A stretch of 64,000 nucleotides of DNA from Lobosporangium transversale (GCF_002105155.1 NW_019028999.1:496001-560000); one strand, 5' to 3'. Numbered from the stretch's first letter, positions 1-64,000 are shown. Numbers and translations are program-made. Notes: generated by a model from the sequence alone, not told the origin.

Positions 1-194
1 CCAAAACATAACAAAGAGCCCCATTCTTGAATCCATTTATTTCTCTATTAGAGCCGTTTATATATTTAATAGGCAGGTTGGAGACTCTGAATGATCAAGC
101 CACTATTTTTTTGCACTTCACCTTCGTAACAGCCATGTTTTTTGCATCTTTTAATACAATGGATGTAAAATATAGCTGGAAGATAGGTTTTTTT

Positions 195-2415
195 TTAAGC
201 AGAGCGGAATAGCTTGCGGAACTTGGCCGGACCGTCCCAAGTTCCTTTGACCATTGACTTCCAGTAAATCTCTGGGAGAACCTTTACATGTTAAAAAAAA
301 AAAAAAAAAAAAAGAGTTTGGTCATCTCAATTTCTATAATTTAAGGCCAATATTGCAGCTTTGAATTAAAATGCCATGAGTCCCCTACCTCTTTAGTCAA
401 CAAATAAGTGGAGAAGCGTTCCTTCGATTGATCAAAAGGGAATGTTTCCTGAGGCTGACCAGTGTAGCCGCTAAATTCTGCTAAAATCAGCTTGTCAGAT
501 CCGGTGATGAGCTAACATGGAAAACGGTTGAAGAGATCATATATCAGCATGTTAATATAAATTTGTTATATAGTCGTAACAGAATATCAAATAATACCAG
601 CTTGGCTTCTACACATTCCAAGTGATTTTCTAGCACATACCGGACAGCTAGTGTATCCATCGTATTTTGCAATCTGTTTGTCTCCGAAAATATCGCCTAG
701 CAAGTTATTCTTCAACACAGCGCTCTGCGCAGTAATGGCGGCAGCGGTTTTTGAAGTAGGAAGGCTTGAGCAATCGCCCAATGCATAGATGTTTGCGAAC
801 TTGTTGTGGCGAAGAGTCTCCTTATCAACATCCACCCATCCATCTGCGTTTGCCAATAAAGAACTTTTGATGAAATCGGGTGCGCCCATAGGAGGCGTAA
901 CATGCAAAAAATCGTAAGGCAAGGTCAACTTGGTACCCTTAGCTTCGCCACCTAGCACATTAAACACTGCCTCCTTGGACTCGGGGTTGATTTCGGTGAG
1001 ATCCGTGAAATAGTTGACATTCAAATCGCGAGCTTTACAGATTTTGAGCAGCTCGTTAGCATATTTATCTATCGCAAAGATTTTCCCTAGCCCTGTGAAA
1101 TATTTGATATCAGTCTTGGAGCGAATACCAGCTTTGCGCCATTGTTCTTCAGCCAAATACATGATCTTTTGGGGTGCTCCTGCGCACTTGATTGGAGTCG
1201 AGGGCATTGTAAAGAGCGCATTGCCGCCTCTAAAGGTCTTGATGAATTCATCTGTCTTCACTACAGAATCGGCGGAGTAGTTGGAGGTTACACCGTCCTT
1301 TCCGAGAGCCTGAGACAGGTTCTTAATCTTTCCCCAATTCATTTGAATCTAATTGATTAAGGAAGGGAATTCAAGTTTCATTTACTCGGCAATAGTTAGT
1401 CAAACCCAAACTATATCCGTCTAATGCCTGTGCTGTCCATAAAAACCCAGTAAATGCAATAAGATAGCGCACTTACTCCAGCAGCAACGACAAGGTAGTC
1501 GTACGAAATCTAACAAAGATTTACAGGCCAACATAAAACATTAAAATGGCGGCATCATGATTTTTTTTCTTTTCTTTCACTGTCCGATCCAAAATTGGTG
1601 GTGTCTACTCATTTGCTCATCCCTGATCTTTCCGTGATAATACTCGTTACTCCATATAACTCAATAACATATACTCTATGTTGCTTCATTTTTTCTTCTT
1701 CATGCAAAAAAAATAAAATAAAATAAAAAAACAAAATAAAGGCCATTACCGATTCCCCGTTTGAAAGCTTGACAATATTCTTGTTAGGCTCAAATGAGGC
1801 AACTGAATCCTTAATCCATTGAGCCTTCTCTGGCATGACTTCACTCATTGCCATCCTGGACTCATCAAACGTCTTGAGTCCAGCGCCAACAAACGTCCAC
1901 AAAGGTTGATACTGCGCAGACAATTTTTTTTCCACAGACATGCAAAAGAAACATTAGTTTTTTTTTTCTTTTTTTTGGAAAATAAAATTAAGATCTTCGG
2001 AAGTTCCAGTAGAGAATGAACACATACATAGTGGACATCAGATGGCTCGACAACTGCAACTGCTTTATTGCCGAGGTTTTCGGCCAAAGTAGAGGCAACG
2101 GAGAGCCCAGCAGACCCGCCACCTATGATAGATAGATATGGCTGTATTAGACCAATGAATCTTTAGAGTATACCGCGATGGATCAGAGCGTCATGCTATG
2201 CGGCGTTGGTTGTAGTATGGCTCCAATGACTTTGATTAGCTTAAAATAGGCTGCCTACCAACGACGACGACCTTGTAGCTTGATGACTTGGTTTGATCCT
2301 GAACTTTAGGAACAGCATTGACAGTCTGAGCCAAGAAGCGTCTAGACTGGAAGGTGGATGATCTGCTACTCATGCGAGCAACAGCACCCAAGTGTGTAAG
2401 AGAAGCAAAAGTCAT
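195..2415 (-). CDS. SQOR: Mitochondrial sulfide:quinone oxidoreductase (multi-exon)
   Basis: Exons give YKVVVVG-GGSAG, YQPLWTFVGAG, YDYLVVAAG, PIKCAGAPQK, GWVDVDKETL, ALGDCSSLPTSKTAAA, YDGYTSCP and C-terminal WDGPAKFRKLF. N-terminus resembles a mitochondrial presequence. GT-AG introns join the exons. Confidence 0.93.
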
Positions 2416-2917
2416 GGCGCTAACGTTAATTTTTGGCAGCGAGACTTGGCAAATACGAGAAAGGATGGAAGGTATAGAGATGCAGAGAGGAAGAGAAGAG
2501 GAGCGTGGGGAAGTTGTTCGAGGCTTCAAAGAAATTACTAATGCCCGATCACGTTTCTAAGAAATCAGATGAAATTGCGTGCTCGTCACAGTCAACATTT
2601 TCCCGATATGGTAGATCTCCATCCAGGAGGTACACCCCCTGCCTTCAATGCAAATGATACAGTTTGGACTCTAAATTCTCAAGGATACAAGTCCTTCATG
2701 TTTCAGAAGAAAATACTTTAATTCCTATCTGCATACTTCAATCAAGATAAAGAGGGGAGAAAAAAAATGCTAGTTCTAAAATATGGATGATCGTACAAAA
2801 TAAAAGGCTATAATACAAGAAATGATTATACAGGATGGAGTAATGGGATATAGTAGTGGTAGTAGCAATGATAACAGAGGGATAAATGCAAAAAGCATAA
2901 AATTAGAATAAAGAAAC

Positions 2918-4491
2918 CTAACGGTAACGATAGATTTCGCATCCTCTCTGTTCTTGAAGCAAAAACTTTTGGTATTTGATCTCTTGGATACGGCAGAGCC
3001 AGTCACACAGCAACAACGTCACATTTGAAGTATTAGAGCAGGTAAAAAATGGATGTGTGTCTAGCAGTTCTTGGGCAGACTTGCGATCCCTGGGATTTTC
3101 CTCAAGCATGCATCGCAACAGGTCGGCAGCCTGCACAAGCACACTTGGGTAATGTGCCCCTTGAGCGATGAACTCCTTGAGGTAGGCCACTGTTTGGTTC
3201 GTGTTTTCAACAGCAAGATATTTGGATCCAAAGTAATGCAGGTCACAATCAGGAATGTATGGCTCGAGCATTTGGCCAAGAACGATACCGAAGGAGTAAA
3301 GATCAGCCAAAGCTGGGTCATGGCTTTCATAAAACTGAGGATGCAATATCTCTGGAGCAATATACCCAGTGGTGCCGCAGACGGGAATCTGAGCCTTAGA
3401 ATCCTTCCAGGAACTTTTGACTGTCATTGAGAGGCCAAAGTCGATAATAACAGCATCCTTCTTTGCATGAGTGAGCATAAGGTTGGAAGGATTGATGTCC
3501 AAATGGACAATATTCTTGGCGTGAATTGCTGCAAGTCCAGTAAGGATCTGCTTAGTCACCTTACGGATAGAGCACAAACTCTTGTTGACAACATGGCAGT
3601 CAAATTTTTTAAGCATTGGCAGAACTAGGACGGTATCACCATTGTCATTGACGAACGAGTCCTGGAGCTGAATCACATTGGGCAGATTACCGAGCTCGCG
3701 CAAGAGCTGAAGCTCTTTCTCTGCCAAGCCAGCGATTGAAACAGTCTTAAAAGCTAGGGGCATGAAATCGGCAATTCGAATTCCAAACTCAATGGTCGAC
3801 AAATCATGCTAGAAACGATAATAAACAAGATCAGAAGTTGTTAGTAAGGTGAAAAGGGAGGTGAATAATGCTCCGTATCTACACACGTGTCTGAGTATTT
3901 CAGAGCTTAGATAAACACGCGTCAACCAGTGTTTACTTCCCCCGCAAATTAACACATGCCTCTTAGGGAAAGCGCATGAATTATGTTTTATGTTCAAAGT
4001 GAAACAAAAAAAGAGTAATCACTTACTGTGAGTTTAGGGAACATGTCGTTGACGAGGTAGTCCGTCTGGCCTTTGGAAGGGTGGTGCTCGCAGGGTGCCG
4101 TGTAGACGTAAGACTGACATGCTGTCGCGGTTGTCTTAGCTGTATCAGCTGTCTTTTTCAATGGTTCTATCAAAGTTGGGTTGGACATGATATCCTTCAG
4201 CGTACCGGCAAGCTGACTTGAGTGTGTCTTTTTATGTGAATTGCCTTGGATTTGGTGAAGAAGAGAGTATTGATCCAGATGAGAGTTTGTAAGAGGGAGA
4301 CGGTGGTGTGAAGGACTCATATGGAGACGCTGATGAATAATTGCTTTTAAGAGCAAGCTGTTGTTGACCGCGGTTGACTTTGGCTTTATAAAAGGGAATT
4401 GGAGTGAAGAGGCGGGAATTAGATCGTATTTAAAGGCGGCTTCGGCCGGGCTATATATGCTGGTGGAAGTGGATATCGACATTGCAGACAT
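2918..4491 (-). CDS. Divergent Ser/Thr protein kinase-like protein (2 exons)
   Basis: LAFK (beta3 Lys), HLDINPSN catalytic loop, DFG, CGTTGYIAPE and DLYSFG in 2918-3802. The upstream exon (to 4491) joins via an intron at about 3810-4025. Confidence 0.8.
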
Positions 4492-6386
4492 TTGCTAAAA
4501 TAAGTGATGAATAAAATAAAAAGGAGCACAAGACAAATGGGAAAAGAAAGTCGTTGATGCAAAGGACTTGTCTAAAAGAAACAGGTGTTTGTGTTCGAGA
4601 GATGTTGAGGATATACGGATCTAGAGTAGGCAAACGGATGCATATGACCACACTGCTGTTTACAAGCAAGTGTTTAGAAGAGAGAAGAGTGGGGAGTTGA
4701 GGGTAAAGAGGAATGTGCTAATGCGGTGGAAACAGAGAGGGATAGTCTCATCCAAATGTATTAGCAGCTCTTGAGCGAAGGGAGAGACAAACACACAACA
4801 GACAAAAAAAGGAAGAGAAGAGGATGGAGGTAAAGAGAGAATTGGGAAAGGTCGTAGTTTTTATAGAGGCATCTCAACGAGTCGGAATCGGAGGCGGAAA
4901 CAGAAAATAGAGTTTCCTATGACTACAAGCAATTTTATTTTTTATTTTTTTTTGGTTGGAATTCATTCTGTGGGGGAGAATGCAAGTGCTGCATGTCTAT
5001 CATTGTGCCTTTTCATGGTCTGGATCTATTCTAGCCGTTCATTTCTTCCGTAAGCTATCTAATTCACTGGGTTAAGGACGATGCTTTAGGCATCTCTATC
5101 TTACTCAGTTCCCTACTTGGTCAGTTTCCATAATATGGACTAGGCTATATCTGATGTTGCATAGAGTCTGGATTACATACCACGAATGAAATAATTTTAA
5201 GCAATTATGCTTTTGCCATCATTATCGATCTCAAATCACGATTTGCTCTTTCCCTACTGTATACATGGAGGATGGACAATATAATACAAACCACGGCGCA
5301 GTTGAACATTGAAAAGTTTATGAATGTATATCTATTTCCTGTTCATTCCGCAAGCTCTTGTGATATCAGCCAAGCAAGGATGCCTATAGAATGCCGCAAT
5401 CTAGAAAAACGCGTCCAGTCTTTGCTTTTGCGCTTTTTAATGTCGCATGGAGCGTGCACTCTAAAATATACACTGGATTCTTTTCCCCCCTATACCAGGC
5501 ATAATCCTTCGATTTCATATGAACTTGTTATTCATGGAGTACCTCTTCAACCACATCCTGTCAATCAATCAACATCGATTATTTACATATAAATAAATAG
5601 TTTCACGCAGATTGTTTGCCTTTAATTGAATCGCATGCGAAGATTTCCTATCTTCACATATTTTCTTTGAATAGAAATCAATTGAATGAACCTTCTTTTT
5701 ATTTGTCGTGTGCATGAGCATGTGCATGCAAAGATGTGTGACGGCACTTTTAGATGTGGCAGAGTCGTGTGCCATCAAAGTGTATGCTGAAATCAAACCC
5801 CTTACTAACCCCTAACACCATGACAATAGGCGACTGCTCGGTGCCTGCTGTATTTCCATATGCCTGGACTTAGCAGTAATTAACAGAATTGTTTGGTTTC
5901 TCTTGAATGACCGCCATCCAGAGGAACTACTTAGAGACACTGGAGTTCACTGTATTGCTTATACGGCTTCATATTGAGCCCGGGCAGTCGCCATATCCTT
6001 CACCATAAAGTATGAGCTTTCCGCACGCTTTAAGGAGAGTTACAAAAAAATAATCTAGTCTTGAAAACCGACTTGATAGTACACCCCTTGTAGAAGCAAT
6101 AAAAAGAATGGAAGTAACAGCGTCAATTTAAAGACGTGGATATATTATGTTTGGACATGAAGAGGCTATTACAGTAAAAAAAATGCTTCGCAATATCTAA
6201 TGGAAGAACTAAAGGGCGTACTATGTAGTTTTGCCTCGCCACGCCATGCGACTTCCTTTGGAGCCCATCAATGAGATTATATGCAGGTCCGATGTCAGCC
6301 GCAAGAGTAATAAAAAATCTCTAGCCTACTTATCCCGAACTCGCCACATGCCCTTCCGAAAGTAACTTTAATCTTATGAAACATTA

Positions 6387-9300
6387 TTAAAGATCTACAT
6401 CAACCTTGACATCGTAGCCCACTTCATCGTTGTCTGCGTCCTGCTCCAACTTTTCGATCATATCACGAATAGTATGGGATAATTTGCTATTAAGATTCAA
6501 GGCATATGTCAGGTACTTTAGCGCCTGCGCCTTGTCACCTTTCTTCTGTAGAACTTTTCCTAGTAGCATAAATGCATTGGGTTCATCAGGCGATAGCTTC
6601 ATGACTATCTCTAATTCCTCATAGGCTTCATCGTAATAGCCCATGTCTGCTTGAACCTTGGCTTTGCTAAAGCGAGCAGCAACATTAGTAGAATCAAGCT
6701 CGATGGCTTCCTGATATGAACGCAAAGCCTCTGTGATCCTACTCAACTTTTCTTGGCTCTGTGTAGTGGAAGATGAAGATAACCATCGTAAGATTTTCAG
6801 TTTTCCTGTCGCATGATATCTGATCTTACACAAAAGCGATCACGAAAGCAATAAAAAAAAACTCTAGCTTACGGCACCAACTCGATATAATACCACGCTG
6901 CTTGATGGGTTAAGTTTATGCGCCTCTTTGAAGGAAACGAGCGCAAGATCGTTTTTGCCCATCTTGTCGTAGATGAGACCAACGCCAAACCTAAATTATG
7001 CAGAGAAGTACACGTTTAGCTCTTTACGGGCCCTTCACATGGTACTTTAAATTAGGAGCAGCTACGCCGAAAAGTTTGCGCCTACCATGCATAATAATGA
7101 CGAGGATCGATTGCCATGGCTTTCAAAAATGCTGTCTGTGCTTTATCATACTCTTCCATATATGTATACTCGTGCCCAGACAATGTATGGGCATATGCAA
7201 ACCGGTCATTTAGTTGGATCGCTCGTTGGAAGCATTTTAGGGCCTGCTCGCTGTCATGCTTTAAACTAAATGCATTACCAAGAGCTACCCAGGCTTGAGG
7301 GGAATGAAGATTTGAGTCTTTGAGCTCTTTGGCGAGTGTAGAAAGCATTGTCTCTTTGTTTAAGTGCCAAAGACAGGTTGAGTAAATTTCCATGTCTTTG
7401 TGCAAACTTGGATCCAATTCTCGAGCACGTTCAAAGTATCTCATTGCCTTTATAACAGTATATATGGCATGAACATGTTATTTTTTTGTGAGCATACTTG
7501 GTCGCACCATTTAAAAATAAAAAATAAAATAAAAAAAAAGCGTCCCTAATGATTTAAATCTTACCGATGCATAGTCTACCATCCCAAATTTGCACTTGCC
7601 CAGCTGGCACTGCACCCACCCGCTCTGCAAATGATCGTGCGGCAGAGTCTCAAATTCGGTTATAGCTTCAATGAATTGGTTGAGTGATAATAAACCATAG
7701 GACCTTGCTAAAATCCGAAAAATATCAATCATGACCCGCAGACTCTCATCATCCCCCAATTGATCCGCTTCTACTGGCGTCATAGGTATAGTTAACTCTC
7801 TATATGTCTCGTATTCCTAAGCATTATTTAAAGTGAAGATGTCCAAGTGAGATTGTTTCAAGTCAATAAAACTCCATCATCATTTGTATTTGAAGTTCTT
7901 TTAAGCTGGATCGTACCTCATTGCTATCTGTATCCTTTTTCGTGTTTCTATTAGACATGTGCCTGCGTTGAGCTCCCGTCTTTATTCCAGACATTGAAAA
8001 ATTAGCGATCGTATTACTTCTTCCAGGCTCTCGCTTAGATACCCCTCCAGACGCGGCCGAAATTCGTAACATAGTCGACGACTATTAGACAAAATACAAG
8101 ATCATAATGTTCAAGCGAGAGTAGCACCACTATATCAAATTCAAGCTGCTTCAAGACACCACGGCACGATCAATTCTCATCACATCTTCCTACCTTACTC
8201 CTTTCAAACTTTGACTTGCTCGTCCCCCTTCTCAAGGTTACTCTCTCCGTCGATTCCCCGGGTGCGTTTGCTATGGTATCTCGACTAGTAGACATAGCTC
8301 TACAAGCGTTATAAGCGAAGTGGGCGCGTAAGAGTAATGAATCATAAAGAATAAAAATAGAACATGATCAAAGTAAGCTTGAGTGGCAATTACTAACTTC
8401 ATAGGTGGCGAGTCATCAGTATGCATTGATGCCATAATGGTCCCAGGCGATAAAGACGATGACTGAGGTATTGTCATTTTTGAAAAATCTTTCGCATCAT
8501 GTCGAGCTGAAGTATGTATGTTAAAAGGGTTTGTCTGAGCGGCGCTGACACCTTCATATTGCTTTGTTTCTGTTTGAGATGCAGAGAATGGTGAACCATC
8601 GAAAGTATTGATCCTCGATGGTTGTATAGTCGTAAGTGGCTTTAATGATACAATGGAAGTCTTTGTGTCAAACTGTTGAAATAGGGCGTTGGGATCCAAA
8701 GGCGCCCCTAAATAAATACATAGAAAATACATCCTAATAAGTCATCCATTCGTTAGAATATTTCATAACTTTTTATCATCATCCATGGCCAGTCTTAATC
8801 AAGCCAAAGGCTGTCTTACCGAGTTCACAAAGTCCCTCAAATGCTTCCCATAGCAGCGGATTAAAGGATAATGCTTCCTTGAAATATTTGATTGCCAATT
8901 TGTGTCTTTGCTGAGCTCTGGCAGGACCATTACAAGAAAAAAAAAAAAAAGAAAAGAAAAGAGAAAAAAGAAAAGAGAAAAAGAAAAGAGAACCAAGAAT
9001 GAGATCAGGACTAAAAGGAGCAAATACATTACAATGGATTGGTACACCTTACAAATATTTGAACGGTACCTGGCAGTGTGTCCAAGAAGGTTTAGCACTG
9101 AGGCTCGATCTGGCTCTCCTATACTCAACAGAACATGGTCCGAAACGATGTCTATAATGAAGAAAGGATTTTATCATAAGCATTTAGAGGCTCCATGGGG
9201 AATTTCATAAGCAACGGTTGTGCATTCTGGCAAGGAAGACGATGTACCTGAAACGGGGCAGATTGGCAAAGTACCGTTTTCAAGGAGCCACTCCAAGACA

Positions 9301-9653
9301 CCAGCGGCCTCAACATAGCGCTTTAGGTCGAGACAACACTGTGCAAAAAGATAGCGGCTTTTTAATGAGGCGCACCTCTCCAAAACTGTCCATGCGACCT
9401 CTGGTTTGCCTTGTCTATAATGACATGTTGCCAGCAGATACTGCGCGTGTTCTCGCTCAATCTCTGAATGCTCATGACCGCGCACCTGCGACTGCAATCG
9501 CTCTGCAAGGAAGGTTGCATTCCGGAACTGGAATCTATCAAGTGAATATTTAATGACAGACTCAAGACGGATGATAACAGGGTCCATATGGCTTCGGTTT
9601 GCTCTCTTGGTAGTGCTGGAGGTTTCTATTATCATGCCACCTGACGTAGCCAT
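6387..9653 (-). CDS. CDC27: Anaphase-promoting complex subunit 3 (TPR protein, multi-exon)
   Basis: N-terminal NATFLAERL / YLLATCHY / YLFAQCC. C-terminal TPRs MEIYSTCLWHL, SPQAWVALGNAFSLKHD, FAYAHTLSGHE, DPRHYYAW. Confidence 0.93.
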
Positions 9654-9925
9654 GAGCTCTTTCCTGTCTTCTGGCTAGGCGCAAATCCTTCAGTAGTGAG
9701 GATGGCTATGGTGGATAGGATTGCAGTTGTCTCCTACAGTAAATGTTGACAGCAATAAAACGAAAAAGCGTAGTCATTTCAGCATGGTAACCATGGTGCA
9801 ACCTTTTTTTCTCGTCGGGGATAGACATTAAGGTATAACTTTTAAGCCACCTCACAACAGTCATTAAGCACCTTTTCTTCGCAAACTGAATTCAAACCTA
9901 TCCTCCGTACTCTTCTCCATTCAAC

Positions 9926-11125
9926 ATGAACGTCTGGCCAATTGTCGTCCAAGTGGGCCAGAGGTCCAGTCGTACGATAAACATGTCAGCGCTCAATCGC
10001 GCCTATGCCAACCTAGCGTACAACACGACCTCACAGCCAACCAATGGAGAAGTCCCAACCCTAGATAGAAAGCTTGGCTCTCTCGAGGAGCGTATTCAGG
10101 CACGTCGGGATGCACTTGGTACACACATACGCTCAGAGGAACAACAAAAATATGCTCAGTCTTCGATAGAAGCCGGCAGTACCGTAGATGGATCTAAATC
10201 TGCAAAGAAGGGCATAATGTCTATCCTACCTGGTAATTCCTCATATCGACACTACGAACAATTCTTAAGTCTCTTGTAAGATCACATACTAAATCATTGC
10301 CTGATCAACGCTGCTGCAATAAATCCTTGCGTACCATATACCATATTGCTCAATAAGGAATTAATAACGCTTCAAAATGGATCAAGCAGCCTTCAGTCGC
10401 CGATCCTGAGTTTGAGGTTGTTAGTGCCGGGCTAGGATCAATGCTTCATGTTAGACTTCCTTCGCGCTCTGAACTTTATGCTGCCCCTGGCGCTGCTGTC
10501 GGAAGTTCAGCGGAGGTACATGTTTATTATTGCCTCTCATAATCTATAAGTATATGCATATACATGAAGCATCGTCCTTATCCTTTCTTCTTTAATGATA
10601 AACTATCAGGTTGAATCTGAACTATCGACCGCTTCCAACCCATTAAAAGCCTTAGGAAGACGCTTAGCGGGAGGCTCTTTATATTTTCAAAAGGTAAGCC
10701 TTTGGGAAGCCTTTGGTAACGCAAAGATAGTAATTAAGAATCATACCTGGAATGATCTTGGAGGCTGGATGTGATAACATGGCATCATCATAATCTTTTT
10801 ATAAATAGTTCAGTACATCCATGGTGGCTGGAGATGTCCTATTAGCACCTCAGTACATGTCTGATATTGCAGCTATTCGCATGGATGGCACATCAGAGTA
10901 CTATATTAGACGAGATTCTTTCTTAGCAAGGAGTCCACGAGTGATTCTTCAATTGGGATTAGCCAAGGCTGGATTAGGCGTTACTAATTTTTTTGCACAT
11001 CGTGTCACGGGTCGTGGCACACTTGCCATTGCCAGCTACGGAGGAATCTACCGTCTGGTATTGGCGCCAAATGAGGAGTATCTTGTCAATCCAAGGTTAG
11101 AATCTTGTCTTTTTTTTTTGAAAAT

Positions 11126-11157
<32 letters not shown>

Positions 11158-11736
11158 TAGTCCTATACTCTATCTAATATGCATTGCTCCGACGATCCCT
11201 TTAGACATTTGATTGCATGGGAAGCTGGCTCATCTCCCACTGCGTCACGTCTTGCGATTGATCCAACTCATCAAGTCGAACCAGAAACTCGTACATCCAA
11301 AATCCTTTCCAATCCCTATGTCGCATCTACATTGAATATTGCTTCACGTGCAGCCGAGCGCATTGGAAATGTGTTTTTTGGGAGACAGGAATTTGTTCGC
11401 TTGCAAGGTCCAGGAGATTTTTATCTTTGTAGTCGAGTTCGCCCTAGCACTGAGGTCCTGAAGCAGTTGACTTCGTCTGTGTCTAAGCTTCCAGTCGTTT
11501 TTCCTGCCCCCGTTGCCCCTGCTCCACCCAAGCCTACAACGCCACCTAACACCTTTGCAACGGTTACACGAGATGGTCATGTCACTATCAGTAAGAGTAA
11601 TGTATCTTCCACTAGCTCATCGGCATCTGCATCTCCATCTACTCCTCTCTCAGGATCCATCCCACAGATCAAACATCATGTGCTTGAACGCTCCGAAGGG
11701 ACAACTATCTCCAAACGTGAGACTAGCAGCTCGTAG
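9926..11736 (+). CDS. AIM24: Mitochondrial AIM24-family protein (multi-exon)
   Basis: GDVLLAP, VTGRGTLAIASYGGIYRLVLAPNEEYLVNPRHLIAW and FVRLQGPGDFYL match the AIM24 (TRAP-like) family. Confidence 0.75.
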
Positions 11737-13670
11737 GTTATGTGTTCTTTTGGTCGGTGCAACTACTACAGCACTAGAATAATCAGTAAAAAATAAAATA
11801 AAATAAAATAAAATAAAAGCAAAGCAAAGCAAAGTAAAGCAATAGCTTTAGCGTACGGTGAACAGAGTTTGAGAATTTTTTTTATTATTTTCAACAAAGG
11901 TAAGCGAGGTATAGAAGTGTATAATTCGGCACAACAGATCTAACAGTATATCTGTAGTCCTTGAATCGAGTCAACTACATCTGGCTATATTTTCAAGTCG
12001 GAATACTCCTAGTTAGTGATTCCAACCTAAACATATTCCTTTCGCTCGTTATGAATGATATATACAATTGTTTATTTAAAAGCGTTATGTGAGCATACAT
12101 TATATTTAATAGCTCTTATCAACAAGGCTATAAATGCATGAATGCTCCTGAGCCTGACATGTCACTTTTCCAGTATATACATTTATTATTTTTCTTGGGC
12201 ATATTGGTCATCTATTCACCTACTAACATATAAATGCAAAATAACTTGACTTCTTTACTTTTTTCCACGAGTATATTCCGTACCTTAGCACGTTGGCTGC
12301 TTCACTGGATGAACTTGACATATAAACAATGTCATATCATTAAACATTCCAAAAAGCTGCTCCATTTAACCTCATGAATTATTATCACAAGCTCCCGTAT
12401 TAATATTTTCAGATATTACAAAATGATTTTATGCTGCTACTGATGCAATATCGGTGCAGTAATAGTCGTTGAAAAAAAGATCACATATATATCGTCCGTA
12501 TCTGAACCAATATAACCTAGCGGACGAAATGCTTGCTTTCACTCTCACAAAATTTCACTATTTTCTAAAAGGCTGCATATATGTAAATTTTACAGATTGC
12601 ACTCTAGGAAAGATATCACATATGTAGAGAATCCTTGACATTACAACAACACTTTTCATCCTCAATAGGCCATCAGTATCCATAACGAGCGGAATAGAGG
12701 ACGCGCTGAAATTTAAACCGTTTGCAGAAGAGACTCAACTGGTGGGCAATATGATATTTCAATAATATAATACCAGTAGTATTTACTTAGCAAAAAAAAA
12801 AAAAAAAAAAAATTGCCATAGACTATATCGAGATAATCGTAGATGGCTCCCGTGGAATGGCCAATAAACTTTCCTGGCATTATCAAAGGAAAAAGATATT
12901 TGCACGGCCCCGTACACACCTTATTTGCACGAGGGTCTTTATTTCAGTCTTAGGTACCATTACCAGGAAGCCTTCCACGACACAAGCTCGGATCCAGAGC
13001 CGATACCCAAGGATCAAATACTGACCAGAATATTTATCTTATCAAGCCATACGTAGCTCAGAGTAGATGTTTATACTCTTCATGCGACTCTGAGACCAAA
13101 TAAAGAATGAAAAACACATTTGCACGCCCCTCGTACACACTAATGATTTTTTTTATTCGCACGAGGAGTTGTTATTTCAGCCTTTCAAGTAAAAATATGC
13201 CTTTAATTGGTGGCTTTCTCTCAATGAAAACGTCAATAGGCAGGAAGCATTAGAATCACATAAATACATCAATGCGCTTTTAATTGTAAATGTCACTGGA
13301 TTATAGCTGGATGTCATGATCAAAAAGGTACATTGATCTACAGTAGTAAGCCTTTTTTTGTTGGGTGTCAACAAGTTCAACAGGAGCTCCTGTGCTCCTC
13401 ATCAACACAGGATTATCCTCAGTGAAGGTCTCAATGGACGGCACGTTGTAAACCGTTATTATTCCTTCGAGCACCAAGTACTTTCTATATGCTGCAATAT
13501 ACAATATACAACAGAGGACACTAAATACAGTATAATAGTCTGTTCAGTGTTAATCAAGATTGCACCAAAAAATCGTGACAATATTGACTTTAAGCACGAA
13601 TGGCTCCTGTTAGAGTGAGCGACAAATGGAACTTGTTATCTTCGATTTAAAATAATTCTTAAAGAATCTA

Positions 13671-14018
13671 CGGCGTTTATAATTGTTTTATCTGCTTTAA
13701 AATAAGCTTTATCTGTTTATTTTTATTACATTGTTCCAATGAATAAAAAAATTGTCCAAAAGTAAGTTAAAAGTTAACTGAAAAGGGTGGAGAAATTTAT
13801 CTAAACGTTTGCAAATTTTGCCCAATTGGCCATGCGGATTTAACCATGGGATTTTGTGGGACATGTAATGGACATGGTGTTTGGATATTTGCGATAGTCG
13901 ATTTGGTTATCACGTTTGGAAAAATGGACAATACTTCAGGCACATCACATAACTTTTAGAATAATTATGTTAGCTTAAATCGGAGACAGTTTATTCCCCA
14001 TTGGAACAATGCAAATTG
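13671..14018 (-). mobile_element. MITE copy, inverted and missing one end
   Basis: Begins TA|CGGCGTTTATAATTGTTTTATC and is reverse-complementary to most of the 16869-17265 MITE. Confidence 0.8.
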
Positions 14019-15217
14019 TAATAGGTTTGAAAAGCAGAGCTTAACTAAAGGAGGGATCACTTGCCTAGACTATTGCTACGATGTGGGCGATATGAACCTC
14101 ATTTTTCAATACTTTATGCAGTGCTTCTTGAGAAAATGAGTTTAGAACATCCGATAATTGCTATTTTTCGCGACCTAGCCGAGTTTCCCTAAGGAAACCT
14201 TTTTTTCCTGTTATGTAACTGGCACATATTTGCCACGAGTAGTTTCAAATTTGAAAAATACATATTTTCTGAAGATTCAATGGACTTTGAGTATGTCCAT
14301 ACTGCGTTCCACTGTTTTATCAAGTTTTTCAAAACTAATTTTGGAATGATTGTCTAGATTGGTCGCATATTATGCCTTGTTGTACTCATCACATAACTAC
14401 AGGTATTAGCATTTGTCAGAAAGCTTAAAACTCACCTGGATAAGTTGCGCTTCAGCGCCTGCTAACGGCTCCAAACGCAGCGAGCGCAATTGGGTTTGAA
14501 ATGAGGACTTTACCTATAAGTACTAAGGGTATCGACATGACCATGAAGAACACCCCCATGCAAATAAATAAAAAAATTATTTGCACGGGGGCTATATACG
14601 GGGGATTAATCTATTTGGCAGCCCATACCAAATATAGTAATTTTTGCCTCTATTTGGCAGCCTACTTCTGGGGGCTGCCACTTAACTTCGCACTCTTGGG
14701 TGGCAGCTGGGCTGCCAAATACATTACTTTTTTTTTTTTTTTTTTTTTTTTTGATAAACAGGGTCATAACATCAGTGGTAAAACAAGCAGCGTTCTGTGG
14801 ATACATTGCCTTGCACAGCTAATGCCGCCGGAGGTACTAAGGGCAGCGGCGATGACATCTTCACAAAACAGCCTTCAATGTACACGGTTAGGGAATGATT
14901 TATTGAAGACGTCTAGGTAGTAGGTGAGATGCATTTGCTCCGAGCGAAAACCTCTCATAGGCATTGATCTCCAAATGGCACCTCCAAAACTGTATGAGCG
15001 ACCTACTTGAAAAAAAAAAGTCATTAGTTTTCTAAATGAGACAAGACAATGTCACTACACATAACTATGACGTAGAAGACGGGAGCTTTATTAATTTGAA
15101 GTATGAGCGTTATAAACATATACGGTTCCTAGGAATGAAAAAAAAAAAAAAAAAAAAAAAAATAGTTAGAGGCCAAATAACGCTGGGTAGGCTGCCAAGT
15201 AAACAATGAAGGATGAA

Positions 15218-15398
15218 GTTATTTGCACGGGCCCGTACACCCCTTATTTGTACGGCCCCCGTGCAAATAAATTTTTACTTATAAAAAAAATTATTTGCAC
15301 TGAAACGTACACACTCTATTTACACTGCTCCCCCCGTACAAATAAAAAAAAGTTATTTGCACGGGGGGTCTTTTTTTATTTGCACGGGGTCTCTTTTT
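15218..15398. repeat. TTATTTGCACGG/CCGTGCAAATAA subterminal-type repeat cluster
   Basis: Multiple direct and inverted TTTGCACGG units. Inverted relative to 16746-16860. Related units at 12895-12945, 13118-13177 and 14558-14605. Confidence 0.75.
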
Positions 15399-16868
15399 CA
15401 TCTACAAGCAGCAACGTGTATCCTACAGACTACATGATTCTGGCTTTATATAAATAAGTGGAGGTGAGTCTAGAGTAGAGAGGGGTCTGGAATTATTACT
15501 GGTGGAAGTTGCAGCGCCGTGGGAGCTGCCAAACAGCTCATTTGTGACATACAAAAATACTACCATTAGACCCATATAGCGTATACGATGATTTAAATTA
15601 CCACTCACGTGGTGCAATGTTTTAACCTAATTGATATAACTTACTATGTATGTAATATGGAGCTAAAGTTCAATAAATTTACCCTTTTATTAATGAGGCA
15701 ATGTGGATAATCACTGAAGTTTTTGGGCAGTACAGGCTGAGGGAAAACGGCAAGAAATAAGATTGAAGACAGTGCTTCTCTTCATTACCATTTCAAGTGA
15801 TTGTACAATATGAAGCTGGTCCTTTAGACGCAGTGAGCATCTACATGTGCTGCTGAGTATGCAATACTGCGTGCTAAAGACGAACCAAGGTAAGTTGGCT
15901 ATGATAATAAACTTGGAATGTAATGAGACAAAACTAAGGATTATTGCGATTAGCAGTCATTTATATGGGTTTTTACTATAGCTAAGGTTTTTACCCTTTT
16001 TATTTAACGAAGATCGTACACTATTAAGCACACAACGATGAATTCAGTTATTAGGAATCTCTAACGTGTAGTTTGTGTCGGTAGATGTACAAACAATCAT
16101 ACAATCATACTCATTTCTACGATGTATAGCGTGCCGTGTTACTACCTACTCTCTTTCTTTTCCCTTTCTGTTTATCAAATTCATCAAAATACAATGGGTA
16201 GACCTCAGCTTATTTTGTGGAATATCTATCTTCTTACCCGATATTACTTGTCTTTTGATAGTTGGTGACAGTTCGCACTCAAAGCCGAACGTGCACAATC
16301 ACCTATATCTCTATATCTTAGTGGCTAAAATACTTTAATAGCATAACCGTGACTAATAGTGATAGAAAAGAGACATAAATATTCTTTTCTGTTATTGAAA
16401 TATGCCAGGGTCATAATAAGTAGCGAGAACGAAAGAAAGGTGTCTTTATTATGAAATACCTAAGATGTATGCACGCGTTAAATGAAAGAAAGCATCGGGG
16501 AACCATCCACAATCTATAACAATGCAACCAACAAAAGTGCAAAGTAAAGCTGCATAGTATATTTCAACTATAGATAAATCATTTGTAATTCTGTATTTAG
16601 TCCCAGTCGCATAAAGAATGCCAACATCTACTCTGAGCTACATACGAACTTGATAAGATATTCTGGTCAGTATTTGATGCTTAGGCAGCGGCTCTAGATC
16701 TAAGCCTGTGTCATGGAAGGCTTCCTGGTTATGGTGTTTAGGGCTAAAATAAAGACCCCGTACAAATAAAAAAAAAGACCCCCCGTGCAAATAACTTTTT
16801 TTTATTTGCACGGGGGGAGCGGTGTAAATAAGGTGTGTACGGGGCAGTGCAAATAGATTTTTTAAATA

Positions 16869-17265
16869 CAGCGTTTTTAATTGTTTTATCCATTTTAAAA
16901 AAACATTTATCCATTTTCAATTTGCATTGCTCCGATGGGAAATAAGCTTTATCCATTTAAGCTAATAAAATTATCCTATAAGTTATCCGAATGTGTCTGA
17001 AATATTATCCATTTTTTCAAACATAATAACCGAACCGACTGTAACAAATATCCAAACACCATGTCCTTTTCCATGTCCCACAAAAGTCATGGTTAATTCC
17101 GCATGACCACTTGGACAAAATTTGCAAACACTTGGATAAATTTCTCAGCCCTTTTCGGCCAACTTTTTAACTTACCTTTGGATAAATTTTTTTATTCATT
17201 GGAACAATTTTAAAAAAAAACCGATAAAGTTTATTTTAAAATGGATAAAACAATTAAAAACGCTG
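16869..17265 (+). mobile_element. Complete MITE (397 bp), Tc1/mariner-pogo-like
   Basis: TIR CAGCGTTTTTAATTGTTTTATCCATTTTAAAA ... TTTTAAAATGGATAAAACAATTAAAAACGCTG, flanked by TA at 16867-68 and 17266-67. Confidence 0.9.
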
Positions 17266-17348
17266 TATTTGTACGGCCCCCGTGCAAATATCTTTTTTCA
17301 TAGATTAATCCATCCCCACATCAAAAATAATCGAAGTTGTCAAAAGAG

Positions 17349-17421
17349 TGCCTCAACCCGGATTTGAACCAGGGACCTCTTGTTTACAAGACAAGTGCGC
17401 TAACCACTGTGCCATTGAGGC
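17349..17421 (-). tRNA. tRNA-Thr (anticodon TGT), intronless
   Basis: Reverse complement folds as GCCTCAA/TTGAGGC acceptor stem, D arm, CTTGT-CTTGTAA-ACAAG anticodon arm and CCTGG-TTCAAAT-CCGGG T arm. Confidence 0.96.
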
Positions 17422-17546
17422 TGCAATGTTGTTATTTTGTCGTAAATCTGCTATTTACCTATCCTCTTCTTCATTATTTCCATCATCATTCAGTACTTTT
17501 ATCATTATTTCCTTTATCAATCCTAGTATTTAAATCACTTTGGCTT

Positions 17547-18220
17547 TGCCCAATGGCTGAGTAGTATACTCGTCAGGGCACCCTCCTGTCTAGCCCAGGG
17601 GCCGGGTTCGAGTCCTGGTTAAGGCACATAAAGTGAAGCAAACATGTGCCAGGTCAGGGATTTGCTTGAGTTTTTATACTTTCTCTCCGAGACAGCCTAG
17701 TGTTCTCCGCTAAGGCTAAGATCGTGGGTGCACTACCCTAAGTCGCCTGGCTGGCCACATGTCTTAGGTATATATTCCACCCCCCAGCCGAACCAGCGGT
17801 ACATCTGGCAGCACATCCTCCATCCACCCACTTGACTAGGACAGCGATGATCACAAAGTTTGACGGAGTCCAAAGTAGAAATTTCAGACCAATCCCGCAA
17901 GATTTGGGTCCACATGCCAGTGGATTTGATCGAATAGAAAAAATTAAAAGTCGTCCTTAGCTAGAGTCGGCACGCCAGCCTCCGCGGCTTTTCACGGGCG
18001 CAACAGGCCACATCGGAAGGATGGACTTCGAGTACCGATCACGGTGTACATTGGTAGAGAAAAACATGGATACGAATTGGCTCTTCACAGCCATCCCGTG
18101 CGAACTTTGAGAGTTTCGCTTGTTTCATAGTTGAGGGCGATATCATTACTTTAGAGCGAGATTATGAAATAAAATTCCTCACCTCTGTGGGTTCTTGTTA
18201 ACAGGAAAAAAAAAAAAAAA
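17547..18220 (+). mobile_element. tRNA-derived SINE with LINE-derived 3' tail
   Basis: A-box-like TGGCTGAGTAG and B-box GGTTCGAGTCC in a tRNA-like head. Ends GGGTTCTTGTTAACAGG-poly(A). 19-bp TSD ATTTAAATCACTTTGGCTT at 17528-17546 and 18221-18239. Confidence 0.88.
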
Positions 18221-18701
18221 ATTTAAATCACTTTGGCTTCTTTGCAAAACAGCATCCCTCTTTTCACTTTTGATGCTATTTTGCAGGTGAGCGACTTTTA
18301 TTATTATTTGTAGTTTTACTAAGTCAAGCTCGTTCTTATCAGTATTTATTAAAGATCCCTCTTTTCACTTTTGATGCTATTTTGCAGCATTCTCCAGGAC
18401 TATCATTGTTGATTTATGATCCTTTAGTGATCTATTTGTCAGATTATCCTCCTTTGGCACTTTGTCCATTTATGAATTTATCTTTTGGCACTTCGTCCAA
18501 TTTTTTATTATCATTTTGTTCATTTTCTGTCAATCTTTGGGATCATTGACAGATCTTTCCACGTCAATTTGTCGTAATACTTCTACTACTGATTTCTAGA
18601 AACGAGTAGGTAAGTGATAAAATGAAAGATTAGGCGAAATCCTCGATTTTGGATACGAATAGTGATCCTAATAAGTAGGCAAAACTCTTCTCCGTACACC
18701 A

Positions 18702-19218
18702 CTGAGAAAGAGACAATGGTATCACCTCTGTGAGCAAACGCGCCAGGGGACGCAACTGTGTTGGGAGGCACAGACGTAGCAGAGGTGAATTCTTTGGCTC
18801 TCACCAGGGACAACGACGAACAGCAGATGTGAAGGCGATCAGAACTGAGGCAGACCGGCGAGTGGCGGCAAGCTACCGGCAGCAGGTGGAATTGGCGATT
18901 ATGGAGCGCCTGGAAAGCTGTAAATTTTTGATGATTGAGGACAGCGGCTAAAGGATGACCTTCGCGCACAACAGGCCAAGTAGGGAGTAGAGCCGTGCCA
19001 CAGGTCCTCTGGGACCAAGGAAGTCTACTCAATGCTGACGTGGTTTATGAACAGGATGTAGTACTGTGGCAGTATGACGATGCGGCTTCGGTCGATTATT
19101 GGATACCGCTTTATTTGCGACCCCGGTAATGGGGCAACCCATTTATAGAGCTAACATCTAAATAAATCCTACATGACCTCGTGGGTCCTTGTTATCAAAA
19201 AAAAAAAAAAAAAAAAAA
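18702..19218 (+). mobile_element. 5'-truncated non-LTR retrotransposon end (copy A)
   Basis: ORF C-terminus SKRARGRNCVG...KFLMIEDSG is homologous to copy B. Tail GGGTCCTTGTTATC-poly(A). TSD AAAACTCTTCTCCGTACACCA at 18681-18701 and 19219-19239. Confidence 0.9.
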
Positions 19219-19239
19219 AAAACTCTTCTCCGTACACCA

Positions 19240-20160
19240 TCGGATTCGCACATCTGGAGATGTCCAAGGACGATGGAGACTCAGGCCGATAAGTGGAAGG
19301 AGATAATCCAAAATGTGAATGTGATAGGGGAGGGGACATGGAGGAAAGAGTTGAAAGCAGCGCAGGAGCAAGCACAAAGGGCCAGAGAGAGAGGTGTAGA
19401 CCCACCAAGGACAAAAGAGCCAACTTTTACTGCGGCAGAGGAGGACTACATTTGGGGAACTCTGGAGATGCATATCGATGGCGTGCGAGAAGTACGACGC
19501 AGTGGTGATGGGAACGGCGATGATGAGGATGTGGAAGAGATAGAGCACACACCAGATTGGTCTGTGCAGGACATTTACCATGGACTTACGCCCAAGTCCA
19601 TTGCTCAGAGTTGGAAAGTTGGCTTCAAGACAACAACAAGGATAGCTACATATATGGCAGGGCGCTTCGTCAAGGCCATAGAAGAATTCGGTCGTACAGA
19701 AATCTGGAACAAACGGTGTAAAGTCACTGTTGAATGGGAAAAGGCTCGTGGAATCACTGCTATGAGCAAACGCGCTAGAGGACGCAACTGTGTTGGGGAG
19801 CACAGACGTAGTAGCAATGATTTCCTTGCCCCTTCCCTCAGACAAAGACAGAAGCTGAATGTAAAAGAGATCTACAAAATCGCGGATAACCGAGTCCGGG
19901 ACATTTACCTTGGGAAAGCCAAACTGGACGTGATGGAGCGGCTAGGTGGAATGAAGTTTTTGATGACTATGGATAGCGGATAATTTGTCGCGTTACGCAA
20001 CGGGCCACGCCGGAAAGGTGGACTTTGAGTACCAACCACGGCGGTCAGGGTTTATGAAATCATGGATGCAGCGGCTCTCGCCGTTTGTGCAGTAATAACT
20101 GTTTATTGACCATAGTTTCTGGAGCATTCTGTTCATAGAGCGTTGAGGGTCCTTGTTATC

Positions 20161-20189
<29 letters not shown>
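19240..20189 (+). mobile_element. 5'-truncated non-LTR retrotransposon end (copy B), ORF2 C-terminus
   Basis: ORF starts at HIWRC (end of a CCHC zinc knuckle typical of LINE ORF2) and contains EIWNKRC. Tail GAGGGTCCTTGTTATC-poly(A). Confidence 0.85.
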
Positions 20190-20193
<4 letters not shown>

Positions 20194-20597
20194 GGCGGGG
20201 AGTGAAATATGCCAGGATCATAATAAGTAACGATGTCTTTATCATCTTCGTTAAATAAAAAGGGGTAAAATCTTAGCTATAGTAAGAACCCATATAAATG
20301 ACTGCTAACCGCAACAGAGAGCAAGTTTACTACACTAAAAAATTGAGCCAATATCTCGAGAGAGGAAGTCGAGCAATAGGACCTGCTCCATAGTCTAGAG
20401 ATGATGAGCCTCTCGGAATGTCTGAAGCAATGGCCGAACGCTAGACAAAACAGACATTAATCCTCACCATCTACGCTAGTATTATAGTTCAAACACAATA
20501 TTGTCCCTGCTCAGAAATGCGCGATAGAGAAGGATCCTAAATGGCTAAAAATCTCAGAGGCATTAGTAGAATTAAAAAAAAAAAAAAAAAAAAAAAA

Positions 20598-21678
20598 GTT
20601 GCGCCCCTCATCTGTTCTGCACACATAATATGTAGGAAAACCATCTGTTGTGCACGATGTGGAGTGGCGGCCAAGGCTAGACCATATCCATAATAAACGC
20701 CCTGTGCACTCTTACTACAGCAATGCCAAGGATACTGCGGCTAGATGCCACCACATCAAGAAGCTGCATAGCATACTACCTACCCTCAATGTCTTGCAAG
20801 CTAGGCAACCTGTCCTTTATCCAGATTGAGTCTACTATGCCTGTGGGTTGAAGACGAAGGCAACAGCCATGTATGGGCCAGGTCAGGCCCACAGTAACTT
20901 TTGGGGGGAAGCTCTGTCACGCATAGATCGCTGGGGTCGTGCAGCCACTACCAAATACAATCAAGTCCACAAGAGCACGAACCTGAGATGGGTCAGCCCT
21001 GATCGAGATGTACGCTTGCAAGGGCTCTCATGCATTAGTAGAGTACGTGCGATTTTAAGCGCAGGCAACAAAACCGATCGTCCTCCTGATCTCAAATGGA
21101 GCCTCAGCGGCCTCTACCGAGGTATTACACCACTTAATTTGGTAAGCAAATGGGACCCTCTGTTCTGCACAGCGCGATCTATCGCTCGTAAAGTGATTCA
21201 CAGGCTTACCTTGAGCCACGCTGTAAGAAAAGCATCGCCGAGGCAGAAGTGTGCGCCACACACCGGACTAAGAGGTGACTGGAGCAACGGATATGGTCTT
21301 ATGACAGGAGAAGGCTTTTGCCCTTGTGGTGCGGTAATGGATGTGCATCGTGGCAGGCGCTGTCCAGGACCTACGTTGTACCCACCCGCCACAGACAAGG
21401 TTCTGTTGCAGAGTTTGTTAGGACAGCGGGTTGACAACCATGGAAAGGATGGGGGCAATTCCTTTCCTGAATCAGTATGTTTTCGATGTAAAGCACGGTG
21501 GTGAGCCGTGCAATAGTCGCGCGACGCCCGAAGGGCTTACTGAGGGAACGTGGCTAGGCTTATAGCGGCTGTGAAGCGATCCTCTCCGGAGGATGGGACA
21601 TCAAGTACATTCTGAGCTAGATAGTTCTTCAGTTTTATAGCGTTGTTCGTTTAGAGGGCAAATTGTTATAAAAAAAAA
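20598..21678 (+). mobile_element. Degenerate LINE ORF2 3' fragment (copy C)
   Basis: Disrupted reading KKLHSILPTLNVLQARQPVLYP..ACG, and YRGITP similar to YHGLTP in copy B. Tail GAGGGCAAATTGTTAT-poly(A). Confidence 0.7.
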
Positions 21679-22354
21679 GCTGCATGCCCCAAAAGAGGGT
21701 GGGTGAGTCCTTGATGTAGCCGTAAGCACGCATGCAGAACCCGCTACGGAGGGTGAGGACCCTTGTTTCAGAAAAAAAAACACGTTACGGAGGGCCTGAA
21801 GTATCGCCACTCTGGTTCAACCAACTTCAAAACTTTTGCTCCGACAGTGGTTATGTGGGTAGGCAGGCAAGGGGGTGGAACAGGAGGAAACTGGAGCTCT
21901 TAGACGTCCTAAGGATCCTTCGCATGACCTTCGGGGGTTCCTGTTCTGAGGGCCCTTGTTATCAAAAAAAAAAAAAAAAAAAAAAAAAGACAGCTCGGTA
22001 GACAGGGCACTAAAGACGGAGATCAAGATCCAATTCGTGCGCCCAACCAATTCATAAAGAATGCGACAGCGAACGGAATCTTGACAGTATCACCGGCCAA
22101 CCAAGCTGCTGAACCAACAAATGGAATGGAATGGATTCTGGCTCAGCAAAAGGAGTGGAAGAAGGGACGAGAAGCTGTCATGAAAGAGGTACGCAGAGCA
22201 GCCATGGGAACGTAATCTGAGGGGACAGTGAGCAAAGTTATTTGCCATAATCAGAAGACCAAAACGCCACTAGGACCGAGGGCGAAGGCTTTATAGAGCT
22301 CACATCTAAAAAAATCCTACATGATCTTGTGGGTCCTTGTTATAAAAAAAAAAA
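21679..22354 (+). mobile_element. Three tandem short retroposon 3' ends (D, E, F)
   Basis: Tails GAGGACCCTTGTTTCAG-A9 (about 21780), GAGGGCCCTTGTTATC-poly(A) (about 21987) and GTGGGTCCTTGTTAT-poly(A) (about 22354). The last about 50 nt of F nearly match those of copy A. Confidence 0.75.
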
Positions 22355-22597
22355 GTAAACCTTCCCCTCCTGAAGTGTCCCTTACTTTATCCTTGGTATA
22401 AAACTTCAGGAATTTAGCGGCACCATTCACTTCAGCAGTAGTTGCTTGCACAGCATCGCTTCGTAGAGACTAATAAAGCCTTATCCTTGGCATAGCACTT
22501 CAGTATAACACTTTAGTGTGGTCAGTATATTTGTGCCTTGTTGCGGTCGTTACTAACATTCCTCAGTTCTTAAGCAGCATTTTGTTTATCATTGCTA

Positions 22598-22925
22598 CAG
22601 TGCTTTTAATTGTTATATCCATTTTCAATTTGCATTGTTCCGATGAGAAATATGCTATCTCCGATTTAAGCTAACATAATTATCCTAAAAGTTATATGAT
22701 GTGCCTGAAAAATTGTTCAAACGTGATAACCAAATCGACTATCACAAATATCCAAACATCATGTCATTACATGTCCCACTAAATCCCATGGCCACCTGGA
22801 TAAAATTTGCAAACGTTCGAATAAATTTCTCATTTTTACCTTTGGACAATTTTTTATTCGTTGGAGCAACATAAAAGAAGACAGATAAAACTTATTTTAA
22901 GCTGATAAAATAATTAAAAGCGCCG
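22598..22925 (+). mobile_element. Third MITE copy, same family as 16869-17265
   Basis: TA|CAGTGCTTTTAATTG ... AATTAAAAGCGCCG|TA, with the internal sequence collinear to the 16869 copy. Confidence 0.85.
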
Positions 22926-23938
22926 TATTCTTAAATTCAACTCTACAATACTAATTCCCATGAGTGCAAAAATGTTTACGTGCAAGATTTATTAAAATTC
23001 TAATGCAAAGGATCTAAATCACCCTTACATGTATACATATATATCTATATTCACTAATTTTTGGCCCCAGCTGGGAAAAAGTAGATCTGAAATAATAGCC
23101 TCTGGGTCCTTGTTATAAAAAAAGGGTATGTAGTGATTGCGCATCACTGTTCAAGGCCTTCACTACACTCGCCCACCATGCACTTTGTTGCAGTGGGGAA
23201 GAGAGAGGAAGAGCGATCTAGAAGTAATAAATATGAGCGAGCGAGCTGAGGATCAAACGTCCATCGTGCCTTCGCGTAGCCACTAGTAGGTTCCCTCCTG
23301 AATCATTGACTCGCCTAATCGCCAATCATTCCAACTTAAAGTATTTCAAAGCGCGATAGAATGCCATTGTATACTGTTCTATGATATGAAGTTACCTGTA
23401 TCCATGATAGATTTTTGGATATGGGTTTATCAAAGAAGAATGGGTGTAGTTTAGTCTTGAGAGTAGAACAGAAATCGTGTGATGCGAACCGTCTTTCCAA
23501 TCCAAGGAATAAAGAGAAAAGCCTAAGATAATTTACATTGGTACGAGAGATAAAAGGTGTTGAGTAATTATTTTTCATTTGCTTCTATACCTCAGGAAAA
23601 CCACTTACTGCCATTCAAGCCTAAAATTGCAAGCAACGCCTCAAATAAGGTTATTCGTTGCTTCAGGTGAATGCGCAAAAGTATATTTGTATACGTTTAT
23701 TTATCAGACGATTCTGAATGTGACACCTGAGCAATAGGGTAATATTCATGAGCGCGTGGAAGGTGGATTGCATAAGAGCAAATGCATCTTTAAATATCCC
23801 CTTTCTCTTCTTTTCTTCCATTGATTTGCTCTTCCTCCCTTCCCCTTCTCTACTCCTAGCTTCCACTCCACTCCACCCCTCTTCTCTTGTCTTCTATCTC
23901 TTTCCTAGTAGGGTTAGCATAACGTCTCACACACCACT

Positions 23939-26462
23939 ATGAAATTTGGCAAGATCCTAATAAGAAACCAGGTACATCCTTCGTTCTTCACCGTTACACT
24001 TTATTCTTTCATTGAAATAAATAGTTATAAATAGGCTTGTTCGAATTAAAGAAAACTCCCTCTCATTCCCCTCTCACACCCCCTCCCACACCCTCTCCCT
24101 CACCCTCTGAAAATTTGAATGGTTCTGAATGAAGCATTCACAGCGACAAATGATCTCCTGCTGAATCCTCATTTGGCTCATTTTGCCATGGAATGCGTAT
24201 GTACTTAGATCCCAGAATGGAGCCGCCATTATGTCTCTTATAAGGGTCTTAAAAAGGAGATCAAAAATGGGCAAGAGGCTCTGGAGAGTGAACAATCCTC
24301 CATGGACGACGTTATCACCGGTAACTTTTCTTTTAAACATATTGTCATGTGTCATGGCAATTTCATGAGATGCGTCATGCATGGATCAGAGCAAAAGAAG
24401 TCGCTGTTGTTCCCATGATTATTCATTTATCTCTTCATTTTTTTATGCTTCTAGCCTTCATTTTTCATTTGGACAGAGAAGTTGAGAAGGTCAATAACTT
24501 CTTCGTTTACAAACGATCAGAGTTAGAACGACGTCTCCGCATCCTGTCTGAAAAGGCTAGACGTCTTTATCCCAACAATAGCATATTAGGCAATGGAGCT
24601 ATCAACTCACCTGTCACTACAAATTCACCGACCAGTTCACGGAAGACATCCAAAGCCGGTGTTAGTCCACGTTTGGACTTATCCATTGTGACGGCACCTG
24701 CGCCGTCTTCTCCAATACCACCCACAACCGTATCCACCAATGCATCTTTAGTTCCGCCATCGCCCTTCATCAATGATCCCGAGGCTGACAGAGAGTGTTT
24801 GCAGGCCATGGTTGAAACTAAGGAGATGCTGTCCAAGCTCTCTTGGTTCGCAGAGATGAATCGCAGGGCCGTTGAAAAGATTCTCAAAAAGTAAGTAGTT
24901 TAGCGTAATATGTCGCGCTTACACTTGCATGTGCTTCTTTTCTCTTAAAATGAAATGAGAGGAAGAATAGGTCGAACAAAGTCCTTTTCTCTTTCTCAAG
25001 TAGTATTGATAATGCTTATTCATCAAAGGCATTACTATACGCAGGACAATTGGACATTTCATTCAGTCATCATCATCATTGGAGAGGATCTAATTTGACT
25101 CGATTTTTTCCGATAAGTGCGGGGATGATTGTTTGTATAATGTGCATGTTGATGTGGTTTCTTAGGATGAGAAGAAGGTCCTATTATCTGGCATAGGTAT
25201 TCACACATGTGTACTGCGCGTGTGTATCTTCGTTCACGCGGTTGCTTACGATAATTATCCTTCTTTCATTTCATCCTAAAATGGTGACATGATTTAAAAT
25301 TTTTCACACTATTGGCTTGAATGGCTGGACGAGCCTTTTAAACTTTGAAAATCTGCTCTCCTCTAGAAGTGTTCAGCACTGAACCACGAAGAAATAGCCA
25401 CTGGCTGACACGGACGCTAAATTTACTTCTCGTCATACTAGATTTGATAAGCGCATGGCTCTTTTCAGTCGTGAAGACTACATGGCGACAAAAGTTAGCC
25501 TGTTACCTTTTGTCATTGATGGGCAACTCTTGGAGATGACCATTACTATTGACGTCCTCATCCGGGATATGAATGCAGTCGTGGCGGAGTATCCCCCTTT
25601 CCACAGAGGAATATCGCCAACTCGCACTAGTACTGAAGCCCGATTTGGTCTGAGTGAACAGCAGCTAAAAGATGCAATCAATGCCATTGAACATGATGAT
25701 GCTATTGCACTCAAGGCCATAATTGACACCAAGTTGAATGAAATGCCTGAACTGGAAGACAAGCTTTTTTCAGCCGCTCAATCTAGCCGGCTTGGACAGG
25801 TAGAAACAAAACTTGTTCCTGTAAGATAGCATGTTCAGGTGATACATCCATCTAACTTACACGGTATCCGGTACCTCACTATTACTATACTATAGCTTCC
25901 AAGATCTCTATTCAAGAAAGCATGCGAAGAGAAGGCATTTCAATGTATCGCTTTAATAATGTCGTTTGGGGCAGGATCTTTAATGGTCAATGTTAACGAA
26001 CAGACTGTCTTGCATAGACTGACAATTGAAGGAGGGACCTTCACTAAGGCTTCTGACATAGAAGACGATCAGTCTATGTCGAAGCAACATGAGCATAAAG
26101 AAATATCTGTAGTTCGAGATGATCCAACGACGATCACGTTTATCCTTCAACAGCTTTCCTCATGCGCTCAACAGAATTCTTTATGTACTTTAAAATCGAC
26201 GGCGGATATCTTCGGTCGCCGGCCATTGCATTACGCAGCCATGCATGGCTTCCCTAACATTGCAAGAGCACTCCTTCAGGATCTCAAAGGCTCTGGCGAA
26301 TTTGTAGACTTTTCAGATCCTTACTGGTTTGATACAGATGGGTTCACGCCACTCATTTACGCCGTATCGCGGGGCCAGGCTGAGGTTCTGAAAGTCTTAA
26401 TAGAGGAGGGTGACATCCGCGATGTTGATGCTGTCACAAATGGTAAAAGTCTCTCGATATGT

Positions 26463-26498
<36 letters not shown>

Positions 26499-29314
26499 CA
26501 ATTGACAGTACATTTGGATCCGTTGTTTTTAGCTTATGTGTCACATCCTTCGATACCAAAGATTCTTCCCTCAACCGTCAAGACTGTATTAAACCCGTTT
26601 GTTGGATCAGAGGTCAACTTGCATGCGGTTTTTACCTATACACCGTTATCGATTGCTTGTCGTTTGGGACATGTTGAGGTAGCTAAATTGCTTATCCACA
26701 ATGGTGCTAACCTGGATGCTCAGGACGAGGATGGGGAGTCATGCTTGATCATTGCTGCAAAGAATGGTCATGTTGAATGCGTGAAGCTACTAATTACTGG
26801 GAACGGGTATGCGAAAGGCGCTAATCTTGAGCTCAGGGAACGTTATTACGGATGGACAGCTCTTCACCTCGCAGGTTCGTAATGCATTTTCAAACAGGAA
26901 AGCAGAAAATGCTTTCTTTTTTTTTTTTTTTTTTTCGTGCCTATTGTTATAAGGAAACTAGCTTTGATACTGAAGTTTGATAATTGAAACTTGTAGCAAT
27001 CGAGAATCATCCTGAGGTTATTAAGGTTTTGCTTGCAGCTGGAGCCAATCCCAATGTTTACGATTTTTCATCATGGAGCCCACATGAGTATGCTGTCTTT
27101 GCTGCCAATAATGCTTGTGCTGCTCTTCTTCGTCCTGTGACTCTCAGTCTGGACGAGCGTCTACGCCTGCAAAAGCAGAACGCCGGAAGTGACGCAGCGC
27201 ATGCAAGCCCCATCTCGGTTTCGCAGCCCATGCTCTCTAGTCCTTCTGCAGGGACCTCTGGATCAAGCTCACCAAACTCACAGAAACTCGAAAAAGGCGA
27301 GTCACCGCCAACGTCAGCTGGAAAGAGCAGCAGCAAATCATTGAAGACAGCTCAGCGCGTATACGGACATAAGTATCTAGAAGATGAATCACTAATTGTT
27401 GTTACGCTGGGCTCTAATGACGCTCGCAGTACCGTGGAGCCTGTTGAGCTCTATATAAGCGGTGACAGTCATTCGTTTTTGACAGCCAGTACAGCATTTT
27501 CATTGGAAATTACGGCGGAGAATGCTACAGCAGGCGAGAAAGCCATCATTGACTTGCCTCTTAAGGATTCAAGTTATCACGATCAGATCGTTTTTTATGC
27601 ACCAAAGCCTGAAGACACTATCCTTAACTTTTCAGTTTACCCCACCTTTGGACCTTCAAGCAACAAGCTGGTCGGACGCGGCACAGCAATTCTCTCCAGC
27701 TTGGATAATCTTCGCAAAGACGTCAGGAACCAGCATCCAGAGATGACTTCCCTCCAAGGGATGAATATGACAGTACCTATCTTTGGTGTGGAAAAGATGA
27801 ATATTATTGGACGTGTTAGAGTTGAATTTACAGTTGTGCGTCCTTTCAAACATGAGAACCTCAAAGTCGGAAGCAAGCACACATATTGGAAGAGCTTGAC
27901 TACAACAGTAAGTGATACTCGAATGTATTACAGAATATAAAGCTTTTTATTTTTTTTTATTTTTTTATTTTTTATTTTTTATGTATATTGTTGACATCTA
28001 ATCCGACAAAAATACCCAATCCCGAATAGGTCATTGGTCATCGCGGCCTTGGAATGAACCGTAAGGTATCAAATCTTCAGCTCGGCGAGAATACCCTGCT
28101 TTCTTTTGTTACAGCCGCTTCTCTTGGGGCAGAATATGTGGAGTTTGGTATGTCCCCGCTCGTCGTGGTATTGTATGTGTGTCATTCGCCAGTCGATGAG
28201 GGCTATGGAATTGCTGACCTGAAAAGGTTTATTCCTTGTAATAGATGTTCAGATGACGAAGGATATGGTGCCTGTTTTATACCATGACTGGACAGTAACC
28301 GAGACTGGATTGGATATTCCTGTTAGCTCCATAACGGTAGAACAGTTCCAGAATCTCTCCAAATCAAAATCACGTAGTCATGGTAACAGTTCTCAGCCAG
28401 TCTCACCCAGACCTGGTGCCCCGAAACAAGCTACTCCTGCTTCACCATCTTCAGTTAGTCTAACTGTAGTGAAACCTGAGCTTGTGAGGAGGTCCACTCA
28501 TGATTCTGAATCAGACCCCCATAAGGAAAACCAACCGCGACTTGTTCGATCTAACAGTTTGGGCGCAATGGCCAAGATGAGGGCTCAGACAGCAGTATCT
28601 GAGCCTGCTAAGCCCGGAGCCAAGATGAAGGGCAATGGTCTGGGAACAATTCAGGCGCCATTCGCTACATTGAAAGATACGTTTGAGGTAGGATATCTAT
28701 TAACATTGACGATGACAAATGCAGGATTTATTCATAATTTGATATGTACAGTTCGAGCTCATGACTTTACACATTTTCATGTTTAGACTGTTCCAACGAA
28801 TATTGGATTCAATATCGAAGTCAAGTATCCCATGCTGGACGAAGCAGAGGATGCCAACATCCCTTTATATGCTTTTGAGATTAACCGATTTGTGGATCGG
28901 ATTTTAAAAGAGGTCTACGACCACGACCAAACACATCCCAACCGCAACATCATCTTTTCATCCTTTCACCCTGATATTTGTCTTTTGCTCAATATGAAAC
29001 AGCCAAATTATCCAGTGTTCTTTCTGACGGATGGAGGTACAAGCGTAGTAGCCGATCGTAGATGCAATTCTATTCAAGGAGCTGTCCGTTTCGCAACATC
29101 AATTGACCTGTTGGGAATTGTTACCAACAGTGCACCAATCATTGAAGCACCCAACCTGGTCAAGGCTATTAAAGAAACAGGTTTGCTGGTGTTCACTTAT
29201 GGAATAGATAACAATGATGTGGAGAACGCTAAACTTCAACGACGACATGGAGTTGATGCTGTAATTGTCGACTGCGTCTTGGCCGTGCGAAAGGGCCTTC
29301 AGCAAACAGAATAG
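23939..29314 (+). CDS. GDE1: SPX-ankyrin-glycerophosphodiester phosphodiesterase (multi-exon)
   Basis: MKFGK start, LDREVEKVNNFF (SPX), ankyrin repeats GRRPLHYAA / GWTALHLA, GDPD motifs IGHRGLG, LGENTLLSF, EYVEFDVQ, FNIEVKYP, IIFSSFHPD, GVDAVIVD. Confidence 0.95.
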
Positions 29315-29380
29315 TCATTTTAGAGTGAGTTGCTAGAAGGCAAGTCGTGTAGCTACCTAAATTGGCAAATCACTTTATAT

Positions 29381-29416
<36 letters not shown>

Positions 29417-30499
29417 CGGCAGCTGTCTTAATAATGAACGTTAGATTTAGAGTATAACAATAAAGCAGTAAAACTAGAGATGGGAAGAATTTTGTCTGAA
29501 TTTGCCTCTTCCTTTATTAGTACTAGAAAGAGAAGCGCCAGGCCTATGAAGGAGGAAAGCAAGTTCTTAACGAAATAGGCTACATTTGTCTGAAGAAGGG
29601 CTGATCTTTACCTCATTACAAGAGAGGTGTATCTGTCCTAATTCAGAAGTAACAAACTGGTGCCGTGTTTCATCCAGGTGTATTCCTCGTCAATGACCTT
29701 TTAGATTAAAATTGTATAATAGTATTATGTTACATACATCCAAGTAAGAAAAGACAAGCTTATGACGACACGCAGTTAAGCCCTGGTCTTGATGGCATTA
29801 ATGGAATGAATGACTCATGAATAAGCGAAAGTAGGTAATTTCTAACTCGTTATATTTATTATTCATTTTTGTGCACACAACCATTGCAGTGATGCATTAG
29901 TTTCCCTAAATTCTTAAGCAAGACTTTGTATTTGGTACAGCTTGCCATACAATTATCGTAATGTTGCAAGATAAAGAGGTATCCTAAACTTACATAATCT
30001 ATTAAATAGGCTCACGCTTGAAAGCTTGAAGCCTATGAATCTTTCTACAACCATGCCTATCATTAAAGAGCTCACAAGAGAAGGGAGAACGACCACTTAA
30101 CCATGTGGTGATAGATGAATGATAGTAGTGATCTTTTCCTGTACAGCTCGGCAAGACTTGATTTGTCACATCATTTACTTGCTCGTCTTCTTGCGTTCCC
30201 TTGATGTATCTGGGTTGGTAAACACTGCTAGTAGAGTTTGTTGGGCCTGTTGAAACCAGAGGGAGCCACAGCAACATATCATACCCAAGGTGATACAAAT
30301 ATCTCTGTTGGAGTGAGTGGTGAACTGTGTGTGGTTCAGATGTAGTGGACATAAACGGCGAAAGAATGCATCGAAAGGATGTGAGCGGTTATGAGAGCAA
30401 GGAAGAAGGGGTTGCTATGCCTGTTCAAGTCTTTGGCAAGAGAGTATGAATAGCAGTTGTGATCACGAGTTGATTTCGGTGAGTCCGCATAACAATGGT

Positions 30500-32462
30500 A
30501 TAGTTTCTAGACCCTATCTTCCACGTACAGCATGGCATTATTGTTGTTTTCAGACCTGGCACCAATCATGCGAGGTATTTCTCTTTCTGAGGGTTCCTTG
30601 TGTTAAACAGCCAGACAGAAAGCTTAGAAGAGATACAGACACAACGGTGAAAAAAATGTATGTGAGCAAACAGTTGCTGTGTTTATTTGTTGTCTGCACA
30701 TGCCTTCTTTCATCGCGGGCTTTTTTTTTATTGTTTCGCAAATCTTGTTTCCTTTTTTGTTCGTCAATCACTGTGTGCAGCTGAAGCATCTCTTTAGTTT
30801 CTGTACATGTATAAACACATTTTACATCGTGGCGTCTTTTTTTGTTCAAAACACAAGCGTTTTCCATTGGTGCTTCCAAACAAACTTTATTTTGGCGGCC
30901 ACTCCACAATCCAGGACAAGGATCAGCTGGCAACAGGCCTTAACTCTGTCTTCGATGTCTGTCTGTGTGCATATGAAGCGGACCCATGTATAGGGTGCCA
31001 TAATGAGGAGAATGATAGGATCGTGATGTCCCAAGACTCTGATTTTTTTGCGTACGAATGAGTCTGCTTCCTAGTGGGACCCCTTCCGCGCCGTAGACGG
31101 AAGTTTGGGGTTTACGATGTAGACAACGTTATCCAAGCACTAAGACTGCCATCACACGCGCATCTGGTGTTATTCTGTGCCATCGCAGGCAATGACTACT
31201 CAAGGAACCTCGAGACGTTAGGCCCGGTTAATAATCTTCGATTAATTCGAAACGTTGCGTGGAACGAGAACTACAATAAAATGCTTCGGGACTACCTAAG
31301 GGAAGCTAGTAAGGTGTTGGGAAGGAACGCAGCCTCTGAAGAAGGCCGTTTCAGAGTAGCTCTCCGCATTTTTACTTCCGACCATCAAACGTCGGCCCAA
31401 GCGCTACCATTGAACAATGAGTTCGATAACTTCAAGCAGCGTCTACTCAATGGAAAGGATCTTCGTCATAGAATGACTCAGCAAAGGCGAGCGCAGCGTC
31501 GCAGAACGTAAGGAAGCTCAAGCTATAGTTTTGACCTTGAAACCAAACGTCCCCAATACTAATCGTTAGTCCTTTTCTTGGATAATGTAGAGACACACCA
31601 TCATTCTATATAGTGAAAGGGTCACATAGGAACCAGTTCCGGCCCATCTTTTCTGACAAGGCGAGCATATTGAATGGGCGCACAGTTGATATCAGTAACT
31701 GCCATCAGCACGATAGGCCGGGCCTTAAGCATCCACCACGTCGGAAAAAGGCAAAAAAGAAGCAACAGAAAAAACAAAAGCGGAAGCACAAAGGCAAGAA
31801 GCCCCACAGGGCTAAAAAAGAAGGTGCACCAATTAGGGACTTGAAGGATGCTACGAAGGTTGATCACAGCTACAGCAGTAAGCACCTTATCAAGGCCTTA
31901 ACAATTGGGTCCCTTAAGGCCTCCATGGCAAGGAAAGGCGGACTGGACGCAGATGAAAGGGATAGTATTGCAAGCCAGATCCGAGGGGCTGTTGTTGCCC
32001 TCAACCGACTACGCCGCTATGCACACTGAGCGATTGCCTTGGACATTGAGAGGATCATGCGGTTACCAGGGGCAGCAAGGTCGAGGAAAAGGCACTGGAC
32101 GAGGTCTTTGATAGCAATGATTATTCCTTCCGTCTCGCCACCCTTCTTTTAAGTGGTCAAGGTGGCCCCAATTCAGCTTACGCGAGGGCAAAAAAACAAG
32201 GAAAGGCGGTAGAAACGCCCCATTATCTCCTCGCTTATGAACATTTCAAGGCCACCACTGAACTTTCCCCAATAAAGGAAATAGACATCACATTGGGGGA
32301 CGCGCAAGGCTTTGATCCCAAAAAGATCTCATTTCCAAGAGCGTCAGAGCTACTAATGGGCCAAGTACAGACATCATTAAGGCAGCACTACAGGAACGCA
32401 ATGGTGTAGCTTGTGTAAGGTATTTTCATGCATATTCTGCAATCAGATGCTCTTTATTCAGA

Positions 32463-32494
<32 letters not shown>

Positions 32495-33982
32495 CTAGTT
32501 TGATGTCGAGAAGACAAACGAAGATATGAGCGACATTGAGTTTTTTTTTGCGGGAGAACAAAAAAGTGAAAAAATACTCAGACTTTCCTACGCTCTCCTG
32601 GTCACCCGGGTATGTGTATCTGTCTGAACACGCCCTAGTTGACATCCTCTGGGCGAACGAAGATATCAAGCAGCTACTGGAGCGTATTCTGCCTCTCGAC
32701 AATCCTTCCAAGACTGCAATGTTTGAGTGTGTACAGGGAACAAAAGGGTTTTGATTCAGGCTCTCTTTTGTGACATTGGAGGCGATCGCATGGTTCTTGG
32801 ATATCAAGACAAAGTATCCCTGCAGTCACAGGACAAAGATCTAACTCGGTTCAAACTCAAAGGAACGATTTCTACCAACGGTCTAGTTCTGAATCTACTT
32901 GCCTATGACACAACCCAGACGAAGAGACAGCAGCAGTCTGACATAGATGAAGAAGACCCCAGCCAAGAACTGGAGCTTTCTCATGGATTTTTCAACACGA
33001 CGTGTTCAAAGGCAGCCGGTGAAGACCTGACAGATGAAGACTACGCAAACATAAACTGGAAGAGGAGCTCCAAACTGCTTGAAAACGTTGAGCTCACATT
33101 CAACAAACCAGGGCGGTGCCCATCCGCAAACACCACAACTATCGTCGGATGCGATCCTGGTATTGTTAATGCCCTTATGTTCTCCTCCCTGGATCCTCAC
33201 AACCCTAACTTGCGGCAAACGGTAAAGGTGAGAAGCAGGTTCTTGTACTTCCCCGCCCTCCGCTTCAATCACCTGTTGAACAAAAGGAAGCGTGAAAAAG
33301 GAATGATTGAGGTTGAGAACGTCATCCCTGTGTTTGGAAGGGATACGTACAATGAGTACTTTCAATGGATGAACGAGGAGTCTTAGACACAGATAGGATC
33401 AAAGAATTTGGATGTGCTTCAAGAATTCTACGAGTCCAGATGGCACCTGAAAAAAAAATGGGACCTACGAAAGGCTCAACGAGCTACGTTCGACTACGCG
33501 GTACAGCGAGTGTTGAAGATGCTCGGGGAAAAAAGGAGTGCTTGTCGTCGGCCTAGGGTCCTTTGAAAGTAGTAAAGGAGTTCCCAGCAAGCACACTGCT
33601 ATAACGAGACACCTTGTAACACAGGTATGGCTTTTTTTAAAAAAGTAAGAAAAGCTGGAAAGCCAAAGAACCCTTGCTAATAAACGACTGCCATTTGAAA
33701 CGCTTAGGTCAAAGCACGAGGACACTTCGCTGTAGGAGCGCACGAATTTTACACCAGCGCCCGCTGTCCCCGACCCCGACCCCTCTGCGATAGCTTTTTA
33801 GAGACGGTGTACCTCGCTCTAAATATTGCCGGGCATGTAAGGTATTCTTCGACCGTGACGCAGTAGGGGCGGAAAACATCGCAAGAATCGGCCTTGCTCA
33901 AATTGAGAGGCAAGAGAGGCTTGCAAAGTACAAGCCCACGGAAGAGTCGCCTGCTCCGGCTGTAAAGCGCGCACGACGCTAG
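30500..33982 (+). pseudogene. Decayed spliced gene fusing an XPG/FEN1-like PIN nuclease domain to a Fanzor1 (TnpB-derived) RuvC nuclease
   Basis: PIN/XPG-I motifs YEADPCI, MSQDSDFF and AGNDYSRN. Fanzor motifs LKGTISTNG, IVGCDPG (D at 33153), HEFYTSARCP..C (E at 33744), YCRAC and FDRDAVGAENI (D at 33857). Introns at 31508-31590, about 32403-32498 and 33625-33707. Internal stops and frameshifts are present. The 5' boundary is approximate. Confidence 0.85.
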
Positions 33983-34178
33983 ACACAAGTATTTGGGTGC
34001 CGGCACACCCACAAAAAATTTGTAAGTTCTGTTTATTTTCGTCTCCTGTATCCTCTCTAATCTTTTGCCCCTGAATTTCTGGACTAACTTTAAAAACCGT
34101 ACAGATCAACAGATACCGGAACAACAATCTAGTCGATCATAATGGCATGTACCTTGACGGTGCTCAGTGCCTTGGGGG
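33980..34178 (+). ncRNA. Candidate Fanzor omegaRNA scaffold / element right end (copy 1)
   Basis: Directly downstream of the Fanzor stop. Shares TAGACACAAGTATT..GGCACA with copy 2. Hairpins GGGTG/CACCC and GGCA-GTACC/GGTGC-TGCC. Confidence 0.45.
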
Positions 34179-34567
34179 AACTTGAAAAATAAAATTACTT
34201 TTTTGACAGTTCTGTTGCCATGGTGCACTTTGTCCAATAATAAATGAAAATGGAGCCCATTATTTTATTTGCCACTGGAATGTTGTATGGAACAGTGGCG
34301 ATGCACTCAATGCTTGGGACGATGTGCCGCAGCCGAAGCATTGAGGGTCTAGCCTCGATTTTAATATTCCATCAATGGTTAGATTTATCAGGACGACAGA
34401 TCTTAATTGTAATTCTCAAGGAGGGCTCTTGCCAATGTTGTGAATATAAAAGAGTACTTTCCCTAACTTGGGTAAAAAAGAAAAGTTTGAAAGTGAACTT
34501 CATCCTTTTCAAGAAGAACTCCAGCCCAAGAAGTCCAATATTTTGAAATCACTGAAGATTTGAAAGA

Positions 34568-37500
34568 ATGTCAAGTAATGACAGTAATAGAAATGACCCC
34601 CGGTTCAATCAGAATCGCTCATTCCAACAGAATTCATCATTTCGCCCGCCCATCCCAGGTCATCCTTTATCAGGTCAAGTTCACGGTACCTTTCAAGTAT
34701 CTTCTGGAGGACATCCTATATCACCTAGCAGATTTCCAGGTCAGCAACCACCAGTATACCAGCCGCATCAATTTGTAAACCCCGGTAACCGGCCTATACA
34801 AGGCGCGCCTCCTGCGGTGCACCAGCCCCACCAATTCCATAATATACACCATCAGCATCACCAACAGTTTCATCAACGACCAGCGGCTCCTCCATTTCAT
34901 AACGTAATTCATGGTCGGGATGTCTTTCCAGTCCGAACATCCAGCGGTAGTAGCAGCCCTGTCTCTCTCATGAGTCCAACACAGACACAACCTCCTACCC
35001 GCAAGTTGCCCCCCGTCCCTACGGATCTTGATACTGCTCACACTACTGCCAGCAATACTAGAAGGGATGCCAGCAGCAACAGTAGCGATAGTGATTCTGA
35101 CTACGATCCATCCAAGCCTGTAAGCATTGACGAGGTCAAACAGCATATTGACAAATTACAGAGCGAAATAGAGGGCACCTCACATCAAAGGCCCTACAAC
35201 AAGGGCCTTGACATGACTGTTGTGGCTGCAGCTGTAGCAACCGTGGGGTCTACGGCATTTAGCCAAGGTGTTGCAGCTGCCAGTAAGGTGTTAGACAGCA
35301 AGGCGAACGAACTTGTTGTCAACATTGAAAAGAATCCAGCCTTGAGCCATCTGATTCAATTGGCAGACAAACTTGTGGATGTTGGCAAGGTGGTTCCTTT
35401 TATTGCACCAGCTTTTGTCATCTTAAAGGTAAAGCTGGTTACCCATTGAAATATTAATGGACTATACAAAGCCTTTTCTTTCATCTTCGCTCGCTGACAG
35501 TTTCATAAAAACCGTTTGAAAACTTTGTTTAGATCATCATTGATGTCGAGCAAAAGGCCAGGGATGTTGATGCAAAGTGTACAGATCTTCTGGAGCGGAT
35601 CAATTTCATGGTTAGCAATCTCACTGTACTGGAAAAGATCCCGATTAATGACTCCATCAAAGTTGTAATTGACAAGACGAACAATACGTTGAAGCAGGCT
35701 GCGTCGCTCATTCAGACATATCGCAAGCAAGGTACCATTGCAAGGCGCTTGAACATGAGCAATAGTCAGAACTTCATTCAGATGGCAGTCGATATTACAA
35801 CTTGTACACAAGATCTGATGCTGAGTCTGCAGATCCAGCAGACAGGGGATCTTTCTGTTCTCACTAGAGCGGTTCCTTCTGATACTAAGGATGATGAAGC
35901 AAGACTGTTTGTTCAACAGCACGGTGGTCATTCTGTTGTCATTGTAAGCTTTTCTTCTTTTTGAACACTACCTTATTCACATTATACCTTTGTTTTTATG
36001 AAACAGAGAATGGGGATGAGGATAGCTATGGACTTTAACGCATGTTGCCACTTAATGTAAACCGTTTTGTAGAATAGCCCAGAGCTAGTAGAAGAGTTTG
36101 CAAAAAAGATGCACTTGACCATGAGTGATCAGGTTATGGAGCAAATGCAGTCCAACATGGAGGATCTCATGGATGAAAATCAGACCAAAATCGAAGCGCT
36201 TCTCAAAGAGAATTCATCCAATGTTGTTGCAGAGACCATTAAAGTCTTGGCCACTCAGATACGTGGAAACGACGCAGAACAGCGGTTGACATGCGTTCAG
36301 TGCGACAAGGAGTATCAAGAATCAGCAAACGGCCCTGCGGCGTGCTCATTTCACAAGAGCATGGAGCAGGGTGGTTCATACTCTTGCTGTGGCAAGAAGT
36401 CGCCTTGTACTTATTCCTCCCATCGCTCAGCTCACCATTGCGAGTACCCTTACACAGCTTTCTACGATTTTGCCTTTGCAATCTCGGGCTACACCGACAC
36501 GAAGGAAGAGTGGGCAGAGATAGAAGAGGAAGATATGTTGACTGGTACGGTTCAGAAGGCGTGTGTGAGTAAGCTGCTGCGTTGGCGCAGTCACCACGAA
36601 CGGATCAAGAAACCAATGATGATCATTCATGTTGGTCGTGTCAGCTATGATAATCCTTACTACTTCCAGGCCTTCGGAGTCGATGACATCAAGGCGACCA
36701 ATGCGTCTATCCGTAAGACGGGCACATCCCTGATTTTTAGAACGACCCTAGATAATGATGCGTATGCAATGGCTGAATGGGTTATAGATCCGTCCGGAAT
36801 GATCAATGGAATTAAGATTTCCTGCAAAGTTGCTACCAGCGAGTCTGCAACCACTAAGCTAGTCCCTCTGGACATCGAGACAGTCTCTCCATCGGGTGAG
36901 ATTCAGACCCTGTCCAAAGTGACCTTCAAGGTCTACAGGCCTGCGGAGCCTTACAAACTGCCAGAGATCCGCTATGTTGGCCACACTTTACCCATGACTC
37001 CTCTTCGAGAGGTTCGTCAGTTCAAAGTCAGGACAAAATTGCCGATCGTTATGATCCCTGAAGGCAAGATGAAGGCAAACGGGGATGGAGGGTTTGTTCG
37101 CAGAGACGCAGACAAGTTCAAAAGTATGATTCGTATCTTTAACAAGACTCCGCCCAGTAGCCAAACATATGTCACGTTGGCCTCTTGCAAAGCCGAATAT
37201 CGTATTATAGGCGAAAAAGAATATAAGGAGGTCAATGGGTTGGATCTGGGCGGTATTAAATTTCCAGTCTCCATTGGGCCTATGCAATCAGCTGATATTT
37301 CATTTGAGGCTATTGTACTCCGCACACAAGAGCAAGCGGCTTTGATGCTAAGTTGCTGGGACTGGGCCTTGGTTGCGCTCCATAGTCCCATTCGTATCCG
37401 CTTGACGTTTACGGACATCGAGGGTGAAGAATGCTCGTTCATCCAAGAGTATATTCATCAGCCTTCGCTTCATATGGCAGTCAAAAATGAAGAAAAGGAC

Positions 37501-38178
37501 CTGCTTTTTCTGTATATCGACAATATGCTTGAAGGAACCCGCAGCGCCATCCGTGTTTCTAAACCCAATGACTCGGACACCGTTGTCGATGTCAATGGGA
37601 CTAAATACACAATCGCAGAGTTGAACAGAATTGTGTACAAGGCTGAAAAGGATGGCATCACAGAGGTGCTTCTGGATTGCGGACGGAGTTCTGAAGAATA
37701 CAAATGGGATGCTTGGGCACTAGTTGATTTGAGCTGTCGACGAGTGTATGCGTTCAAGATTCTTCTATCTGAAGGATACTCTAGGTCTAAGAAGGTGGCC
37801 GCTGCACTCGGGTATGCATTATGTCCACTTTATGGTGAAGAAGATGGAGTTGCAATTGAAGAAAGGCCTATTAGATATGCGGATGAGAAATCCACCTTTC
37901 CAGATCTTGAATCCCAAGAAGTCCCTGCAATTATGGTAGATGATGATGTCGATGATGATGTCGATGGTAAAAAGGAGCCTGCCATTGCTATTGCAACCGC
38001 AGCTTCTTCATCTGTCGCTGCTGCAATCTCGGAAGTGGTTAAGGTGACAAGTTCATTGGATACTGCAACCTTTTTGAGTAGTATGGCAAGTCTGGAAAAG
38101 CGAATTGAGTCGTTGGATACGAATGTTGCCCGCATGGCTACTGCATTGGAGAAACTAGTGGACATTTTGGGATCTTAA
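34568..38178 (+). CDS. Uncharacterised 3-exon protein: P/H/Q-rich N-terminus, putative four-helix-bundle (MLKL-N-like) domain, CHORD-like Zn motif
   Basis: Three ORFs joined by GT-AG introns (about 35429-35532 and 35944-36072). Motifs VPFIAPAFVILK..KCTDLLERI and CxxC..N..ACSFH..YSCC..C..H. Confidence 0.8.
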
Positions 38179-38337
38179 TATTGTGACTTATAACTCAAGT
38201 AAGCTTTCAACTGTTTGCATCCAACCTGTCTACAAAGCTGAAGGTTGACTATTGTTTTGCTTGTTCATATCTTTAAAGCCTCTTAGATCATAATAAAAAG
38301 TATTTTGTGAAGGAAGGAAAAAGCGTACGAATGATAT

Positions 38338-40115
38338 TTATTGTAAATTTTTGGAAGGGAATACCAGAGCCATTGTAATCATACCCGCACCAATGGCTAA
38401 AAGCGCTATCACCTTTAAACTTAGTTGCTTATTTCGACTTAGATGGAATACATGTCTTCTTTCCAGAGGCGGATTACCTTGTTCGAGGTAGTATGATGAC
38501 GAGGATGATGCGAACGTGTGTAACTGGATGGAGCTGATACCCAAGTGACGATTGATTTTCGACGATTGATTTTGGCTTGAATCGTCTAGAAGCATCAGTA
38601 CTCCCAGCCAAATGTTTTGAAGTGGCTCAGAAAGCATTAACAGCTTATCTTGTTGTCGCTCATGCTTCTGTATCAGATATTGAATAGCAAGTGAATCCAG
38701 AGGTTCCTGCATAAGCAGGCTATTCAGGTGTCGACTCTTGAGGATCCTGGTCCTTCCTTCTTGCTCGAAATGAATAGGATCCTGTATGTATAAGCGGACC
38801 GAATGATAAAATAAGAAGAGAGAAAGCGTACTAGATATTGCTGGAGGTCTATAGCTATTGAGTTTTGTGTTACCTGGTAAACATCCAGCACAAATTGCGT
38901 CATCTCTTGAAACATGTTCTGCACACTCCAGAATGCAACAATAGAATCCTTGAGCTTCGTTGCCATTTCAACCCGCACCTTAGTCGTTTTGGTCGTTCTA
39001 GGTGTAGGTAGGGTCTTGTAGATTTTCGGCCACGTGTCCAGTACTAGATCCGCAAATGACTGAGCGACCCACAACTGCTCTTCGTCTAAATCAATCGCCT
39101 TTTTTTTTCCCTTCATCTGTTCCTGTACCTCTTCTGGAGACAAGGGCGTTCCAGCAGTTGTTAGCCTTGTTGTCTTTGAGCCTAGCGTGGGCGACGGCTG
39201 GTAAAGCGTCAATGCCTCAATGATCTGATCACTGAGCTGCTCCAGCCGTTCCGTGCGCTTTGCCAGTTCCTGAAAGACAACTCTGAAATGCTCAAGATCA
39301 AGGCCGGCAACTGAAGATGGGGGGCCAGCTGCCTGCAAAGCCGGCGAGCCGAGGTTATGGTGCTCCCATAGTTGGCGTTGGCTACATCGCGATGTTTCCG
39401 AAGGAATGTTTTGTCGATAAACTGATGGCAACGCCAATTTTGAAGGAGTTGAAGGGACTGAGGCGTCAGAGGAAACCACCGATCCTGCCGTCAGAGCCGT
39501 GAGTGTGAAAGGAGTAATTTTTTCTTCTTGTGATGCCTCAACCAAAAGCCGGCTTGGTTGCGATGGTCTTAAACCCATCGCCGAGGGAGCGGAGACGATG
39601 ATGGATCCTTTATTAGGTACAAGCACTGCAGATTGAGACCTGACAGTTACAGTTATCGGCTCTATTTGGGCTTTTATTCCTTGCTTACAATGGGTATCAT
39701 GTTTTTGTGGCATGGTCTCTATCTCGAACTCCAAGTTGTCCATGCTAGCTGATGCCTGAATTTGTGATGGGTTTAACTTCCCGTTGTTGCCGTGAGCTTG
39801 CGGCTTTGAAGATTTTTTGTCTCCGGCGCCATCGTCAACGACTGCAATGAGGATCTTTCCTAATGATTGCGGTTGTTGCCCTCTTGCTGTCTCCTGTATG
39901 CCCTGTTCGTCTGCTAACATGTGTTTTGTTGCTATTTGGGCTGCAGCCATTTCCGCTTTCCGAGCTTCTGTCACCGCTAATCCTGCTCTCTGTGTAAGGT
40001 CCTTTTCATCAACATCGGGAATATCTATACTATCGGGTTCATTTCGCAACTCCTGTTTTTCTGCAGGTGTGAGGCGACTGGTAGTTCTAATTGTAAGTGA
40101 TCTGTATGTATCCAT
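38338..40115 (-). CDS. Hypothetical protein with a C-terminal hydrophobic segment (probably 2 exons)
   Basis: 463-aa ORF plus 124-aa ORF, probably linked by an intron near 38780-38873. No family recognised. Confidence 0.55.
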
Positions 40116-42176
40116 TTTTTTTTAATGATTTGCACTGGAGACGAAATGAAAGATTATGACCAAGAAGTGAGAGAGGAATAGAGAAAGGATGGCTTTGAGG
40201 TTTGATAAGAGAATATATTAGTTGAAGTAGTTATCTACTAAAATCTTTGGAATAACTAGGAAAGGTTAGCAAAAAATTCTGATTCTACTTGAGGAAAAGA
40301 TGCTCGTCAATCCAAGTGCATACAGCATGAAATGATGTCCATCTTGTTCTTTATTTTTTTTTATTTTATTTTATTTTTTTTTTAAAAAAAAGCCATTGTC
40401 TTGAATTGCTTAAGCAACAGAAATATAGATATTGATAGGCCAGTTTGTAGGCGTTTAATGAAGCCTCAAATACCGATCTCAATTAATACTTACGATGAAA
40501 GCAGGCTGTTAGAGTGTGGTCCACATTCATCTACTTTTGTTTATATGAACCAAGCTGCATGAATTGCAACCACCATTCAAGCCTTTTAAACACCACAAAG
40601 CGTCAATGACATGGAGCGTCTCTCAATATTTAAAGGATCGCTGTTCTGCGCTTACAAAACATGTAGACATGTAGGGTTGGCGTGAACATTCTCCGTTTAC
40701 TAATAAGCACTTTAATCTAGTGCGTGATAGGCTAATTAACCAAGATAATTCTTCGTCGTCTACTTAGGAAGCAGCGCTTCAAATCGGTTCAGATCAAGGC
40801 TACCTGGTCGCCGTTCTATTTCCTCCTTGCTCTTTCTGGTTTTGAGATTCGAATGTATCGCGATTTTTAGGACATATTTCTATTACACACGTTCTCCATC
40901 TCTTTAATCTTCGAACGAAGAAAGGCGAAGAGGATCTAACCAGCCTCGGAATCTAGCTCAAGAGGAAGCGCCTTTTTCTTTGAGTAGTGTTGCTACGCGA
41001 AGTAGCTACTTATTAGCTCAAGGTCATTAGGATCAAGCTTCAATATGTTTTTGATTAGTCGATTAGTTGCGAGGCTCAAAATACAAAGCAGACGATAAAA
41101 GTTTTCGCTTTTTTGATTTATCAACTTTCTACGTATTCTCATTCAAAGTGAAACACATATTGGAATGATGTCCATTTTCCTGTTTTCAGCTGCATTTGCT
41201 ATTGTTGTTTCTAAGGCGCATTAAAAATATCGCTTTCAACCCATGCTAACACAACTGCAATCTGTTGAATGTACTCAAAGCGACTGCAGATCACTTTGCT
41301 GATTGTTACCGTCTAATCCAATATTGACAAGACAAGAGGGATCCTTTATCTGTTAATTAATATCCTATCGATAAGAGTAGGCTGCTCTCCAAGGACTGCG
41401 TCGAAAAGATGATCCATGCTGACTTTTACCTATACCAGTTCCTGTTACAACTGAAGTTGCTTTTATTAAAAAAAAAAAGTGGTCCTGTCTTCGAGGACAA
41501 ATGCCCGATGTGAAAGTGGTCTCTAAGATCGCCACCGAAGAGCCCATACCAACATTAAAAGGAGCTCGCGTCCTTGGCCTGGTCTTTACACTAGATGTCT
41601 CAAACTTGGCGATTGCAGGAAATATCGATTTCAACTTTGTGTGCAAGATTGGGTGCAAAGATTCCAAGGATATCAAGACGAACTTTCCGCGAGAGCCAGC
41701 TTGACAAGAAGGAAGTGCTAAATGGCTGCGAAAGCAAAGCATACAACACTGTGGAGCAAGATGTTGAGGTTGTTGGACAAGCTTAAGACTAAAGTCAATG
41801 ACAGACTGTCAGCCAAAGCAAAGCAGTTCAAAGATATGCTTTCATTCTAAATATCTAGTAATGACGCGCCCCCAATCTCTAAAGACAGATAGGAACTTAA
41901 CCTAAGGAAAAGCGCGTCAGAGCCATCCATTAAGAGTGATTGTCATTTTTCAGTGCACATTCTTTCACATTGGCTATTTTTTTTTTTTTTTTTTTTCATC
42001 ACAAAGGCGACATTACTTCACGTCCACGACAACCCTTACCCTATCGCTCATCCACTTCATTCTATCCAAACTCACATTTCATACACTCTCTCCCTGATTC
42101 AGTCGCATTTGTATTCTTGTCTCTTGTCTCGTCTTAAATCAGCCCCTCCTCACGCGACTGTGTAGGATCACTCACC

Positions 42177-45100
42177 ATGACCGAGCCCGGCATGTCATCC
42201 TCGCCGAGGCCACCCTCGCCCATCATGGTCACATCTTCACCGAAGCCCAACTCTTTACCAAAGAATATTAGTGTCGCCGCCAATCAACTTCGCTCACCTT
42301 CTCCTTCACCAAAGACGCCTCCAACTTATACTTGGGGTGGTTCTAACAGCAAGAACCGAGGCAAGTGCAGGTGTATCTGTGAAACATGTTCGTCGGGAAG
42401 CCCTTTTGTAGCTGAAAATAGACTAAACCTCTCTTCTATTCGTATTTCTGACTACAATGACGATATTTGACTTCAGATCTCAATAGCGATCCTCGTTATA
42501 AGAAGTATGTCCAGCTTGTAGAAAGAAACTTGCAATCGTTTGACAGTGTCAATGAATGGGCCGATGTAAATCCTTTCCTACTCAAGATATTGCGAGTAAG
42601 CTCCTGGTATTTTGCTTGGCATAATACTGAAGCCATGTGATGCCTTCATGATGACAAGAATGTTCAATCCAAGGACTAATAGAATTCTTCCTCCTATGCT
42701 TGTAAATGTCTTTATTATATTTGCATTTCATTCTGGCACGGATCAATCCAGTCATTTCAAGCATACCCGCAATATACAGTAATTCCACGGGGCCTGACTG
42801 TAGCAAAGAGACTAGCACAGTGCTTGAATCCGGCTTTACCAGCAGGAGTACATGGAAAGACGCTGGAGGTCTACGCATACATCCTCGAAACCATTGGAGT
42901 ATGTATATCTCTGGCCATTAAGCTACAACATCTCTAGAATCCGTGGCGAATATCCTGCTAATTATGAGTATTTCTTTTTTTGATGTTCACTATTGACCTA
43001 AAGCCGGATCAACTAGCCGAGGACATCACTTTGTGGTCGTATGGGTTGTTCCCTTTTCTTCAATATGCGTCTTTGTCCGTCAAAGTAAGTAAAAAAGCAA
43101 TTTCGGGAGCATGATTCTACTGCTACATCTCGTCCATTTCTTATTGTCATTACAAGAAGAAATAACAGGTATGATTTGTGCCACGTTGCATCTTGGACAG
43201 CCACAACTACTCGACATCTACGAAAAGTATTACCTGCCACTTAAAGATCGGCTCAAGCCATGTTTAAAGAGTTTCTTGATCGGTTTACTCCCTGGGCTTG
43301 ACGAGGAGGGTAGCGAATTTTTTGACAGAGTCCTTAACATCATTGACAGCCTTCGCAAGGCAGTTGATGAAACATTTTTCTTTCAGTGCATGTGGTTGAT
43401 CCTCATCACTTCATCTCCGCATCGAGGACCTGCTTTGCATTATCTTGGCAGGAGAATGCCTTTGCTGACAAACACAGAAGGTATTTGGCAGATGTACATA
43501 GGGATAGACTTCTGAGCATTGGCATTATAATTATGAAAATTAACAGCCTTGATACTCATATTCCCTCGATATTAGATGTGGCATTTGTACTAGGAGATGA
43601 TGCGGGACTAATGGTGAGAGCCTTTTCAGCAACAGTGGGCGATACCCAGCTTCTTGTTCAGCGCGCCATGTTGGATCTCATGGTCGTACACTTTCCCATC
43701 AGCAACGGGTATGTGTAGTAGAAGGTTGGCAACATATTAGTTACTATTGGCTTGATTGCTATTGCTCATCATTACTATTATTATTATTTTAATTTCCTTT
43801 TTAATAGGCTGATCGAGCATAATGATCTTGTAGTCCTCGTTAAGGCGGCAGTAGGCGTAGTGTTGCGGAAGGATATGTCACTCAATAGAAGATTGTATGC
43901 ATGGTTGCTAGGTAAGCGCCTATTGGTTGTCATGAATAACAAGCTTGTGTGCAATGAATGACATGAGTATGGATTTACGGATTTATAACTGGACTTTTTT
44001 TTTTTTTTTTTTTTTTTTATAAACAGGTGCACAAGAAAGGAAGAAGAAGGTATTTAATGGACCAGCAAAGACTGCTTTGATCGTTGGACTTCGGGTAAGC
44101 AGTATGGCGTGAAATGTCAGCATAGAAAGTGATTGGGTGATCATGGACTTAGTTTTGATTGTTTCTTTGTTTAGCTAATGCATGTCTCTTTTTTTATACT
44201 AGAGTATATTGCTTTCCGACAGCAAAGACCTTCAAGAGAATCAGAAACCCTATCGCGTGTTTGTCTCTTTATTAGATGAGTGGGACATCGGGTATCCTGT
44301 AATCCAGGCGGTGTTCCTTGATGCTGTGATATCATTAAAAAGACATGTTGATCAAGATAATCATGGAACAGAGGTATTACAATCACCATCCACATGCATA
44401 CATAGTCGTGCAGACGATTGCTTTGAGCACACCAAAAATATGAAGTAATGTACCTAATGTATAGCTCTCATTAATGCAGCTTATTCAAACAGCCACCATG
44501 TGGATCGATATGACGGACCCTTACCTCATCTGGAAAAAGCTCTCCGAGGCTATATACGATAACTTTCCTGCGGAGCTCGGAAAGGAAACATATGCTGTAG
44601 ACTTAGTCATCTTTTTTTTGAACTCATTCAAGTTGAGCGATGAGGAAATGCAGCATATGCATATGCCTATGTTTCTACTCTTCGTCTTGACAAGAATCCA
44701 GGTATATTTACCACAGTCAAGACCTTCCTAGAATCCTGCTCGGATAAACTATCGTCGATGCATTGGTTTTGCTTTTCGGACTTGGACAATGACAAGCTAA
44801 CAAGCTTTTCTCATTCCCTTTTAGGATATCATCTCTAAGGATAATCTTAATATGTATGCGGAACAGGTCAACAATGCTCTTCTGCTGTGCTTGATGCTAT
44901 TTCGACATATACCTGCGTCTGTCTTTGTACCTCAGGCTACTATGCAGTCTCTGCAGGCACCTCAGCCGACACGTGCTCCAAAATCAAAGCCTTCCACCCC
45001 TGTACCTACCCCTGCCCATACCAAATCAGAGAGCACAAGCAGCAATCAACAACCAAAAATTATAACATTTGACTCGCGCATGGATGTCAAGGACTACATT

Positions 45101-46528
45101 GAGGAGTTCTACATGCTCCGCCCTCAAAAGTCGGATGATATTGAAGATGCTTCAACCACGAAAGAATATGCTGGAATTAGAGGCGAAGCGTTGACGCAGC
45201 AGGCATTGGTATTTATCCAGAATTTCATTCAGAATATTCTTGATGCCTGCATGAAGGACAGCATGAAGGCACACGCGCATACATCAAGGACCATGATCCA
45301 GAAAGCTTGCAAGATTCTGCTGATCCTCTCCAGATATCATGCACCATCTACCTCTGTAGATGATTGCTTTACTGGAGATTGGATTGAAAAAATGCGTGCG
45401 GCATCTCGTGAGGTAATCACTATAACCCAACAGAGTTAAAGCCCACAATACACTGATGGTGCTTCTAGCTGACCTTTATTTTCCGTTGAATCAATATAGA
45501 TGGCAGATTTCGCAGTCATCGATGCGTTGGTAACAACAATGGTGGAGCTTACAGTCGAGCTAAAGGTGGTTCATCCATCCTTCTTGGATAATCGTGTGCA
45601 TATGAGACCAATAGTAGACAGGGTCTGGACTTTCCTAGCAGAGGAATACATGCATTTGCACCTTCGTGCTTCTCAGTTGATCTGGATGCTACAGGATATC
45701 ACCTCGGTTAGCCACGAAGTCGAAACGGCCATCGCCTCTTACCTAGTTTCGGAAAATACCAAGACGAGGATCGATGCATTCCAAAAATTCGGGGTTTTCT
45801 GGCGATTGTCAGGTAATAATATTATGATCTAGTCAATAGCTCGAGATGGCTACTTTATTCAGCTCCTAATTCTAGTTAACCTGCCACTTCCTCATAACAA
45901 TGGACTAGACGACATCCAACATAACTCTGCAGCATTCGTTCGCCCGATGATGTTGATGCTTGACTCGCTTAGTAGTACCAACCCATCCAATAGAAGAGCA
46001 GGGGAGACATGGATCCGAAGTAACCTTAAATCGTACCCTCGACTGCTCGATCCACTTCTGCTTGTTCTCTACGACCATACAATTGTTCGTAATGAAATGG
46101 AGGAGACATTCCACAACGAGCACTTCCCGGTACATTACTATATACGTGATTTTAATCAGGCACAGGTGCATTATGTTTTCAATACTCTTTTGACTGTGTT
46201 TCGATTCGGAGGACTTGGATTTTTGAGGTCATTACGCCAGTCAACTATTCACCTTGATATTGTTTCTTCTGTATCAGAAATTGTTGAAGTCACAGGTATG
46301 AAGCATAATCAGCGACCGGTTAGTTCGCATGATAGGGCGATATTATGATGAGACATCGCGAAAATGCTGGGATCTAGCACTGACAGTGCACGCATTATTT
46401 ACATTACTCTTAGATCCGAACCTGCCGCCTACATACTTGGAGTGCTTTGTGCGGTCAGCGTTAAGGCAAGTAATGATATTAATATTGCTTTTATACCCAA
46501 AGCTTGTTGTCCAGATCGCTCATACTAT

Positions 46529-46561
<33 letters not shown>

Positions 46562-49500
46562 CCTATCGACAATAGATTCATTGAAAGCGAGCCCACCAGT
46601 GATTACAAGTCGATGTTGAACTTGAATGAAGAGATCCATATGGTCGCGACTGATTTTCTGCATTTCATCATTTCCAAAGTTGATCATATTGAGCCTCCTC
46701 TTCTTGCAATGATCCATAAAACAGTCATCAATAAGATGCTTTATTGCATCAATCACAGCCGTCTTGATCTTCAGAGCCGTCTACTTCACCTCCTTCACGC
46801 CACTATCTTAATGGGCACCACATCCGTTAAGAAAGCCAATAACATCGCGGGAATATCTTCTTCACAAGCTGTCCCTATACCTCGGGACAGCTCCATGTCA
46901 ACATTCGAAGGCACATCAATCAGCTCGAACCCAGCTAGCAACGATGCCAACGAAAGCCTATTCCGTGTTGTTGGATCTTCACCACTTTTCGTCAAGACCA
47001 TCTTTGATGCACTCTCAGTTCCTTCGAATCGACCAATTTTGCAGCATTGGATGGATTTCCTAATGTTAGCGCTTCCATTCTTGACGAATTATTTTAGAAA
47101 AGTTTTACTACCTGTGATTCAATGCTTGTGCGATCAGATCCTGAGGAGTAGGGCGTGCCTGCAGGAAGCCTACTTGAGCCAAGCTAAAAATCCTTCAACA
47201 GCCTCACCAATGCTGACGGACCAGGACCTTATGATATTTTTGACTGGATTGGAGAGACTATTGACATTCAGTTTGGCTGAAGCCCGGCTGGGCGAGGACG
47301 TGGACCTGGTTCATAAGCAAGAATGGGAAGACGGACTACGAGGCACACCAGGCCTTGTCGCAAATGTTTTGAGTATCGAGGTGCACCCCAGTGATGCATA
47401 CCAGGAGACTAGAGCTCGAGACACTGTTCTGCACAACATTGTGGGCATTATACAGATATTTATTGAGCTCTGGGCTGTTTTTGACAGCAAAATTTCTACG
47501 GCTACTTCTGAAGCAGAGGATGTATCACTTCAGTTTGTAGGCGAACGTGTACGAGCTAGGCTAAAGCGCATCTTGGCGGGTCTGTACAAGTCTTATCCAT
47601 CTGAAGTCACAGAAGCGTTCGTGGAGTTATTCTTGGCAGAGAATCCGGTTGCCCTGGATTTGGAAAACCAAAAACTTGATCCAGATTACAGAACGCTGGA
47701 GATTCTGAGCGTAGTTCCTGGGGCGTCTCCTTTGGCAATTTTTTTGACTCTGATTGAAAGTATCCGAGCGAGGACTCCTGGTATGGCAACAACACGGTCC
47801 AAGCGTCCTAATCTTAGGATAAGCAAAGCGTAAGTTGTTATTATTATTACTACTACTACTACTACTATTATTCTTATTATTATTTCTCTGCACCCTTCAG
47901 AACAGATGCTAATAGCCCAAGAACGAAACCATTTTATTCTAGATCGGATATCGTCCTTCTGCGCTTTGTGGAGATTTACTGCAACTATCTCCCACAAGTT
48001 GATTCCCTTGTGGATCTATGGCCACTTTGTCTAAATTTTGTCCGCGATTATTTTCCACAGGCAACGACGTATAAATATGCTTTTCCATCCTTGCTTCGTG
48101 TTATGACTGTACTCTGCGATCGCCTCTCTAATACAACCTACTTTGAAGACAAAAAGATTCGCCGTGATGCCTCAGACCTGTATGGACGTGTTGTAGAACA
48201 GTGTGTTCTCATCGCCGGTCGTTCGTTTGATCATGGCATCTGGCTTCGAAACAGGAATCCACAAGATCTAGAGATCCTTGAAGAAAGCGATACAGATTCA
48301 ACTCGTGAATCTATTAAGCCTCTCTCGTCTGGTTCCTCCGAAGCAGAGCAGGCGAAACGGACCGGCAAGACTAAAGAGGATGTGCTGATTCAACAAATCC
48401 TTACGAGTCTTGTTCAGATGGTTATTCCGAATTTGAGAAAAATTTTGCAGGAACAGGATCGAATTACGCAAGCAATCAGCAATCTGATGTACTATGTGAT
48501 AGCGCCATCGTTAAAGTCGCGAGTCGGCATTAATGACTCGTCTGTGGATCTACTGTGCGAGATCTCAAAAATCCCGTTCGTATATCGAACTTGGCGTAAG
48601 GAAGTTTGGGAGGTCTTTTTGGACAACAAGTTCTTTGTGATGGGCCCTGCTGTGGCTAGAAAATACCGCATACTGATACAGACCGCTATGACATCCGAAA
48701 AAGAACGATTGGTTGAGTTATTGGGTCGGATATCGACGTCGCCGTCAAGTGCGTTATTCACCAGCCGTGACCAAGAATCACTTAATAGAGCGCTGATGCT
48801 GCGTCGACTGACATTTGTAATATGGTGCGGTGCAGTGGACCAATATCTCCCCCAATTACCCAACATTCAAGAAAAACTCGTGGAATTACTCAAGCTCAGC
48901 TCTACGGAGCAAGTGCATCCAGAGGTAAAAACAAGCACCAATGAAAGAAATCGTGTCGTCTTGGTTCTTATCTTGTGTTCACTCACTATTTTTTTGTCTC
49001 TATTGTTAAAAGATCTATTTGTGTCTCCGTGTGTTGCTCTGCCGAATTTCGAATCAGCACTTGAACAACTTTTGGCCAGTACTTCTGACTGAACTGGTGA
49101 GTGGCGCCATTCTTGTTCCGGTTGCTGTACTGTAATCTGGGCAGCTAGATTTTAAATAAGAAAGCTTATTATCCTCTTCTTTGCCTTACTAGATCCAAAT
49201 TTTTAACGTTTTCTTGATGGATGAAAACGATCGACCAGAACAAGTCAGTCTTTTATTGTCTGCGTGCAAATTCTTGGATTTATTGTTCGTTCTGGAAGAT
49301 GGCCAATATTTCATGTAGGTGCTCAAAACGCTTCCGTTTAGCCACTACCATCTTTGTTTTTGTATATACTAATTGATTTTTTTTGGTCTGTTTCAGTCAT
49401 CAATGGATATTTATTTCAGATGCTATTCGCAACACGGTGATGGCTTCACCTATGGGCGAAGCCATGCCCCATGCCCTCATGGATCGACTAGGCAAAAAAC

Positions 49501-50036
49501 TCTTTGAGGAAGGCCCAGTTGACGGGTATGCCAGTTCCAATTCCACAGTCATCGCGCCTGATAGCTCTGGGGTCTCTATAAACACTGTTGCAGCTGTGAA
49601 TGATCAAAATCGTACGCAACAGGCAACCGCACTTTCTGAAGAAGATCGTTGGCTGTCAGACAACGATGTCCTAGAGAAAATGTCATTCGGTTCATTGAAT
49701 CCTCTTACAGATTCAACAGGGGCTGTACTCCCATTATCCCTTTCCAACCCCTATGCAACAGCATCACTGACATTTCAAGGATCAGAGCAACAGCAGCAAT
49801 CTGCTAAAGGCTTGTTGATACCGTCTTCATTGTCAACATCTACATCTGCGCGAGCACTCAAGCGCCCGATGCTGACAATGCGATCGATTCAGAACGTGCG
49901 CGAACTTGAATTCTTCTTAACCCATGTAGCCCAGTATGTGTACCATACGACGTATTTGTTGGCAAAGCCAGACATGCAGTTTATAGAAGCTCTGATAGAG
50001 CGTGACATACTAAGTGGCAGTGGTCTGGAAGAATAG
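42177..50036 (+). CDS. DOP1: Dopey family protein (multi-exon)
   Basis: DPRYKKY..VERNLQSFDSVNEWAD, KRLAQCLNPALPAGVHGK, VLRKDMSLNRRLYAWLLG, C-terminal LRRLTFVIW..LPNIQEKLVE and NFWPVLLTEL. Confidence 0.95.
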
Positions 50037-50134
50037 ATTTATTATGACAATAATTATAGTGCAAATAATAATAGAAAAAAAAAGGCAGGAATAATATACA
50101 CTTTTAATGCAGGGCATATAGCCTGGCCCTCGGT

Positions 50135-51804
50135 TTAATCAGTAAATCCAGGCTGAACCATTAGAGGATCATACCCATCATTGTTCTTGTCATCACGCTC
50201 GGTTGACAGCATCTCAGTCTTTAATGAGTCAACTGGAGATGAATTGCTCCCAAGAGGACCAGAGGATGCATCAGTTGCCGTAGTTAAAGCGGTCATTGTC
50301 GGTATACTACAACTTGAAGGCAAGCCTGCTGATGATCCTTTTCGCGAACTAGACTTTCCTGTACTTTCAGTCTCGCCAGTCATGTTGGTTCGGACTCCGC
50401 TTCCTGATCGACTAAGTTTCGTGGCTGGGAAATATCCTAAACTAGAGCGTCCTTCATCCTGGTCACCACTGTTGTAGTCACTATTGTAGCCACTATTGTA
50501 GCCGCTGTTGTAGCCGCTATTATAGCCATTGTTGTAGCCACCAACATCGCCACTCCCAAGCTCAGCATTATGCGGCAACCGTTCGGGTGCTCTGCTCTTA
50601 TCAGACTCAGTCGCGAAAAGATTCGGACTTGCTCCAGCATTATCGCTCTGCCGAACCTTTGCCTGATCCTCTTGGATTAGATCAGGCGCAAATGGTGATC
50701 CAAGTCCTGAAGGCCAATATGACCTCGAACGACCACTTGGCAGTAGTCCATATCCTCGACCGCTGTCACCTCCAGTTGAGTTCAAGGTACTTCCAGCGTT
50801 GCTCATAAGATCCTGGATGGAACTCCAGGCCGTTTCGAGGGCCTGTAATTTCTCTTGTTCATAATGAATTTGCTGTCGAGCATAATCTTGAACTGCCATC
50901 TGCCATTCTTTCGCTTTATCTTTTTCATATCGCAGCAACTCACGTGTAACCACCTCTTGACTCTGCTTAAATTCATTACGAGCCTCATTCAAGGTCACAT
51001 TAGCGCCCTCCAAACTCAATTTTGCTTTATCAACGAGATCAGCTGAGGGAGCAGCTGAAGTTTTCTGAATAGCCTGTTCAACTTGAGCTTGTCTTTTTGC
51101 AACTTTTTTTGACGCTGATACATATTCCGACAATCGATCTGTCCTTGCATTCATCACGTCCTAATAGGGAAACTAAATCTTCAGCGTTGGGAAAAAACTA
51201 CATTATGCTATACTTTACATGAGAGGAAGCTTGGTAGTCAACAAAAAAAAGTCCAAGTAACATAGAACCTTTACCTTCAAGCCTTGCAACATGCTTTTAT
51301 ATTCTTGTACTAGGTCCATAAAATGGAAAGTCTCGGCCTTCACTTGGCGTCGTGTGCTCAAGCGGAGCTCATCTGTAAGCACGCCAAAAATCTGCATTTC
51401 TTCATCCAATACTTGATGCCGCTCTCGATTATCAATTCGCTGACCGTCTCCAAGGCGATGTTTACTACTAAGTACTTCCATGGTAGCATCACCGAGTTGT
51501 GAACATGTGTCGCCAAGCTCTGAAATGATTATTAAGGCAGAAAGAGGCCGAGTTAGAAATTCATTCATGACCAATTATAGTAGTTTTGGCGTGAAATGAA
51601 TAAACAAATAGAAGGCTTCTATTTACTCTCTCTTTCTTTGGTGAGACGTAGCCCAGCATCTAAAAGACCCGTAAATGACTGCTCCATTGCAAGGATGTAT
51701 ACCTGTCTTCTCTGAAATTCGCCTTGGTCATTCTACATCGTAAATGAAATCAAATAGCGATTAAAGCGAAATCAAGTTAGTCCGCAGTATAAGTTACTTG
51801 TTCA

Positions 51805-51887
<83 letters not shown>

Positions 51888-52611
51888 CTCACCCACCTCT
51901 TCTACATTTTCCGCTGGTCTATATATTCTCAGTCCACGGTCATAGCTAGGTTTGATGATATTATCGAGCCGTAAAAATCCTAGCGTGGTTCTCCTTGAGT
52001 CTACAGAGTCTAAATGGGTCTTTTTTTTTTTTTTTTTTTTTTTAATAAAACATGCCGACCCCATATTAAAAATAAGTTGAACGATCAATAGATTGTAATA
52101 TGCTAAGACTAAACAGTAATTGTTCGCGATACCATACCATTTCTGTTCCAACAAACCACAGCAAGGCTTCGCTTGTAGCAAATTCTGTCCGGTGGCAAAC
52201 CCGCTGTAGAAATCTTTCGATCTGAACTCTCTTTTGCTCCACCTGATCCACATCTTCAGACAGCCTTTCGCTCAGTGGTTCGGGTAGAGGTGGAATTACG
52301 CAGTCGACAAAAGTACTCTGCAGTTTATGATGTAGCCAGCGGACCTGAGGAAATGTTCGAAAAATTGGATATGTCTGTTGGGTAGAACCATAAAATTAAT
52401 ATTATACGTAAAAATAGTAAAACAGGAATAGGTATCTCAAGGAAATTTGCATTTTTCTTAATGCACTTTTACATAAGGTCATGTATTCATAATACCATGG
52501 TACTGACATTGCCATTACCGAATCATGAGTTGCCGTGGTAACAAGAATCTTAAATGTTATAGTTCCACCACTGGAAGCGGCTTCGGGAACCGATACTTTT
52601 AATTGCTTCAT
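50135..52611 (-). CDS. PX-BAR sorting nexin-like protein (multi-exon)
   Basis: PX features FRTFPQVRWLHHKL..CVIPPLPE..KRVQIERFLQRV, then BAR-like helices (VTRELLRYEKDK) and a disordered tail. Confidence 0.8.
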
Positions 52612-52771
52612 GACTAGTGAACGCGCAAGATGCTAAATGGGAAGGTTAGTACTTTAATTGATGGTAAAATAATGAAAGAATAAAGTGTGGGGAGAACTGT
52701 TGGGTAATTGTTCCTTCACAAATGATCCGAATATCAGTGGAAAACACGTCACACGGCCAAGATTGTGCTGT

Positions 52772-55216
52772 ACTCCATGCTTAAAGAGTGAGTGTGGACT
52801 TCATTCCTCGGCTCTGCCACTGGGGCTTGCATATAACATCCTTCCGTTACTCCAGAACAACTACGCCTCAAAAACAATGACCGGCTCCACATCTTAAACA
52901 ATTTTCCTACTCTTTTTTATAGGTCTGCAATTATAATTTAGTCCATAGACATTGTATATATCACGGTATTTTTTTACCATCTATGTATTTTTCGTCAGAT
53001 TCTCTGGAAAATAATTCTGATACTTATGATGCAGCCATGGATAGCCTTGAAGAAGCTATTATTGAAGGGAAAGGCAATCCCTACATCAGGAGTCTCGCAG
53101 AACATAACTAAAAGGGTAGATCACGAATTAAGCTACTCAAAATAGCAGAACTTTATTCTGCTCTCTATCTGACTCTACAGTAAAGGAACAGTAGCTATTT
53201 CTAAGCCATGGACTCTACCTTTCTAAATCAATCTAGCCAGCTGTGGATTGACCACGGGATTTAACTTCTTTCTCCTAGACTCGTCAATCTCCCCTACCAT
53301 TGCTGTCTCGGGCGCTTTGCAGACACTACTAAGAAACCCCTTTGTAACCCTGTTACTGCCGCGACGGATTCAGACCCTTTGAGTTGCTTTTAAGGCGACA
53401 TATGAAGACATATCTTACTAGTGTTACCCTTCGGATATCTTCCCTTTATATACTTTCTCCTTGTCTCCGATGGACCTTCTTGTTAGCGCGTTTTCTTTTC
53501 GGTACGCGCTTTGGTGGGGATGATGGCGATGATACGATGATACGACGATGCAGCGGTGGCATCGTGTAGCATTAAGCTACCTTGTGACTGCAAACTAGTC
53601 TAAATTTGCTTTTACTCCTGTGGCCTATAGCGAACGGTTCCACTCTCTCTGTTTAAATATTAAAGATGATTGTTCGGTTGTCATTGTGTATGTAACCGTA
53701 GTTGTGATCGCTCACCAAAGGAATATAGGCTTGCTGGTTCCCACGATTCTGGCGCTTACGCTGCGACGATAGGCTTTCGTATGATAAATAGCTCAAAGAT
53801 GGAGTTTGGGATGGGTGTCTCTTCCGTAGGTTCCTCATCACGCGCATAGCCCTACTGCTACATATTACCGAAGCTTAAGAGAGCACCTTAAGGCCACGTC
53901 CATTTTTATTCATGGGTCAGGACATTATATGGTGGGGCCTTAATAAGAGTCTTTCGCCTGGCAACAATAATAAAAATAATCTATAATCTCCTTGTCATCC
54001 ATAGTTACAAAACATTACAGGGTTGTATATATTTATGGCATCATTTTTTTTGTTTTGTGTCGTGTTTGTAGTCAGTCAAATATTTTTGTGAAAGCAAATC
54101 TCTTAATTTCAATGATGTGGTTCATTACCGGCGAATATGTCTTCTGTCGATCAGTTGTTTGAGGAACTAAAAAGGAATTGAGGGCTCAGTTCACACATTC
54201 ATCTTTTCATTCGACAAAGGGAAACACACCAGAAAAAGACAAGTCGCATGATAGTTTAGCATACATGGAAGATAGGGCCCCGTATGGACTCTCCGAAACC
54301 AATCTGTGATCACAAGTGCTTCCTGGACGCATAGACTCTAACAATATATTCAGATGAATTTATCGGTCATGCTGTGTTACCAAGGACTTGATTTTTTCTC
54401 ATCACCACGTTACATCCCCTCAACACATTCTCACACAAGAGAATTAATTTAAACCACACTCCAATAATTTCAACAGACCCAGCACCCAGCAAAGCGAAAC
54501 CTACTCCCACAATTTTTAAGCAGCAATTACCAATCCGGATACATACATCAAGAGAAGGCAACAAGATATAGGAGCAACAGAACTCACAAACCAAGGGTGG
54601 CATAAGCATATACACCAATACTATTTCGCAGCCTCAATTACAGTGGTGATGATAATCATTTTATTTGTGCAGCTTCAGTGTTTGCTGATCTATTCTCCTA
54701 TTCTTTTCAACATCTAAGATTGCTTTCTCTGGCTGGATCGATCTTTCTTTGGAGGCGTTTATTTGACTATATGGATGGCGGTCAAGGAGTTTATACGCCC
54801 AAGAAATCATCCATCCTGTGAAGACTTTGTTGGACAAGTTGCTTGTATTGTGTCAAACATATTTTCATCGCAATGTAATGGCGGCGCATAATGTATATAA
54901 TACTATTCGTGGTCACTCAGACAAGAACGGCTGCATCACTTTCAGCCTGTGGATGCGGAGGAACAGTCTCCTTGGATACATCAAAGAGCAATATCAGCGA
55001 CAGACACAAGCACAAGACCAGACATAGACACAAGTATTAGGACAGGCACAGGGTCGAGTCTTAATCAGAATACAGCGTCGACCCGTGGCCAGAGCAACAA
55101 GAAGCCAGTAGTATAGGGAGGGCGCAAGAAAATTTAATAGTTAGAATAGTTAGACTAGAGTTTACATAGATATATATGTATTCCCAAGCACCAGATTGCT
55201 CCTTCGGTGATGATTG
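52772..55216 (+). mobile_element. Eroded insertion containing a second Fanzor relic, flanked by a 17-bp direct repeat
   Basis: GGCCAAGATTGTGCTGT at 52755-52771 and 55217-55233. The interior holds a Fanzor C-terminal relic and weak PIN-like relics. Confidence 0.65.
54705..55027 (+). pseudogene. Fanzor1 RuvC C-terminal relic
   Basis: Frameshifted reading VKEF..PSCEDFVGQV..CQTYFHRNVMAAHNVYNTIRGH..QER..FQPVD..PW corresponds to RuvC-II E, zinc finger and RuvC-III HR(D>N)xxAAxN. Confidence 0.8.
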
Positions 55217-55218
55217 GG
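55025..55218 (+). ncRNA. Candidate Fanzor omegaRNA scaffold / element right end (copy 2)
   Basis: TAGACACAAGTATT..GGCACA shared with copy 1. Stems GGGTCGA/TCGACCC and CCCAA-CACC/GGTG-TTGGG, the latter closing at the direct-repeat junction. Confidence 0.45.
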
Positions 55219-55286
55219 CCAAGATTGTGCTGTTTTCGATGCTTCTAAAATCAAGGGTCATCTACGTTGTTATCCTATAAAAAACT

Positions 55287-56810
55287 TTAAAGGCCAGAAG
55301 GATCCTTGATATCTGCGCTAAAATCTTTGAATGATCGAGAGTCACTTGACGAAGATGAGGAGCGACGGAAAGGAGGTGGCTTCGAATCACTCTGAACATC
55401 ATCGTCACTATCCAGATCCTGATAAGGTGGTGGGGCTATAAATGTCGAGTCGTCATGCTGTCTTGTATCTTGGAGATGCTCTGGTCGAGGCGAGGTAACC
55501 TTAACATCCACTAAACGAAGATGATTAAGACGGAAAAACAAATCTCAGTTGCCTTATACATAGTATATTATTAAAAGCATCATTGACTGGTGGTGTCCAT
55601 CAACTTACTTTCTATCCGGAGCTCCTTAGCATCCCTTTCCGCTATTGTATTCGTCCGTACCATCATGATCAACTTTAGGCAATGTCTCTTGATTAGGGGA
55701 TCACTTTCGATCGAAGCTGCAAGTTGCCTTGCACCGGGTAGCTTTACTGTGATAGTCTTTGTGAATCCTTGGCTTGTCTGTGGCCATTCTGTAGTTGGGA
55801 TTGAAAGACTGAATATGTCCTTTTTTTCCTTTCTCTTTTTTGTGAACAGCTTATGCCTCTCCATCAAAGTCGTATATTGTTTCAGCTTTACACAAGCGCT
55901 CATCACTATCAGCTTCTGATCTTTGAAAATGCTATTGTCTCGGAAAGGCTCAAACTGAATTGTCAAGGGAACATATTGCTCTTGGTATAAAACATTGGAT
56001 GGTAGAGTACAGCTAAATGGCATCACATCATTAAAGACCTCCCTATAGAGTCTAGGTTGGGGTTGCTCATCAGCTCTAATTGAACTACTATAGACCCAGG
56101 CCAGCTGTTTTACCGCCATGTCCCGCCGAGGAAAGTCGCGTTTAATGTGTGCTTTGAAGCGATAATGGAACCAACCCCGTTGACCATGAATGGAAGGCGG
56201 TAATCCTGGGTCGAGTTGTACTTCAAAGTCATAGCGTGTTACGCCAGGGGCAATAGTCTTTGGATTGGTTCGGTTCAATGGAGCGTTCCAAGTCTTTTCT
56301 TGGAAGCGTGAAATCTGATGGAAGCTCGCGGATGATTGACCATAGTGCTCTTTATGTGACAATGAGATATGTTATGTCCAGAATGAGTATCAGTTTTTGT
56401 ATTACGCATGATACACGAGCGAGAATATAACACAAAGTCAAGGTCCATACTGCTTTTTAACCATGCACACACCTGTCCATTTTGACTCTGCTCTTGCTTC
56501 GAATGATATGGTGATGTCGCTTCCATTAGTTGGCTTGACAGAACGAAACTCAACATGACCAGTGATAACTACGAATATGATGTTATAATTATTTTTGTAA
56601 TATAAGCAAATTTGATGATAGACGGCAATATCACAAATTAGACATTAAGAAAGGAGCCGATGGAAATTCAGAGTATAAGATTTTCACCTTACCTGCAGGC
56701 TGTTCTGGTGTGGAATAATAAAGAGGTTGGTTCTCAGGCCCCATTTCCGGTGAGTGGAAATGAAACGAGATGGACTTATCGTTGTCCTTGTCGAAATCTA
56801 AGATAGCCAT
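55287..56810 (-). CDS. Alpha-arrestin (arrestin-related trafficking adaptor, multi-exon)
   Basis: PGVTRYDFEVQLDPGLPPSIHG..HYRFKA (arrestin N), VKLKQY..KRHCLKL (arrestin C) and a C-terminal PPPY motif. Confidence 0.85.
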
Positions 56811-57111
56811 AATGTGGTAGAATATCAAGCTTGTTTCGTGTGAAGTGAAGAGGATCGCAAAAAAAAAAGAAAGCAAAATAGCTTATTTATATTTGTTGGT
56901 GTGACAACTTAAATGTAATTACCGCCGCTTCGAAAAGTCGACGGCGAAATAACATTGCCATATGACATGTATATGTGCACTTAATTGAGTTTGACGCATT
57001 TATTCATTTTTTTAACTTTAACGTCACTATCTTTGCAAATAAAGTTCATGTAAAACGCAGTCCAAAGTCGAAAGCCATCCAATGTTAAGATACTGTTAAG
57101 ATCAGCGCACT

Positions 57112-59167
<2,056 letters not shown>

Positions 59168-59843
59168 TGATTGTTTGAATGTGTGAATGGAGACGAATGA
59201 AAGACTTGGAGAAAGAGAAAGAGAGAAAGGAAGAGAGAGCCTTAATACGAAAAACAAAGGGTTAAAAAACGGTCCACAAACTCTAAAAGGGAAATTTAAC
59301 AACCAGAATTATTGGGCTGTGGAATCCAAGGTTTAGGCAGAATTATTGGGCTGAGGACCTACATCCCGACAGAATAAATGCAGTATAAATGAAGAAAGAG
59401 AGAGAGGGCTAAGATGGATCCCAACAGAATATATGCAGTAAATATGAAGAGAGAGAGGGCTGAGTCAGAACCCGTGTATTCATGCCACCGGATCAAAAAT
59501 ACAGCGCCCATTTCATTTTGGTCACAGCCCCATATATTTTTAATCCAAAAACGATAATTGAATTGGTTTGGTGGTATCTCACTACGTGATGTTTGCAACA
59601 AGCGAGTCAATTGGCTGTCAATACAATTGGGAGAGTATTCAAAAAATATAAGAGTTCGCGACCAACTTATAAATGTCTGTGCGTTTGTTGAATAATAAAT
59701 AATGTGGCTTAACATTGATTTTCCACACCGGGCATCTACGGACTGCATTTAGAGAAAGTATGAGAAAGAGGATCATAATTAGTTCAATAATCCCATCACA
59801 TTACATTCGCCTCTTCTCCACTCTTCAAATCAATTCCTACATC

Positions 59844-61081
59844 ATGAACTTCCTTGCCCGCACTGCTCGTGCTGTCCGCCCTGTGCGTATGGGTATGCTT
59901 TAGCTTGATAATCCCTTTTCTATTTCTTCTTCCTGCCTGTGATCACTCCTCAATCACTCCTCCTCACTGTTATTCTTCAAAAAAAGAAAAAAGCTTTTCG
60001 ACAAACGCCACACATTCAAACATTGTATTCTTGACATTATGACGCCAAGCGATTTCTTAGACCATTCTATTCTTCAAATCTACATTAGCTTCATTTTTTG
60101 CATTATTTCTTTTTTTACGTGCACTAATCACTAACAAGTTCTCGCGTGGACAATATTCTTTCATTTAAATCTAACATACTGCATTCATGCTTGTATTTTT
60201 TTTGCAGTTCGTTCCTATGCCACTGAGGCTGCCGCTACTGGCCTCCGTTTGACCTTTGCTGTCCCTCACCAGGTAATTAAATCGGGATGAATTCTAGACA
60301 TTTAGAATATTCATTTATTCATCTGGTTTAGATCAATCTGGAGAATGTTCCTTTCATTCAACTAAATTAACCAGAAACACTGCGAAATGTACATCACAGA
60401 CCATTTACAAGGATGTCTCGGTTACTCAAGTCAACATTGCTGCTGTCTCCGGCGACATGGGTATCCTTGCTAGCCACGTGCCATCCATTGAGCAGCTTCG
60501 CCCAGGTCTTGTTGAAGTTCTCGAGGCTACTGGCTCTAAGAAATTCTTTGGTAATTCAATTTTACTACACCTAGATAGCATTCGGATAAACAGACAATCT
60601 TGATTCCGCCGGGTAGTCACAGAGCCTATATGACCATACTTAAACAATTGGATGCTGCTTCATGGAACCCACTCGACCAGACAATCTATAACGTCAGAAA
60701 GGATCTAAGGATGCAAACATATTTGGAGTTCTGCGCTGATTTTTTTTTTCTGCTATTGTAATGTTTTCATTCCATTAGTCTCTGGGGGCTTTGCTACCAT
60801 GAACCCTGACTCCAGCCTTAACATCAACGCCATTGAGGCTTTTCCCGTTGAGGACTTCAGTTCCGAGGTACGTTACATATGATTTCGATAAACCTTTTAT
60901 TTTCATTGCCTGCTCGTTGTACCAACCCCCCCTTCCCAATGTTGCGTGATAGGCCGTCCGCCATAATCTTGCCGAGGCCCAGCGCCTTTCCAACTCTGGA
61001 GCCACTGAAGAAGAGAGGATTGCTGCCAAGATTGAGGTCGAAGTCCTTGAATCTCTCCAGGCTACTCTCAATGCCAAGTAA
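59844..61081 (+). CDS. ATP16: Mitochondrial F1 ATP synthase delta subunit (multi-exon)
   Basis: LRLTFAVPHQ, VTQVNIAAVSGDMGILASHVPSIEQLRPG, KFFVSGGFA, INAIEAFPVEDF. Confidence 0.95.
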
Positions 61082-61526
61082 ACTGGGGGACACCTGTTGG
61101 ATAAAGAAATGAAAGTGATAGGATTAGGAATACAGATAGAGCGCTTCTAAAAACTATTTAAAGCAAAATCAAATATTTTGGAGTTTGTTCGCCAGGGGAA
61201 AGAATCACGATTTAATGTCAGCAAACCAGACCTTTATTTGCAATTACACTATGGTTTAGAGAGTGAGACGGTATCTCTTATCCTACTGTCAGGTCGAGTA
61301 TTTTTTCTTTTAGTCAAATTCAACAAGCAACATTGCCCAGTGGAAGTTGTAGATGTAAACTTCGCAGCGGAATTACCAAAGTTTGGCTCAGTGATCAGCT
61401 TAGCGAAGATTCTTGGATGAAGAGAGCATGTATGGTTCAAATGAGGGCTTTATTATGACATGAGAGGAGAGCGTGAAAACAATTCTGGATAAGTTTTAGG
61501 AGTGTAATAAATGAATAGCAAATGTT

Positions 61527-63032
61527 TTACAAGTTAGAGATGATAGCGAAGGTAAAATCGGTGGTAGTGTTGGAACCACCCATATCAGGAGTCTTGACAG
61601 CGCCGCTCAAAATAGTCTTGGAAACGGCGTTAGCAATCTTGTTAGCATAATCATCGAGACCGAGGTGACGAAGCATCATGACCGATGAGAGAACCATGGC
61701 TGAGGGGTTAGCAGTATTGCGTCCCTGGATGTCCTTTCCGACGTGACGGCAGCCCTAGACATCACAAAAGAGTGTTGTTAAGCAATGTTAGATGAGGAGA
61801 AAAAAAAAAAAAAAAAAAAAAAAGGATATTGATTATTCAGCAACGCCTGTATAAAACTTACAGGCTCAAACATGGCATACTCGCGGCCGATGTTGCAGCC
61901 GGGAACAATACCCGGACCGCCAACAAGACCGGCACCAACATTAGAGACGATATTTCCATACAGGTTAGGCATAACCATGACATCAAATTGTTGAGGTTTA
62001 GAGACCAACTGCATAGAAGCATTGTCGACAATCATATCCTCAAACTTGATTCCGGAGCTGGCATACTCCTTGGAGACTTCACGACAGGTCTTGAGGAAGA
62101 GACCATCAGCCAACTTCATGATATTGGCCTTGTGAATGCAGGTAACCTTCTTGCGGCCATTGCGGAGGGCAAAATCGAAGGCAAAGCGAGCAATGCGCTC
62201 TGATTTCGTGCGAGTGATAACCTTGAGGGACTCGACAACTCCAGGGTACGACTGGTGTTCGAGACCAGAGTATTCGCCCTCAGTATTCTCACGAATGATG
62301 GCGAAGTCAACTCCTTCGTGGCGGGTGGGATAGCCAGGAATGTTCTTGCAGAGAACCAGAGAAGCATACATATCCAGATCTTTGCGGATCGTGACGTTGA
62401 AGGAGGAGTGGCCCAAGGAGGAGACAGGCGTATAGAGGATTCCCTTAAGACCGACCTTATTGCGTCTAAGGGATTCGACCGACTGCTTAAAAGTGGTATC
62501 ATCAGCAGAAGTATACCCAGAGACATCAAATTGCTCCCAGTCAACAGGCACATTGGCAGCCTTGAAGATGGTCTTGACAGCCGAGGCAGTTTCCTGACCG
62601 ATACCATCACCAGGGATCAGAGTGACAGTGTAGCGGCCTCCAAGCTTCGAGTTTGGAATCTGATGTATTCGTGAAAAATCAGCACTAGTCAGCCTTCCAA
62701 TATCTCAAAATTCCGTTATGTAGCTGCGACAGTATTTACAAGGTCTGAAATTAGATCTGATCTAAGATCCCATATGCAACGTATTATACACTTACGTCCT
62801 GACCCTGAGGCACAATGGTGGAGGCAGAAGTGCTCATGGCACGAGGGCCCATCTATTGTGACAAATGTTGTGATCTCAATGTTAGTCGACACTGAATGTT
62901 GTTCTTTTTTTTGAAACATCAAGAAGAGATGGAAAAGCGTAATGTTTGTGATCAAGATGAATCGTGTAGAATGAGGCTCACCTTGCTTAGGGTGGCGGCC
63001 AAAGGCTTGGAAAGAGTAAGGGTGCGCAACAT
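61527..63032 (-). CDS. IDH1: NAD-dependent isocitrate dehydrogenase subunit 1 (multi-exon)
   Basis: [71 protein letters not shown]. Confidence 0.95.
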
Positions 63033-63464
63033 GGTGACAAAGTCGCAGGAAAGGACAGGAGTGGAAGAGAAGAATAAAAAAGTGGGGAGAGAAAAGGATA
63101 GGAGGACGAAAGAGAGGCAAGAAAGAGATGTAATTTTTTTTGTTTATTTGTTTACATATACTCTTTGTTACATTCAGTGTATTAAACTCAGCCAAAATGT
63201 GGTCGACTCAATTGAACGGCAAAATAGATTTTTAGGAGATACCATATCTTCATATCTTTCCATGACGTTAGGAGTAATGGCTCTCAAAAAAATATATTAT
63301 CAACTTGCATCTGTAAAAGCTTTTCAGAAAACGGCAACCCCGTTTTGGATATACACCATCGCAGATTAAAATTGAGTCACGTGAACATATTGTAGTAGCA
63401 GTCACTGAACAACAAAAAAAAAAAAAAACGGGCTAACTTCTCATTCTCATTCAATAGTACAGGA

Positions 63465-64000
63465 ATGGAGGCCAAGATACAGTACAAAGACAAGAATGAA
63501 CTTTTCAAAGCTCTTGCTGACTTGAAGGAGGAGCTGATATATATAGGCATGTCGACATAATTGTTCAATATTCAGCTATCCAAGTATTTGAGGTATGCAA
63601 CTTAATAAATTTTAAGTATTTGACAACGGATAATATTTAGGGTTGAAGCGTCTTCGACAGCAGCTGAACGTTCGGCCCAACTCAAGTGACCCTATTGAAA
63701 GTTTACAGGCCACAAAATCGCTTGCTGTTGTGTATGCATATGTTGAGGAGTTTTCAGAGTGTACTCAGCTTTTCAAGATCTGGGAATGGCAACAGCAACA
63801 CGATGTGCGCAAGATTGAGGCTTCAATTGTTGAAGTTTTCTCTAAACTTATCCATCAGTGTAACACAGCCCTCTATCGTACATACGCTATTAAGATAACA
63901 AGATCGATCCTACAAAATCAGAGCCGTATGACTGCAATCTACAAAAATCTCTCATCGGGACGCCAAAACACTGTCCAAGCTACCCTACGACTATTGACAG
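63465..64000 (+). CDS. URB1: 5' part of nucleolar pre-ribosomal-associated protein 1 (runs off window)
   Basis: Open frame from 63641 to the window end not listed in the ORF track: YVEEFSECTQLFKIWE...AIYKNLSSG...ATLRLLT resembles the Npa1/URB1 N-terminus. It joins an upstream exon through an apparent GC-AG intron. Confidence 0.6.

Follow-up and report, generated by a model that had tools for sequence, protein, structure and literature searches.

The window analysed here, a stretch of 64,000 nucleotides from Lobosporangium transversale, carries a decayed copy of a dispersed repeat. In this repeat one spliced gene unites two nuclease domains: a PIN nuclease of the FEN superfamily and, behind it, a Fanzor1 RNA-guided nuclease. 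As judged from the sequences of intact relatives and from a structural model of one of them, this is a real fusion. It is widespread within one fungal family and, though its sequences have been published, it is apparently undescribed in text. To our knowledge, RNA-guided nucleases of the TnpB, Cas12 and Fanzor line have been known as single-nuclease proteins.

The gene lies on the plus strand between two host genes, a GDE1-like SPX-ankyrin-GDPD gene that ends at 29314 and an uncharacterised gene that begins near 34556. From 30912 to 33982 the sequence runs collinear with intact Mortierellaceae proteins of 1121-1502 aa, and the nearest named proteins are the L. transversale models P0005 and P0012 (81-96% identity over segments). 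A TBLASTN query of the intact protein P0007 against the window yielded six collinear blocks, covering residues 149-1121 over 30915-33943 (E 7e-19 to 2e-61), and the best value at any other place in the 64 kb was E 3.5; neither a second copy nor a TBLASTX relative was found within the window. The original prediction, made from this DNA alone, had placed the start of the gene at 30500, but coding similarity begins only at about 30912. The motifs that it named were all present on the plus strand where it had put them. Its single collinear reading path agrees with P0007 in the order of the parts, but the frame is not open, being broken by stops and frameshifts. The parts of the gene and their motifs are as follows.

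30912-31507, plus strand: exon, I-region and H2TH part of a FEN1/EXO1-like PIN domain, matching P0007 149-345 at 32%; E, D, D, D and D of the acidic set present; in-frame stop at 31059
30975-30983, plus strand: EAD motif, PIN I-region
31035-31043, plus strand: DSD motif, PIN I-region
31188-31199, plus strand: GNDY motif, PIN part
31508-31590, plus strand: intron 1, GT..AG, connecting the PIN exon in frame with the next exon
31591-32403, plus strand: exon, encoding a basic linker that includes an NLS-like stretch and then the beginning of the Fanzor part, matching P0007 351-505 at 41% and 521-638 at 28%; stop at 32027, frameshift near 32086
about 31739-31805, plus strand: Lys/Arg-rich, NLS-like stretch
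32404-32498, plus strand: intron 2, GT..AG with poly-T, inferred from sequence and frame
32499-33624, plus strand: exon, Fanzor WED/REC region with GTISTNG and RuvC-I Asp, placed by matches to relatives; frameshifts near 32541, 32745 and 33531, stop at 33384
32862-32882, plus strand: GTISTNG, Fanzor part
33153-33161, plus strand: RuvC-I DPG, with the RuvC-I Asp at 33153-33155
33625-33707, plus strand: intron 3, GT..AG
33708-33982, plus strand: exon, RuvC-II Glu, zinc finger and RuvC-III Asp, with matches of 42% and 56% to P0007 1045-1121; frameshift near 33811
33744-33746, plus strand: RuvC-II Glu, six residues ahead of the first zinc-finger Cys
33851-33859, plus strand: RuvC-III DRD, the zinc-finger cysteines being present too
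33980-33982, plus strand: stop codon, gene end

Intron 1 had been proposed as the link between the PIN part and the next exon. It keeps the frame. A single X7 contig splices it out (joint 31507>31596, bridged by five variant letters), and no contig of DNA run X3 does. Intron 3 is likewise removed in X7 (joint 33622>33706, cut +2) and retained in X3, and intron 2 is not among the listed joints because joint detection passes over poly-T. X3 is a DNA run with neither joint among its 15 listed; X7 is taken as RNA by a guess plus its GT..AG joints, and is probably an RNA run that splices 31507 to 31591. No listed run carries an RNA label in its record, which says nothing about expression. The spliced X7 contigs bear variant letters and so come from sister copies, not from the copy in the window, and none spans the whole gene.

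Taken alone, the pieces of the window fall below the Pfam cut-offs (XPG_I E 0.038, Cas12f1-like_TNB E 0.063), and the family assignment therefore rests on intact relatives; relatives of the last exon pass Pfam PF07282. Single pieces searched with phmmer against the PDB returned only Rad2, at E 0.02 and ranked behind a chance match to an aldolase, and the RuvC half was without a match. We gathered relatives with the RuvC half as query, passing from it to longer Mortierellaceae proteins and then to full-length ones. When all representatives at 50% identity were searched, 125 matches emerged, 15 of them at least 600 aa long, and 11 of these 15 also fit a PIN profile built from P0006 and P0007 (two only at the profile's tail). 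Of the matches whose source was checked, ten belong to Mortierella, Benniella, Linnemannia, Podila and Lobosporangium and one to a bacterium; the bacterial secreted protein P0099 was treated as a chance match. In the Atlas, the first match was a 58-member, 1312-aa Mucoromycota cluster (0.91). Pattern scans, an insensitive measure, found relatives in none of 31 candidate stretches of viral contigs and in none of 19 prokaryotic genomes.

Three of the relatives, P0006, P0007 and P0140, are intact single gene models with all seven PIN acidic residues, the RuvC D/E/D and four cysteines; the others in our alignment of 25 sequences are all partial or mis-spliced models. P0006 and P0007 belong to the KAF9 series of Mortierella alpina models. 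The acidic set of P0007 (D34, D85, E171, D173, D191, D193 and D243) was aligned to the FEN1 motifs by HMMER. Among the other long members that cover them, which share 33-74% identity with P0007, the seven positions are kept in 7/7, 7/7, 8/8, 8/8, 9/9, 8/9 and 9/9, and two of the 37 other Asp/Glu positions in the same alignment are fully conserved. The arch residues K92 and R99 of P0007 are kept in 8/8; we take the arch lysine to correspond to K93 of FEN1, and the numbering of FEN1 R100 comes from structure entry titles. As far as sequence can tell, this conservation is what a working active site would show. In its second half P0007 carries the Fanzor1 motif D-x(125-275)-[TS][TS]-xx-C4 zinc finger-x(5-50)-RD, as D883, TS before C1063, the cysteines C1063/1068/1083/1086 and RD at 1092-1093, with the rearranged RuvC-II Glu at E1056 ahead of the first zinc-finger Cys at 1063. 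The copy in the window bears the same residues across its breaks.

The structural comparison that had been suggested with the original prediction was carried out on P0007, and it matched both FEN1/EXO1 and Fanzor1. A sequence profile of ten members matches archaeal FEN1 over its first 270 positions (E 6e-7), and its end matches SpuFz1 weakly (E 0.14). An AlphaFold model of P0007, made from 32 sequences, has a pLDDT of 75.5 and a pTM of 0.58, and Foldseek paired it with SpuFz1 (E 9e-12) and FEN1 (4e-9), and also with GtFz1, EXO1 and PpFz1. In VIA comparisons, residues 1-314 of the model matched EXO1 at Z 20.4 (281 aligned, 3.2 A), FEN1 at 19.0 and XPG at 15-18, and residues 445-1118, with a REC/WED/RuvC/TNB fold, matched PpFz1 at Z 17.5 (472 aligned, 4.0 A) and SpuFz1 at 16.9. 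The head had been called XPG/FEN1-like; its place in the FEN superfamily stands, but it is closer to EXO1 and FEN1 than to XPG. Signals as to its subfamily differ, the sequence profile pointing to archaeal FEN1, the structure to EXO1 (by 1.4 Z) and the Atlas to giant-virus clusters. In the Atlas the PIN head looks like XPG_N/XPG_I and Pox_G5 clusters (0.95). Among viral proteins, the PIN half resembles XPG-like nucleases of giant viruses and the other half their Fanzors, a resemblance that does not by itself make the fusion viral in origin. Because of the pTM of 0.58 and the unmodelled linker at 345-430, the model is silent on whether the PIN domain reaches the cut.

That the fusion is an artefact of gene prediction, with two neighbouring genes united in one model, is an explanation already largely refuted and in our judgement close to untenable. 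Many of the database models are indeed fragmentary or mis-spliced, but the in-frame splice joint in X7 speaks against it, as does the recurrence of the same order and linker motif in models of eight genera from several projects. PIN and Fanzor stand in one spliced gene, as had been predicted from the DNA; PIN and RuvC are not confined to separate genes among intact homologs, and neither half fails to match its family.

The copy in the window has three in-frame stops and five frameshifts, at the places listed above, and it has also lost its beginning:

30910/30911, plus strand: junction of a deletion that took the start codon and the PIN N-region, flanked to left and right by loose ends in X3, X4 and X7

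This deletion removes the ATG and about 148 codons, including two of the seven acidic residues, and P0007 aligns to the window only from residue 149; the paralog models P0005 and P0012 keep an MGL.. N-terminus. Sister copies in the same organism have other letters at the lesion sites, and the lesions are therefore largely private to this copy, which is a dead relic and cannot work.

The gene forms part of a larger repeated unit, whose edges we took from the depth of contigs of three DNA runs over 29000-35000 (1271, 326 and 282 contigs).

30129-34115, plus strand: copy of a dispersed, mobile-element-like repeat, probably 5'-truncated, with edges set by contig depth
30129-30911, plus strand: upstream part of the repeat, high depth, with loose ends at 30129 and agreement of 0.72 among 4-5 contigs

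Inside the repeat, contig depth in X3 and X4 rises from about 9 to several hundred, the corresponding step in X1 being from about 140 to several thousand, and unique contigs stop at 30158 and resume at 34088. Collapsed single contigs have depths of 140-180, compared with 9-10 in the unique flanks; read naively, since depth is no copy number, this would mean roughly 15-20 close copies. The left edge of the upstream part resembles the 3' end of an intron (pyrimidines, with CAG at 30144-30146). Since the copies partly agree before 30129, and since their consensus adds a branch-point-like motif for the splice acceptor inside the edge, the copy in the window appears to be cut short on the left. The upstream part matched no Pfam family in three readings and none of the fetched proteins; an F-box, suspected by eye in these 780 bases, was dropped. 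At the right edge the copies diverge past 34115 (agreement of 0.52 among four X3 contigs and 0.56 among three X7 contigs), most of them ending in ..GATA and one lacking the TA.

At the copy in the window we found no inverted repeats except poly-A/poly-T, no informative direct repeats, and neither a left end nor a target duplication nor an empty site. The sequence TGATCT occurs at both edges and was dropped as a terminal repeat because other copies extend further left. In Linnemannia gamsii five near-identical long models lie on five contigs, which suggests recent copying there, and the introns kept in the DNA copies argue against retrotransposition. It had been proposed that the gene, having no transposase nearby, spreads by homing or repair. 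Spread without a transposase finds no backing here: the left part of the full element is out of view in a copy that looks 5'-truncated, and the 3' flanks of the copies are unrelated, which is not what simple homing would produce.

By analogy with known Fanzor1 systems, an omegaRNA is likely to follow the stop codon, at the 3' end of the element, and we predict the following parts.

33982-34021, plus strand: 5' part of the predicted omegaRNA scaffold; 6-bp hairpin at 33994-34011
34022-34104, plus strand: intron-like stretch of 83 bases inside the predicted omegaRNA (GTAAGT, branch point ACTAAC, CAG)
34105-34115, plus strand: right end of the element, which with base 34021 forms a 4-bp hairpin after splicing
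34116-34130, plus strand: predicted guide of this copy, in unique flank, placed by the Fanzor1 layout as given in the accessible text of PMC10711439

The scaffold block is identical, by eye and gap-free, at 27 of 40 positions to the same place in a distant metagenome locus, L002, where part of the block is still protein-coding. In single-sequence folds, each of the two forms a hairpin of 6-7 bp with an A-rich linker behind it; the block of L002 has no such intron and ends in GATA as in the window. One X7 contig goes from 34021 directly into 34105-34115 and then into foreign flank. Spliced in this way, the scaffold is 53 nt long with hairpins of 6 and 4 bp (z -1.9, with 14 of 300 shuffles as stable), a layout like that of the PpFz1 omegaRNA, whose first and second stems have 7 and 4 bp in the accessible parts of PMC11423790 (including Table S3). 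L002 gave a z of -2.9, a third locus (L003) -0.3, no better than chance, and the unspliced window +0.75; folding of the unspliced 3' region was no better than that of shuffles. The consensus fold of the three sequences is weak (-1.07 kcal/mol, with an unfavourable covariation term), Rfam returned no match, and no second match of the predicted guide above chance was found within the window. The removal of an intron inside the predicted omegaRNA, for which one contig speaks, is a lead; if confirmed, an intron in the guide scaffold would place guide maturation under the control of the spliceosome.

With slightly more confidence than doubt, we favour the reading that the window holds a decayed copy of a dispersed repeat whose intact copies cut an element-free site by RNA guide and trim its 5' ends, after which repair copies the element back. 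In an intact copy, RNA from the right end of the element would be loaded as omegaRNA, with the first 15 or so flanking bases serving as guide, as in Fanzor1 biochemistry. The Fanzor1 part would cleave the guide-matched, element-free site, and the tethered head, going by FEN/EXO1 chemistry, would take off 5' strands or flaps at the break. Such trimming would favour homologous copying over end joining, and repair would copy the element from an intact allele into the cut site. We infer homing of this kind from the model for OMEGA nucleases, in which restorative homing has been demonstrated for TnpB and suggested for Fanzor (PMC13565253), from the requirement of vaccinia, a poxvirus, for its FEN1-like G5 in break repair (PMC9415595), and from the increased recombination in yeast when Exo1 or Mre11 is fused to Cas9 (PMC9450370), in each case as given in the accessible part of the source. 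To reach a new locus, the element would probably depend on a transposase that is not visible here. That the whole family lives by cut-and-resect RNA-guided homing, with a Fanzor1 break, an EXO1-like head that commits it to homologous copying, a scaffold assembled by the spliceosome and no transposase, is a tentative idea at best.

Folds of the FEN superfamily also act on RNA, which counts against the proposed mechanism, and the PIN head might trim the mRNA 5'-to-3' to the omegaRNA or strip guide RNA from the R-loop for release of the enzyme. EXO1 and FEN1 act on RNA:DNA hybrids, XRN1/2 share the fold of the head in the VIA comparison (Z 15.2-15.7; XRN2 15.7), and the omegaRNA sits at the mRNA 3' end and needs excision. 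We nevertheless think a role on RNA rather unlikely: the head retains the arch Lys/Arg and the H2TH motif of DNA-threading FEN enzymes, DNA enzymes outrank XRN in the structural matches, and ordinary Fanzor1 proteins, which have no PIN head, yield omegaRNA in yeast, according to the available text of PMC10432273.

The head could instead serve the transposition of its carrier, in flap removal or in repair of the gap or donor site, with Fanzor bringing it there or with mere co-expression of the two. The dispersed copies, with their precise right end and unrelated flanks, look like transposase-made insertions, and the ..GATA ends, one lacking the TA, are compatible with a TA-type target. This we consider unlikely, since a covalent fusion kept across 7-8 genera better fits a shared substrate and the 5 kb that separate the host genes show no transposase, a result that holds only for this 5'-truncated copy. 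An element that mobilises itself, reaching new loci without a transposase by guided cutting, resection and one-ended copying that starts at the 3' end, is the original proposal of spread in its strong form. It would account for the precise 3' end, the apparent 5' truncation and the DNA copies with introns, and has a parallel in the MCi-2 Fanzor elements of Mucor, with constant 3' ends, fuzzy 5' ends and no inverted repeats (accessible text of PMC3627910). Guided copying predicts, however, that the first 15 flanking bases are shared, and the flanks agree at only 0.52-0.56, which makes it very unlikely.

Sequences of the fusion are already present in published tables. A motif search of Supplementary Table 1 of Saito 2023 found at least 20 FZ1 rows, of 1148-1944 aa and from seven Mortierellaceae genera, with PIN motifs in the first 400 residues by eye; 19 of these 20 are labelled hypothetical and one is misnamed. 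Among the entries of that table is the paralog ORZ22893.1 (P0016, 84% to the window), and its label FZ1 places the fusion family in the Fz1 clade. Four further PIN-Fanzor fusions occur in Table S2 of Yoon 2023. By eye, and over the first 400 residues, no PIN-type N-terminus was visible in the rows inspected for Rhizopus (15 of 30) and Umbelopsis (4 of 4) in Saito's table or for Microbotryum (4 of 4) in Yoon's. The term XPG is absent from the Saito, Yoon and Jiang supplements, and term searches of the accessible passages brought up no fusion with a PIN or flap nuclease in Saito 2023, Yoon 2023, Jiang 2023, Bao and Jurka 2013, Altae-Tran 2023 or the 2026 OMEGA review. Literature searches for fanzor with XPG, fanzor with Mortierella, and a TnpB-FEN1 fungal transposon fusion found nothing, and broader searches showed no such fusion among the papers listed; figures (e.g. 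Jiang Fig. S1B, on extra Fanzor domains), Repbase or subscription papers may name it.

Compared with known systems, the fusion shares with Fanzor1 (SpuFz1, PpFz1 and GtFz1; Bao and Jurka 2013, Saito 2023, Xu 2024) the same fold over about 470 residues (Z 15-17.5), the D..E-x6-C4 zinc finger..RD layout and, as predicted here, a short structured RNA where the element ends on the right, with variable flank behind it. It differs in the extra 315-residue nuclease domain and basic linker in front, in the apparent intron inside the predicted omegaRNA, and in its length of 1100-1900 aa, compared with 600-700 aa for most Fz1 in the accessible text of PMC11423790. To EXO1 and FEN1 it is linked by fold (Z 20.4 and 19.0), by the seven acidic residues, by the arch Lys/Arg and by an H2TH with DY, whereas identity is only 12-21%, under the Pfam cut-offs, and the head here is joined to an RNA-guided nuclease that a multi-copy element carries. 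The unclassified Fanzor1 elements MCi-2 and MCi-5 of Mucor resemble the repeat in being fungal, with a constant 3' end, a variable 5' part and no clear inverted repeats; their description, in its available part, mentions no PIN domain and gives them target duplications of 6-12 bp, of which none was found here. Engineered Cas9-exonuclease fusions, as described in the accessible source, likewise pair a guided cutter with an end-resecting nuclease for homologous repair; they are artificial, designed to increase homology-directed repair, and serve as an analogy for the mechanism, not as a relative. If at least eight fungal genera have indeed kept on Fanzor1 a second 5' nuclease that looks catalytically complete, it would be nature's version of such fusions, and the family, with intact genes on record, gives a direct way to probe what Fanzors do for their transposons.

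All members of the PIN-Fanzor family share a basic linker C-terminal to the PIN domain. In each of them, the GTISTNG strand is also separated from RuvC-I by a long inserted segment that is acidic and of low complexity. The insertion and two long spliced genes beside the element are located as follows:

P0007 (intact relative) residues 784-854 and the equivalent position in other relatives; roughly 32920-33050 in the window: acidic low-complexity insertion
Window 34556-38178: long spliced gene adjoining the element, without a Pfam match
Window 38724-40121: second long spliced gene beside the element, without a Pfam match

The remaining neighbours are ordinary: a kinase, DOP1, a Vps5-like protein, an arrestin, DAHP synthase and isocitrate/isopropylmalate dehydrogenase.

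Copies of the repeat (window 30129-34115) differ mostly by transitions (C>T, G>A, T>C and A>G), a pattern that methylation-driven decay would be expected to leave. The PIN remnant is preceded by 780 bases of repeat (window 30129-30911), with a left edge resembling a splice acceptor and a Cys-rich reading interrupted by TGA codons only; this part may be the remnant of another gene that the element once carried. In Linnemannia gamsii, five long, near-identical PIN-Fanzor models (P0056, P0134-P0138) lie on five contigs and are a candidate for a recently active family; these copies offer the best place to define element ends and target sites. At locus L001 (569-1232), the 3' block past the stop codon matches locus L003 in its first few bases only, and the unrelated sequence beyond them is perhaps another insertion.

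Within the predicted guide-RNA scaffold, window 34022-34104 carries canonical intron signals and is absent from one RNA-run contig (n=1), as if spliced out; with its removal, the predicted scaffold forms a second hairpin. The distant metagenome locus L002 has no counterpart of this intron; L003 has a candidate intron at the matching position.
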